From the NCBI GenBank assembly GCA_965228855.1, contig CBDDIJ010000002.1, forward strand, positions 544,001-608,000: 64,000 bases of DNA, written 5' to 3'. The translations under genes were made by a program, and so were the position numbers. The notes below the pieces were generated by a model. That model saw nothing but the letters and a program-made list of their open reading frames with translations. It was not told the DNA's origin and did no database searches. Numbering within the stretch: position 1 is the first letter of the stretch; each line of letters opens with the position of its first letter. Positions 1 to 64,000 of the stretch are shown here, piece after piece. The stretch comes from Candidatus Obscuribacterales bacterium. Lineage in GTDB: Bacteria > Cyanobacteriota > Vampirovibrionia > Obscuribacterales > Obscuribacteraceae.

Positions 1-57
1 TCACGAAGCGAGCGTCAAGCTCGAGTCGTGCACTTCTTCTCACGAAGGAGACTAGCG

Positions 58-588
58 ATGAACACGATCGCCAACGGCACCATCTCGCTGCGAGCTGCCC
101 GTGAATGGTGCACTCGCGCGCATGGTAGCCAACTCTATGGAACCCTGCCCTACAACTACCATCTCGGCAAGACCGAGAACGTCGCTGTTCGGTTCGGTTT
201 CGGCAAGGACACCGTCATCCGCATCTCGTGCTGGACGCACGACGTACCGGAAGACACCAAGAAGAAGCTCGAAGACCTTCTTCGCGCCGGCTTCCCCGGT
301 CGCGTCGTTGAGATAACCTGGCGCGTCACCGACGAGCCCGGCGCCAATCGCAGCGACCGCAAGCGCAAGACCTATCCCAAGATTGCCGTCGATTGGAAGG
401 CAGTCGTGGTGAAGCTCTGCGACCGGATCGCCAACGTCGAGCATTCCATCAACGATGCGAAGCGCATGCGCAAGAATCGTCGGGAATATCCGAAGTTTCG
501 CGCGGCTCTCTTCAACGCGAACCACGACGCGCGAGTCCTCCGCATGTGGGCGCACCTCGACCAACTGATTCTGGGGAAAACTGCGTGA
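58..588 (+). CDS. HD-domain protein, RelA/SpoT hydrolase-like (Mesh1/small alarmone hydrolase type)
   Basis: AHGSQ..PY..H, HDVPEDT and VKLCDRIAN motifs; AAGGAG RBS before ATG at 58. Confidence 0.75.
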   Translation: MNTIANGTISLRAAREWCTRAHGSQLYGTLPYNYHLGKTENVAVRFGFGKDTVIRISCWTHDVPEDTKKKLEDLLRAGFPGRVVEITWRVTDEPGANRSDRKRKTYPKIAVDWKAVVVKLCDRIANVEHSINDAKRMRKNRREYPKFRAALFNANHDARVLRMWAHLDQLILGKTA

Positions 589-874
589 ATTCAACAACTT
601 CGCGTCCGGAGGATTGCGCAAGCGATGACTCCGACTGTTTAGACCTCGCTGGGAGATAGTTCTGCTGTTCGCCGAAACGCGAATAGCAGATTCTCTCCCA
701 GCATTTTTCGAACACGCTCTACTATACAGCTTCGTATTCGACACCAAGAGCACCAAGCAACGAAGAACCAAGCAGAACTGCAATCCCCGTAACCAAGGGG
801 GAAGGATAGGCAATTCTGTAAGTTGGGTTTGGCTACGCTGCGTTGACGGAAATAGCGAAATTCGTCGCTCTCTC

Positions 875-1074
875 GTAGCCAGACGAAGAGAGGTCAAGCT
901 ATCTGGAGGCTGAGGACTCTGACTATACGGGCATTTTACGTGCTCACTGGAGACTGTCTTCTATAGTAGATAAGCCTCGGTAGCCAGACGAAGAGAGGTT
1001 AAGTTATCTGGAGGCCTAGGACCATGACTATACGGACATTTTACGCGTTCAACTGAGACTGTCTTCTATAGTAG
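875..1074. repeat. Imperfect tandem duplication, 2 x about 95 bp, period 105, each ending CTATAGTAG
   Basis: gtagccagacgaagagagg...gagactgtcttctatagtag at 875-969 and 980-1074. Confidence 0.9.
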
Positions 1075-1358
1075 CAGGGCCACGGACTTGAAAAAGGTTT
1101 GCTTGGTTTAGTAGGTTCTGGAATCGTTTTCTCTTCACACACACGATTTATCGAAAAAACAAATCAGGCGCCCCGACCGACAGTCACCGGAGAAGCTTCA
1201 CAGCTCCCGCGTTCGAACGACCTCGCCTGACTTTGACGATTTGCGCCGATACGGATGTTCCGCCTCGGTGATGCAAGCGCGTTTTCAAAACCGCTTGCGA
1301 CTTCCTAGCACCACCCGACTCGCACTGCGAGTTGCTCTCTTTTTTTGGGAGACCAAAG

Positions 1359-2135
1359 ATGGAACTCATTTTGCTCTGCCTGACCGCGCTCACGCTCGGT
1401 CTTCGACACGGGCTCGACTTCGACCACATCGCCGCTATGCTCGACATGGCGGGAACGACAGTAACCGATCCAAGCACCGGCAGTAAACACTTCAAGTTTC
1501 GAGAATTGATGCGCACGATGAAGCTACCGGCGCTCTATGTCTTCGGACACGGGCTCATGGTCGTTATCCTCGGCGTTGTCGCCCTCCTGTTCGGTACTGT
1601 CCTGCCCGATTGGATCGACACGTTGATGGAGCGAGTAGTCGGTGTAACGCTTCTCCTGCTGTCGCTCTATCTCATGTATTCACTTGTGCAGTTTTTCCGC
1701 AATGGGCAAGACCTGAAGTTGAAGAGCCGATGGATGGTGGTTTTCGAGTCGGTCGATCGGGGATGGCACTGGTTGGTTTCAAAACTGACCGGGCGAACAC
1801 ATGACCACAAACACGAGCTCAACTGGGACGCCAAAGGAGCTTTCCTGGTCGGTATGATTCACGGCATCGGGGCGGAAACCGGCACTCAGGTGTTGCTGTT
1901 TGCTTCGGTAGTCGGAACCGCGAACATCTTCTTCGGACTCGGCATGTTGAGCGCGTTCACGCTCGGCATGACGATTTCCACCCTGGCGATCGCAGCATGT
2001 GTTTCCGCGGGGTTGACGACATCGACGTATTTCAAGTCGATCGTGTTCATTCTCTGCTTGCTCGCAGCCATCTTCAGCTTCGTCGTCGGGCTCTACTTCA
2101 CGTTCGGCCTGTCGGTAATGCTTCCCTCCTTCTGA
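1359..2135 (+). CDS. HoxN/NixA/NiCoT family nickel/cobalt transporter
   Basis: GLRHGLDFDHIAA signature, FGHG, GMIHGIG, His-rich loop, multiple TM segments. Confidence 0.85.
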   Translation: MELILLCLTALTLGLRHGLDFDHIAAMLDMAGTTVTDPSTGSKHFKFRELMRTMKLPALYVFGHGLMVVILGVVALLFGTVLPDWIDTLMERVVGVTLLLLSLYLMYSLVQFFRNGQDLKLKSRWMVVFESVDRGWHWLVSKLTGRTHDHKHELNWDAKGAFLVGMIHGIGAETGTQVLLFASVVGTANIFFGLGMLSAFTLGMTISTLAIAACVSAGLTTSTYFKSIVFILCLLAAIFSFVVGLYFTFGLSVMLPSF

Positions 2136-2154
2136 ACCTCACCAGGAACTGCCT

Positions 2155-3417
2155 ATGGAAACGAACACGCGAGAACCGCTGCGCAAGCCCCCTGCGCGAG
2201 CCAGCAAACCGGCTCGCAGTTTTCTCTGGTTCATCTGCATCGCCTACGCTACGCAGGGAATCGCGCAGCACTTCTGCCTCATCGCCCAACCGCTCGATTA
2301 CTACATGCTGAAGCTTGGGAAAAACGCTGCAGACGTAGCAGCTGTTCTCTCAGTGCTGATGATTCCGTGGATGGTCAAACCTGTCTACGGTTTGGTGAGC
2401 GACTTTTTGCCGCTCTGGGCCTATCGGCGCAAATCGTATCTGGCTGTGGCTTATGGACTGGGAGCGCTCTTCTATGCCATCGCAGCGATGACCGGCTCGT
2501 TCAATCTGCTCATCGGAGCGCTCCTGCTAACAGCGACGGGCATGGCGATCGGCACGACAATCGTGAACGGTTTAACGCTCGAAGTCGGGCGTCCGACTTC
2601 GGAATACCGGTCATACCAGAGCATCCAGGCGGCGTGCTATTACACGGCGAACATTTGCTCGTTTTTGCTTGGCGGTCTGCTCTGCAGCACGTTGTTGCCG
2701 ACCGAGGCGTTGCAAACTGCCGCTTCGATTGCGGCCGTTCCCTGCGCGCTTACGGCAGTTGCTGCATGGAAGCTAATTCACGAGGACAAAACCGAACGCC
2801 AGAAGTTTTCCATCAGCACCGTATTCGGTATCATCCGCGAATTCAAAGTGCGCGGACTTCTGGTTGTGGCGACATTCCTCTGCTTCTGGAGCTTCAGTCC
2901 CGGCTTCGGCACTCCGCTGTACTTCTACGAGACCAAGGTCATCGGTTTCACTCAGATGTTCATCGGTCAACTGGGCGCCATCAACGCTTTCGGCATGTTC
3001 GCCGGTGCGATCGTTTTCAAATACGCGATGGATCGCAAGCTATCGCCCAGGGTTCAGACCGTGATTTCAGTGATTCTGGGCACGGTGAGCACTCTGGGCT
3101 ATCTCTGGCTCGCTGACGCCCAGACCGCAGTCGCGCTCGAATTTTTCCGCGGTGTTGCGAACATCATCGCTGTCCTGACGCTCTACGGATTGGCATCGGA
3201 TGTCAGTCCTCCGCGGCTGGAGAGCACGACAATTGCCGTTTTGATCGCAGCGTATAACATCGCCGAACAGCTCTCCAACGTGCTCGGAGCTCATTTGTAC
3301 ACCAACACCTTCAGCGAAGCATTCGCGCCGCTGATTTTGGCAAGTGCGCTGATGACGCTCGCTTGCCTGGTTTTCGTGCCATTCCTTCCCCAAAAGGATT
3401 TGCACCTAAAACCCTGA
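2155..3417 (+). CDS. MFS transporter, folate-biopterin (BT1) family
   Basis: IPWMVKPVYGLVSDFLPLWAYRRKSY motif; about 12 hydrophobic segments. Confidence 0.8.
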   Translation: METNTREPLRKPPARASKPARSFLWFICIAYATQGIAQHFCLIAQPLDYYMLKLGKNAADVAAVLSVLMIPWMVKPVYGLVSDFLPLWAYRRKSYLAVAYGLGALFYAIAAMTGSFNLLIGALLLTATGMAIGTTIVNGLTLEVGRPTSEYRSYQSIQAACYYTANICSFLLGGLLCSTLLPTEALQTAASIAAVPCALTAVAAWKLIHEDKTERQKFSISTVFGIIREFKVRGLLVVATFLCFWSFSPGFGTPLYFYETKVIGFTQMFIGQLGAINAFGMFAGAIVFKYAMDRKLSPRVQTVISVILGTVSTLGYLWLADAQTAVALEFFRGVANIIAVLTLYGLASDVSPPRLESTTIAVLIAAYNIAEQLSNVLGAHLYTNTFSEAFAPLILASALMTLACLVFVPFLPQKDLHLKP

Positions 3418-3482
3418 ACGTTTGAAGGAGCGCTCAAGTCCACGGTTTCGCTTCTAGTGTCGAAACAAAATGCAACCACCCT

Positions 3483-3534
3483 AATCTCGAACCGCATCAG
3501 TTCCCAGACTTGATGCGGTTCGAGATTGTTTTTT
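3483..3534 (+). terminator. Rho-independent terminator
   Basis: 17-bp stem aatctcgaaccgcatca/tgatgcggttcgagatt followed by T-tract. Confidence 0.75.
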
Positions 3535-3730
3535 CGCCGAGAACGATTGACTAATTTTTCTTTGCGCAGCTATGTGACATTCTATAGTAGCTATGCCTAA
3601 CAGCCCAAATCGGCGAGACAATCCCAAATCGATGGCAGCACGAGAGAAAAGTAGCAAGGAAAGTTTCATGTGAATGGAGACCGGTTTTGAACCGATCTCC
3701 ATTCCACGACGTAAGCGTTTCAATCAAACG

Positions 3731-4009
3731 CTAGCGGTAGTACCGACGCCAGTACTTGCCGTCATCTTCATCATCGGGCGCGGCAAGCGAGTCGCGGTCG
3801 AATCGGTCACCACTCGAATCCTGAACACGTTCGGTGCCAGGATCGCTTGCCTTCAGGACATCGCGCGCGGAAACCGACTGAGCAGACCGCGCAGCGAAAC
3901 GCGCGGTCTTAGCACGCGAGTGCATGCGCCGCTTCGCGAGTGAACGACGAACGGCAATGAACAACCCGACGATTACCGCCAGAATGAGAACAGCAATGAT
4001 CAACTTCAT
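3731..4009 (-). CDS. Small membrane-anchored hypothetical protein
   Basis: AAGGAG RBS, MKLIIAVLILAVIVGLFIAV N-terminal TM; directly downstream of MFS gene. Confidence 0.6.
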   Translation of the reverse strand: MKLIIAVLILAVIVGLFIAVRRSLAKRRMHSRAKTARFAARSAQSVSARDVLKASDPGTERVQDSSGDRFDRDSLAAPDDEDDGKYWRRYYR

Positions 4010-4047
4010 GTTGAGCACTCCTTTTGTTTGTTTACGGGAGACAGGCT

Positions 4048-5301
4048 CTAAGAGCCCGTCGCACAGCGCGCACGACCTGCCAGATACCATGCCGTCGTGA
4101 CAGCGCAAGCGACAGCGGCACCACAGATGGTAGCAGTCACTCCAACTTGTTCGACCAGGAAACCCAGAGTCGGACCTCCGATAGCGAACATGCCAAAGTA
4201 CGAGTACATCCAGAAAACGGTGGACACCACACCACGCATGCGATCTTCGGTCTTGCTCTGAACAACAGCATGGCTGCCGATCAGCAACATCGTCATGGAA
4301 AAGCCGGCGGGAACAACCAGAGCCATCGACAACGGCAAGTTGCGCGACATGGCGAAGAGAGCAATGAATGCGGCATAAACGAATCCTGCAAAGCCGACAT
4401 AGCGACTCAGTTCTGCACTGTTGCCTCGGCTTGCGGTCAGATAAGCCAGAAGAACCGACCCTACCATCGCGCCTATTTCAGACGCGGCGATCAGAAGTCC
4501 ATTCGTACGAGCTGTTCCATGGAGCAGATCCGTGAAGACCGGCATGAGCGGAACGTATACGCCGCAGAAGCTGAACACCGCGACGAGGATGAGCAGCCGG
4601 CGAATCTCTGGGTTTCCGTAAGTGAAACGAAAACCCTCCGACAAACTCGGCGCCGTCGATTGCGCTCTGGCACCTGGACGGATGAATTTGAGCGTGCAGA
4701 GTTCGAACAGATACGTAAGCGCATTGACTGCAAAACAGCCAGTTGCACCTACAACCGCAAGAAGAACCGCAGCTACAGCCGGTCCAGCAACCCGCCCGCT
4801 GTAGAACAGAAGGCTATCGAGCGCGAAACCGTTCATCACATCTTCGTTGCCGACCAGCTGCGGGATGATTGCAAACCGCGCTGGAATCTCGAATGCGACG
4901 ATCACTCCGAACACCGCAGACAATGCGTACAAATGCCAGACTTGCAGAATCCCGAGAGAGGACAATGCCAGCCAAGCCGTTGAGACGCACAGAGCGAGGA
5001 TCTGCGTGATCACGATAATCTTCTTGCGATCAAAACGATCAGCCGCCCAGCCGCCGGGAATGCCCATGATGAGCATCGGAAGCTGGTAGGCGAACAGAAT
5101 CGAACCGAGTACGAAAGATGACCCGGTCATCTGGTAAGCGACCCATGCCACCACAATCTCTTGCATCAGCGACCCAGTCAGCGACGCAAGCACTCCAAGC
5201 GCGTAGAGCCTGAAGTTTTTATGCTTGAGCGAACTGAAGGTGGTGCCGAAAAACCGAGAAAGCGATCCGGAGTCGCCCTGTTGAGGGCTTTCCATCTTCA
5301 T
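4048..5301 (-). CDS. MFS transporter (EntS/DUF894-like)
   Basis: FSSLKHKNFRLY start, GGWAADRFDRKK motif A, MRGVV motif, about 12 TM. Confidence 0.85.
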   Translation of the reverse strand: MKMESPQQGDSGSLSRFFGTTFSSLKHKNFRLYALGVLASLTGSLMQEIVVAWVAYQMTGSSFVLGSILFAYQLPMLIMGIPGGWAADRFDRKKIIVITQILALCVSTAWLALSSLGILQVWHLYALSAVFGVIVAFEIPARFAIIPQLVGNEDVMNGFALDSLLFYSGRVAGPAVAAVLLAVVGATGCFAVNALTYLFELCTLKFIRPGARAQSTAPSLSEGFRFTYGNPEIRRLLILVAVFSFCGVYVPLMPVFTDLLHGTARTNGLLIAASEIGAMVGSVLLAYLTASRGNSAELSRYVGFAGFVYAAFIALFAMSRNLPLSMALVVPAGFSMTMLLIGSHAVVQSKTEDRMRGVVSTVFWMYSYFGMFAIGGPTLGFLVEQVGVTATICGAAVACAVTTAWYLAGRARCATGS

Positions 5302-5792
5302 GCTCCTTTTGAAAAAGTCGTCTGTCGTTCCGCTGAGAGCAGAGAGGCAGAAAATAGACTGACGAATATGGTTCTTTAAGTGTTGAGGCAGTAGATTGGG
5401 TTTCGGAACTGATTGTTAAACTTTAGGCTTTAAACTTCGCCTGGTAAAGAACTGGATGAAGGATGATGTTTCACTCTTTCTTTGAAAGGACCGACCGGAA
5501 CGGCAGCCCAAACGTCCGCTCAACAACCGTTTTCAGAATTTTCACAACTGAAAGCAGCGAGCGGCATGAGTTTTATTTTCAGCTGAGCATTCGCTGAACT
5601 CCTTAGCGAGGGTAGCGCAAACTGGCATCCGGTCGGATTGTTCTGCTTGCTGCAGGGACGAGGTCGTCCATGAGCACTCGAATTGCTTCATCCTGCTGTC
5701 GCCACCAGATGCAGTGCAAATACAATTCACGCTCGCCACCATATGCAGTAGCACAGAAAGTTCGTGTCTTGCTGCTGGTTCGATTGTTATGA

Positions 5793-6236
5793 CTACTTAT
5801 TTTTGGGAGCTGCGCCCGTCGGGTGAGGAGGGAGAACCGCCATGTTCTTGATGTCGCAACCGGCGGCTGCGTCCATAACGGAGACAACATACTTCTGAAG
5901 CGCGTCTTCGTCGGAGTTCAGAATCAGCGGCATATCGACACCCGGATGAGCAGCGAGTTCCGCCTTCAAGACTTCCATAATCTTCGGTGTCTCCGCGGGA
6001 ACCGGCTTGTTGTTAATCGTGATGCTTCCGTCAGCCCCAACTTCGACGTTGATTTTCGGCGTGTCATCTTTCTTGGGAGGAGTCGTCGTCAATCCAGGCG
6101 GAGAGACCCGCAACACGGCCTGGTTAACAAGCGGGGCAATCAGAATCATGATTACCAGCAGCACTAAAAATACGTCTGTAAGCGGCGTTACGTTGATTTC
6201 GGTGAAGGTCTCGCCAGCCTTGCCACCCATAGCCAT
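5793..6236 (-). CDS. exbD: Biopolymer transport protein ExbD/TolR
   Basis: EINVTPLTDVFLVLLVIMILIAP signature; GGAGA RBS. Confidence 0.85.
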   Translation of the reverse strand: MAMGGKAGETFTEINVTPLTDVFLVLLVIMILIAPLVNQAVLRVSPPGLTTTPPKKDDTPKINVEVGADGSITINNKPVPAETPKIMEVLKAELAAHPGVDMPLILNSDEDALQKYVVSVMDAAAGCDIKNMAVLPPHPTGAAPKNK

Positions 6237-6783
6237 AGGCTGAATTCTCCCTGGGGGTTGTCTACGGCTAATATTAACGCGCCCGGGCAATGATTGCCAT
6301 ATGAATAACCCTGAGATTGACTATAAAAATACAAAGCCGTTCGCAAACCTGGTCGCAAGGTAAGCCCGCGTTGTGAACTGAAAGTCGCCGGTATTTCAGC
6401 TGCGCTAGGTTTCCGATTGTTATTGGCTGTTTAAACGGCAATCGACCATGGCAAGACCGATTTCACACTTTACAACCACGGATTCGGACGGTTTATCGCG
6501 TCATTGTTAGTCAGATCTAAACACTCGGTTATGACCTCAAGCTGAGATCTCCTTGAGACGCAAGACTCCGAGATCTTAGTCTTAATTGCATAACTGTTTT
6601 ACAAACCAGAAATGGTGTTCTCCGGCTCATAACTTTCCAGGATTCGGAAACGAAAAAATTCTTCTTGGTCGCGCAAGTGATTCGTAGAAGTCCTGCTTGA
6701 GCCGATTTCAGCACGCCCAGTTGGTGCTGAAACTCTTAACTTCCACTCGTCAAAGAACGAGAGAAACCCCGGAGTCCGGTAAT

Positions 6784-8025
6784 ATGAAAAAAGAAATCAC
6801 CAACCGAATCGGCAAGCGTAAGATGCGCTCCCTGCCAAAGATTATGCTCCACGAGCACCTTGACTGCTCCCTCCGCCCGCGCACCATGCTCGAGCTGTGG
6901 GAGAAACGCGGCTTCGAAAACGCGAAGATCGCGTTCCCCGCGTCGGTGCTCGATACCTGGAAGCTCGCCGCAACGAAGTCCGGCGCCGAGAAGCGCCGCC
7001 TTCGCATGCAAGCTGCCCAGGAGTATCAGAAGTTTCTCGTCGGCTTCGCCAGCTTGTCGCTCGCGAACTACGTCCAGGCTATCGTCGACCACGTTCTGCC
7101 GCTCATGCAGGCGTCGTCGAACCTGACCCGCATCACGAGCGAGCGCATCGACGATGCCATCGCTGACGGTATCGCGGGTATGGAATTGCGATTCGCACCG
7201 CAGCTCCACACCTGGGAAGGGCTCTCCCTCGACGAAGTCATGGAGTCGGTCATCGCCGCAACCAAGACGGCGCCGTTCCCGCTCAAGCTCATCCTCTGCG
7301 CGCTGCGTCACGAAGACGGCACCATGGCGCGCAAGCTGGCTGACCTCTGCGTCAAGTATCAGCGCCACGTCGGCGTTTTCGACCTTGCCGCCGACGAGAA
7401 GGCCAATCCCGGTCTCCTGAAGTGGTGGCTCCAGGCGGCGCTCTACGCCAAGGCGCTGTACCCGAAGCTGCTCGTGACCATCCACCTGTGGGAAACCGAC
7501 GAGCCGAACGACCAGGACATCGCCCTCCTCAACGGGTTTGACCAGATGCTCGTCGAGCTGACCCGTCAGCTCTCGGCATCCGGACAGACTCGCGTTCCAG
7601 ACGACGTCTGGGAGGCTGCGGGCAAGGTCGTCGAGACAATGCTTCCGACTCTCCTGACCGCCGTTCATACGGACGCGGGCAATGGTTCGCTGCGCATCGG
7701 ACACGGCTTCCGTGGAAACCGTCAGGGACAGCGCCTCATCGAGGTCTGCCCGACGTCCAACGTGGTCACCGGTCAGGTGGCTTCGATCGCCGCACACCCC
7801 GTCGACAAGCTCCACCGCGAAGGCAAGCGCGTCACCATCAACACCGATGGCACGCTCTTCACCGAAGTGCAGCTCACGGACGAGTACCGCAAGCTGCAGG
7901 AGGCGTTCGACTGGACACTCGATGACCTCCTCACGGTCAATCTGACCGCGCTGGAAGGCTCGTCGTTCAGCCAGAAGGACAAGTCCCGCCTGCGAGCCGC
8001 TCTCAAGCGCGCTTACAAGAGCTAA
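6784..8025 (+). CDS. add: Adenosine deaminase family amidohydrolase
   Basis: LPKIMLHEHLD, ELRFAP, FDLAADE, RIGHG, EVCPTSN, TINTD motifs. Confidence 0.85.
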   Translation: MKKEITNRIGKRKMRSLPKIMLHEHLDCSLRPRTMLELWEKRGFENAKIAFPASVLDTWKLAATKSGAEKRRLRMQAAQEYQKFLVGFASLSLANYVQAIVDHVLPLMQASSNLTRITSERIDDAIADGIAGMELRFAPQLHTWEGLSLDEVMESVIAATKTAPFPLKLILCALRHEDGTMARKLADLCVKYQRHVGVFDLAADEKANPGLLKWWLQAALYAKALYPKLLVTIHLWETDEPNDQDIALLNGFDQMLVELTRQLSASGQTRVPDDVWEAAGKVVETMLPTLLTAVHTDAGNGSLRIGHGFRGNRQGQRLIEVCPTSNVVTGQVASIAAHPVDKLHREGKRVTINTDGTLFTEVQLTDEYRKLQEAFDWTLDDLLTVNLTALEGSSFSQKDKSRLRAALKRAYKS

Positions 8026-8043
8026 CCTGTTTTAAGCTCGACC

Positions 8044-8078
8044 GTAAACGACTGACGCCCCGCGCGTTAGTCGTTTAC
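8044..8078 (+). terminator. Probable terminator hairpin
   Basis: gtaaacgactgacgc/gcgttagtcgtttac inverted repeat just after stop. Confidence 0.55.
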
Positions 8079-8285
8079 CCTTCTAAATTTTGCTACTAAC
8101 ATATACAGTACAGGCCTACCTACTAAAACATACAGTAATTTTCAAATCCCTAAAGACAGTCAAGACATGGAAATACGGAAATGGCTGCCTAGAGACACCC
8201 CGGCTTGTCGCTCTCAGAATGCCGAATTTTGGGAATTCCGGCAACGCCTCATAGACAAGCAAGGTTGCGCGCCTATCCGGGTGAC

Positions 8286-8472
8286 GGGATTGACGGGGCT
8301 CGAGCTAGACCCGATCTGTCAATGGGACAGCGACGGAATTCGCTAGATCCGTCGCTCTGGGATTGACGGGACTCGAGCTAGACCCGGTCTGTCATTTAGA
8401 CAGCGACGGAATTCGCTAAATCCGTCGCTCTGGGATTGACGGGACTTGAGCTAGACGGGGCTTGAGCTAGAC
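8286..8472. repeat. 73-bp tandem repeat (about 2.4 copies) with internal hairpin
   Basis: gggattgacggg..gagctagac at 8286, 8359, 8432; hairpin agcgacgga-attcgcta(g/a)a-tccgtcgct. Confidence 0.9.
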
Positions 8473-8937
8473 AGCGCCGGTTCTACATTCGATCTGGATC
8501 AGCTTGCGATAGCTAGTACAGATCTCCGCGCGCCCGACGTAAAAGCTCAGAAGATACAAAATACATACGAAGAAATAAATCTTCAAGTCTATGATTCGCG
8601 CTAGTGATCAGCCTTTCAGCTCTCTTCTCAGAATTATCTTATTATTGCCTCAACCTCTTGGTAATTTAGTCTCCAATGTTCTAAGTAATAAGAGAACAAT
8701 TTCTCTTCCTGCCAAAAAAACTTCCGCGTAGCCCAATTCAGATAAGCTCTCACGAATAGCCTAGCCTTGGACACACGTCCTCGGTTTCGGCAGGTCATGA
8801 GCGTCTTGGGTTTCTCGCTGAGGTTTCCGCAGAAGAAATTGGGAGCTGGGTTCGGATTCCGGAGCCGGCTTCTCTGCGCACTCACATCGATGCTGCGTAG
8901 ATTCGCCCGTCTTCCACCAGACCGAAAGGGTAATGCT

Positions 8938-9132
8938 ATGTTCGTGACCCCGCTTACTCTCTGGTCCTGGGCGGCCGCCGCGCAGACGAGCTTCGTGCTT
9001 CAGTCCGCGATGTTCTGGCAGTCGGCTTTCGCTTCGGCGATCGCTCGTCCTCGACCCGCTCTTCGCCTCGCCGCCTTCAATCCCACGATCGTGCGGACCG
9101 AGCGGCGGGCGATTCTGGCTGTCGTCCGCTAG
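8938..9132 (+). CDS. Possible small hypothetical protein (64 aa)
   Basis: GAAAGGG upstream of ATG, GC-rich third codon positions like neighbouring genes. Confidence 0.35.
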   Translation: MFVTPLTLWSWAAAAQTSFVLQSAMFWQSAFASAIARPRPALRLAAFNPTIVRTERRAILAVVR

Positions 9133-9265
9133 GTCGACAGTTCCTCCGTCGTAGTTTTCTGCCGTCATCGGTGGCTGGTTCAGCTGAACAGCTACTGGTG
9201 GCGGTTTCTCACACAACTCAAGCGACTCACGGTTGCAAACGTGGGTCCGAAAAGGAGAAATACCC

Positions 9266-10816
9266 ATGTCGAAGAACGACATCAATTTCGCCGTCGGCAA
9301 GTCCGCTCGGCGCGCTCTCGTCGCTGGCGCTGCCAGCGTGACTCTCGTTCCGGTGTTCGCCGCCGAGGACGAAACCAAGGGACTCCAGCTCGCCAAGCGC
9401 GTCTCCGCGCAGGCGAAGCTCGCCGGCTTCAAGGGCGAAACCGGCCAAACCATGAACGGCGCCACCACCGACGGTGCTGCCACGGTCAACTTCGGCGTCG
9501 GCGCCAAGGACAAGTTCGGCATCGAATCCTGGCGCAAGGCGGTCACCGCCGCCGTCAAGCAGGTGCGCGGTCTGAAGACCGACTCGATCACCCTGAAGGT
9601 CCCCGCCGATCTCGCCGGCGCCAAGTCGCTGCTCGGCTCGAACAGCCTGTTCGACCTCGGCGTCGCCACCTCCGAGACCGTCGCCATGGTTCTGTACCGC
9701 GCCAACCACCACAAGACCGCCGAAGGCGGCCACAAGGACGAAGGCGGCATCTCGAACGTGACGGTCGACGTCAGCGGTCTGACCGCGGCGCAGAAGCGCG
9801 AATTCCAGCGCGGCATCGCCGCCGGCGCCACGATCGGCAATGCCGTCGCCATCGCGCGCGACACCGCCAACGAGCCCGCCAACATCTGCACGCCGACGTT
9901 CATGGCGGAGCAGGCGCTGCAGCTCGCCAAGGACTTCCCGGGCTCGATCACGGTCGAGATCCTGGAGCGCAAGCAGTGCGAGACCCTGAAGATGAACGCC
10001 TTCATGGCGGTCGCGAAGGGCACGGAAGAGCCGCCCAAGTTCATCATCGTCAAGTACACGCCGGCGCAGTGCCGCGCGGACGGTCCCAACCTCGCCATCG
10101 TCGGGAAGTCGGTCACGTTCGACACCGGCGGCGTCGACCTGAAGCCGGCTGACGGCATGCGCGACATGAAGTACGACATGTGCGGCGGCGCCAACGTGCT
10201 GGCCGCCATGCGCGCGATCGCTGCCCTGGGCGTGCCGATGAAGATCACCGCCTACTGCGCCGCGACCGAGAACGCCACCGGCGGCAGTGCCTATCGTCCG
10301 GGTGACGTCTACACCGGTCTCGACGGGCGCAGCTACGAGATCGACAACACCGACGCCGAAGGCCGCCTGACCCTGGTCGACGCCATCGCCTACGCGCGCA
10401 CGTTCGGCAAGGCCACGCACATCGTCGACTACGCCACCCTGACCGGCGCCATCCTCGTGGCTCTGGGCGACCAGGTCGCCGGCGTGTTCTCGAACAACCA
10501 GGCGTTCGCCGACCGCTACCTGGCGGCCGCGAAGTCGCAGGGCGAACTCGCTCACCAGCTGCCCACCTTCGATCACTACAAGGAGCAGAACAAGTCCTCG
10601 ATCGCGGACATGAAGAACACGGGCGGTCGCCTCGCTGGTTCGACCACCGCGGCTCTGTTCGTGCTGTCGGCGGCGCGCGATGTGCCGGCGATCCACGTCG
10701 ACATCGCGGGCACGGCCTTCCGCAGCCGCGAGATCGGTCACGAGCCGGCCGGCGGCACGGGTTGGGGCGTGCGCACGCTCATCGCCCTGGCGCAGGACCT
10801 GGCCAAGAACGGCTGA
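9266..10816 (+). CDS. pepA: Leucyl aminopeptidase (M17)
   Basis: VGKSVTFDTGG, MKYDMCG, NTDAEGRL metal-binding motifs; AAGGAG RBS. Confidence 0.93.
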   Translation: MSKNDINFAVGKSARRALVAGAASVTLVPVFAAEDETKGLQLAKRVSAQAKLAGFKGETGQTMNGATTDGAATVNFGVGAKDKFGIESWRKAVTAAVKQVRGLKTDSITLKVPADLAGAKSLLGSNSLFDLGVATSETVAMVLYRANHHKTAEGGHKDEGGISNVTVDVSGLTAAQKREFQRGIAAGATIGNAVAIARDTANEPANICTPTFMAEQALQLAKDFPGSITVEILERKQCETLKMNAFMAVAKGTEEPPKFIIVKYTPAQCRADGPNLAIVGKSVTFDTGGVDLKPADGMRDMKYDMCGGANVLAAMRAIAALGVPMKITAYCAATENATGGSAYRPGDVYTGLDGRSYEIDNTDAEGRLTLVDAIAYARTFGKATHIVDYATLTGAILVALGDQVAGVFSNNQAFADRYLAAAKSQGELAHQLPTFDHYKEQNKSSIADMKNTGGRLAGSTTAALFVLSAARDVPAIHVDIAGTAFRSREIGHEPAGGTGWGVRTLIALAQDLAKNG

Positions 10817-10981
10817 GTCGGCTGCCAGTGACCCGTGAGGTCCTGACGGTCTGACCGCACCGGGAGCAGGGGACTCAACATCCCCTGCTCTCATTCACGA
10901 ACGGGATCGGCTCCCAAGCCGGTCTATTCGCCGGCGTTCACCCAACGCCATAGATTCACCCGTCACGAGAAGGAATCTTTC

Positions 10982-11314
10982 ATGACGGACAACAACAACA
11001 TCGGGAAGCCGACAAAGGCTCCTCATCTGCGTCTCGTCGTCAACGAGGCTTACGTCGACCCGGTCGAGGAGGAAGCGACAAAGTACGCAACCTATCTCGA
11101 AACCGAGTACGCCAGCCGCGCCAACAAGGTCGGCATGCCGAACTTCACGACCAGCATCGACGTTGTCGACTACCCGCTCGACAACGTGGTCGACCGCGTC
11201 GTTGCCATCATGGACAAGCGCGGCTGGACCGTCGAGCCGGTGGACTTCACCTGCTCTGGCGGTCGCGCCGGGTCGTTCTGGCTCACACCGCGCGACGTCC
11301 ATCGTAAGTTTTGA
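10982..11314 (+). CDS. Hypothetical protein
   Basis: AAGGA RBS, strong GC3 bias; no family recognised. Confidence 0.65.
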   Translation: MTDNNNIGKPTKAPHLRLVVNEAYVDPVEEEATKYATYLETEYASRANKVGMPNFTTSIDVVDYPLDNVVDRVVAIMDKRGWTVEPVDFTCSGGRAGSFWLTPRDVHRKF

Positions 11315-11452
11315 TCGCACTCGCTGCGGGCAGGCTCTTGTCAAACGGAGTCCTGCTCGCAAGCGAGATCGTTCCACCCAATAACCGCACCACATCCGGT
11401 GCATGAGGAACGGAACACATCCGCTTCTCAAACCTGACGAAAAGGACTCTAC

Positions 11453-11944
11453 ATGACTCAGGCTTCTATCCCCCGTCTCGTGATCGGCGCCCACCAGATG
11501 GTCGGACATGCGATCGTGCAATCGCTCTTCCGCCCGGGCTCGGTGACCGAAGTGACCATCCGCCCGCGGGACCGCTCGGACATGGGCGCCTTCATGGCGT
11601 TCAATCCCGGCCAGACTCGCGCACAGACGGCGGACGACATCCGCAACGAGGGCATCATGGCACTCGCCGGTGTGATCGCCGCGCGTGAACTGACGGGAAG
11701 CGTCGACGGCTGCAGCGCCTCGTTCATCAAGGGCAACTGCATCGCCACGCGCTACGTCGACCTCACCGAGCCGCAACTCGAGGGCACGCGACGCCTCACG
11801 CGCATCGCGGAGGTCGTCGAGACCTGGACCACGGCCGGCGTCGAGCTCGTGCGCGCCAACGAGGACAAGATCCGTCGCGTCGCCGGCGTCCTCCTCGAGA
11901 AGGAGACGCTCACCGCCGCCGAGTTCAGCGCGCTGGTCGGCTGA
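11453..11944 (+). CDS. Stand-alone FtsH protease-domain (M41)-like protein with degenerate Zn motif
   Basis: AHQMVGHAIV (cf. AYHEAGHA), TIRPR, LAGVIAAREL, VLLEKETLTAAEF match the FtsH C-terminal domain. Confidence 0.65.
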   Translation: MTQASIPRLVIGAHQMVGHAIVQSLFRPGSVTEVTIRPRDRSDMGAFMAFNPGQTRAQTADDIRNEGIMALAGVIAARELTGSVDGCSASFIKGNCIATRYVDLTEPQLEGTRRLTRIAEVVETWTTAGVELVRANEDKIRRVAGVLLEKETLTAAEFSALVG

Positions 11945-12368
11945 CTGCCGACGAGCTGACTCGCCGCCTCGCCTGATGGCGAGCGGACTGAATGCAGACG
12001 CCAATGGGCAGCCGACAGCTCTGCGGTAGAGAATCCCTGCTCACGAACCCGTTCTCTCAGCGCACGCGGAGCTCGTTTCCGACCAGCCGGTTTGAAACGC
12101 AGCTCCGCGTTGTACTGCGAAAGCGCAAACGGTTTCGTCCCCAAGAAAAACCAAAGTGGTTTGCCTGGGTCGACTTGTGCAGACTGCGCGAAGATCTGCA
12201 CAGGCCGACTTGTTGTCGAGGATGGCGACATCCTTTCAGGCAGGTCGTCAACTGTTTCCTCCGGCGAGTTCACCTTAATTCGTGCAGCGCTGCTGAAATG
12301 TTAGCCGCCAAGCGGTTAGCATATCCGACGGTCGACAGACAACCGGCAGTCGGAAAAGGAACACAGTA

Positions 12369-13808
12369 ATGAAACCACTACTCATCGCTGGACTGGCACT
12401 CATCCTCACACTGTTCGTCTTCGCTCGTCGCGGAGATGCGCGGTCCCAGATGCAGAACCGGTCGGCACCATCGATTGCCGCTCGCGCACGCGGCAACGTC
12501 AAAGTGATCGTCACGAGCGCCGACAAGAAATTCGCGGAGCAAGCGCCCCTTTCATGGAGCACGGCTTCCAGCGAGGGAGACGCGAAGATCGCGGTCGACG
12601 GCAGCAAGAAATACCAGGACATCCTGGGATTCGGCGCGGCTTTCACGGACGCGGCTTGCTTCATGATCAACGAGCTGCCCGCGGAGTCCCGCGCGAAGCT
12701 CATGAAGGACCTGTTCAGCCCCGACAGCCTCGGGCTCAACGTCAATCGTGTCTGCATGGGCTCGAGCGACTACGCCACGCACCTGTACAGCTACGATGAC
12801 GGCGACGAGCCCGACCCGGAGCTGAAGCGCTTCTCCATCGCTCACGACGAGAAGTACATTCTGCCGGTTATAAAACAGGCGCGCGAAATCAACCCGGACA
12901 TCTTCCTGTTCGCCTCGCCGTGGAGCCCTCCCGGCTGGATGAAGGCGAATAAGTCGATGCTCGGCGGCTCAATGCGCCAGTTCTACTTCCCGGCATACGC
13001 GCAGTATTTCGTGAAGTTCCTGAAGGGTTACGAGGCCAACGGCGTGCCCGTTCAAGGCGTGACCATTCAGAACGAAGTCGACACCGACCAGGACGGTCGC
13101 ATGCCTGCCTGCCTCTGGCCGCAAGAGTACGAGGTCGGCTTCATCGCCAACCATCTCGGACCGGCGCTCGAGAAGGAAGGCATGAAGACCAAAATCTGGT
13201 TCATCGACCACAACTACAACCTCTGGGGACGCGCTCAGGCATCGCTTGAGGACGCGAACTTCCGGAAGTATGTCGACGGCATCGCCTGGCACGGTTATGT
13301 CGGCGACGCGTCGAAAATTACTGATGTCCACAACGCCTTCCCGTCGGTCAACATGTACTGGACCGAGGGCGGACCGGACGTCACCAACGCCGACTACGGC
13401 GTCGACTGGGCAAAGTGGGGCAAGACCTTCACCGGCAACCTGCGCAACTGGTGCCGCTCGGTCACCGCCTGGAACTTCGCCCTCGACGAGGAAGGCAAGC
13501 CAAACATCGGTCCCTTCCCCTGCGGCGGCGTCGTCACCATCGACAAAAACACCAAGGAGATTCGCCATAGCGGTCAGTATTACGCGCTCGGGCATTTCTC
13601 GAAGTTCATCAAACGCGGCGCAAAACGCATCGACTCGACGGCTTCGGTCGAAGGGATCGATCACGTTGCATTTGAGAATCCCGATGGACAGCGGGTAGCG
13701 GTTGTCACCAATAGTGGTGCGGCGCGCTCGGTGTCTCTCAAGGACGGGGACAACACGGTCGACATCGCGCTCGAGCCGAACTCCGTCACCACGCTCGTCT
13801 GGGAATAA
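12369..13808 (+). CDS. Glycoside hydrolase family 30 (glucosylceramidase/beta-1,6-glucanase-like), exported
   Basis: GFGAAFTDA, ASPWSPPGWMK, TIQNE, WTEG catalytic Glu motifs; N-terminal signal/TM. Confidence 0.9.
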   Translation: MKPLLIAGLALILTLFVFARRGDARSQMQNRSAPSIAARARGNVKVIVTSADKKFAEQAPLSWSTASSEGDAKIAVDGSKKYQDILGFGAAFTDAACFMINELPAESRAKLMKDLFSPDSLGLNVNRVCMGSSDYATHLYSYDDGDEPDPELKRFSIAHDEKYILPVIKQAREINPDIFLFASPWSPPGWMKANKSMLGGSMRQFYFPAYAQYFVKFLKGYEANGVPVQGVTIQNEVDTDQDGRMPACLWPQEYEVGFIANHLGPALEKEGMKTKIWFIDHNYNLWGRAQASLEDANFRKYVDGIAWHGYVGDASKITDVHNAFPSVNMYWTEGGPDVTNADYGVDWAKWGKTFTGNLRNWCRSVTAWNFALDEEGKPNIGPFPCGGVVTIDKNTKEIRHSGQYYALGHFSKFIKRGAKRIDSTASVEGIDHVAFENPDGQRVAVVTNSGAARSVSLKDGDNTVDIALEPNSVTTLVWE

Positions 13809-13948
13809 GCCCGGAGCGCCCGTAACTACAAACCGCGAGGCTCGCATCTAGCCTGCCGATCGAACAGCGCAAAAGGTTTCTTGCTTGAAACCGATTGCGC
13901 TGTTTCAGTTCGTCGACAGGCTCATGGAGCCTCGCAGAGGTTTGCGTC

Positions 13949-15718
13949 ATGAAAACTCTATCTAACGCACTTCCATGGAAGCGCCTGGTTAAGGTCGGCA
14001 AACCGTTCTGGGTCTCAGAATCCAAATGGACGGGTTTCCTTCACCTCGGCCTCGTGCTCGGCTTACTCGCTGCCAACGCGGGCGTTGCTTACTTCATCAA
14101 CCGGAACGCCGGTGCCTGGATGGAGTCGATCCAGCTCAAGAAGGTCGACGACTTCTGGTATTACACGGCGGTCTACGGTGGTCTCATCCTGCTGGCCACG
14201 CCCGTGCAGGTCTTCTACGGCTACTTCCGCACGCGCCTTGCGCTCGTGTGGCGCCGCTGGCTCTCCACGAGCTTCTTCGCCGGGTACTTCTCGAATCAGG
14301 CGTACCTGAAGATGACGCGCGACAAGGAGCTGGACAACCCCGACCAGCGCATGGCGCAGGACGTCGACTCGTTCTGCAACTCGTCGGTCGGTCTGTTCAT
14401 CTCCATCATCGACGCCGTCGTCAATGTCACCATGTTCGCAGGTCTGCTCTGGTACCTCTCCGGAACGCTGACCTGGACCGTGATCGGCTATTCGGCGATG
14501 GGTTCGCTCATCGTCATCCTCATCGGTCGAGCTCTCGTCAAGCTCACCTTCAACCAGATGAAAACCGAAGCCGACCTGCGTTTCGGCCTGGCCGAAGTTC
14601 GCCGCGAGGCGGAAACCGTCGCGCTCTACCGCGGCGAGGCGCTGGCGATGGCACAGGCGAAAACCCGTCTGGGCCGGGTGATCGACACGCTCATGTCGAT
14701 CATGAACGTGAACCGAAACATCCAGCTCTTCACCAACGCCTACAACATGTTCGTGCCGGTCATCCCCGCTCTGATCATGGCGCCCCTGTATTTCAAGGGC
14801 ACGGCCAAGTTCGGCGACATCACCCAGGCGACCATGGCCTTCCAGGCTGTGTTCAACGGCGCGACCATCCTGATCGGTCAGTTCGGCGGCATCACCGCCT
14901 TCACCGCCACCATCAACCGCCTCGGTTCCTTCCTGGAAGGTCTCGAAGCGGCTGGCGTGGAGCGGGTTCCGGCCGGCAAGCGTATCAATGTGACCGAGGG
15001 CGATGAAGTCACCTTCGATAAGGTCACTGTCACCACCCCCGATACCGGCCGCGATCTGATTGTCGGTCTGACCGTCGGCGTGGGCAAAGGTAAGAGCATG
15101 CTCGTCACCGGACCTGACGGCTCCGGCAAGTCGTCCCTGCTCCGGGTGCTCACGGGAATCTGGACCACGGGTTCGGGCAACTTGCAGCGACCGACGAATG
15201 GCGAGGTCATGTTCCTCGACAAGTCGCCGTACCTTCCGCCGATGACGCTCCGCGAAGCGCTCTGCTTCCCGACCACGCTCAACTCGGCGAACGATGACGA
15301 CCGCCTGCAGCAGGTGCTCAACCTGGTCGACCTCGGCGACCTGCCGAAGAAGAGCGATGGTTTCGACACCGAGCAGACCTGGCGCGAGACGCTGTCTCCC
15401 AGCCAGCAGCAGCGCCTGGCTCTGGCGCGCATCATCAACCTGAAGCCCAAGTACGTCGTCATCGACGAGGCTTCGGCGTCCCTGGAAGCGGAGAACGAGA
15501 AGCTGCTCTATCAGCTCCTCACCACGATCGGAGCGACCTTCGTCAGCGCCGGCAACGGTAACATGCTGGCCAAGTACCACACTCAGGTCCTCGAGCTCGC
15601 CGGCGACGGCAGCTGGAAGGTGTATCCGGCATCGGACTATCAGCCCAAGACCTGGCGCTCGTTCCAGAACTTCGTGCCGGACTTCCTGCTCGGCGACAAG
15701 AAGGACAAGCGCAGCTAA
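13949..15718 (+). CDS. ABC transporter fused permease/ATPase, ABCD/YddA-type
   Basis: DNPDQRMAQDV, EADLR..EAE.VALY (EAA motif), Walker A GPDGSGKS, Walker B VVIDEAS. Confidence 0.88.
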   Translation: MKTLSNALPWKRLVKVGKPFWVSESKWTGFLHLGLVLGLLAANAGVAYFINRNAGAWMESIQLKKVDDFWYYTAVYGGLILLATPVQVFYGYFRTRLALVWRRWLSTSFFAGYFSNQAYLKMTRDKELDNPDQRMAQDVDSFCNSSVGLFISIIDAVVNVTMFAGLLWYLSGTLTWTVIGYSAMGSLIVILIGRALVKLTFNQMKTEADLRFGLAEVRREAETVALYRGEALAMAQAKTRLGRVIDTLMSIMNVNRNIQLFTNAYNMFVPVIPALIMAPLYFKGTAKFGDITQATMAFQAVFNGATILIGQFGGITAFTATINRLGSFLEGLEAAGVERVPAGKRINVTEGDEVTFDKVTVTTPDTGRDLIVGLTVGVGKGKSMLVTGPDGSGKSSLLRVLTGIWTTGSGNLQRPTNGEVMFLDKSPYLPPMTLREALCFPTTLNSANDDDRLQQVLNLVDLGDLPKKSDGFDTEQTWRETLSPSQQQRLALARIINLKPKYVVIDEASASLEAENEKLLYQLLTTIGATFVSAGNGNMLAKYHTQVLELAGDGSWKVYPASDYQPKTWRSFQNFVPDFLLGDKKDKRS

Positions 15719-15929
15719 TACCACCTGTGGTGCCAGCGCGAGAAACACTTGCGGTTTCACTGGTATCATTAATGGTGCTAGCCACCAAGAAGGGCGATGG
15801 ACGCACACACGCCCACCGTCAAACGCGGTGAAGGACCGGCTTCCGCTTTTCGGTTCTTCACCGCGCCACTTCGCCCGTACTCAAAGCGGAAACAACTTCG
15901 TGCAAAGAAAAAAACGAAAGGGAATTTCA

Positions 15930-16364
15930 ATGACCCCGGAAAAGTCTGTCCAGAGCGCTGGGCAACTGAGATTCATGCTGGAGCGCATGAAGGCGATTCA
16001 GGCTCGCTTCGAGTCGCTGCCCGCTCCGAAGGATTCCGCATCGTTCAGCCGCCGGCACGCGCTCGGCAAGCTGCTTCGCACCACGGACCACCTGACCAAG
16101 GCGCTGACCATCAACTTCGGTCACAGCCCCGAAGGTCTCGCCGTGCTGTCGGCCACCACCGTCGGTGGCAAAGGTCTCGACAGCGAGCAGGTCGAATTCA
16201 TCCGCGACCAGTGCGCGGACGAACTCGCGTATAAGCACGCGTTCAGCGACAATCTCACCGACGCCATCATCATCGAGGCAAGCGGCATCGAGATTCAGGA
16301 GATGCTGACGTTCCTCCAGCCCCTGGTGGATCGCTGCGCCTCCCTGCTCACCGCGGAGTGCTGA
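15930..16364 (+). CDS. Hypothetical protein
   Basis: AAAGGG RBS, GC3 bias; no family recognised. Confidence 0.6.
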   Translation: MTPEKSVQSAGQLRFMLERMKAIQARFESLPAPKDSASFSRRHALGKLLRTTDHLTKALTINFGHSPEGLAVLSATTVGGKGLDSEQVEFIRDQCADELAYKHAFSDNLTDAIIIEASGIEIQEMLTFLQPLVDRCASLLTAEC

Positions 16365-16730
16365 CCTCGCGCCTCCCAGCGTGACGGACGCACTTGACCA
16401 GGGCGAGTCCCAATCACCACCTGCGGTGCAGCACGCATCACAGGCGGAGAGAACGGACTCGCCCACGCAGCTGGAAGACGCCGGCGCCCTGCGCGTCGGC
16501 GCCTTTCTGCGCCCTGAAAATGTTGGACGTCACAGCATCATTTTTTGTTCGAAATTCGAACGATGCTGCAGAGAAACCGACAAGGGAGCTCACAGGAAAC
16601 CCCCGAGCGGGTTGAAACCGCTCCGCTCAGATTGCCCACGGGCAAGTCTTCGAGCCGTGAAACCGCAGCCGCGTGAAGCGCAAACGGTTTTCCCGGACAT
16701 CCTCAGAAACTCCCCAAACAGGAACATCAA

Positions 16731-18590
16731 ATGAAAGAATCATCGACCTCTTCGCTCCTCAATCTCCGCCACGCTCGCCTCGCCGCCTGGGTGACGAGCA
16801 TGGACGCGCTTCTCCAGCCCGACCGCATCATCGTGTGCGACGGTTCGCAGGACGAGTTCGACCGCCTCACGGCGGAGATGGTGGCGAGTGGTACCCTGAC
16901 TCGACTCAACGCCGAGCTGCGCCCGAACAGCTTCCTGGCTCGTTCGGACGTGTCCGATGTGGCGCGCGTCGAAGAGCGCACCTTCATCTGCTCGAAGGAC
17001 AAGGACGACGCCGGTCCGACCAACAACTGGATGGACCCTGCCGAGGCGAAAGCCACCCTGTCCGCCCTGTTCGACGGCGCCATGCGCGGACGCACGATGT
17101 ACGTGATTCCGTTCAGCATGGGCCCGCTCGGCTCCGATATCTCGCATATCGGCGTCGAGATCACCGACTCGCCTTACGTGGTCGCCAGCATGCGCATGAT
17201 GACGCGCATGGGCTCCGCGGTTCTCGACGAGCTCGGCGACGACGGCGAGTTCATCCCCTGCCTGCATTCGGTCGGCGCGCCGCTGTCCGAAGGTCAGGCC
17301 GACGTGAGCTGGCCGTGCAACAAGACCAAGTACATCTGCCACTTCCCGGAGAGCCGCGAAATCTGGTCTTTCGGCTCGGGCTACGGCGGCAACGCCCTGC
17401 TCGGCAAGAAGTGCTTCGCGCTGCGCATCGCCTCCAGCATGGCTCGCGAAGAAGGCTGGCTCGCCGAGCACATGCTCATCCTCGGGCTCGAATCGCCCGA
17501 AGGCGAGAAGAAGTACATCGCCTGCGCGTTCCCGAGCGCCTGCGGCAAGACGAACCTCGCCATGCTCGTGCCGCCCGCCGGCTTCGACGGCTGGAAGGTG
17601 ACGACGGTGGGCGATGACATCGCCTGGATCAAACCGGACGCGACGGGAACGCTGCGCGCCATCAACCCGGAAGCCGGCTACTTCGGCGTCGCTCCCGGTA
17701 CGTCGCCGAAGACCAACCCGAATGCGATCGCCTCTCTCGGTCGCGACTGCATCTTCACGAACGTCGCGCTTACCCCGGACGGCGACGTCTGGTGGGAGGG
17801 TCTGACCGACGAAGCGCCCGCTTCCCTGATCGACTGGGAAGGCCGCGAATGGACGCCGGGTTGCGGTCGCAAGGCTGCCCACCCGAACGCCCGCTTCACC
17901 GTCGCCGCCACCAACTGCCCGTCGCTCGACAGCGAATGGGACAACCCGGAAGGCGTGCCGATTTCGGCATTCGTCTTCGGCGGACGGCGCGAGAGCACGG
18001 TACCGCTGGTGGTGCAGTCGCACAACTGGCTCTACGGTGTCTACATGGGCGCGACCCTCGGCTCCGAAACCACGGCGGCTGCTGCCGGCGCGGTCGGACA
18101 GGTGCGCCGCGACCCGATGGCGATGCTGCCCTTCTGCGGCTACAACATCGGCGACTACTTCGCGCACTGGCTCGAAATCGGTCGCAAGATCGAGGGCGTC
18201 AACGACGAGAACTGGCTCTGGGGCAGCGACGACGCCAAGCTCCCGCCGGTGTTCTGCGTCAACTGGTTCCGCAAGGACGAGAACGGCAAGTTCATCTGGC
18301 CGGGCTTCGGCGACAACATGCGCGTGCTGAAGTGGATCTTCGAGCGCACCAATGGCGGTGGCGGCGCGGAGACCACGGTGCTGGGCTGGAAGCCTCGCCA
18401 CGAGGACCTGGACTGGACCGGTCTCGACTTCTCGCCGGCGGCATACGCTGCGGCAAGCAAGATCGACCCCGCCGAATGGACCGCCGAGATCGCTCTCCAG
18501 AAGGAACTCTTCGCGAAGGTCGGCGGACGCCTGCCGGGCTGCCTCAACGCCCTGATCGGCGGAATCGAAACCGAGTTCAAGAAGCTCTAA
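16731..18590 (+). CDS. pckG: Phosphoenolpyruvate carboxykinase (GTP)
   Basis: [57 protein letters not shown]. Confidence 0.97.
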
Positions 18591-18639
18591 TCGGGCTCAC
18601 TGAAGCTCGTTTCTAAAACAAATAAGCACTCGTAACCTC

Positions 18640-18680
18640 GAAGGGAACCAAGATTTTGTCTTGGTTCCCTTCTCTTTTTT
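18640..18680 (+). terminator. Rho-independent terminator
   Basis: gaagggaaccaaga/tcttggttcccttc stem followed by T-tract. Confidence 0.8.
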
Positions 18681-18689
18681 AAAAACCCT

Positions 18690-19091
18690 CTACTATATGA
18701 TCCCGTTTCTCTCAAAGCTCAAAGAGTCGACAGTGCGTACGTTTCGAGCATTCGAACAGTTTCTGCCTTAGCCCGAAGAGCCATTTGGCTATCCCACGAT
18801 GCCGGATTTCGCCAAAAGCGTCATTCCAGGATAGACACGAAGGGCGTCAACTCGCCTACTATATACTTTCGTTTCCCTTAAAGACCCAAAGCGCTGACTA
18901 TTCGCCGCTTTTGAGCCTTCGGGCAATTTCGAGACTAACCAGAAACAGTCATCTGTCTATCCCACGATGCCGGTTTTCGCCAAAAGCGTCATTCCAGGAT
19001 AGACAAAAGACCCCTAGCGTCTTAGCCTTATCCCCGAACCTCAATGCGCAAGGTACTTCGCAGCAATGCGATGCGCTACATGGCATAGTAG
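18690..19091. repeat. Two adjacent copies of a dispersed intergenic element
   Basis: ctactata at 18690 and 18856, each about 100 nt before ctatcccacgatgccgg.tttcgccaaaagcgtcattccaggatagac; third copy at 21461-21695. Confidence 0.85.
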
Positions 19092-19098
19092 TAATTTT

Positions 19099-20037
19099 TT
19101 AGTGCAACTTTCCAAGCAACAGGGAGTATCCGAACTCGACAAAGGCAGTCGGGGAGTTGCTCGTGAGCCCGAAGCCGAACCGGGCACTTAGTTGCTGGTT
19201 GCGGCGAAAGCGATAGAGACCACCAGCATCTATGATCTGGTTTGACCTGGTAGACCTCTGAAAGTTTCCCACATATTCGATGAAGCAGTCGCCTTTCGGG
19301 CCCAGTTTTCGAATCAAATCACAGGTCGGCTGGTAAACGACATTTTTGTCTACCGATGGTACTTCGCCCTGATTCTGAGACTCTTCGGCTTCAGTTTTGA
19401 TAAAAACCGCATGCGCAGATCGGACGGTCCAGTTTTCTGAAAATTGTCGACCTGTAACAATCTGCACGAACGGGTCCACGGCGTTGCTCGTAAGACCATT
19501 GCTTCCTGTTGGCACAGTGAAACCTGGTATCACTGCCAGGTCGATTCTCTTGGGAAGCGGTCCCAATCTAATTTTTGCTCCAACGCTCATGTCCGCAACG
19601 CCCGACACCGCCGGATGCACGCCCTGGACAAGCAGGTAGTTAGGAACTGCAAATCGCAACTCCGCGCGGGGAAGCAAGCCGAGTCGCACATCAGTTTGCG
19701 GAATATTGAAGCTTCGCCCCCTCGATTCCTTGGTTAGCGCCAAGCCGTTTTCCGCTTGAATGTAGTTGGGTGGAACAGTAAACGGCGATGGCGTCACAGA
19801 CGGGCGATCAGTGTCTATCTCCGGACCCGGTGAACTCGTGGATGTCTGTGCACTCACACTCAACGCTGAAAACAACAGCAAACACAGTGACGCAGAAGAC
19901 GCTCGTTTAAAAATGGCACGCCACCAAGGGAAAGTCTCAAGACAGGAACATCTTAGTACCTGGCTCGAAAAAAATGCTGTTCCTGAACAACAAAATGTGA
20001 CTGTTTGAACGCAAACCGAAATCGGCTTTGGATTCAA
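19099..20037 (-). CDS. Outer-membrane beta-barrel, MetA-pathway phenol degradation family-like (start uncertain)
   Basis: Signal-like segment, IDTDRP..SP.TVP...Q.E.G motif, RLGL..R.ELR, D.S.G.K, C-terminal FGYS. Confidence 0.7.
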   Translation of the reverse strand: MNPKPISVCVQTVTFCCSGTAFFSSQVLRCSCLETFPWWRAIFKRASSASLCLLLFSALSVSAQTSTSSPGPEIDTDRPSVTPSPFTVPPNYIQAENGLALTKESRGRSFNIPQTDVRLGLLPRAELRFAVPNYLLVQGVHPAVSGVADMSVGAKIRLGPLPKRIDLAVIPGFTVPTGSNGLTSNAVDPFVQIVTGRQFSENWTVRSAHAVFIKTEAEESQNQGEVPSVDKNVVYQPTCDLIRKLGPKGDCFIEYVGNFQRSTRSNQIIDAGGLYRFRRNQQLSARFGFGLTSNSPTAFVEFGYSLLLGKLH

Positions 20038-20385
20038 AACATCTGGAACTCACTCCTCTCCACTCTTTGAAAGAATTAGCGCTAGCAACACCAATTGGAT
20101 CTTACATAGATAGGTGCTCCAGCAAAGGGTTTTATTTGCGGAAACGAATTCAGCACGCGTACGGTGAAGACATCATCACTCAACAACCGAATCTCTGGAA
20201 TATCTCTCCCGCAGCCGCTTCTGTCTAGCCCACAACTTCTCCTCGACGCAGTTTCACTGTGACGGTGAGATCGGCAATGCACAGAATCGGCAGCAAACGC
20301 GTTCGAGAGCAGTCCCCGAAGATTCACGCCTCGTCCCAGTTTTGCCACTCGGTGGCAGGACATATTTTTCACACTGGAGGTTGCT

Positions 20386-21405
20386 ATGGCAACAACTTAC
20401 AGCGCCTCGTCTGCGGGGCGTGCACTGTATCGCGCCGCGTGGGAAGTTGTCGGTCAAAAGTTCTTCGACACCGAGAAGCTCGCTGATTGGTCGTCCTGGG
20501 AACACCGGTTCGACGAGCTCATCGATGGGGAGGAGACCGCGCTGCGTTTCATCGAGCAGATGCTGGCGTCGCTGGGGGACAGCTACACCAGGCTCGTCGG
20601 TTTCACCCTGAACAACGACACAGACGCGCAGCCCTCTTCCCCTGCCAGCCAAGACACGCAGCCGGCCTCTGCCGAAACTGACGCGTCCAAATCGACCAAC
20701 GATGTTCTGGTCAGGAAACTGTCCGGCAACATCGGCTACATCCGGATCTTCTCGTTCGAAAACCCGAGCATCGTTGAGCAAGTCACCCAGGGCGTGGAGG
20801 CTGTTCGCTCTTGCGACGCCTTCATCATCGACTTGCGCGACAACGGCGGCGGCAACGTCGACTGGGCATGCAGCTGCGCGGAATTCTTCGTCGCGAAGGG
20901 ACCGGTCGGCAGCATCGTGCGCAGGCTTCCGGACGGGAGAATGTGGCATCGCGATGTCGCTCTGTTCGACGAAGGAATGCTCTTCATCACGAAGGTGACC
21001 GGCGAGGAAGAGCGCATGGAAGGTTTCAGGCGTCGCGATCCCATCACCGTCGGCAAACCTGTCGTCGTGCTCATCAACGAGCATACCGGCAGCTCGGCGG
21101 AGATGATGGCTGCGGCGATCATTGAGAGCGACAAGGCAAGCGGTTTGGTGACAAGCATGGGCGCTCCGAGCTTCGGCAAGGGCATCGCTCAAGCCACCGT
21201 TTCGGTGCTGGACAAGGTCTCCATCCAGATCACCTGCGCTCGCTTCATGTCTCCGACCGATGTCTGGTTCGGCGACGCGCAGCAGACGGTTCGCAACCCT
21301 GTCGTGCCGGACGTTCTCGTGCCGGAAACCGCGGACGACGGTCCGAACGCGCAACTCTCAGCCGCCTTCAACTGGCTGAAGACCCGCATCCAGACCGCCG
21401 CCTGA
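20386..21405 (+). CDS. S41 family (CtpA/Prc-like) peptidase without PDZ domain
   Basis: LGDSYT, IGYIRI, IIDLRDNGGG, TGSSAE, SFGKG, VVPDV; GGAGG RBS. Confidence 0.85.
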   Translation: MATTYSASSAGRALYRAAWEVVGQKFFDTEKLADWSSWEHRFDELIDGEETALRFIEQMLASLGDSYTRLVGFTLNNDTDAQPSSPASQDTQPASAETDASKSTNDVLVRKLSGNIGYIRIFSFENPSIVEQVTQGVEAVRSCDAFIIDLRDNGGGNVDWACSCAEFFVAKGPVGSIVRRLPDGRMWHRDVALFDEGMLFITKVTGEEERMEGFRRRDPITVGKPVVVLINEHTGSSAEMMAAAIIESDKASGLVTSMGAPSFGKGIAQATVSVLDKVSIQITCARFMSPTDVWFGDAQQTVRNPVVPDVLVPETADDGPNAQLSAAFNWLKTRIQTAA

Positions 21406-21460
21406 ACCGAGACAGGGGATGAACACAACCGTTCTTCCCCTGTCTTCTTCCAAATCATGT

Positions 21461-21695
21461 CTACTATATGCCACCGTCTGTCACCAAGTCCCCGAGCGTC
21501 CATGCGCAGTGAATCTCGGGCATCGCGCAGTTTAGGCTTTCTACGAAAAACGCCTTTTGGCTATCCCACGATGCCGGATTTCGCCAAAAGCGTCATTCCA
21601 GGATAGACACGAGACCGTCCGCGCCTTGCCTCAATCCCCAAACCTCAATACGCGAGAGACTTTATAGCGATCATAGCTTTTATACGCTATAGTAG
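21461..21695. repeat. Third copy of dispersed element, 235 bp, bounded by CTACTATA...TATAGTAG
   Basis: Same about 50-bp core at 21561; 8-bp terminal inverted repeats. Confidence 0.8.
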
Positions 21696-21736
21696 CCTTC
21701 CGGCAACCACTCTTCCGGCAATCGCTCTTCCGGCAA

Positions 21737-22141
21737 TCACTCGTCCGCGCGGAGCGCGCCGAGAACAGATTCGATTCGCGCGAGGTTTACAATTCGCTCC
21801 TGGGCAAGCGCGTCTTCGCCGACCTCCTGAATGCGCTTCAGAAGCGACTCTTCGCACACCTCAAGCATGTCGGGCGCAATCAGTTTCGCCACCGTAAAGG
21901 TGCGACTGTTATTCTCCCGATCCTCTGGATCTGCCGAGCCGAGCAGCAGCAAGACGTTTCCATCCAGGTTCAATATCCCATCAATTATTCGATGCAAGTC
22001 GTAGCCCGAAGCTTCATCGCGCACGACGCAAAGCGCCGCGCCATCGCGTTTAAACTTATCGTCCAAGCGCAACTGATGCCCTGACATCGCAACAACCGAC
22101 CCAATCATCATGTAGTTGGCGAGCTGTATTTCTCGATTCAT
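21737..22141 (-). CDS. Hypothetical protein, possible immunity/partner of upstream gene
   Basis: GGAG RBS, starts 12 nt after the stop of the 797-aa gene. Confidence 0.6.
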   Translation of the reverse strand: MNREIQLANYMMIGSVVAMSGHQLRLDDKFKRDGAALCVVRDEASGYDLHRIIDGILNLDGNVLLLLGSADPEDRENNSRTFTVAKLIAPDMLEVCEESLLKRIQEVGEDALAQERIVNLARIESVLGALRADE

Positions 22142-22153
22142 CGAATCACTCCG

Positions 22154-24547
22154 TTATTTTCTCCAGATTATGGCAGGATCACACGGGTCCACACCGACCG
22201 CGCGGTAAAGAGCATACAAAGCCGGTCTCTCAACGAGCTGCCCAAAAGTGGTGCTCATCTCCGATTCAACCGCGTAGTAACCGGCTCCGTCCGAGCGCGA
22301 CTGCCCACCGCCCGACCTGAGCATCAGCCGATCACCCGCGCCATAAACCATCGTTCCTGGCTTCAGCCCTGTCTTTTGCTCGATTGCAGAAAGCATCGGC
22401 TGAGTCAGTTTAGAGCCAGGCGATAGCTTAAAACTCGCAACCAATCGCTGTTCCACAACCGCGTCCAACACTGGACCTTTGAACGAAACATTGTACATCG
22501 GATCAAAGTAGCGCCCCTCTTCGAATGTGTCACGGCTGACTGCAGCCCGCATGGAAAGCCCGCCCGCAACTTCGGTATTGCCCGTTTTAATCTCTTCCTT
22601 CAATCCAAGCCCCTTCGCATGCAGTATACCGTCAACTCGCTTCTGAACCTTGATCGCTTCCTCTGCGGTTTTCGTGTATATCGTAAACGCCTTGGCGCCC
22701 TGTCCAACTCCATCCGGCGCGACCACTCCGGGTCGTCCCTGCCCCTCCGTCGCGAAAGCGGGATCCATCCCTCTCCATTTCGCGACATACTTGAGCAACT
22801 CCGCATCCCGCATCAGCTCAGGGATCAACGCGCTCTGAACCCTCGCCAGATCCTCCGCCGACTCGGTCAAAACATGAACTTTTATCGGAGACGGCGCCTT
22901 GCCATCGCCCGGAGTGACGGCGTTAAACCAACCTTCCCATTTCATCATCTTCAGTTCATGTTGACCACACTTTAAAATACGAACGCAATCATCATTTGCT
23001 CTAACGCACTCATAGCCACTGTGAGCCAGTTTCGGAAGCTCTTGAACATCGCGCTGTTTGTACTTTTCCACGCGTCCTTCAGGAGCATCGCTTTTGGTTT
23101 TTAAACCTTCCGCGCCTTCCGCAGCCGTTTCGTGCTGTTTACCAGCCCCACCCTTGCCACCACCACTGGTGACAGCCTTTTCAACACCATGCGCTGCCGC
23201 AAAACCCAAACCGACCAACGTCGCATCAGCGAGTGGCTCCCCGAGATTATCTTCGGTAATCGCTTTTGCATGCGCAAATGTTTTCTCACTCGGATGACTA
23301 CAACAATCCTGAAGCGCCGGCAACGACTTCATCAAACCGTTGTATCCATCGGCTCCGACCTGACCGATTTCTTTTACCGCCAGCGCAAGACCACCGGCCT
23401 GCAATGCGCGCGCACCAAGTCGCGTCCACGGGTTCACGTTAGCAGCAAGCGTGCCGACAACCTTGCCAAACGCGACACCCATCGCGGTGCCCGAGGCAAG
23501 ATCGCCAATCGCGCCACCCTGAATGACCTTATGAAGAACCGCTTTCGATGCCCCGATCGCCGCACCATCCCCTAGCGCTGCGCCGGCAAGCATCAAACCA
23601 CGAACCGGATCCGGCATGTGACGCGTTTCGTTTAAAGTGCTCTTCGTCAGAGCCTCCTGATACTTTTCCAACGCCAGATCGCAAACCGCGAGATTTCTTA
23701 AATTCTGTTTTTCAAAATCAGTGAGTCCTTTTTCGCCCCGATTGACGCCATGCTTGTCGGTCGCCGACAGGTTCTTTCGGTAGAGTTCCTCTATCCGATG
23801 ATTGTCTGCCGGTGTCAGCCGCACTTCCACCATCTTCGGCAAAACCATTGGCGATGCCATGGATTTATAATCCGGCATCCACAAACTCGTATCCTGTTTA
23901 ATTAATCCAACCTTGTCACCACCCACGGTGTCATGCTCCACGGACCGATCCGACAGATGGTCGGAATGTTTCGCGGCGAGCAAGTTTCGTTCCATCTCGA
24001 CGATCTTGTCGCCGGCAGACTTATGTTTAGTTTCGCGCGTCTGCCCATCAGCTGTTTCAGATTTAATCGGCGTGCCGTGCTTCGCGGCGAGCCGCTCTCG
24101 CTCCATCTCGATAATCTTGTCACCAGCGGACTTGTGGGGCGCACTATGCCTAGCCTCACCCGTTGGCATTTTCAGCTCATCATCCCTCTGCAGACCAGCT
24201 GGCTTTTGCAGCTCATCACGCTTTTGCTCAGTAGCCGGTTCGGCTCTGCCAGGCGTACCGGGTTTCCCTTCAACCTGCGCGACCAACTTGGAGCGCCGCT
24301 TGCTTGCATCGTAAAACGTTTCGCCCGTGGTGCTGTCGTGCAGGATGAGCGGCTGTTCGGCCTTAACATGCAGCCCGAGCGCCTTCGTATCATGGCTCAG
24401 ACTCTCAAAATTCTCGCTATGCCTTTTCGCTTGCGTATCGCTCGAAATAGCTTCATTCGCGGTTTTCTGCGAGGTAGTCTGTTTGTGGTTGTCGGAAGCG
24501 TCGCGTTTCGCATCGATCGGTTTATGTTTCTCACGGTCCTGGGACAT
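22154..24547 (-). CDS. Large hypothetical protein with Gly/Ala-rich hydrophobic middle and phosphothreonine-lyase-like C-terminal region
   Basis: 797-aa ORF; KVH...KWR..D...GAKAFTIY motif pattern. Confidence 0.65.
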   Translation of the reverse strand: MSQDREKHKPIDAKRDASDNHKQTTSQKTANEAISSDTQAKRHSENFESLSHDTKALGLHVKAEQPLILHDSTTGETFYDASKRRSKLVAQVEGKPGTPGRAEPATEQKRDELQKPAGLQRDDELKMPTGEARHSAPHKSAGDKIIEMERERLAAKHGTPIKSETADGQTRETKHKSAGDKIVEMERNLLAAKHSDHLSDRSVEHDTVGGDKVGLIKQDTSLWMPDYKSMASPMVLPKMVEVRLTPADNHRIEELYRKNLSATDKHGVNRGEKGLTDFEKQNLRNLAVCDLALEKYQEALTKSTLNETRHMPDPVRGLMLAGAALGDGAAIGASKAVLHKVIQGGAIGDLASGTAMGVAFGKVVGTLAANVNPWTRLGARALQAGGLALAVKEIGQVGADGYNGLMKSLPALQDCCSHPSEKTFAHAKAITEDNLGEPLADATLVGLGFAAAHGVEKAVTSGGGKGGAGKQHETAAEGAEGLKTKSDAPEGRVEKYKQRDVQELPKLAHSGYECVRANDDCVRILKCGQHELKMMKWEGWFNAVTPGDGKAPSPIKVHVLTESAEDLARVQSALIPELMRDAELLKYVAKWRGMDPAFATEGQGRPGVVAPDGVGQGAKAFTIYTKTAEEAIKVQKRVDGILHAKGLGLKEEIKTGNTEVAGGLSMRAAVSRDTFEEGRYFDPMYNVSFKGPVLDAVVEQRLVASFKLSPGSKLTQPMLSAIEQKTGLKPGTMVYGAGDRLMLRSGGGQSRSDGAGYYAVESEMSTTFGQLVERPALYALYRAVGVDPCDPAIIWRK

Positions 24548-24790
24548 GAAACAACCCCCACAAGCGCCGTACTAGAGCGGCCGATCCGAACACGTAAACG
24601 AGTTATACCCTCGCAAAACCATACCTGAACTCAGGGAAAACCATAAGAAAAACCAAAGCGCAAATGTGCAGGTTGCAAAACACAAATGCGCTCTGGTTTT
24701 CTTTCGGCGGAGGAGCGAAGCACTTTCCGACTTCGCTTTTACAGCTTCGGGGCGGACTCAGTTCGGGGAAACCCAGCCCGCCCCGCCGTT

Positions 24791-25570
24791 TTAAATCGAG
24801 ATTCCACCGTCGCAAGCAATCGTGTGGCCGGTCACCCAGCGACCTTCATCGGAGGCAAGGAAGAGGACGGCATCAGCGATATCTTCGGGAGTTCCTACTC
24901 TTCCCAGCGCGGTGCGCTCCGTCATGTGAGCCTTCGCCTCTTCAGGCACAGCGGCGTTGTACATATCGGTGGCAGTGGTACCAGGTGCGACACCATTGAC
25001 GGTAATCTTTCGCGGTCCCAACTCTTGAGCCCAAACACGTGTGAGTGTATCAAGAGCCGCTTTGGTCGCGGAATAGACACTAGCACCAGGGAACGTCATG
25101 CGAGCAACACCGGAAGAGATGTTGATAATGCGACCACCGTCGGGCATAGCCTTGAGCGCCGCGACGGTGTTGGCAAGAACACCCTTGATATTGACGTCGA
25201 ACACTCGCTCGTAATGCTCCAATGTGATTTCGGTCACGGGAGCACCTTCAAAGACACCTGCGTTATTCACCAGAATGTCGACTCGGCCGAATCGCTTAAC
25301 CACAGCTTCCACGAGATCATCGCTTTCCTTTTGCGAGGATGCGTTTGCCTGGATTGCCAGACCTTCGGTTCCCAGCGAACCAATACGCTCGACAATGCTA
25401 TCGGCCGGTCCCTTGCTTTTCTGATAACTGATCGCTACCTTGGCGCCTTCTTGCGCCAACTTCAATGCGATCGCAGCGCCGATACCGCGGGAGCCACCAG
25501 TCACGAGAGCAACTTTTCCCTCTAAACGCTTGAGTCCTACATTTTCTTCCGTTACTTGTGCCGTTGGCAT
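24791..25570 (-). CDS. SDR family oxidoreductase
   Basis: TGGSRGIG, VNNAG, YSATK, VAPG; AAGGAG RBS. Confidence 0.93.
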   Translation of the reverse strand: MPTAQVTEENVGLKRLEGKVALVTGGSRGIGAAIALKLAQEGAKVAISYQKSKGPADSIVERIGSLGTEGLAIQANASSQKESDDLVEAVVKRFGRVDILVNNAGVFEGAPVTEITLEHYERVFDVNIKGVLANTVAALKAMPDGGRIINISSGVARMTFPGASVYSATKAALDTLTRVWAQELGPRKITVNGVAPGTTATDMYNAAVPEEAKAHMTERTALGRVGTPEDIADAVLFLASDEGRWVTGHTIACDGGISI

Positions 25571-25613
25571 GAGAATCTCCTTGTTTTTGGAATGGTTTTT
25601 AAGGATACCGAGT

Positions 25614-26054
25614 TTAAGCGACGGCTGTTTCCAGGCAGCGTTCGCTTAAACGAGAGAGTGTCTGTTCGGCGCGCAGCGCCACATAGGGGTTTTCATCAGC
25701 TGCAAGTGTTTCCAAAATGCAAGGTGATAAAAGTGGATTTTCGGCTAAACCGAATCTAACGTCGGCACTATCACTGGTGGCAAGTTGCTTGAGAAACATG
25801 CGAGGCAGGGATGGGTTGTACGATAAACTCAGCCTGACATCAGCGTTTTCATCCTCCAGTAATCGAAGGAGAACGCTTGTCGGCGTTGAGGCATTTTCCG
25901 CGACACGCGCCCTTACGGCCGGGTCGTTTGACTTTGACAATTCACTTAGTAGCAACGCCGTCAATTGGGTGTCGCCGGCAATAAGATATTGGACACTGAC
26001 CGGTGCCGAACTGCGTTTAGTTTTCCATTGTAAATCCTGATTCGAAATGCACAT
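25614..26054 (-). CDS. Leucine-rich-repeat-variant/HEAT-like repeat protein
   Basis: Repeated VR..(V/L)A.N..(T/L)P...L..L..D units. Confidence 0.7.
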   Translation of the reverse strand: MCISNQDLQWKTKRSSAPVSVQYLIAGDTQLTALLLSELSKSNDPAVRARVAENASTPTSVLLRLLEDENADVRLSLSYNPSLPRMFLKQLATSDSADVRFGLAENPLLSPCILETLAADENPYVALRAEQTLSRLSERCLETAVA

Positions 26055-26167
26055 TTTCCGATAACCTCGAACATATCATTAGACCGGTCTATTAGTTTCA
26101 TTTCAAAGAACTGGAACCGGTTTCATTAGCCAGTGCTGCAATCCAACCGAGCAGCAACAGTCCCCAT

Positions 26168-26187
26168 AATAGACCGGTCGGTCTATT
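26168..26187. promoter_or_regulatory. Palindromic operator TAGACC-N4-GGTCTA (TetR/NemR-type); related site TAGACCGGTCTA at 26080-26091
   Basis: aatagaccggtcggtctatt in the divergent intergenic region. Confidence 0.6.
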
Positions 26188-26351
26188 CCTGTCAACTGCC
26201 CCAAAATTCGCTCATCAAAGATTGGCAATTCTAATGCCGAAGCATGCTACGGGAAAAATTACGTGAACATTGCAGGTTTTGCTCTGCAAAAAAGTTTCGA
26301 TTGGACGAACCATAACCTATTAAAATAGAGAGGCTACCCGGAGGTTCTCCG

Positions 26352-27251
26352 ATGAACATTCTTGTGAGCGGCTCTCGCGGCCTGCTCGGATCCGAACTGA
26401 TCCCTCGACTGAAAGCACGCGGTCATCAAGTGCGCCGCCTGGTGCGCTCTTCGAAGGATGCAAATCCGTCTGACTTTCTATGGGACCCTGCGACGGGCGA
26501 ACTTCAGGGGGAATTGAAAAACATCGAAGGCATCATTCACCTGGCTGGCGAAAGCATTGCCTCCAGCCGCTGGAATGACGCGAAGAAAAAGCAGATACGC
26601 GACAGTCGCATAAAGGGAACTACCTTCATAAGCGAAACAGCCGCGGCAATCCGACCGCTCCCCAGGGTGTTGCTCTGCGCATCGGCAATTGGATTTTATG
26701 GAGACCGAGGCAGTGAGACCCTTGACGAAAACAGCAGCAATGGCAGCGGCTTTCTCGCCGAACTCTGCAGGGATTGGGAAACAGCTACCAATCCGGCTCG
26801 GGATGCCGGCATCCGCGTAGTCAATCTTAGAATCGGTGTTGCTCTTTCACCAAAAGGTGGCGCCCTCGGGAAAATGCTGCTCCCCTTTCAACTTGGTGCT
26901 GGCGGAATTATTGGAAGCGGCAAGCAGGAAATGAGCTGGATAGCAATTGATGATGTGGCCGATGCGATGGTGCACTGCGTTGAGAATGAAACCATCTCCG
27001 GTCCCGTAAATCTGACTGCACCAAATCCGGTATCGAACAAAGAATTCACTCGCGCGATGGGTGCCGTGCTCGGTCGACCGACGCTGTTTCCAATGCCTGA
27101 CTTCGCTGCGCGTCTAGCGTTTGGCGAAATGGCAGATGAGCTATTGCTTTCAAGCGCCAAGGTTTTGCCTAAGAAACTTCAAGCAAGCGGTTTCCAGTTC
27201 GGCTATCCGGACATTGAAGGTGCACTGCGCCACGTGATTAACAAGAAATAG
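26352..27251 (+). CDS. TIGR01777/YfcH family NAD-dependent epimerase-like oxidoreductase
   Basis: SGSRGLLG, IHLAGESIA..RW, ASAIGFYG, FLAELCRDWE, GPVNLTAPNPV. Confidence 0.92.
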   Translation: MNILVSGSRGLLGSELIPRLKARGHQVRRLVRSSKDANPSDFLWDPATGELQGELKNIEGIIHLAGESIASSRWNDAKKKQIRDSRIKGTTFISETAAAIRPLPRVLLCASAIGFYGDRGSETLDENSSNGSGFLAELCRDWETATNPARDAGIRVVNLRIGVALSPKGGALGKMLLPFQLGAGGIIGSGKQEMSWIAIDDVADAMVHCVENETISGPVNLTAPNPVSNKEFTRAMGAVLGRPTLFPMPDFAARLAFGEMADELLLSSAKVLPKKLQASGFQFGYPDIEGALRHVINKK

Positions 27252-27259
27252 AGGGAAGC

Positions 27260-28513
27260 ATGAATCGCGACTACCAAGTCATCATCATTGGAGCAGGGCT
27301 AGCCGGACTGGCTTGCGGACTGCATCTCCAGAAGAAAAACATTCCCTTCATCATCCTCGAGAGTTCGGACGCACCTGGTGGGCGAATTCGCACAGACAAG
27401 GTTGATGGTTTTTTGCTCGACAGGGGATTCCAAATTTTATTGACGGAATATCCTGAGGCACGCAAACTCTTTGACTACGAAAAGCTTGATTTGAAGCCGT
27501 TTTCTCCCGGTGCTCTTGTGCGCCTCGGCAAGAAATTTCATAGAGTTACCGACCCTTTTCGAGAGCCTGATAAAGCACTTGAAACATTGTTCGCACCAAT
27601 CGGAACTCTCACCGATAAAATGAACATCGCGAAGATTCGTCTGACGCTAACTGGACAACCGATCGAGAAGATTCTGACCGCAACTGAATATACAACGATG
27701 GAGTTGCTCAAGCTACAAGGTTTTTCCCAATCGATAATCGATAAGTTTTTCAGACCATTTTTTGGAGGAATTTTTCTTGAGTCGAAGCTCGAGACTTCAA
27801 GCAGAAAGTTTGAGTTTTTCTTCCGAACATTTTCGGGCGGCGACAATGTTATTCCAGCCAAGGGAATGCAAGAACTGCCAAATCAGTTGGCAGAAAAGCT
27901 CGGGCTATCTAACATCAAGTTAAATACCAGAGTCACTAATGTGACCAATCAGACCGTAACGACTGAAGACGGCGAAATATATGAGGCACCGCATGTGGTG
28001 ATAGCCACAGATAGGCGAGCCATGGGAAAAATTCTCTATGGCACGGATTTGTCCGAAGACGACCGGTCTGTGACCTGCCTCTACTTTGCTTGCGACACCG
28101 CGCCGATAAAAGAACCGATTCTCGTTTTAAACGGAGAGAAAACTGGTCCGATCAACAATCTCTGCGTGCCGAGCAACGTCTCTCCCGACTACGCCCCGCC
28201 CGGACAGGCACTGGTTTCGGTGACTGTTCTTGGAACCCGCAAAGATCACAATGCGTTGGAAAAGGCGGTTAGAAGTCAACTTGAAGAATGGTTCGGACGC
28301 GATGTTAAAGGTTGGCGCCGACTGCGGACCTACAGAATCGACAACGCTCTGCCGAAACAAAATCCACCCACCAGCTTCGTGGAAAACAAAAATGAAGTTC
28401 GTCCTGGAATCTACGTGTGCGGTGACCACATGAGCACAGGTTCGCTAAACGGCGCTCTTGAATCGGGCCGAGAAGTCGCAGAGATGATCGAGAAAACTCT
28501 GCTGCAATCGTAA
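27260..28513 (+). CDS. FAD-dependent oxidoreductase (amine oxidase/HemY-like)
   Basis: IIGAGLAGL, GGRIRTD..DGFLLDRGFQ, CGDH...SLNGALESG. Confidence 0.88.
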   Translation: MNRDYQVIIIGAGLAGLACGLHLQKKNIPFIILESSDAPGGRIRTDKVDGFLLDRGFQILLTEYPEARKLFDYEKLDLKPFSPGALVRLGKKFHRVTDPFREPDKALETLFAPIGTLTDKMNIAKIRLTLTGQPIEKILTATEYTTMELLKLQGFSQSIIDKFFRPFFGGIFLESKLETSSRKFEFFFRTFSGGDNVIPAKGMQELPNQLAEKLGLSNIKLNTRVTNVTNQTVTTEDGEIYEAPHVVIATDRRAMGKILYGTDLSEDDRSVTCLYFACDTAPIKEPILVLNGEKTGPINNLCVPSNVSPDYAPPGQALVSVTVLGTRKDHNALEKAVRSQLEEWFGRDVKGWRRLRTYRIDNALPKQNPPTSFVENKNEVRPGIYVCGDHMSTGSLNGALESGREVAEMIEKTLLQS

Positions 28514-28605
28514 GCTAGCAACGGCGAAACTGCGGACGAGAGGTAGACCGTCATTAGCACTGGACTGGACTGGACTGGACTGCCCTCCCCTCCCTTCGCT
28601 TTAAT

Positions 28606-28979
28606 ACTGCAAATTGGTTTGCAGCTTTTGGCTCAAAACCAGCAATCTAAATTGCAGCCACCGAATTATGTCCCCAGATTGGCGTCCTCTGCACTCTAAA
28701 TCGACCGACTGCAAATTGGTTTGCAGCTTTTGGCTCAAAACCAGCAATCTAAATTGCAGCCACCGAATTATGTCCCCAGATTGGCGTCCTCTGTACTCTA
28801 AATCGAACCGACTGCAAATTGGTTTGCAGCTTTTGGCTCAAAACCAGCAATCTAAATTGCAGCCACCGAATTATGTCCCCAGATTGGCGTCCTCTGCACT
28901 CTAAATCGACCGACTGCAAATTGGTTTGCAGCTTTTGGCTCAAAATCAGCAATCTAAATTGCAGCCACCGCACTATGTC
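28606..28979. repeat. 102-103 bp near-identical tandem repeat, about 3.6 copies
   Basis: actgcaaattggtttgcagc... units start at 28606, 28708, 28811, 28913. Confidence 0.95.
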
Positions 28980-29231
28980 GTAGTGATTTCTGATCTCATA
29001 TCTCATATCTCCTGTCTCATATCTCGTGTCTCATGTCTACGCCAGAGCGACGGATCTTCGGAAAAGCGTCAACGAGTCGTAGACAAACGCCTCGATGACG
29101 GAGTATGCCGATACGGAAGACCCGCTCACCACAACGGTTCCGAGCATTTCGGATTCACGAGCTCATATAGTAGCCAGTCATTGCAAAAGAACGGCATGGG
29201 GGAGGTTCCATGCCGTCCACGGGGCGGGGTA

Positions 29232-30332
29232 TTAGCAGCCGAAGCCGGTGGGGCCTACGGGCTCCAAGATCTGGTTTTTGTCGCTGTCACCGTTCTTCTT
29301 TGCGTCGGCGGGCGGCGGTGGTGTCACTCCGCACTGGGTGCAGGTCCGGGGGTCGGTGGTCGTTTGTTGGGCGGGAAGTTTGGTCCCGCATGAAGGGCAG
29401 AAATTCCACTCTGTGGACATATGGACGCCTTTCGAATTAGGCAGTGGAGCGCAACCGCCGCTCCACTCGCGCGCCTTGTAGCAAACCTTGTTGACCTCGC
29501 CCGCCACGAGCAGAACGAGGCTTGAAATATACAACCAGAACATCAGCATCATCACGCCACCAAGCGACCCGTAGGTGAGGTCGTAATGCGCGAGATTCTG
29601 GACATAAAGCCGAAATCCGTAGGTGGTCAGCAAGAAAATCACGGCACCAAATACGCTACCAGGCGTCACCCAGCGGTGCGCCTGATTAACGTCCGGACCG
29701 GCGGCAAAGGTGAGCGCGAACGACGCCAGCACCATCAGGAAGATGACAAACCACGTCACCCAGGTCGCGATGTATGCCGGCAAAAGACGCAGACCAACCC
29801 ATTCGACAAGATACGGAAACGCGAATATCGCAGCCACGGCAGCAAGAAGAATGACCGATTGAACAACGGTCATCCAGATTGCCGTCAGGCGAAACTTCCA
29901 GTACGGTCGAGTATCGCGCACTCCGTAAATGCGATTGAGCCCGTCAATCACCGCGGCGTAAAGCCCCGATGCAAGCCAGATCGTAATCGCCAAACTGATC
30001 GAAAGCACGGCGATCGGCTGACCACCGTGCAATCGCGCAATCTGCTCCTCGATGACCTGATGTGCATCATCAGGGAAGACCGTGCCGAGTAGCGACTCAA
30101 GCGCGTGAAGAAGTTCTTTGCTCTCCACACCCGCTGCCGGCAACAAGAGCGCTCCTAGGGTGATCACTAGTGCGAGAAACGGAACAGCCGCCATCATCGC
30201 ACCGAAGGCAATCGCCGACGCCCTTGTAAAAATTTCGTTTTCAATGACGTCGTTCCACGTGTGCCCGGCGATTTGCCAGACACCGCGAAACCGGCACGAG
30301 ACAGCTCGCCCGATGCCACCGGTTTTATTCAC
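29232..30332 (-). CDS. YihY/virulence factor BrkB family membrane protein with C-terminal zinc ribbon
   Basis: ASAIAF, GLNRIYGV, TPGS, YDLTYGSLGGVMMLMFWLY; tail CPSC...CTQC. Confidence 0.88.
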   Translation of the reverse strand: MNKTGGIGRAVSCRFRGVWQIAGHTWNDVIENEIFTRASAIAFGAMMAAVPFLALVITLGALLLPAAGVESKELLHALESLLGTVFPDDAHQVIEEQIARLHGGQPIAVLSISLAITIWLASGLYAAVIDGLNRIYGVRDTRPYWKFRLTAIWMTVVQSVILLAAVAAIFAFPYLVEWVGLRLLPAYIATWVTWFVIFLMVLASFALTFAAGPDVNQAHRWVTPGSVFGAVIFLLTTYGFRLYVQNLAHYDLTYGSLGGVMMLMFWLYISSLVLLVAGEVNKVCYKAREWSGGCAPLPNSKGVHMSTEWNFCPSCGTKLPAQQTTTDPRTCTQCGVTPPPPADAKKNGDSDKNQILEPVGPTGFGC

Positions 30333-30377
30333 ATTGCTCTCCTCGTATTGATGTTTGTCGCAACGAGGACGCGTTCG

Positions 30378-31235
30378 TTACTCGTCCTCGGGAATCGTCG
30401 GGTCATCGTCCTCGAATTGCTCTGCGAAGAGCGCGTCGGCAGGCGGGTTAACCTGGTCCGCCTTCCAGGTCGTGACGACGGTTCCGTCCGCATCAAGGTC
30501 TTCGGCACAACTCAACTTGCCGCTGTCGTCGTTGGTGTAACGCCGGTATCCATGCTTCTCTTTGACGTTCACCGACTTGCAGACGAATCCCGCTTTCGTC
30601 TTCAGCCAGACTTGTTCGAGCTTGATGTCGCCGGTTTCGCTGTAAACCGTGACGACCATTTGCGTTTCACCAACGACTCGCCGCAACTGACTGCCGTCGG
30701 GCGCATAGTAACACCACTCGAATTGACCGCTGACACCCTTGATGTTGGCGGTGAAATAGATCTTGTTGCTGTCGGTCCTGAAGTGCGTGAGCTCAAATCC
30801 GCCGTCGACGCTGACGCGACGCCGCATCTGTGCACTCTTGCCGTCCTTCTTGTACCGGATAGCTTCAAAGGTCCCGTCCGCGAGCTTTCGCCGTTCGAAG
30901 GCGAGCACGCCCGCTTTCAGTTCGCGCTTGAGCTTGCCGTCAGGGTAATACTCGAACTCGCCCGTCCGCGCGCCGTTCTTGTCACTGACGACCTTAGCAG
31001 TGCGCACCCCGTTTTTAAAACTATCCAACTCGACCGAGCCGTCCTCCTTCACGACCTTCCGTGCGACCAACTCCTTCTCGACGTTAAACGTACTGGTGCG
31101 CGAAGTCTCGCCCTTCTGAGGCGTCTCGCTGACCTGTGCGTAGCCGTGAGGAATATCGTCGGCATCCGCAGCCACGTATCCGAATCCCAGCCCCAGAGCC
31201 AAGCTCAGCGACAGGATCAACTGTTTGCGATTCAT
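30378..31235 (-). CDS. Exported hypothetical protein (beta-rich, MORN-variant-like repeats)
   Basis: Signal peptide MNRKQLILSLSLALGL; EYYPDGKLK, YYAPDG repeats. Confidence 0.6.
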   Translation of the reverse strand: MNRKQLILSLSLALGLGFGYVAADADDIPHGYAQVSETPQKGETSRTSTFNVEKELVARKVVKEDGSVELDSFKNGVRTAKVVSDKNGARTGEFEYYPDGKLKRELKAGVLAFERRKLADGTFEAIRYKKDGKSAQMRRRVSVDGGFELTHFRTDSNKIYFTANIKGVSGQFEWCYYAPDGSQLRRVVGETQMVVTVYSETGDIKLEQVWLKTKAGFVCKSVNVKEKHGYRRYTNDDSGKLSCAEDLDADGTVVTTWKADQVNPPADALFAEQFEDDDPTIPEDE

Positions 31236-31666
31236 GCGAGCCTTTCGTGTTTTGAATTTCGTGTATGAAAAACCGCTTGCCGCTTCGCATATCAATCGTC
31301 GCCTCACACGACGTGACCGGTCTCATCCCGTGTCTTGAAGGAGCGAAACAGCGTTGTCGGTTTAAGTTAAGCGTTAGAGCGATAATCGCCTGCGACTGTG
31401 AGGAAAGAAAAAGCGTTTTTATTTCTAGCCAATAGAACAGTTTGGTTTCAAACAGAAACAGCAATTGTGGCCGCCCAGATACATAAGTTTCCGATCAGAG
31501 CGAAAAACCATACTCGTGGAGCTAACGCTTTTGATCTTGGGATAGCGGCCGATTTCATGTTGTTTCACAACAGTGTCACAAACTTTGGGCATTATGGATG
31601 CACGCTCACACGACCGCCTTCTAAACGGTCTTTTAAACTCTCGCTCGCTGCAGGATTACTAAGAAT

Positions 31667-32353
31667 ATGGGAAAACACAACGCCGCTGTTAAAGAAGCGC
31701 CGCACACATCCGATGCGCCATCATCCGGTGATAACTCCGACAATAGCGGGATCGCAAACGCGGCTCGCGAAGCCTGGGGCGGTCTGAGCAAATTCGGCGC
31801 TAAAGCCTGGAACACCACAAAAGAGGTCGGCGGGACAGCGCTCGAAAAAGGCAAAGAAGTGGGCAGCACTGTCGTCGAGAAAGGGCAGGAAGCCTTGCAC
31901 AAGGGCAAAGAGGCAGTTCAGTCCAAAGAGGGGCAGAAAGTCATCAAACAGGCGCGCGAAGGCGCCGCAGACACCGTCGAAGCGCTCGGTGGCCACTCCA
32001 GCAATCGCACCGTCAACGAAGTGGTGCGCAACGCCAAGATAATTCCCGGCGCGGGCAACGTTCTCGACGCAGCCGAGGCGCTCTCGGACAGCGGCGTCAC
32101 GAGAAAAATGCGCGACGGAAGCGGAACAGTCAACAAAGACGCGCTCATTCGTGGAGCAGTCAAAGTCGCACCGGTTTCAGGCGACGCGGCGCGGCTGAAA
32201 GCGCTTGCAGACCGCACGGGTGTTACCGACCGCGCCACTGATTTTGTTCAGCAAAAAATCGAAGAAAATCGAAAAGGCGAAAAGGCACAGCCCACGACCG
32301 AAGATGCGAACAAACAGCACGAAGTGCAAAAGCGTTCGCAGGTGAAGCGCTGA
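31667..32353 (+). CDS. Hydrophilic hypothetical protein
   Basis: 228-aa ORF with AGGA RBS; short EKGKE repeats. Confidence 0.65.
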   Translation: MGKHNAAVKEAPHTSDAPSSGDNSDNSGIANAAREAWGGLSKFGAKAWNTTKEVGGTALEKGKEVGSTVVEKGQEALHKGKEAVQSKEGQKVIKQAREGAADTVEALGGHSSNRTVNEVVRNAKIIPGAGNVLDAAEALSDSGVTRKMRDGSGTVNKDALIRGAVKVAPVSGDAARLKALADRTGVTDRATDFVQQKIEENRKGEKAQPTTEDANKQHEVQKRSQVKR

Positions 32354-32395
32354 ACTTAAGCGTAAATTCTTTTCCGTCTTGCGCAGACGTCCACA

Positions 32396-33703
32396 TCAAC
32401 CTGAAACCCAAAGGATGCGGTCTTTGGCTCGAGTCACCGCTGTGTACAACCATTGACGACCATACTCAAGATTGGCATTCAGACAGTCTCTCGCGTCGTC
32501 TGCGTGAATCATCACAGTTGGCCATTCCGAACCCTGTGCCGTGTGACACGTTAGAACATATCCGAATCTGCAGGCGAGACCATGCCCCTGCCCATATTCT
32601 TCGGGGTTGACCTCAATGGGTCGCGGAGTCCGCTGTCCAAGACAATCTTCGAGTACGCATTTTGCGCCGACAGTTTCGACAACCTTCCAAATCGAATTGC
32701 GAACAAAATCGATGCCGTCAATACTTCTGTTATCTCTGCAAACGAGATATTCGTTCTCGACAGGAGTCGGCGATGTCCGTCCGAGCGCACGCCTGATCAT
32801 TTTTGTAAGCGCGATGCGCCGTTTGTTTGTCCAGACGATAACGGGAGTTCCGGCTGCGATCATCGCCAGATCGATTGGCGCCACCGGCCGCATCTCGACA
32901 GGCAAAGCTTTTTTGATCAATTCCGCGATATTTAAAACCATGCTCGAACCGCTCTGCCGATGCACTTCGGTAAGAACGACGCGAGCTTCTATTATGGAGT
33001 CGTCCCAGAAAACAGGGGTGTCGTTGACGGGAGGCAGTTGAAATTGATCTCCTACCAAGATTATTTTCGAAAAACAGTGGCGTACCTTCGCGAGTAATTC
33101 ACCTCCCAGCATCGAGGCTTCATCAATGATGAGGACTCCATCTTGTGGCATACGCGGTTCCCATCCATCGAAAAATTCTCTGTAGAAATCATCGCATCCC
33201 AATACTTGCGCACCGCTTTTGATACCACTTCTCCGGTTTACCTCCCAGGCTTTCCTGAGATTTCCGAGATCGAAATAGGAGAGAAGCTCCTCCTCCTTAA
33301 TGCTGCCGTGCGGCTCATCCAGATTGAAATACGCCAGCAGCGATTCGCCTGGTTCCTTGTAGGTCGAAATCAGGCTTGCCTTGTAAGCAGTCACTGCATC
33401 AGGCAATTCTTTTCTGCGCAAAACATCGACTGCTTTGTTGGTCATCGCTGAAATTACAACTTCGCCGGAGAGAGTTGTTTTGAGTTGCTTTATGAGACTC
33501 GTTTTTCCAGAGCCGGCGGGACCGGAAAGGGCGATGATCGAATGACCGCACTCGGTCAACGTGTGAATTCTTAGTGCCGCGCTGATTTGCTCGAACGACA
33601 AATTTCGTGCATGAGTTTCATGCGGCGGCGCTTCGCTTTTGATGAGCAGACCAGAAGAGTCGTGTGGCATAAAGCAGTTCCGTAAATCACCTTGATACTC
33701 CAA
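32396..33703 (-). CDS. SF1B RecD/Dda-like ATP-dependent helicase (start may be 33670)
   Basis: GPAGSGKT, TNKA, IIDEASM, LVGDQFQLPPV, LTEVHRQ, TCHTAQGSEW, LYTAVTRAK. Confidence 0.9.
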   Translation of the reverse strand: MEYQGDLRNCFMPHDSSGLLIKSEAPPHETHARNLSFEQISAALRIHTLTECGHSIIALSGPAGSGKTSLIKQLKTTLSGEVVISAMTNKAVDVLRRKELPDAVTAYKASLISTYKEPGESLLAYFNLDEPHGSIKEEELLSYFDLGNLRKAWEVNRRSGIKSGAQVLGCDDFYREFFDGWEPRMPQDGVLIIDEASMLGGELLAKVRHCFSKIILVGDQFQLPPVNDTPVFWDDSIIEARVVLTEVHRQSGSSMVLNIAELIKKALPVEMRPVAPIDLAMIAAGTPVIVWTNKRRIALTKMIRRALGRTSPTPVENEYLVCRDNRSIDGIDFVRNSIWKVVETVGAKCVLEDCLGQRTPRPIEVNPEEYGQGHGLACRFGYVLTCHTAQGSEWPTVMIHADDARDCLNANLEYGRQWLYTAVTRAKDRILWVSG

Positions 33704-33911
33704 TTATTCAAATTTGGTTTTGCGACGGCACTGTTGAATTCAACAGTTGACTGACATGGGCTTTCCCGATGCCACTAGCGTTGAGTACGCAAGAGAGAAC
33801 AGGAACAAACGCGGCGCGCGCTCCCAAAAACAACCGAACAACTTCCGTGGAATTACCATAGGTCAATGAGCGGAATTCTGATATGTTCAAACTAGGACAG
33901 ACTTGGAAGCG

Positions 33912-34589
33912 ATGAAATACTCAAAAATACTCTCAGACATATTAGTGACGACGGGTCTCGCAATCCTAGTCTCAACGTTTCTTGGTGTCACGATAACGAG
34001 TTTTGGAGCGGCTGCACGTCGTGTTCTACTGATAGAAGGATATAACTACTACTGCACTAAGGATTTCGACAAAGCTGAAAAGCTCTGGAAACTTTCCTCT
34101 CTGTTTCCGGTCTCTCCTTCTGATGAGATTCGAATGAAAACCGCATCTTGGCTCGGTGTGATGTATTTAGAGCAAGGTCGATATCACGCTGCAGAAAAGA
34201 TACTAGCGCCGGAACTTCGAAGAAGAAGTTACTTGTTCGGCGACCGGAACCTTTGGACAGCAGCTACTGAGGATAATCTAGGGGGCTGTTATTTCGAACA
34301 GAAGCGTTACACAGAAGCATTGGCTCTTTATTCCCACTGTTTGCTAGTCCGCAAAGAACTACTTGGCAGTGAGGACTTAAAAACACTATGCACAATGGAA
34401 CATTATGCAATCACACTGCACAAGTTAGGAAAGCCTAGAGAAGCAGAAAAGCTGTTAAGGCAGTGTCTAGAAAGTTTAGAAAGGACCTTGCCTCGAAACG
34501 ACGTTCGAATTAGCTCTTGCACACACAATCTTGACTGTGTTTGCCGTCAGATACAGCGGAGCGAAGCTATTACGCAAATCGTCAATTAA
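33912..34589 (+). CDS. Membrane-anchored TPR protein (kinesin-light-chain-like repeats)
   Basis: N-terminal TM; LG..Y..QGRY..AE, NLG..Y..Q..Y..A repeats. Confidence 0.75.
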   Translation: MKYSKILSDILVTTGLAILVSTFLGVTITSFGAAARRVLLIEGYNYYCTKDFDKAEKLWKLSSLFPVSPSDEIRMKTASWLGVMYLEQGRYHAAEKILAPELRRRSYLFGDRNLWTAATEDNLGGCYFEQKRYTEALALYSHCLLVRKELLGSEDLKTLCTMEHYAITLHKLGKPREAEKLLRQCLESLERTLPRNDVRISSCTHNLDCVCRQIQRSEAITQIVN

Positions 34590-34767
34590 GCCCGGATGCT
34601 TTAGGTCAAAGATGGTTCGTACAGGCTTCGGGCACAGTTTTCGAAGGGCTAAATGGATTGATTAATGATTGATTCAGCCATGCGTAATGGTGTAGTAGAA
34701 GCGCGCGCAGCGGAGAAACGAGAAGCCGTCGCCATCGAAGACGTCTCTCGAGCAACTCCGGCCCAAA

Positions 34768-35119
34768 GGCGCCCGGAGGCTCCGCAGATACCGTCAAAGC
34801 GCTCGGTGGTCATTCGAGCAATCGCACAGTCAACGACGTCGTGCGCAACGCCAAGATAATTTCCGGCGCGGGCAACGTTCGCGGCGCACCCTAAGCACTA
34901 TCCGATAGCGGCGCTACGAGAGAAATGCGAGAAAAAAGAGACGGTCATTTGCGGAGCAGTCAAAGTCGCACCGGTTGCAGGTGACACGCCGCCGCTCAAA
35001 TCGCTTGCAGACCGAACGGGTGTTACCGATCGCGCCACCGAATTTGTTCAGCAAAAATCGAAGAGTCCCCAAAAGGCGAAAAGGCAAAGCCCGCAACAGA
35101 CGATGCGAACAAACAGCAC
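34768..35119 (+). pseudogene. Degenerate duplicate of the 3' half of the 31667-32353 gene
   Basis: Long near-matches to 31951-32320 (gtgcgcaacgccaagataatt, ggagcagtcaaagtcgcaccggtt, gatgcgaacaaacagcac) with indels. Confidence 0.85.
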
Positions 35120-35652
35120 CATGTGCTCTACCGTTAGCAGGGAAGCGGCAACGAACGAGCAGACAATCAACACATTGTCTCGCTACAAAGGCAGCGTAAC
35201 TAGGCACTGCAGACGCGCCTTTGCGACGCGCCAATTTTACTCTGCCTAAAATAGCCATTTTAAGCAATGACAATCGGACGACAAACTTTCAGATTGCCCA
35301 AAGGCAGCAGCTACACTCAGATTTTCGATTGGTGTTGCTTGCGCCAAACACAGCCGAAAGTAGGTGTTTTAGGCTGACTTTTGTCAAAAAAGGAGCGCTG
35401 ATAATTCGCTCCTGAAAAGTTCCTAGAAGGTTAAGAGTAGGAACTTATCGGTCAAAAAAGCTTAGCACCAACCTCGAATAGCCCAGACTTCGTTTAGCAA
35501 TGGCTTTATATTCCGTCACCATTTTAAAAGTCGGAATTGTGTCTTCAAAAAAAGAAAAATGAAATTTAAAATTGGTCCAGATCGATGCGTGTGGCTATTG
35601 TTTTTTTCTTGGGCTAAAGGGGATTCATGTGAACGCAGACGAAGAGGGAGAG

Positions 35653-36609
35653 ATGTCGGCGCAAAGTTATTTAAACCGCGCCTTAAGGATTATTCAAAAA
35701 CATGCTTTGAACAGTGATTTAGTCAATTGGCCGGAGCTTAGAGAACAGTGTTTTCGAATGGCTCGGGGAGCTAAAAGTAATACTGAAACTTACGAGGCAA
35801 TCCGTCATGCCATTCAAAGTCTCGGAGACGGACACAGCTTTCTTCTCGTGCCGAAGTTTCAATCAGAGGAGGTGGAGGGATCGCCGCCGAGCGCCGTGCC
35901 GGTTTCTCGGCCCAGCATCGCGAGTTTCTATTTTGAGGAATTCCACGTAGCAGCAATCAAGGTTCCTTCTTTCTCATCAATTCTTCAACCAAATCGCCTA
36001 GAACTCGAAACACAGTTTTCTGCTGAAATGCAACAAACAATTGCTCAACAGCTTCTTCGGCGTCCAAAAGGATGGATTGTTGACTTGCGAGGAAACATGG
36101 GCGGTAACATGTGGCCAATGCTGTGTGGATTAGGTCCACTGATGGGACAAGAGGTGGTCGGGTATTTCAAAGCTTCAAAGCACTGTCTCGCGTGGTTCTA
36201 TTTTCTAGGCAGAGCGGGTCTTCGAAGCATGGATGGCACTGAGACCGTCAAAGTAGAAATTCAACACCCGGTCCTTCATCAAATAACTGAGAGCGTTCCT
36301 GTTGCGGTTTTGATTGACCAAACTACAGCAAGTTCCGGAGAAGCTATCGGAATTGCATTTCGCAGCCGGCTAAACACGCGCTTTTTCGGGCAGCAATCTC
36401 GCGGACTTTGTACAGGAAACGGACCGGTCGAATTGAGTGATGGAGTTCAACTAATCCTGACAAAAACTGTTTTCCTAGACCGACAAGGCTCCTCTTATCC
36501 AAATGGGATTTTTCCCGACGTGTTCGTTGAACCAACAGATGCAAATCCTACGGACGGAGACCGAACAGTTGACGCGGCTCTCAGCTGGTTTAAAAGACAT
36601 CATGTGTAG
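35653..36609 (+). CDS. S41 family peptidase, nisin-resistance-protein (NSR)-like
   Basis: LGDGHS, VDLRGNMGGNMWPML.GL, TASSGE, GIFPDV. Confidence 0.85.
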   Translation: MSAQSYLNRALRIIQKHALNSDLVNWPELREQCFRMARGAKSNTETYEAIRHAIQSLGDGHSFLLVPKFQSEEVEGSPPSAVPVSRPSIASFYFEEFHVAAIKVPSFSSILQPNRLELETQFSAEMQQTIAQQLLRRPKGWIVDLRGNMGGNMWPMLCGLGPLMGQEVVGYFKASKHCLAWFYFLGRAGLRSMDGTETVKVEIQHPVLHQITESVPVAVLIDQTTASSGEAIGIAFRSRLNTRFFGQQSRGLCTGNGPVELSDGVQLILTKTVFLDRQGSSYPNGIFPDVFVEPTDANPTDGDRTVDAALSWFKRHHV

Positions 36610-36612
36610 AAG

Positions 36613-36642
36613 CGAACGAGGCGATCAGTGACCGCCTCGTTC
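36613..36642. terminator. Hairpin between convergent S41 and lanB genes
   Basis: gaacgaggcg/cgcctcgttc inverted repeat. Confidence 0.55.
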
Positions 36643-36647
36643 AAGTT

Positions 36648-39600
36648 CTATACAGCCACCGATTGGGAACTTTGATTCTCTGTATTACAGGGTCGCATGA
36701 TCAGCGCCTCTACGCTGTTGGAAAGAAGGGCAAGGGTTTCGTTCTCAGCTTTCCTATCAATTCCTAGAAGGCGGTTACAGTGCATGTGAATGCACGCGCT
36801 CAAAATACTGAGCAAGGGCTGGGTTAACTTGCCATTTTCTTCAAGCTTACGTAACTCCCGACCAATTCGTTTGATACCGGACATCGAGTGGAAGCGGATT
36901 GCGTGAGCGATATTCTTAAGTTCGGTATTGCACGTTTTCATTGGGCTCGTTAAGGCAGCGTACAAGTCATTCTTCCAGACTCTATATTCTGCGGAGACAG
37001 AACGCTTAATGCCCAACGGGAAAGCATTCTTCAACAACTCTCTCTTCTCCTCGTTGCTAATGCCCAACGAGCTTAGAAGGTTGTCTATCGACAGTATGCA
37101 CGCTAGGCGTCGATCAAGACTCTTTATTTCCGGCATCGATAACAATTGGCATGCATTTATCGAATCGATACAGAAAAGCTCCTCAACAAGACTCATAGCA
37201 AGTGTTCCGCCGTAACGTTCAACTTCACGATCGTAAGTCATGACTGAGAACTCGGAGCACACGTCGGCACTGGCTAACTGGTTGGCCCACGGCAAGATTT
37301 TTGAAAGCAGAGTTTCATACGCTACTTCAGTATGAAACCTTACGCGCAAGTGATCTCCAGCGCTGTCTTGGTAGCGCACAAAAAACCACTCTTTCAAAAA
37401 TCCTTGGTCGGTCAGAGAATTCGCCATACTATTGCATTCACGAATCGCAGCTTCCTGAATACTAGTGCCACAGTTTAGCCGCAAGTACAACCAGTCACTT
37501 CCCGGGAGTCGTAGGTAATCACTACGAGTGTTTGGCATTACTGGCTGAAATTGCAGTAGCTTTGACTCGCTTTTCTGGGCATCTTTCAGCAAATCGATTC
37601 GCACAAGACTTACGACTATTTCGGACATGTAGTGGCCGTCATCTGTTGAGTGCCAGTTATGGCAAGGCAAATATTCGCGTAGCGTACGTGCCGATCCTCT
37701 TGCAAGAGCGGAACGAAGCAACTCACAATCCTCTGTCAAAGTCAGATTTAAGAGCAGAGGGCGATCATCATCCTTACCAAAAGACATTTGAACAAATGAG
37801 GGCACCTTCCAAACTGTTCGCCACTTTTGTAAGTGATTGAAAAATGCTTTCGGGGTGTTCTTGGAAATTACAGATATCTCTTTGAGGTCCCACTGTGCAG
37901 ACCGCAGGACCAGATTTCCAACAGTCAACCGAGGAAGAAAGGGTAGTTTTTCTGCTGTGCCCCAATTAAACTCCGACACGTTTGGGGAGTCATCGGCTGC
38001 AATTTCAAGTAGAAAGCGGATTGCATTAGGTGCTGAAGCCCAATTGAGCATGTTGTTAGATTTTGCGATTATCTTTTGACCAGTCTGATTCCATCGAGCG
38101 CAGAAACGGCCATCTTTATCTAATCCCACAACAATTTCTGAGAGTGGAATGTCGTTGGAGCTGGAATTCGGATAGCAGCGGGCGATTATCGAATAATTTC
38201 TGAAGCCCCGTACGGTAGACACGTTCCCGGCCCTAGATTTAGCTGGCCAATAACTTACATCTGCGTAGATTGCGGATCTATCTTCTGCTTCCTCGACTAC
38301 GGCGATATTTCTCAAAAATTCGTTGGCCTCTTCTCCGAACATATCCGCGAATCGACCAAGCGTTCGACCAGCTCCAATCTCACCAGCTCTCGGTGCGACC
38401 GCAACTTTGAAGTTTCCAGCATCAATATCTTGACGAGAGTCTGCCAGAATGTTGACAAACAAATCCAGACTTGATGGAAGAGCGACTTGTGTCTGTGGAG
38501 TCTCAAGTGTTTTCAGGTCTGTTTCAGAGAGCTCAACCGCAGTCACCCCGTCCTTCAGAGCAGTCGAGGCTATACTGAGAAGCAACTGCTCCCTTTTTTG
38601 CAGCGACTCGGGCGTTGATTGGCGAATGGGAAAGGGACAGCCTAAGCCGAAAGTTTCATCCAGTAATTCGAGAATTGGTATTTCCCGACCCATCTGATAC
38701 CTGTTCCGAAAGGCCGCTGCAAATTTGGTTAACCCACGCGTTGCTTTTACAGTGTTCAAACGGATACACAGTTCGGCAGCTTTCGACACTTCCACTGCTA
38801 CTTTGTTCGAGAGCATCTTCCCCTGTAGCCCTAAGGACGAATCCACTTGAATTGCATTCCCTCCGTCCGTGTCCGTTGGTCGCGAGGTTTTTAAAAGCTC
38901 AACCAGACGAAGATATTCAACGCTGGATTTGGTAATTCCGTTATCCCAGTTGCTCAAAGCCGCTTTTATTTTTTCCAGTGTACGGGCGTCCGAATGCCTT
39001 CGAAACGTGGGATTGTTGAGCAGATCACGCAGTGGGTCATCAGTGAGCAAAGGCATTCGTAGTTCTGATATGAGGATAGATAAGTCGCACATCTGGTGAA
39101 AAGCATCTTCAACCAACTCACGATCCGCTTGAAACTCACTAGCAATTTGAGCAGCGACTTTTGCGAAAGTTTTCGTCCCCTGGCAAAGGTCTAAGATGCG
39201 AGTGACTGCAGCCGTAACCCTAATGCTCACAGTTTTATTTTTTGAATTGATTGGAGTAATCCAGATACGGTTTGCTGCGTTAAACGCTTCCGGATTTTGC
39301 CGATAGCGCAGCTTCCTGCGGAAAGTGCGGTCACTTTCCAGCTCCTCGACTAAATTCATTATCAGCGTAGAATCAGTCCGTGAGCGTGTCCGGTGATTAC
39401 CAGAGAACGATAAATCTGTTTTGGATCCGAAATGACCCAATGCAACGCCCGCGAAAAGTCCAAAGGGAGTCGGTCTTGAGGACATTCTTTTCTGATACTG
39501 ATACCACTTGCTTTCGGCTTTTTCGCCAGCGTTGTTGAATAGCGATGGACTTGCCACTGCAACCGCAGTCCGAAATAACTCGCTGAATTTCTCTGGCAAA

Positions 39601-39680
39601 GTAGCATCGGCGCATTCGATAGGAAGTAAAGGCGAACGGAGTAGGAAGGTATCTAATACCTTGTAGCTTGCCTTCGGCAT
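36648..39680 (-). CDS. lanB: Class I lanthipeptide dehydratase, full length (glutamylation plus elimination domains)
   Basis: FLLRSPLLP, RMSSRPTPFGLFAGV, GRFA, FLPRL, WLYLRL, WFFVRYQD..HLRVRF, YDREVERYGG, HMHCNRL; 1010 aa. Confidence 0.95.
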   Translation of the reverse strand: MPKASYKVLDTFLLRSPLLPIECADATLPEKFSELFRTAVAVASPSLFNNAGEKAESKWYQYQKRMSSRPTPFGLFAGVALGHFGSKTDLSFSGNHRTRSRTDSTLIMNLVEELESDRTFRRKLRYRQNPEAFNAANRIWITPINSKNKTVSIRVTAAVTRILDLCQGTKTFAKVAAQIASEFQADRELVEDAFHQMCDLSILISELRMPLLTDDPLRDLLNNPTFRRHSDARTLEKIKAALSNWDNGITKSSVEYLRLVELLKTSRPTDTDGGNAIQVDSSLGLQGKMLSNKVAVEVSKAAELCIRLNTVKATRGLTKFAAAFRNRYQMGREIPILELLDETFGLGCPFPIRQSTPESLQKREQLLLSIASTALKDGVTAVELSETDLKTLETPQTQVALPSSLDLFVNILADSRQDIDAGNFKVAVAPRAGEIGAGRTLGRFADMFGEEANEFLRNIAVVEEAEDRSAIYADVSYWPAKSRAGNVSTVRGFRNYSIIARCYPNSSSNDIPLSEIVVGLDKDGRFCARWNQTGQKIIAKSNNMLNWASAPNAIRFLLEIAADDSPNVSEFNWGTAEKLPFLPRLTVGNLVLRSAQWDLKEISVISKNTPKAFFNHLQKWRTVWKVPSFVQMSFGKDDDRPLLLNLTLTEDCELLRSALARGSARTLREYLPCHNWHSTDDGHYMSEIVVSLVRIDLLKDAQKSESKLLQFQPVMPNTRSDYLRLPGSDWLYLRLNCGTSIQEAAIRECNSMANSLTDQGFLKEWFFVRYQDSAGDHLRVRFHTEVAYETLLSKILPWANQLASADVCSEFSVMTYDREVERYGGTLAMSLVEELFCIDSINACQLLSMPEIKSLDRRLACILSIDNLLSSLGISNEEKRELLKNAFPLGIKRSVSAEYRVWKNDLYAALTSPMKTCNTELKNIAHAIRFHSMSGIKRIGRELRKLEENGKLTQPLLSILSACIHMHCNRLLGIDRKAENETLALLSNSVEALIMRPCNTENQSSQSVAV

Positions 39681-39696
39681 TTAGGTCTCCTTTAAG

Positions 39697-40992
39697 TTAG
39701 GAAAGAAGAGCAATACGGTCCCACTTGGGAGCCACCGGATTGATTGAGGCTATGAGGACCAAAAGAATTCCGGAGACTCCAGTCATCAAGCTTAAATCGG
39801 TTGTATCGTCTCCATTCGTTCCGAGTTTCCAAAATTTCAAGTCAGCCAACGAGTCGTATTGATCCACAATCTTGTCAAACAAGTCTAAACACTGAGCTTG
39901 ATGTTCTGCACTACCCGTTTCATTGAAAAAACGGAGCATAATCTGTAACAGCCCCGCCACTCCGTGGCAGAAAGTTGGTGTGCTGGCTTCCCAATCGGTA
40001 CCTGCTCTAGAAACCGCTTGTAGCGCAACTCTTTTGTTATCGTCTCTATTAAGAGCAACTCCTGACAGATATAACGCTCTGGCGACTCCGGGAGCTCCAT
40101 AGCACCAAGCGGCACGATGACACCGCTCAGTAGACGTCGCGTTTCGCACGATACTGCCGTCGAAGGTACATGCCACGGGCCAGTTTAAACCGGCTGTTGT
40201 AGTTTCTAAACGATTCATGATTATAAACTGTGAGATGCGTTCGATTGCTTCTTGCATGCCACTGCATTTGATACCATTCTGCCAAGCTAATGATAAAAGC
40301 ATGAGCAGTCCTGGCAACCCATGCGAAAGCCCTAAATTGATTAGACCGTTTTTGTACGCACGCTTGCTTTTATCTTGAATTGGAAGCATAGATCTCGGAG
40401 TATAAAAGCCCATAAGGTCATCCTTACTATTTGTGCGTGTACACAGCCAGAGCAATATGGCACTGAGAGCGTCAGAATCTCTACCACTTTGCACCCTTTC
40501 GAGAAGGTATGCACCGACTCCGGTAAGCCCGGAGATCAAGTCGTAGTGACTTGGTGATAGGCCCCTCTCAGAGCTAGATAGTTGTCGCAGAAGAACCACA
40601 ATATGTTCCGAGACCGTTTGATCAATAGCCGACAAAAGCTGCTTGTATGCTTGACCTTGTTTCACCAGGGAACAGTGCAGACCAAGACCAGCTAAGCCAC
40701 CATGTAATGCAATACTTGAAGAACGACGAGTTAATTGGAACGCCTCCTGGAGATGAGCATGCGAAACGTAATCAAGGTTCGAGTCAGGCATAAGCTCATG
40801 AGCCACACCTAGAGCGTACATTAGTCCCACATGAGAACGCTGATTGACTTTCAAAACCAGCGGTGAGTCGGAGGATTTGATGATCGACTTTACGATGTTT
40901 TGGTCAGTACATGATTGGACAAGCGACCGAATCACTTCCTGAGCTTTAATTTTTCGAGGTTCATCAAGAGGGGATGCCCACATTTTTTTCAT
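39697..40992 (-). CDS. lanC: Lanthionine cyclase
   Basis: YDLISGLTG, NLGLSHG, AWCYG, FCHG zinc-ligand motifs. Confidence 0.95.
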   Translation of the reverse strand: MKKMWASPLDEPRKIKAQEVIRSLVQSCTDQNIVKSIIKSSDSPLVLKVNQRSHVGLMYALGVAHELMPDSNLDYVSHAHLQEAFQLTRRSSSIALHGGLAGLGLHCSLVKQGQAYKQLLSAIDQTVSEHIVVLLRQLSSSERGLSPSHYDLISGLTGVGAYLLERVQSGRDSDALSAILLWLCTRTNSKDDLMGFYTPRSMLPIQDKSKRAYKNGLINLGLSHGLPGLLMLLSLAWQNGIKCSGMQEAIERISQFIIMNRLETTTAGLNWPVACTFDGSIVRNATSTERCHRAAWCYGAPGVARALYLSGVALNRDDNKRVALQAVSRAGTDWEASTPTFCHGVAGLLQIMLRFFNETGSAEHQAQCLDLFDKIVDQYDSLADLKFWKLGTNGDDTTDLSLMTGVSGILLVLIASINPVAPKWDRIALLS

Positions 40993-41015
40993 CCTTTAAA
41001 CGATTGTTGAATGAT

Positions 41016-41047
41016 CAAAAACAGGGAGGGCTTTCGCCCTCCCTGTT
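41016..41047 (-). terminator. Terminator/attenuator stem-loop between rhs and lanC
   Basis: Minus strand aacagggagggc-GAAA-gccctccctgtt-ttt. Confidence 0.8.
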
Positions 41048-41081
41048 CTAGCCCAGATTTTGAAAGGTCAACAGAAGTTAC

Positions 41082-46550
<5,469 letters not shown>

Positions 46551-46629
46551 GTTTGCTTCCTTTTTGTTCGTATTGAAACCAGCTGCAACATCCTGTTGAA
46601 GCTGGTTAAACTGCAGTGATTGATTGCGG

Positions 46630-46776
46630 TTAGCAGCCACCACCACCGCAGGTGGTGACAACAGAAGTCCTGTTGCCAGCGGCATCGTAGTTGTAGACTA
46701 CGGTCGTGCCATTGGCAAAAGTAATTTTCTTGAGCCAGCCCTGGGGCCAGTACTCATATGTAGCGGCGTCTGTCAT
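46630..46776 (-). CDS. 48-aa stand-alone YD/RHS-repeat peptide (below the ORF track cutoff)
   Basis: AAGGAG RBS; MTDAATYEYWPQGWLKKITFANGTTVVYNYDAAGNRTSVVTTCGGGGC. Confidence 0.8.
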   Translation of the reverse strand: MTDAATYEYWPQGWLKKITFANGTTVVYNYDAAGNRTSVVTTCGGGGC

Positions 46777-47403
46777 TTTGTTCTCCTTGATAGTTTTCAG
46801 CAGTAAAGTCTCGACTGCATTACTTCGCGACCTGAATGACTAGTAAGCACTCATGTTTCATTTTCTTTGCTGCCGATCCGGTCGGACTTACAACAAGAAA
46901 CACTTGCGTCACCAGCCACTCTGGAGCCATCTCACTGACGAAATGGCTCATCTAAAAGAAGGACAATCGCCCTTCTTTTAGATAAACCATTTCTTGTTCA
47001 AATTGGATTCAATAGAAAACTGAAACCGCGCCATCCTGTCAAAGACAGGACGGATTTTGCTCTATAAAGTTACGGTTCAGGACAATTCAGAAGGTTTGGA
47101 GATGCGGCTCTTGCGGTGTCGGTGAATCAATTTGTTTCCTGACCATAGCCATAACATGCTCCAAATTGCAAGGCAAACAAGCCACCGCCCGTAGTGGCTT
47201 TCAAGAAGTCTTAATACCGCAGGCGGTGGCTATTTCGCCGGTTTCAAATCCAACACATCCGGCGCAGGATACCTATATTCTTTGTCGCAGCTTAGGCAAA
47301 GTCGGTTAGCTAGACTAGCGCGAACACCACTTCGCCTATATAAAAGTAATTCTGATTTTTATCCTTATAGAGCGGACCGAATTGCTGAAGCAGCGCCAAG
47401 CTG

Positions 47404-47964
47404 CTAACGACTTTTGATGGTTCCGTTTGAAATGCTTTTGCGGAAAACATCGCGCAAAGCAGGGTCCTTCAAGTTCTCGATGATGGCGCGCTGCTCCTTC
47501 GCCAGGTCCGTATCCGCAAGCCGGAGAACCGTGTCGAGCGCCTGCTTGTAGAGTGCCGCAATCTGCTCGTTATTCAGCTGGCCATTCATGCCCTGCTCGC
47601 AGAGGCGATATAGGCTCTCGCGCAGAACAAGCACAAGCTGTGTTCGCCCTGCGAGCTCGACGATCTTCTGCTGAAGTTCAACCTGTGCGTTCGCATCAGC
47701 ATTCGCCTGCTGGAGCTTCAGGTTTGCGATGATATTGGTGATGGACTCCATCGCGACATCGGGCGCGGGCTCAGCACACATCTTCATGCTGCCGTCACCG
47801 GGCAGGATATATGCACCACGCCTGGTTGCGTCGTAATCAATCGCGTAAGATTTACCTGTCTCCAACGCATGAGTGCGCATGGGTGATGTCATTGACGCGC
47901 ATCCAGACAGAAGCGAAGCTGCACAGATTGCCGCAATACAAAGGGATAGACTTTTCTTCATCAC
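47404..47964 (-). CDS. Lipoprotein, hypothetical
   Basis: Lipobox LSGC; CAEPAPD, RESLYRLCE motifs. Confidence 0.75.
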   Translation of the reverse strand: MMKKSLSLCIAAICAASLLSGCASMTSPMRTHALETGKSYAIDYDATRRGAYILPGDGSMKMCAEPAPDVAMESITNIIANLKLQQANADANAQVELQQKIVELAGRTQLVLVLRESLYRLCEQGMNGQLNNEQIAALYKQALDTVLRLADTDLAKEQRAIIENLKDPALRDVFRKSISNGTIKSR

Positions 47965-47972
47965 GATTTCCT

Positions 47973-48431
47973 TTACTTTAGTTTCGGCTGGAAGAATTTC
48001 AGTTTCATCGCTGCCGCTTCAATGATTGGAATTGTCAGCGTGGTCAGTATCAGCAAAAGAGAGCCATAGACAGGTCGGTAGATGTCCGGGAAGGTCAGTG
48101 CAAAAGGACCGCCCAGGGCAAAGACCCAGACCGCAAATGCCACTGTTGCCGCACAACAGTGAAAACGTACAGATTGCTTCTCAGCTTCCTCTGACGGGCG
48201 ATACTTTATGTATAGAGGGGTGAGGACGAGGAGGAAAACAAAAACGCCCCAGTAAAGCCACACAGCAATCGGATCTGAAACCATTTCCTCTCGCAAAATA
48301 CCGTCGATAGCAATGTACGCTGCATTCAATTCGCCCGGTATGTATTTGATGAGCTTCTCAAAATATGAGCTCGTACGTGGATCCGGTGGCGTTGGAGTAT
48401 CGGAATTCTTGTCGTCAGGTTCATCAGACAT
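47973..48431 (-). CDS. Hypothetical membrane protein
   Basis: Y.EKL.KYIPGE...AY, AF.VWVFALGGPF; 3-4 TM. Confidence 0.7.
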   Translation of the reverse strand: MSDEPDDKNSDTPTPPDPRTSSYFEKLIKYIPGELNAAYIAIDGILREEMVSDPIAVWLYWGVFVFLLVLTPLYIKYRPSEEAEKQSVRFHCCAATVAFAVWVFALGGPFALTFPDIYRPVYGSLLLILTTLTIPIIEAAAMKLKFFQPKLK

Positions 48432-49562
48432 GACCGAGCCTTTCACTAGGATTGAGAGATGACAGTTCCTAACTTCGTTGACAGTAGACAACGGAAGAGT
48501 CTCGTTGCGCAGTCAGTGACTTTACTCCCGGATTTTGTGCCGTCGGGATATTAGAGGTCTTACTAAAAGGTGGCCGTATCCGCATCGCAAAAGAGAGTTT
48601 GAAAACTTCTTGTTTGGCGGTACATTTATTGCAGTGGTGGCAGACCTCAAGTAAAGGTGGAAGTTAAGAGATAAGCCGATACTAGTCAGTCCGCCGCCAC
48701 TGAATCAATGATCACACCGCAAACACAACTGTAACGAATTTCAGTCAGTCCGATGAAATCCGAAAACGTTGACTATGCAATGCTTTGTAGCCGACAGGCT
48801 ACAGTGACCCTTTACACTTCATCATTCCTTTAACTTTCAAAAGTCCCAGCACCAGCGGCTTCTCGAAATACCTCCGCTAGCGATTGAAGCTGAACCTCCG
48901 TCGGCTTCACATAACTTCTATGAGGGCGCGGTAGCGCGCTTTGCAGAGCAATGGCTGCTTTCCGTATCATTACGAGATGAAGTCTTCGTATACATGACAC
49001 CGTATTTAGTGACGGACGAAAGTCTGCACAGGTTCGCAAATAGATAGCCTTGAGATTTCCTTAGATTGGAATAATCGTACGAACGGGTGATTGAAAAAGA
49101 TTCTTTCCTACGGATAATAGTATTCGAACGCTTATCTCTTGACATCCAGCTAAATGCCACTCAAATGCTTGCTCTGTCTGACGAGCGAGCATTTTTGCAC
49201 CTGGCGGAAATAGGGGTCGCTAGATGCGCAAACCCTTTCAGAACCCCTTCGCCAGCCTGATTTTCATTTCAATCGTTCGAGCAGCGGCCAAATCAGCACT
49301 GTCGTGCTTTCCAAAACAATACGCGAATGAAACTGCTGGCTTGAAGGAGAAGACTTCCCATAGACAGGATGCAATCGAGCTTTTCACCATCTGTCTGAAC
49401 GGCTAAGGTCATCAGTGGCTGAGCGACGACGAAACAAGAGTCTTTGAATATTTCTTCGAACAAGATGGGAACGAGCGTAAGGAATTTTGTCAGATATTTG
49501 GAGCAGACAAGATTGTCGAGAATGTCGGTGAGTTTGTCGGCTATTTTCTAGTTCGAAAAGTA

Positions 49563-49973
49563 ATGAATTCCCCGACTTACATTGGAAAGATTGCAAAAGA
49601 AGTTGAGCTACTCTGGCGTTGGCTAGAGGAAAAGAATTATGCAAGTTCGGAGGCAGCGCAACAAGCCGCTACCTGCGCAGCAACAGCGGCGAAACAGTTG
49701 CCTCGTTCTGCAAAAGCGGCTGAACTGTTATGGACTATCGCACAGGAATTTGACGGCATTGCAGAGCCCCTTGAAGAAGGAACGATGGACATCACAAAGG
49801 TTAGCAGTGATTTCATTTGGCTCTGCCCAATCGGCGGCAAGGAAATAGGACCGATATTCTTGCCAAAGAAGATAACTGACCTTCTCGAGGTCGGCTGGGA
49901 CATGAATTGCGCGCTAGCACAGTCTGATGGGAAGTGGATAATCGTAGAAGTAGGGAATGTTTATCCAAGATAA
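49563..49973 (+). CDS. Hypothetical protein, possibly N-terminally truncated
   Basis: 136-aa ORF ending W.IVEVGNVYP; no clear RBS. Confidence 0.5.
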   Translation: MNSPTYIGKIAKEVELLWRWLEEKNYASSEAAQQAATCAATAAKQLPRSAKAAELLWTIAQEFDGIAEPLEEGTMDITKVSSDFIWLCPIGGKEIGPIFLPKKITDLLEVGWDMNCALAQSDGKWIIVEVGNVYPR

Positions 49974-50104
49974 ACAGAGTAATTCTCTCTCCATTCGGAG
50001 TTCGCGCCTATGACAGCCGAAAATGACTGCTTTCGGCTGATTTTATTACCAGCGAGGAAGTTTGGAGCTGTCTCGATGAACCGTCCTCTTCCTTCGCCAA
50101 CAAG

Positions 50105-50419
50105 TTATGTTTTCTTCCATGACGGGCGGGAAGTTTCTCCACGTGCAGAATACAGCTTCAAGGAATGACTTTCGAGATATTCGTGTAGTCGGTTCAATGC
50201 CCGATCAGAGAGGTCCTTGGTATCAAGGACAATGCCATCTATTGGCTCGTCTGTGATTTGCAAATCTTTAATGTACTCAACAAGCATGTCTGCCTTGACG
50301 GAGTAGTCAATTTTTTTTTCGACCAACTCTACTTCGGATGCGTTCGCATGAAGCCATTGATCGATGAATCCATTTCCTGGGACTGTGATTGCAATCCCGA
50401 ATATCTTTTCCTTTGCCAT
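50105..50419 (-). CDS. Hypothetical protein
   Basis: AAGGA RBS, 104 aa. Confidence 0.55.
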   Translation of the reverse strand: MAKEKIFGIAITVPGNGFIDQWLHANASEVELVEKKIDYSVKADMLVEYIKDLQITDEPIDGIVLDTKDLSDRALNRLHEYLESHSLKLYSARGETSRPSWKKT

Positions 50420-51065
50420 TTGAACTTCCTTGTTGAAAGGGCTAGACTACCCGCTCAAGCCGATTGTACGCGCGAATTTGTTTTCTCAATAGCGATATTT
50501 GTTTTTTCAATCCGGCTTCTGTGATCCGGTGTGGCCATCGCTCGCCAGTCTCAATAATGAAAGCGCAATGTGTCTCTTACTGGGCATTAGTTGTCTCCTG
50601 AAATCTTTTCGAACCAATAATTCTCTCACAGAAGCTGCGAGCAGCGATGCTTAAAGCTGACCAATCATCCTAAAATACCGAAGCATTAAACTACTAGCAG
50701 CGTCCGCGTTCATCGTCTTTGGCGCCGCGTTCCTGCCATCTCAATTGCCGCTGGAAATTCTGTTTGTGAAATCGTTTCCGCTGTTGCTGGTGGCGCCGCT
50801 GCCACTCTTGCTTACAGACCTCATACGAGCCAACGAAAACAACGTTTTCGCCAACCCAGCTGGTAGGTACCTTGTTTGCGCTGTTCTTTTTTGTCTGCCA
50901 TGATTGGCTCTCGGTGCGCCTTATCTCAAGAGCGCTTTGACTTTCGTGGCTTTCTTTTGGACGGCAGTGTGTGAGTCTTCATCGGAATTTCTCCGGAAAC
51001 ATCATACTGCACCATGTAGCAAAGACAACCGTCAAACAAATCACCTACTTGGCAAATCGGCGTTT

Positions 51066-51094
51066 TTGTATTACACTAACTACATGTAATACAA
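51066..51094. promoter_or_regulatory. Probable TA autoregulation operator
   Basis: ttgtattaca-N9-tgtaatacaa inverted repeat just upstream of the antitoxin. Confidence 0.6.
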
Positions 51095-51105
51095 GGTGTT
51101 CAAAA

Positions 51106-51333
51106 ATGACAACCTCTGTTCGATTTGACGATTTAATTGAGAAGCGCTTGGATGAGCTTGCGAAGAAAACCGGTCGCACCAAGAGCTACTACATTCGTGA
51201 ATTGGTCGAAAGCCATATTGACGACTTGGAAGACTACTACCTTGGAAGCAGTACCTTGGAACGTGTCCGAGCAGGAAAAGAAAAAGTACATACCAGTGCA
51301 TCCGTGAGAGAGCAACTTGGCTTGGACGATTGA
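51106..51333 (+). CDS. relB: Ribbon-helix-helix antitoxin (RelB-like)
   Basis: SVRF....EKRLDELAKKTGRTKSYYIRE....IDDLEDYY; overlaps toxin start. Confidence 0.85.
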   Translation: MTTSVRFDDLIEKRLDELAKKTGRTKSYYIRELVESHIDDLEDYYLGSSTLERVRAGKEKVHTSASVREQLGLDD

Positions 51334-51736
51334 CTATTCCGATAGTGTTCTAAAACAGCTTAAAAAGCTCGATAAGCCAGTCGCGAAAAAAGTGCTCGCG
51401 TACATGGACGAGCGAATAGCTGTCTTGGAAGATCCAGCAACTGCCGGTAAGCCTCTAACTGGCAGGCTTGGTAATCTTCACCGCTACCGAGTAGGTGACA
51501 TCCGCGTTGTTTGCTTCATCTCCAAGGAAACTGTATCTGTCCTAGTTTTGCGGGTGGCCCATCGAAGCAAAGTCTATGAGGATGAGGATAAATTTGCAAC
51601 AAAAGCTTCGTCGGAAGTGAACGCGTTCCTGCAACGGAAGGAGGATGAAGATTCCGAAAAAGAACTTGCTGAGGGTCTCGAATATTTGGACAAAGAGTAC
51701 AAAGCTCATATAGAGCGGCAGGAGAGAGAGAGTTAA
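51317..51736 (+). CDS. relE: RelE/StbE family toxin with C-terminal extension
   Basis: KQLKKLDK, GKPL.G.L...RYRVGDIRV, VLRVAHRSKVY. Confidence 0.88.
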   Translation: MAWTIDYSDSVLKQLKKLDKPVAKKVLAYMDERIAVLEDPATAGKPLTGRLGNLHRYRVGDIRVVCFISKETVSVLVLRVAHRSKVYEDEDKFATKASSEVNAFLQRKEDEDSEKELAEGLEYLDKEYKAHIERQERES

Positions 51737-51737
51737 T

Positions 51738-52778
51738 ATGGCAACGAACGCGCAATTGATAGCGAACATGCAAAAGCAGCATGCGGCCATGATGGCCTTG
51801 CCGGATTCCCCTGTTATGGAGGCAATGCTAAAAATGCCGATTTATCCGACCGAACTCCAAGCATGGGACGCCAAACTAGCTCAACTATCGTATTCTCCTG
51901 TTGTGGAAGCGATGTTGAAAATGCCGAACTATGCAGCCGAACTTCAAAAATGGGATGCCACGCTAGCCGAACTATCGCATTCCCCTGTAGTGGAAGCGAT
52001 GGCAAACATGCACCACTACACGATGATGCCATCGACTTTCGAACTCGCCGCTGATTTCCAGAGGAAGAGCGCGGAAGCCGAGAATTTCGCGAGCTTTCCT
52101 GTAATGGGAGCAATGACAAGTCTCTGGAACCACGACTATTTATTGCGGTCAGAGGAAATTCAAAATTTAAAATTGCAGGCAGAATTTCAAAAGCTCTCGG
52201 CTCAAACTCCAATGATTGAAGAAATGAGTCGCATCTCGAAGGAGTACGATTCACTGCGAGCCGCTGCGCTGAACATCCAACAGCAAAGTGCAGACTTAGC
52301 AGCGCTTGCCCGTTCTCCATTCTTGGAGGCGATTGAACAAAACAATCAGCATTGGGAGTCATTGCGCGCTCTCTCTCGATCGCTTCAGCATCTGTGCCCG
52401 CCGATCTCCGAGTTCATCTCAACTGGCACGGACAACGGAGTACTTGAAGAGACCGAGAGGACCATCATTCTTGGATTCTTCCGTGACACTCAAAAACATG
52501 CTCAGCAGGTCCATGTGCAACTTTGCGCAGCTGAGATGGAATTTGCACATCAACCCGAAATATTCTCGGCAAGTTGGATGGATGAAATCGTTGCTGAGCT
52601 TCGAAATAAACAATGCACCATGGATGATGCACTCGAAAAGCTAGACCCTCTTCTGAGACAGGTCGATCCGAATGACTCTAGAATCTTCCGCTACTGGTGG
52701 ATTTTGCGAAAAATCGAACAGAAGTTAATCGAAATCAGAGTCAAACTGGTCGAAATATTTGAGGAGTTCAATAGCTAA
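51738..52778 (+). CDS. Hypothetical helical protein with 29-aa internal repeats
   Basis: SPV(M/V)EAM..MP.Y..ELQ.WDA.LA.LS repeated; 1 nt after relE stop. Confidence 0.6.
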   Translation: MATNAQLIANMQKQHAAMMALPDSPVMEAMLKMPIYPTELQAWDAKLAQLSYSPVVEAMLKMPNYAAELQKWDATLAELSHSPVVEAMANMHHYTMMPSTFELAADFQRKSAEAENFASFPVMGAMTSLWNHDYLLRSEEIQNLKLQAEFQKLSAQTPMIEEMSRISKEYDSLRAAALNIQQQSADLAALARSPFLEAIEQNNQHWESLRALSRSLQHLCPPISEFISTGTDNGVLEETERTIILGFFRDTQKHAQQVHVQLCAAEMEFAHQPEIFSASWMDEIVAELRNKQCTMDDALEKLDPLLRQVDPNDSRIFRYWWILRKIEQKLIEIRVKLVEIFEEFNS

Positions 52779-52788
52779 ATCGAGTTCG

Positions 52789-53088
52789 TTACCCTTTCCA
52801 GAGCGGTATACCAGCAGCGTTGAAGCACTCTGGCCATACATGTTCGGGAGTATGAGGCGTCCGTTTAAAACCGATCGTGGGATACGCTCGCCCATCTTGC
52901 GGCGATGCAATGAACATCGGATGTTGCGAGCAATTTCCCAAAATTTGCCAATCATGTTCACGCGGAATTATCGTGTACAACAAATATTCATTTGCACCAC
53001 GTGAAAAGCCGCTCTTCATTTGATTCATTAGTCGTGTGGATAGAATTTCTCGTTGACGAGCTTCTCTTTCTCTCTTTTTCATTGTCAT
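52789..53088 (-). CDS. Hypothetical protein
   Basis: GGAG RBS, 99 aa. Confidence 0.45.
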   Translation of the reverse strand: MTMKKREREARQREILSTRLMNQMKSGFSRGANEYLLYTIIPREHDWQILGNCSQHPMFIASPQDGRAYPTIGFKRTPHTPEHVWPECFNAAGIPLWKG

Positions 53089-53418
53089 ATTTACTCTCCA
53101 ATGAGATTGTGTAAAAGGGCTTTGTGAATCGGTTGTTCGTTTTTTCTACTTCTTATCGGTTTCTTGACTATAAATCTCGTTGACGCTAAATCAAAGGCCG
53201 GTTGATTTCGGTTGTGAAATCCTGAATCACGTGCGCCGTAAGCGAATATAGGCGTGAATAAACGCAAAAGATTTTTCTAATCCAGCACCGTCTTCAGTGT
53301 CATTTGAACCTTAGCCGGATAGTAGCATTGGGTGCGAGTCGAAAGAAGGCGCCAGCCCTAGCCGTCGGACTCTTGAATCCATTCACGTATCTCAGAGATA
53401 CAATGACCCAAGTCGACA

Positions 53419-53781
53419 TTAATAGGCGAACTGCTCTCGCCATTTTCCGCTGCATGGATCTGAATTAACCTTCAAATCGAAAAATGCATCGACCTGCTGA
53501 ATCATATGGCAGTAGTTTTCCTCAACCGGGCCAGCTTCGTCTATTCTGCGGCGCGCCCATTTACTTTCTTGTTGTAATTCGTTCTTGAACTCCTTCAGTG
53601 CTGCTCGGGCCTCAGCCTTTGAAAACGGTGGCTCAATCATCTCGCGCAGGACGTCTAGTTTTTTTGTCCCATTCTTCGGCTTTTTTGATCCACGGTTCAG
53701 CTTCTTCCGCTTTTGGTTTTCTGCGTTCAATGTTATTCGGCATGTTGGTTCAGAGCTGTTCGATTTCCTTTTTGACTGCAT
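53419..53781 (-). CDS. Hypothetical protein
   Basis: 120-aa ORF, no family recognised. Confidence 0.4.
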   Translation of the reverse strand: MQSKRKSNSSEPTCRITLNAENQKRKKLNRGSKKPKNGTKKLDVLREMIEPPFSKAEARAALKEFKNELQQESKWARRRIDEAGPVEENYCHMIQQVDAFFDLKVNSDPCSGKWREQFAY

Positions 53782-53956
53782 TATGAAGTCTCACACTCAC
53801 GATGGTAATCGTCAGGCGGCACCGCATGCGACGACTCCAACAGTGCGAACGGAAATTGAATTCCGTAAATCTCATACGAATTAAAGACGTGCATGATCTC
53901 TTCTTGGTTGGCCTACTTTGATTTATTATGTAACTGTGTGTTTCAAGGGCTAGTAA

Positions 53957-56314
53957 ATGACATCAGTATCGGGTCAAGTATTTTTCGCTTATCCATCTCA
54001 GCCCGCCCAGATTGGTACAACGATCGAGGCGGCAGCACAGATACTTAAGGGAGGTGGAATTTCAGCGCGAACCTGGCGAGAGATGGATGTTGCAGGACAT
54101 TTCATAGCCTCTGGAGTAATGCAAGAGATTGATGAAGCAGAATTGGTCGTGCTTGATATTACTCGACTTAACTTCAATGTGACTTTTGAAGCCGGCTATG
54201 CAATGGCTAAACGAAAAAAGCTTTTGCCAATAATGAACACGAGCCTTAACCCCGCAACAAAGGAAATAAGTCAGCTTGGGCTTTTTGATACTCTTGGATA
54301 TGAGACATATCAGAACAGCAACGATCTGGCACGCATCGTAAGCGAAAAGCTCTCTAAGCCAATTGTTGAGTTGAGAGAATATGCAATTGATCATGGAGCA
54401 CCTGTTTATGTTCTTGACACGCTGTATAAAACTGACGCCTCGCTGAGAATTGCTTCGAAGATCAAGAAAACAAAAATTCGCTTCAGGAGTTTCGATCCGA
54501 AAGAACAAGCTCGTCTTTCGGCAATGGAAGCATACCGGAATGTTGCACAATCAGTTGCAGTGGTTATCAATCTTCTCTCGTCCCAAGCGACCGACTTCGA
54601 TAGAAACAACCTGCGAGGTGCCTTCCTAACCGGTCTCGCGTTCGGTATGGACAGAGAAACAGTTGTATTTCAGGACGGTCAAGAGCCGGTACCGCTGGAC
54701 TACAGGGATTTTGTGACTGTGTACAAAGGTCCGAATGATATCGATCCTCAAATAAATGCTCTCGCTCCAAAAGTCATTGATGCCTTACAAGCACAAATAG
54801 GCCATGTTTCCACACAAACTCTCGGAACGTTAGAAAAGCTGGATTTAGGGGCACCGGCTGCGGAGAACGAGATGGTGAATCTCGGTGAATACTATGTTCC
54901 CACCGACGAATTCAACAAGACTATGGCTGGCACAGTTCGACTAGTGGTGGGACGCAAAGGCGCAGGCAAAACGGCTCTCTTCCTTCAGGTGCGGGATAAG
55001 AAAAGACAGGGTAGAAGTCGTCTCGTATTGGATCTTCGTCCCGAAGGACACCAACTTAAACGTTTTAAAACCGCGGTTTTAGAGGTTCTAGCAGAAGCGG
55101 TTAAAGAGCATATCGCGACTGCCTTTTGGGAGTATTCACTTTTGCTGGAAATCGCATACAAGTTACTTGAGAAGGACCAGCACGCGTACCGACGGGATCA
55201 AGACTTGATGCCCAGATATCTTAAACTGAATGAGATCTACGAGGGCGCGGGTAGAGGAGCTGGTGAAGGCGATTTCTCTGAGAGGCTTCGGGAGCTTACT
55301 GACCGTATAAGTGTGGAATTTGAAACCAAATACGGTATCAAAGGCGTATCACATCTTTCTGTTGGTGAAGTTACGTCCCTCATATACAAGCAAGACATCG
55401 CTGTTCTCAGAGAGACTCTTTGTGATTATCTTCGACAGCGGGATGAGGTGTGGATCTTATTTGACAATATAGATAAGGGCTGGCCAACTCATGGAGTAGC
55501 CATAACTGATATTGTTATTCTAAGAGCCTTGTTGGAGGCGACTCGAAAAATCGAGCAATCATTCGCTCGCAAACATTTAACAGTTCATACCGTGGTGTTT
55601 CTTCGTAATGACGTCTTCGAACTTTTGGTAAATGAATCACCTGACAGAGGAAAGGAAGCACGAGTTTCATTGGACTGGACAGATCCTGATCGGCTTAGGG
55701 AATTGCTACGAAGGCGTATTGTTCATGGGGGGCTTTTTGATGCCGATGCTTCTTTTATGTCAGTTTGGTCATCAATTTGCGCATCTCATGTAGAGGGAAA
55801 CGAATCCTCAGAGTATCTGATAGAACGGTCCTTGATGAGGCCCAGAAACCTGCTTACACTCGTTAGTTACGCGAAGAGTAATGCGGTCAATTTGCGGCAT
55901 AACTTTATTCAACAAGATGACATCATTAAAGCTTGCAATACTCATTCCGCAGATATAGGAAATGAAATCGGACTAGAGATTCGCGATATTTATCCGCTAG
56001 CAGAAGATATTTTGTATTACTTCATGGACTGTAAAAGTTGGATGAACGTACGAGAATTAAAGGAGATTCTCAACAACGCAAAAGTCCCTCCAGTGGAACA
56101 CGCACATGTTATCGAGCTACTGCTCTGGTTTTCATTCCTTGGCGTCGTTCGGGAATCATCATCGGAAGGGGTGATGGAAGTTTTTATTTACGACGTTTTT
56201 TACGACATGAAGAAATTGCGTGTATTAGCGAAGAACCTTGAAGATGACTCCACTGTTCTTTGTGTTCATAAGGCTTTTTGGCCCTTTCTCAATATTTCAG
56301 AGAGACACGGATGA
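53957..56314 (+). CDS. P-loop ATPase (Sll1717-like) with tandem N-terminal nucleoside-deoxyribosyltransferase/TIR-like domains
   Basis: VFFAYP, DIT..N.NV.FEAGYA; Walker A VGRKGAGKT; Walker B ILFDNIDKGW; VFLRND; MRPR. Confidence 0.75.
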   Translation: MTSVSGQVFFAYPSQPAQIGTTIEAAAQILKGGGISARTWREMDVAGHFIASGVMQEIDEAELVVLDITRLNFNVTFEAGYAMAKRKKLLPIMNTSLNPATKEISQLGLFDTLGYETYQNSNDLARIVSEKLSKPIVELREYAIDHGAPVYVLDTLYKTDASLRIASKIKKTKIRFRSFDPKEQARLSAMEAYRNVAQSVAVVINLLSSQATDFDRNNLRGAFLTGLAFGMDRETVVFQDGQEPVPLDYRDFVTVYKGPNDIDPQINALAPKVIDALQAQIGHVSTQTLGTLEKLDLGAPAAENEMVNLGEYYVPTDEFNKTMAGTVRLVVGRKGAGKTALFLQVRDKKRQGRSRLVLDLRPEGHQLKRFKTAVLEVLAEAVKEHIATAFWEYSLLLEIAYKLLEKDQHAYRRDQDLMPRYLKLNEIYEGAGRGAGEGDFSERLRELTDRISVEFETKYGIKGVSHLSVGEVTSLIYKQDIAVLRETLCDYLRQRDEVWILFDNIDKGWPTHGVAITDIVILRALLEATRKIEQSFARKHLTVHTVVFLRNDVFELLVNESPDRGKEARVSLDWTDPDRLRELLRRRIVHGGLFDADASFMSVWSSICASHVEGNESSEYLIERSLMRPRNLLTLVSYAKSNAVNLRHNFIQQDDIIKACNTHSADIGNEIGLEIRDIYPLAEDILYYFMDCKSWMNVRELKEILNNAKVPPVEHAHVIELLLWFSFLGVVRESSSEGVMEVFIYDVFYDMKKLRVLAKNLEDDSTVLCVHKAFWPFLNISERHG

Positions 56315-56410
56315 TTCGCCTTTACATGCACGTTAGCACTAAGTTAACAGCGCATCTAGTGACGCGAAGCGACACAATCTAGTTAAACTTCAACGAGGAA
56401 ATGAAATCAC

Positions 56411-56782
56411 ATGGTTTGGCAGCTTTATGACGTCAGAGATTCAGAGATTGAAAAGGAAGATGGGTGGACCTTATCCTGCTCAAAGGATGCAACGAATGCC
56501 CAATTGTTAAACGCGACTGTCGATCAGGGTTGGCAATCTTACGATGACACCGCTGGGACAGATATGTGGAGGGCCGTGATTATCCAGGGACAAGTAAATA
56601 CGTTCATTCTTCGATGGGAAGATGCCGATCAAGCACCGAACAAGCAAGTTAAGAAGTTGCTTTCCGAGTTAGAGGTGCTGTTGAAAGTACATGTTCGTTC
56701 CGATGAGAGATGGGAGAGTTCTTTCAACCATCTTGTCAGTGCCGTTGAGGAATCTCTTCCTGAAACTAAATCACCAGAATAG
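56411..56782 (+). CDS. Hypothetical protein
   Basis: GAGGA upstream, 123 aa. Confidence 0.55.
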   Translation: MVWQLYDVRDSEIEKEDGWTLSCSKDATNAQLLNATVDQGWQSYDDTAGTDMWRAVIIQGQVNTFILRWEDADQAPNKQVKKLLSELEVLLKVHVRSDERWESSFNHLVSAVEESLPETKSPE

Positions 56783-57151
56783 TGGTAGACGATGGATCGG
56801 TTATTCATACACAGCTGAAAACGACTTTCTTAAGCCGTGTACAAGTGAAGAAACGCTAAATCACAGGTCCCCATATTTGAACAAAGAACCTCCCAATCAC
56901 TATTTTCGGCAAAGTCGAAACCGCGACGGCGAATGCCACCAAACAAATCAAAAAATGAAAACATCGGTGCGCGATCACCTCACTCCAGCTACAGTTAAGC
57001 AATTTAAGAGACATTGCAAATACTTAGTTGGCAAACCCGAGACGCGCAAATTGCACGCCAATCTGATCGCCTGAATATTTACGCTGCTCACATTGAACCC
57101 GCACCACTTTGTTCATCTCCGAACGAGGCGGTCCAAATCGCCCACAAACAC

Positions 57152-58312
57152 CTAAAAATTCGCCAACCGCTTCAGCGCTTTCTCAAGCACCTCGACCTGC
57201 GCGTACAGGCGCGACATCTCCTCAAGGCTTGCTTTGCCACGCACCTTCTCGATCTCGTCTTCGAGCAGCTTCTTGGTTTTAGCCAGCTTCTTGGCGTTCA
57301 TAGAATAGCGATCCTGCGGCATCGAAACCTTGGTATCAACGCGCTGGGCGTTTAAATTGGTCTTGTCGAGCCGTTTCTTGTCTTGCCGCTTCTTCAAATC
57401 CTCACGTTCAACAGCAGCCGACATACCGGCGAGACCAGCGATGCCGGCGAGTCCGCCCATTTGCGACACATCACGACCTTCCATCGGTCGCGTGTACTGC
57501 GCAATCAATGCAGCCTTTCGCTGAATCTCGCTTGAATAGCCGCTTTGCTGCGCTTGCTTGTTCGCTTTGGTTCCATCAAATTTTTTGTTGAGCAACTCCT
57601 GCCCTTTACCCATTTTGGCACCGTGAGCCTGATCCATGATGGTCATGATCCCGCCCATTCCCAGCAACATCATCGGGTTGCAAAACAGCACCGAGATAAA
57701 CGCCATCTGGTCCTGGCTCGCCATGTGCTTCTGGCTCATATGACTTTTGTAATCGACAAGCTTGCCATCGGCATCAGCCGTCAGCAAGCGACCATCACGA
57801 TTGCGCGTGACAAAATTTCCGCTCCCATCCTTTTGCCAGTTGCGTCCATCGAAAGCGCTCGGGCGAAACTTGCCGTCTGACTCCGGTTTCGCTTGCGTTT
57901 CTCTTTGCTCAGCCCGACGTTGCTCCTCGGTGCGCTGTTGGTTTAAACGCTGTTCGCTCAATCTTTGTTCGGCACGCTGCTGTTCTACCGTTAGAGAATC
58001 AAACCGTTGCGCTCGTCGCTGTTCCGTAGCACGCTGCTCCACGCCTCGCTGTTCCGCCGCGCGCTGTTCCGAACGCTGCTGCTGTTCGCTATGCCGCGGC
58101 TCACCGCCCTGAAGCTCAACTTGCCGCAAGTTGCGAGCTTCGTTCCTAACTACAAAGTCCTTCGCACTCGCCGGTCCATTGTTCTGCAATTCGCGAGTAA
58201 TCTTGTCCGCTTCGCGCGCGAGCTGTTGACCGGCGGTCCTGTCACCGCTCGTATCTCGCATTCGTCGCTCGCTGAAACCGTCTATTGAGTGCATACTTCC
58301 CAGAAACGCCAT
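57152..58312 (-). CDS. Hypothetical protein with EQRR(A) pentapeptide repeats (start uncertain)
   Basis: 386-aa ORF, low complexity Gln/Arg region and one hydrophobic segment. Confidence 0.6.
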   Translation of the reverse strand: MAFLGSMHSIDGFSERRMRDTSGDRTAGQQLAREADKITRELQNNGPASAKDFVVRNEARNLRQVELQGGEPRHSEQQQRSEQRAAEQRGVEQRATEQRRAQRFDSLTVEQQRAEQRLSEQRLNQQRTEEQRRAEQRETQAKPESDGKFRPSAFDGRNWQKDGSGNFVTRNRDGRLLTADADGKLVDYKSHMSQKHMASQDQMAFISVLFCNPMMLLGMGGIMTIMDQAHGAKMGKGQELLNKKFDGTKANKQAQQSGYSSEIQRKAALIAQYTRPMEGRDVSQMGGLAGIAGLAGMSAAVEREDLKKRQDKKRLDKTNLNAQRVDTKVSMPQDRYSMNAKKLAKTKKLLEDEIEKVRGKASLEEMSRLYAQVEVLEKALKRLANF

Positions 58313-58556
58313 CTCATCTCAATCGCATCAACGCCATTTGTCGGGATTGAGGAATCTCCTATTAAATTACGATTCCGGAGAGATGATGTCGATGGGAAGA
58401 CTACTAACCACAACCACTTCACCTGCGTGAAAACCGCCGCCGCCACTCGCGCACTATCTAAGCGCACTTCTTGCCAACCAGGGCAGGAATGCCAAATCCG
58501 CCGCGGTTTGGCTACGCCAGAATGACGGAATTTCGAAAATCCGGCATTCCCACGAA

Positions 58557-58767
58557 GACAACGACTGCCTTCTGACACAACCAACCCAGCGATAGATCCC
58601 GTAACAACCTACCGTTTCTACACTTAGGGACTCTACTGATCCTTATCTTTTATAGTAGTAAGTCGGGACAACGACTGCGTTTTGACACAACCTACCCAGC
58701 GATAGATCCCGTAACAACCCACCGTTTCTACACTTCGGGACTCCACTGAATCCTATCTTTTATAGTA
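58557..58767. repeat. Imperfect tandem duplication, period 110, each unit ending TATAGTA
   Basis: gacaacgactgc...acccagcgatagatcccgtaacaacc...tatcttttatagta at 58557 and 58667. Confidence 0.9.
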
Positions 58768-58813
58768 ATCAAAATCGGAGGATGACACCCGAGAAGCTGC
58801 TACGATTAGTGCA

Positions 58814-59614
58814 ATGAAGGTTCGTAAGCCCGCTATCGGCTTCCTGACAATATTCTTGCTTGGCATTCTCCCGGCTGTCGCGGAGGACGCGTTCTCATTG
58901 ACGCCTGGACCCTGCATGGACAAGCGCAAGCAGATTGTCACCTATCTCGATAAAGCAAAGAAAGCCGGCATCGGAGTGAAGCCCTACACTGAGGCTCTTC
59001 AGCGGATTGAGGACGGGATAAAAGCCGGACAGAACGAAGACGAGGTCAAAAGGCAGGTCGGTAGCCTGGTTTCGGCACTGGCTCAGCAGGTAAACAACCT
59101 CAAGGTTCTAAAAGTTTCGTCCACGTACAGAGCGATATCCGGCTCGCCGTCAGGTGGTTCGGCGGGCAGCTCAGCAGCCGGTGCGGGCCGCAAAGCTGGA
59201 ACCTCCACGGTTTCTGTTTCAGAAATGGAATCGCATATGTTGTCTCTCGTAAACAAACACCGCTCGGCTGCCGGGCTTGGCGCGGTCGGAGCCAACGGAG
59301 CCCTGGCCGACATCGCAAGAGCGCACTCAGAAGACATGGCGAAACGTGGCTTTTTTTCGCACGTAAATCCTGACGGACGCGATCCGCAGGATCGAGCACG
59401 CAACGCAGGATGGCAAGGCGGAGTAATGGAGAACATCGCGTTCTCGTCAAATCGCGGAGACGGCATCACCACTACCGACTCGGCGGACGTTACGCTGATG
59501 AACTCGCCGCCTCACAGAGCGACAATACTCAACACCGGCGTTACACAGGTCGGAATCGGCATCGCTTATGACGCCACCGGCGGTATCAGGGTCACGCAAT
59601 TATTTTCGCCGTAA
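58814..59614 (+). CDS. Exported CAP (SCP-like) domain protein
   Basis: Signal peptide; LVNKHR, ARAHSEDMA...FFSH, ENIA, MNSPPHRATIL, VGIG. Confidence 0.88.
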   Translation: MKVRKPAIGFLTIFLLGILPAVAEDAFSLTPGPCMDKRKQIVTYLDKAKKAGIGVKPYTEALQRIEDGIKAGQNEDEVKRQVGSLVSALAQQVNNLKVLKVSSTYRAISGSPSGGSAGSSAAGAGRKAGTSTVSVSEMESHMLSLVNKHRSAAGLGAVGANGALADIARAHSEDMAKRGFFSHVNPDGRDPQDRARNAGWQGGVMENIAFSSNRGDGITTTDSADVTLMNSPPHRATILNTGVTQVGIGIAYDATGGIRVTQLFSP

Positions 59615-59707
59615 GAACGGTCGAAGTTGAAACCAGTTTCAATGCTTGTATGGGAAACGGATTCAATTACTAGCTATATAATCCACAGTGAATCACAGGT
59701 CTAAACC

Positions 59708-60613
59708 ATGCCCGAACTGCCGGATATTCTTGCTTACATGAACGCGCTGGAACCGCGTGTGCTCGGACAGACTTTAGAACGCGTGCGCGTTGCCAGTCCT
59801 TTTCTTTTGCGAACAGTCGAGCCGCCACTATCCGCCGCAGAAGGGCAGCCAGTGCGGGAGTTGCGAAGAATCGGCAAACGCATCGCATTGGGTTTCGACA
59901 ATCAGATTTGGCTGGTTCTGCATCTTATGATTGCTGGACGATTGCACTGGCGAGCGCCCGGCGCGAAACTTGGCGGACGACAAAATCTCGCGGCGTTTGA
60001 TTTTGCTGACGGCTCACTAGTTTTGACCGAAGCCGGCAGCACAAGACGCGCATCACTTCAGGTTCTCCAGGGACAGGAAGCACTTGATGAAATCGATCCT
60101 GGCGGAATCGAGGTTTTTGAAAGCGACCTGGAACAGTTTCGACTTGCGCTCACAAACGAGAATCGCACGCTCAAACGGGCATTAACAGACCCGCGCATCA
60201 TCAGCGGAATAGGTAACGCATACTCAGACGAGATTTTGCACGCGGCCCGTTTGTCGCCAATCGTACAAACCGGAAAGCTCACCGACGAAGAGTGGGAGCG
60301 ACTTTACAATGCGACGAAGGAAACGCTGACGCTCTGGATCGAAAGATTTAACACCGAAGCACAGAAAAGTTTTCCTGAGAAAGTGACGGCGTTCCGGCCG
60401 GAGATGGCTGTTCATGGTCGTTATGGACAACCGTGTCCCGTATGCGGAGAGAAGGTGCAACGCATCAGATATGCAGACAACGAAACCAACTATTGCGCTC
60501 AATGCCAGACTGGCGGAAAGCTTCTGGCAGACAGAAGTCTATCGCGCGTAATGAAATCAGACTGGCCAAAAACACTGGCAGAACTCGAAGCACTGAAGAG
60601 ATCACACAAATAG
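59708..60613 (+). CDS. Fpg/Nei family DNA glycosylase
   Basis: MPELPD, R.GK, HLMIAG, SGIGNAYSDEIL, C-terminal CPVC..CAQCQ zinc finger. Confidence 0.92.
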   Translation: MPELPDILAYMNALEPRVLGQTLERVRVASPFLLRTVEPPLSAAEGQPVRELRRIGKRIALGFDNQIWLVLHLMIAGRLHWRAPGAKLGGRQNLAAFDFADGSLVLTEAGSTRRASLQVLQGQEALDEIDPGGIEVFESDLEQFRLALTNENRTLKRALTDPRIISGIGNAYSDEILHAARLSPIVQTGKLTDEEWERLYNATKETLTLWIERFNTEAQKSFPEKVTAFRPEMAVHGRYGQPCPVCGEKVQRIRYADNETNYCAQCQTGGKLLADRSLSRVMKSDWPKTLAELEALKRSHK

Positions 60614-60632
60614 TAGCTACGGTTCTCAGAAT

Positions 60633-61043
60633 TTAAATCTGCTCTGCGTCTTTCTCTTTCAGTTTCTGTTCCAGCTCTGATGGCTCTTCGCGGTTCCTCT
60701 GCACCTTGTAAATCAATCGCTCATGAATTTCTTTGATCTTTTCGCGAAAACTCGGAATGTGGTTCTGGACAGTGTCCCAAACAATATCGTAGTTGACATC
60801 AAAATAATCATGTGTGATTCGGTCACGCATGCGCGCCGCACCGCGCCACTCTACATCAGGATTTTTCTCTCGAATGTCCTCAGACAAATCTTTGATTGCG
60901 TCGCCAATCACCTGCAAATTTCGAACGACAGCATCCTGAATTAGAGGCTTTCCGAAAAACTCGTTCTCACCATCTCTCGTGTATTCCTTGATTTTATCCG
61001 CGCACTCGATTATTTTTTCGAGCCTATCTTTGTCGTCTCTCAA
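60633..61043 (-). CDS. HEPN (DUF86/HepT-like) toxin
   Basis: DAVVRNLQVIG, RDRITHDY (Rx4HxY), VWDT. Confidence 0.9.
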   Translation of the reverse strand: MRDDKDRLEKIIECADKIKEYTRDGENEFFGKPLIQDAVVRNLQVIGDAIKDLSEDIREKNPDVEWRGAARMRDRITHDYFDVNYDIVWDTVQNHIPSFREKIKEIHERLIYKVQRNREEPSELEQKLKEKDAEQI

Positions 61044-61342
61044 AGCGCCACAGCCTCTTTTAAGATTCGCTCTTTGCGCTTCCCGGTCAAGCTGGCCTCA
61101 TCAACAAGGTCTACTTTGACACCGAGGAGCTGCCCGAGTTCGTCTTCCAAATCACCGAGGGCGCCGAAATACTCGAAGCCTTTCAGCGACTCTGGGACCT
61201 TAATAAGTACATCAATGTCGCTCTTTTCGTCGTACTCGTCACGAACGCAAGAACCAAAAATGCGCACGGCGGTTGCGCCATATCTGTTGCAGGCGGCTTT
61301 GATGTCTTCGCGTTTTTCAACAATCAAATCGACGAGAGTCAT
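61040..61342 (-). CDS. Minimal nucleotidyltransferase (MNT) antitoxin
   Basis: IFGS.VR......SDIDVL, KVDLV; 4-nt overlap with HEPN gene. Confidence 0.9.
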   Translation of the reverse strand: MTLVDLIVEKREDIKAACNRYGATAVRIFGSCVRDEYDEKSDIDVLIKVPESLKGFEYFGALGDLEDELGQLLGVKVDLVDEASLTGKRKERILKEAVAL

Positions 61343-61560
61343 CTTCTCTATTCTCCCCGGCCGCTACCAAGTTTGGCTGAACAGCTCACCTTACGTTTCC
61401 ATACCGGTGATCATGAAATCAATCGACAGAAACTCAGCGACTTATCCCCAATGATAACCAACTCGAACCAGGACGTAAAGAGATGGAAGGTCTGGCTCTG
61501 ATCGCCTGATCAAATCGTCCACGATTCAGAACCGTCCGGTCTATCTGGGTTTTGAAATGA

Positions 61561-62259
61561 TCAAAACAGAAGCGCAACAAATGAACGCACCAGATGCGAT
61601 ACCTGCTTCATGGCACCGGGGAAATCGTGATTGCCGGCTTTCCGCTCGCCGCAAAAGTTGCTAACCACTCGCAAGTCAGCATAGTCAACGTTCCTCATGG
61701 CACAGACTTGAGCAATGGCACCGCTCTCCATCGTTTCTATTTTGACACTTGCCCTTCGAACATACGCATCACGAAGCTCATCGGTTCCCGATATTGTCGA
61801 TATGGTTGCAACGTCTCCCTCGTGATCGACTATCGTTTTACAGTGCTGGTGAAGCTCGCTATCCCGCCACACTGTGCTGGTCTTCGCCCATCCGGCATCC
61901 TCCATAGAAATGAAACCGGGCTCGCGATCCAATATGGTGCCTTCATCGAGAAGAAAGTGATTCAGCCCGAGAAACGTAGCTCGAAGTCCGATCGCCGGGT
62001 CATAGCTTCCCGCGACTCCTATGCTGAGAACAGCGCCGTATGTTTCAGAACCAAATAATTCTTTGGAAACTGCAGCAGCCGCCCAGGTTTTACCGACACC
62101 GGTGTGGAGGACTGAAATTCGTTCGTCCAGATCGAATTTTTCCCAGAGAGGCGGCACATCCTGGTCGGGCACATCAAGACCGTTGAACACGGCTTTGATC
62201 TCAATCGGCGACGCCACGGTCAAAAGAAGACGTTTCGACGATGAATATCGGAGCACCAT
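61561..62259 (-). CDS. mqnB: Futalosine hydrolase-like nucleoside phosphorylase family protein
   Basis: TGVGK..AA, IGVAGS, TISTISG, E.ME..A.AQV, LRVVSNFCGER. Confidence 0.7.
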   Translation of the reverse strand: MVLRYSSSKRLLLTVASPIEIKAVFNGLDVPDQDVPPLWEKFDLDERISVLHTGVGKTWAAAAVSKELFGSETYGAVLSIGVAGSYDPAIGLRATFLGLNHFLLDEGTILDREPGFISMEDAGWAKTSTVWRDSELHQHCKTIVDHEGDVATISTISGTDELRDAYVRRASVKIETMESGAIAQVCAMRNVDYADLRVVSNFCGERKAGNHDFPGAMKQVSHLVRSFVALLF

Positions 62260-62283
62260 ACTTCCTCCGGCGAGATGCCATGC

Positions 62284-64000
62284 CTAGTCCGCCGGAGATG
62301 GAGCGGCCTTGCTCTTCTTGTTGCCCATGTTCCAGATGAAGAGCGAGATTCCATACAGAAGCGCTGCAACCAGAAGCAAGCTGCGGATGCCCGTATACGT
62401 AGCCACGTACTCGAGCAGCCCACCAACAACCGCGCCGAGAATATTGAACGCGAGGCCGGCGCTTGGCTTGTCTTCGCTCTTGAACGAGGTCGAGAAAATC
62501 AAACCGGCAAAGAAGATTGGCACCGCCGACAGTGCCGAGGCGATACCTCCTCCAACCCACATTCCGAGGGCTGTGAGCGACTGCAACGGAGTCAGATACA
62601 CCGCCACCAAGGAGCCCAGTAGGCAAGCGTAGAGGACGGGAAGCGACATCAGATTCGGTTTCTTGATTACAAGCAGGTTCGACAAAATTATCGCGGTCAA
62701 CACTGCGAATATGCAGACGGAGTTGACGAACCAGGTTGTGCCGAAGACCAGCGCCAGGCGGTCGATAATCGAAAGCTCAAGCAACAAGAATGCGGCTCCA
62801 AGGAAGAACAAATGCCACCGTCGTGCCAGACTGTTCTTCCTGATGCTTGTTCCGCAAGTCGCCCAGGCAAGAAGCAGAATACAAGCGTTGATAGCGAGGT
62901 AAAGCGGATCGACCGACATTGTCGACAAGTAGAGGAACGGCCAGTCGTCGGTAGAAGAACGAATATCGCCCGGGTCCATATTCGTTTCGTCAGTGTAAGC
63001 GTGATCCTTGACCAGCTCTGGGACTTTGGCAAGCATCTCGGGAGTAGCCGGAGCGAACAGGTGCCAGATTCCACCGTCGTCCTTCTTGACGATCATGGTT
63101 TGCGTACCATCGCCGGCAGCTATGCGAATATTCTTCACAAGCCGCTGCGACAGCCAACCGACCATCTTTTCAGCATCGCAATAAGTGATACTGTATACGC
63201 CACCAGGTGCGACGTGGTCGATTGCGTCCTTCATTCCATCAACAGTGTACACATAATCATCAAGGCGCACAGAGAGTGAATTTCCAGCCACGGTATGCGA
63301 ATCGAGAAACCCGGTTAGCACGAGGTCGTATTTCTTGTCGGGATTCTGGCGCAAAAACGCGCGAGCGTCATTGACGTGTACATGCACTTTTGGTGAGTCA
63401 TATGGATGCTCAGGGTGCAATTCTTTTCCAAGCTCGATCATCTTCGGATCGATTTCTACAGCATCGATATACTCCGCTCCATTTTTAAGGGCAGACGCAA
63501 CATCGTTACCAGTGCCGGCTCCCATGATCAAAACGCGTTTCGGTTTCAAAAAGAAATAGGGAAGCTCATATTGGTCAAAGCGGAAATCCTCGACGCGTTT
63601 GCGCTCCGCGTCGGGCAAGGAGTTGATGAACTCCGGCGATAGGTTTAGAGCCTGTTGAAAATATCCTTTGTTCACAGACACGCGAAGACCCACACGCTTC
63701 GCATCCGGAGCCTTGGGATCGCCGTAGTACTGCGGCGCCACATCGACTCTGTGATAAGGCGACCACTCAATTCGCGGCTTGCCGTTCGGTCCCAGGTCAA
63801 AAACACTTCTCGCCGGCATCAGCGCCACAAGCGCGATCACGCCAACAAGTACGCCCATACCGATTTTCGTCTCACGGAAAGACCAGAGCGCACAGAGGCA
63901 ACCGATGGTGATCCACATTAAAGGCGGAGTTCCGCAAAAGGACAGCACCGAGAAGACGAGGATACCGAGCGCGGAACCGATCAAGTTCACCAAGTACGAC
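62284..64000 (-). CDS. Membrane-bound spermidine-synthase-like methyltransferase-fold protein (5' end outside window)
   Basis: WSPY, VLIMGAGTGNDV, AVEIDP, DARAFL, TDDWPFLYL, FFLGAAFLLLE, NILGAVVGG. Confidence 0.8.
   Translation of the reverse strand, partial: SYLVNLIGSALGILVFSVLSFCGTPPLMWITIGCLCALWSFRETKIGMGVLVGVIALVALMPARSVFDLGPNGKPRIEWSPYHRVDVAPQYYGDPKAPDAKRVGLRVSVNKGYFQQALNLSPEFINSLPDAERKRVEDFRFDQYELPYFFLKPKRVLIMGAGTGNDVASALKNGAEYIDAVEIDPKMIELGKELHPEHPYDSPKVHVHVNDARAFLRQNPDKKYDLVLTGFLDSHTVAGNSLSVRLDDYVYTVDGMKDAIDHVAPGGVYSITYCDAEKMVGWLSQRLVKNIRIAAGDGTQTMIVKKDDGGIWHLFAPATPEMLAKVPELVKDHAYTDETNMDPGDIRSSTDDWPFLYLSTMSVDPLYLAINACILLLAWATCGTSIRKNSLARRWHLFFLGAAFLLLELSIIDRLALVFGTTWFVNSVCIFAVLTAIILSNLLVIKKPNLMSLPVLYACLLGSLVAVYLTPLQSLTALGMWVGGGIASALSAVPIFFAGLIFSTSFKSEDKPSAGLAFNILGAVVGGLLEYVATYTGIRSLLLVAALLYGISLFIWNMGNKKSKAAPSPAD

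Follow-up and report, generated by a model that had tools for sequence, protein, structure and literature searches.

What is a peptide that resembles a lanthipeptide precursor doing at the end of an RHS protein? The question is raised by a locus in the window, by which we mean the whole stretch of 64,000 nucleotides of Candidatus Obscuribacterales DNA that was analysed. Here an RHS/YD protein ends in a short peptide with the appearance of a class I lanthipeptide precursor, followed by genes for a LanC cyclase and a LanB dehydratase. The feature is real and recurrent. The tail is very probably the substrate of LanB and LanC. To the fuller reading, in which the two enzymes modify the tail and the shell transports and then frees it in the manner of a polymorphic toxin, we give a probability of about 0.7.

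The locus is read from the minus strand. It begins with a mini-YD gene (46630..46776, minus) encoding 48 amino acids with a YD_repeat match (E 7e-4). Small ORFs resembling it also lie 5' of the RHS gene in two related loci (G028 and G075), which points to the mini-YD protein being a general partner of the window's RHS family. The RHS/YD gene (41082..46550, minus) encodes 1822 amino acids from the Met at 46550; the longer start given by the ORF finder, at 46685, overlaps the mini-YD gene. A GC-rich hairpin with a U run lies between RHS and lanC (41016..41051, minus; z -4.2). As a specific marker of the locus, the hairpin was rejected, since hairpins of -25 kcal/mol or stronger are found in 37 of 87 control RHS genes too. 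lanC (39697..40992, minus) encodes 431 amino acids (PF05147, E 5e-47) and lanB (36648..39680, minus) a full-length dehydratase of 1010 amino acids (PF04738 and PF14028). The preliminary description of this DNA had given this gene order, an RHS protein of about 1820 amino acids and intact motifs, and all of these are present in the sequence. A lipoprotein of 186 amino acids and a small membrane protein of 172 amino acids are encoded upstream of RHS (47404..48491, minus). Look-alikes, judged by eye, precede RHS in G028, G109 and G075, and the matching Atlas clusters are of unnamed lipoproteins. The two proteins may help to export or anchor members of the RHS family. The region of the locus is a low-GC island.

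A misassembly at 41300-41320 had been named as a danger, and it can be rejected. Contigs of the public runs X1 and X4, either of which may be the source DNA, cover 35000-48500 in one piece with zero differences, and a contig of X5, from another sample, covers 40837-41416 with the junction unchanged. The genome of the window (G000) is 95% complete and has a single lanB and a single lanC.

The RHS protein consists of a transglutaminase-like N-terminal region, DUF6531, the YD shell, the RHS core and the tail, and among PDB entries it is related to Rhs and teneurin-like proteins. The transglutaminase-like domain (45960..46343, minus; Pfam E 1.7e-5) has Ser at the position expected for the catalytic Cys, and Cys is found there in 0 of 133 homologue matches; the domain is probably inactive. 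The model of the N-terminal region (pLDDT 93) gave weak fold matches to transglutaminase-like proteases and no match in the PDB at E <= 0.001. The RHS core end (41307..41450, minus) runs from RFLQPDP to DPLGL and contains both aspartate motifs, with a 15-residue insert between them. The protein therefore has the Rhs-toxin hallmark of YD repeats and a core that ends PxxxxDPxGL with two Asp motifs. DPLGL is the predicted self-cleavage site by analogy with Rhs1 of P. laumondii, for which self-cleavage after the second DPLGL has been demonstrated (PMC8636562). No PAAR or Phage_GPD (VgrG-type) match was found, and the RHS protein has no hydrophobic N-terminus; bacterial teneurin-like shells with no known delivery machinery have been described (PMC13018210). 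Across the RHS family, the C-terminal cargo is variable, with 247 distinct tails. Sister RHS proteins carry, besides highly variable tails, PF15607 and PF14040 in precomputed annotations, which we take to be nuclease toxin domains.

The tail itself, a candidate class I lanthipeptide precursor (41082..41306, minus), comprises the 74 amino acids after DPLGL. DPLGL occupies 41321-41307, and FDLDV begins at 41306, immediately after it. The Leu of DPLGL occupies the residue ahead of the F of an ordinary LanA box. The tail has three Cys (Cys27, Cys33 and Cys61) and 12 Ser/Thr, with Ser/Thr ahead of each Cys, as well as an acidic DDG repeat and a basic end. FDLDV and a Ser/Thr/Cys peptide directly behind the RHS core end are thus present as had been claimed. 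In long ORFs, which total 2.28 million residues, the pattern F[DN]LD[VIL] has nine occurrences, or about 0.0002 per 60 amino acids. The small stand-alone lanA that marks ordinary clusters is missing at the window's locus, and a motif scan of all ORFs of G000 found no credible separate FxLD precursor, in agreement with the earlier statement that the window has no separate lanA. The same statement for LanT and LanP also held, since a scan of 18 proteins of the window found no LanT exporter or leader protease. Elsewhere in the genome, unlinked to the locus, a 911-residue protein with a C39 peptidase is encoded. The NCBIfam FDLD-precursor model matched none of the tails scanned and matched one LanA of G119 weakly, and the genome search with NF038155 is insensitive, as its positive control G119 was also missed. 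In a profile search with the core end and tail, the only clear tail match among the 150 listed was the protein of the metagenome contig L168 itself. Complex prediction with LanB 1-660 and tail 1-38 gave a score of 0.00, which we do not use as evidence.

Both modifying enzymes have the residues that their reactions need. The essential residues of the dehydratase MadB and the requirement of LanB for Glu-tRNA have been reported (PMC12241602). All nine MadB residues map in the window's LanB (R65, R69, T71, D103, D280, R443, R781, R822 and H965) and are invariant in 50 of 50 aligned sequences, as expected for a full-length LanB of the tRNA-dependent type with glutamylation and elimination residues. 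The RRE of MadB contacts F, L and V of the FDLDV stretch of MadA (PMC12241602). An RRE-like region in the window's LanB is suggested by a weak PqqD match at residues 157-192 (E 0.03). In LanC, H224, C297, C342 and H343 are invariant in 7 of 7 aligned LanCs. By transfer from NisC, we take these residues to be the zinc ligands and the catalytic His, the apparent hallmark of a separate LanC. To judge by these residues, lanC and lanB are catalytically intact, and we infer that both enzymes are active. An S41 peptidase gene (35572..36609, plus), which had not been in the preliminary gene list, is convergent with lanB. Such a gene also adjoins lanB in G010, G072 and G075. S41 peptidases are present in 21 of 104 family genomes and are adjacent to lanB in 4 of these 21, a weak link to the tail, for which S41 is a possible trimming protease.

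The search for RHS cores near lanB or lanC that had been proposed for this locus found the same layout in five loci. RHS cores of the window's family are common, being present in 66 of 107 genomes of the order. Of the 104 family genomes, 13 have lanB, and no genome outside the family has it among the 401 of the class (13/401). RHS lies immediately 5' of lanC or lanB in 4 of the 13 lanB-bearing genomes and in L168. The linked loci are G000 (the window), G028, G075, G109 and L168, with gaps of 61-172 nt between RHS and lanC or lanB. The order is RHS-lanC-lanB in G000, G075 and G109 and RHS-lanB-RHS in G028, in which lanC gave no match (the genome is 87% complete). The next gene after the linked tails is lanC in four loci and lanB in one, with no small immunity gene there. 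Other loci vary on the theme. In G096, an RHS-core fragment that lacks DPxG is followed by an ORF of its own that contains DMFDIQV and a region of Cys and Thr, and then by lanC-lanB. The short contig of G010 has a lanC damaged at its 5' end and shows no RHS, G072 holds a cut copy of the lanB of G075, and G119 has two ordinary lanA genes with FDLDL. Among the loci of a broad lanB search, none of the 75 from genomes and three of the 74 from metagenomes had an RHS core close to lanB; all three belong to the linked LanB clade, and two of them repeat G075. A single-protein LanB scan of genome contigs gave no match, and a scan of viral contigs gave two distant loci.

The LanBs of the linked loci are 33-37% identical to that of the window, yet they form one clade with support 1.0. 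The LanBs of G010 and G072, both from truncated loci in which RHS is not seen, belong to it, and those of three other family loci (G119, G067 and G032) lie outside. This tree contains the labelled LanBs and the 40 best-scoring of 127 others, with fragments below 800 amino acids excluded and G068, G088 and G015 not placed. The shell cores of the linked loci are 48-59% identical and sit at three places in the core tree, and a single clade was rejected (p-AU 0.028, 31-row subset). The presence of a single LanB clade with several lineages of shell fits the exchange of a cassette of tail, lanC and lanB that is joined to different shells. A single gain with later losses is another possible history.

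The tails of the linked loci differ from those of other RHS proteins. For comparison, the loci of about 90 of 182 family RHS matches, taken best-scoring first, were combined with L168 to give 92 distinct tails. The five linked tails measure 45-110 amino acids, contain 3-12 Cys and end in Lys-rich stretches. The 87 control tails, of which one (L260) has a mis-cut boundary, have a median length of 180 amino acids and a median of 0 Cys. A length of <=110 amino acids together with at least three Cys is seen in 5/5 linked tails vs 4/87 controls. At least three Cys are found in 16 of the 87 controls, and ten of these 16, including all four short ones, precede a gene of about 240 amino acids (recognised by eye) that has weak DUF2092 matches in three cases. 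No LanB or LanC was found downstream of controls in the 57 ORFs scanned (of 67).

The leader box is less constant. Right at the cleavage site, it is found only in the window among the five linked tails. The G075 tail has a variant box 44 residues in, and the G028, G109 and L168 tails have no FxLD-like box. The precursor hallmark, an FxLD leader box with a Ser/Thr/Cys core behind it, is thus seen in the window and not in three of its linked relatives, and FxLD directly after DPxGL, which the preliminary description had offered as a test, is not general (1/5). Its main idea, that the substrate of LanB and LanC sits in the toxin slot, gains strong comparative support, without the box at the cleavage site as a general feature. 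In four relatives of unlinked context, a box lies 8-41 residues into the tail. Altogether, 6 of 247 tails have [FY]D[LI][DN] within the first 60 amino acids. All six contain at least three Cys after the box vs 55 of 241 tails that lack it (p 2e-4, for related, non-independent sequences and a pattern framed after part of the data had been seen). The context is known for two of the six, and both stand ahead of lanC-lanB. The relatives P0112 and P0121, whose shells are near-identical (one 90% cluster), have DDMFDLD[VI]Q..LPP in common in their tails and differ in the Ser/Thr/Cys core; a constant leader with a differing core is, at the level of these two tails, the usual RiPP pattern. P0271 has DDGFDLN. 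The tail of P0333, which came to light once the motif was already defined, starts with Met and has DMFDIDL and 15 Cys. TLPPI is common to the L168 and P0112 tails, and a search with the P0112 tail region matched only P0112 itself. Of 149 other lanB loci, 37 have a small FDLD precursor next to lanB, and DLFDLDVQ and DEFDLDVR are examples of their boxes; among 25 printed cases, two are false matches inside lanC.

The best explanation is a polymorphic RHS toxin whose exchangeable C-terminal cargo would be a class I lanthipeptide precursor; lanC and lanB lie where an immunity gene is usually found. In the cytoplasm of the producer, where LanB would find the Glu-tRNA that it needs, LanB would bind FDLDV and dehydrate Ser/Thr of the tail, and LanC would join Cys into thioether rings. 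The rings would be made on the entire protein while the shell is still open, or on a tail that stays outside it, because LanB depends on Glu-tRNA and is too large for a closed shell. As in other Rhs proteins, the core would then cleave itself after DPLGL, and the shell would retain the peptide until delivery, taking over the roles of a dedicated exporter and a leader protease. After self-cleavage alone, the freed peptide would still carry its leader. Speculatively, the ringed peptide would attack competing cells, and S41 may trim it. A wider reading, which we hold at slightly better than even odds, is that this lineage has a family of RHS containers that load enzymatically ringed peptides as swappable cargo, with LanB and LanC re-tuned to a tail on a protein of 200 kDa (one that lacks the FxLD box in some branches), and with the shell replacing the exporter, the leader protease and the immunity gene. 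Tails with Cys repeats (P0272, P0297 and P0317) may add other RiPP chemistries; the P0297 tail was not found in the 104 family genomes.

The tail may also be modified and stay where it is, on the shell or outside it, where the cross-linked element would serve at the surface, in adhesion or in kin recognition, or modification may disarm it, with LanB and LanC as the immunity. The C-terminal domains of teneurins are located outside the shell (PMC8636562), and with such a layout the access problem would vanish. RHS toxins with an inactive transglutaminase-like domain are known, and surface anchoring has been proposed for them (Zhang et al. 2012, PMC3482391). The missing small immunity gene behind the linked tails also agrees with this reading. 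We nevertheless consider it unlikely, because both aspartate motifs are retained in the RHS core and sister proteins carry PF15607, PF14040 and highly variable tails.

Capture of lanA-lanC-lanB in frame at the RHS recombination point, in which case an internal start would yield the working precursor and the fusion would be incidental, seems a shade less probable again. Its strength lies in the Met at the junction, which starts the P0121 and P0333 tails as an internal start would need, in the internal Met of the window at 41372, which would yield a 96-aa ORF, and in the separate precursor-like ORF of G096. However, the tail of the window contains no Met, the nearest AGGAG is 15 nt ahead of the internal Met, and the in-frame fusion is kept across the diverged cores and LanBs described above. 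It is very improbable that RHS and lanB/lanC have no functional link, being mere neighbours in mobile conflict islands with an ordinary small Cys-rich toxin as the tail. Exact, co-oriented adjacency in five loci, the restriction of RHS-lanB pairs in the broad search to the linked clade, and the co-occurrence of FDLD-type boxes with Cys cores argue against it, even though the RHS family is common, the locus lies in a low-GC island, and Cys-rich tails occur among the controls. The clade LanBs of G010 and G072, in which no RHS is seen, would also fit mere neighbourhood, but their loci are truncated.

If cargo maturation by LanB and LanC is true, two well-studied conflict systems that have so far been described separately would merge. 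Lanthipeptides would gain a protein container as a delivery route, and polymorphic toxins would gain a cargo that needs chemical maturation before packing. Rings report the accessibility of the tail, so the order of shell folding, caging and self-cleavage is directly testable. Precursor finders that expect small lanA genes would presumably miss such clusters. Thioether cross-linking of large proteins has been termed rarely validated (PMC13692751). LanB and LanC pairs that act on protein tails, some of them with no FxLD box, could be of use in protein stapling. No RHS-lanthipeptide pairing was found in the open literature, and the supplements of lanthipeptide genome-mining surveys may list such loci.

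Compared with class I lanthipeptide clusters (nisin NisABC, maddinglicin MadABC and the NF038155 FDLD-family LanA), the locus has a full-length LanB with the catalytic residues listed above, the zinc and catalytic motifs of LanC, an FDLDV box, Ser/Thr upstream of Cys and the precursor-first order. In contrast to them, its precursor forms the last 74 residues of an 1822-residue protein, no LanT, LanP or immunity gene is linked, the box is absent in three of five linked tails, and NF038155 does not match. With Rhs/YD toxins (P. laumondii Rhs1, TcC and bacterial teneurin-like proteins), it shares the YD shell, the bipartite aspartate motif ending in DPLGL and a hypervariable tail swapped between shells. 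Unlike theirs, its cargo resembles no enzyme or pore former but a RiPP precursor, the immunity slot is taken by modifying enzymes, and there is neither a PAAR/VgrG match nor an N-terminal hydrophobic segment. The RHS toxins with an inactive transglutaminase-like N-terminus resemble it in that domain and differ in having signal peptides (PMC3482391). CrpA/CrpC ranthionines, as outlined in PMC13692751, differ in their radical SAM enzyme and the lack of a self-cleaving toxin container, and are alike in placing thioether-forming enzymes beside a protein-sized substrate. The locus would work as a union of a class I lanthipeptide pathway and an Rhs polymorphic toxin, but lacks features by which the two are usually known (the small lanA, the exporter and the immunity gene).

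The N-terminal region of the window's RHS protein (46388-44601) gave a structure model with a pLDDT of 93, for which comparison with the PDB returned no clear match outside the transglutaminase-like part. A second RHS type, 2265 aa long with a C39-like domain at its N-terminus, is encoded in the same genome (G000, contig C5:239073-245891). A 127-bp stretch (window 35000-35126), located close to the left portion of the low-GC island, has a second copy about 2.7 kb away in the run contigs.

RHS and lanB sequences also lie near each other in other genomes of the family. The order in G028 (L007/L008) is RHS-lanB-RHS, and no lanC was found in this genome (87% complete); the arrangement possibly represents a dehydration-only pathway. 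In G096 (L034:9918-10990), lanC-lanB is preceded by a separate precursor-like ORF that contains Gly-Pro repeats and whose 5' end is overlapped by an RHS-core fragment without DPxG. An RHS fragment at a contig end in G068 (L279:15688-16254) lies approximately 4 kb upstream of lanB, with insertion-sequence-like genes in between. G119 has an ordinary class I cluster (L028:8950-10130) with two FDLDL precursors, one of which carries many CxxT repeats. At L029 and L030 (G067 and G068), lanC is divergent from genes assigned by eye as ABC-exporter-like and membrane-fusion-like, and no precursor was seen at either locus.

Tails with Cys or Pro/Cys repeats are also found in RHS relatives known by sequence only (P0272, P0274, P0297, P0303, P0306, and P0317). 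The P0272 tail contains DMFDD and 18 Cys and faintly matches a radical-SAM Cxxx target family, and the P0306 tail resembles that of L168, a metagenome contig with RHS-lanC-lanB. In G000 (C5:1245903-1257979, approximately six tandem copies) and at ten further loci (L191, L199, L211, L214, L221, L234, L235, L241, L248, and L260), RHS tails carry paired CxxxC motifs, and the next gene encodes a protein of about 240 aa. The product of this gene shows weak likeness to DUF2092, and together with the CxxxC tail it probably constitutes a previously undescribed toxin-immunity pair.
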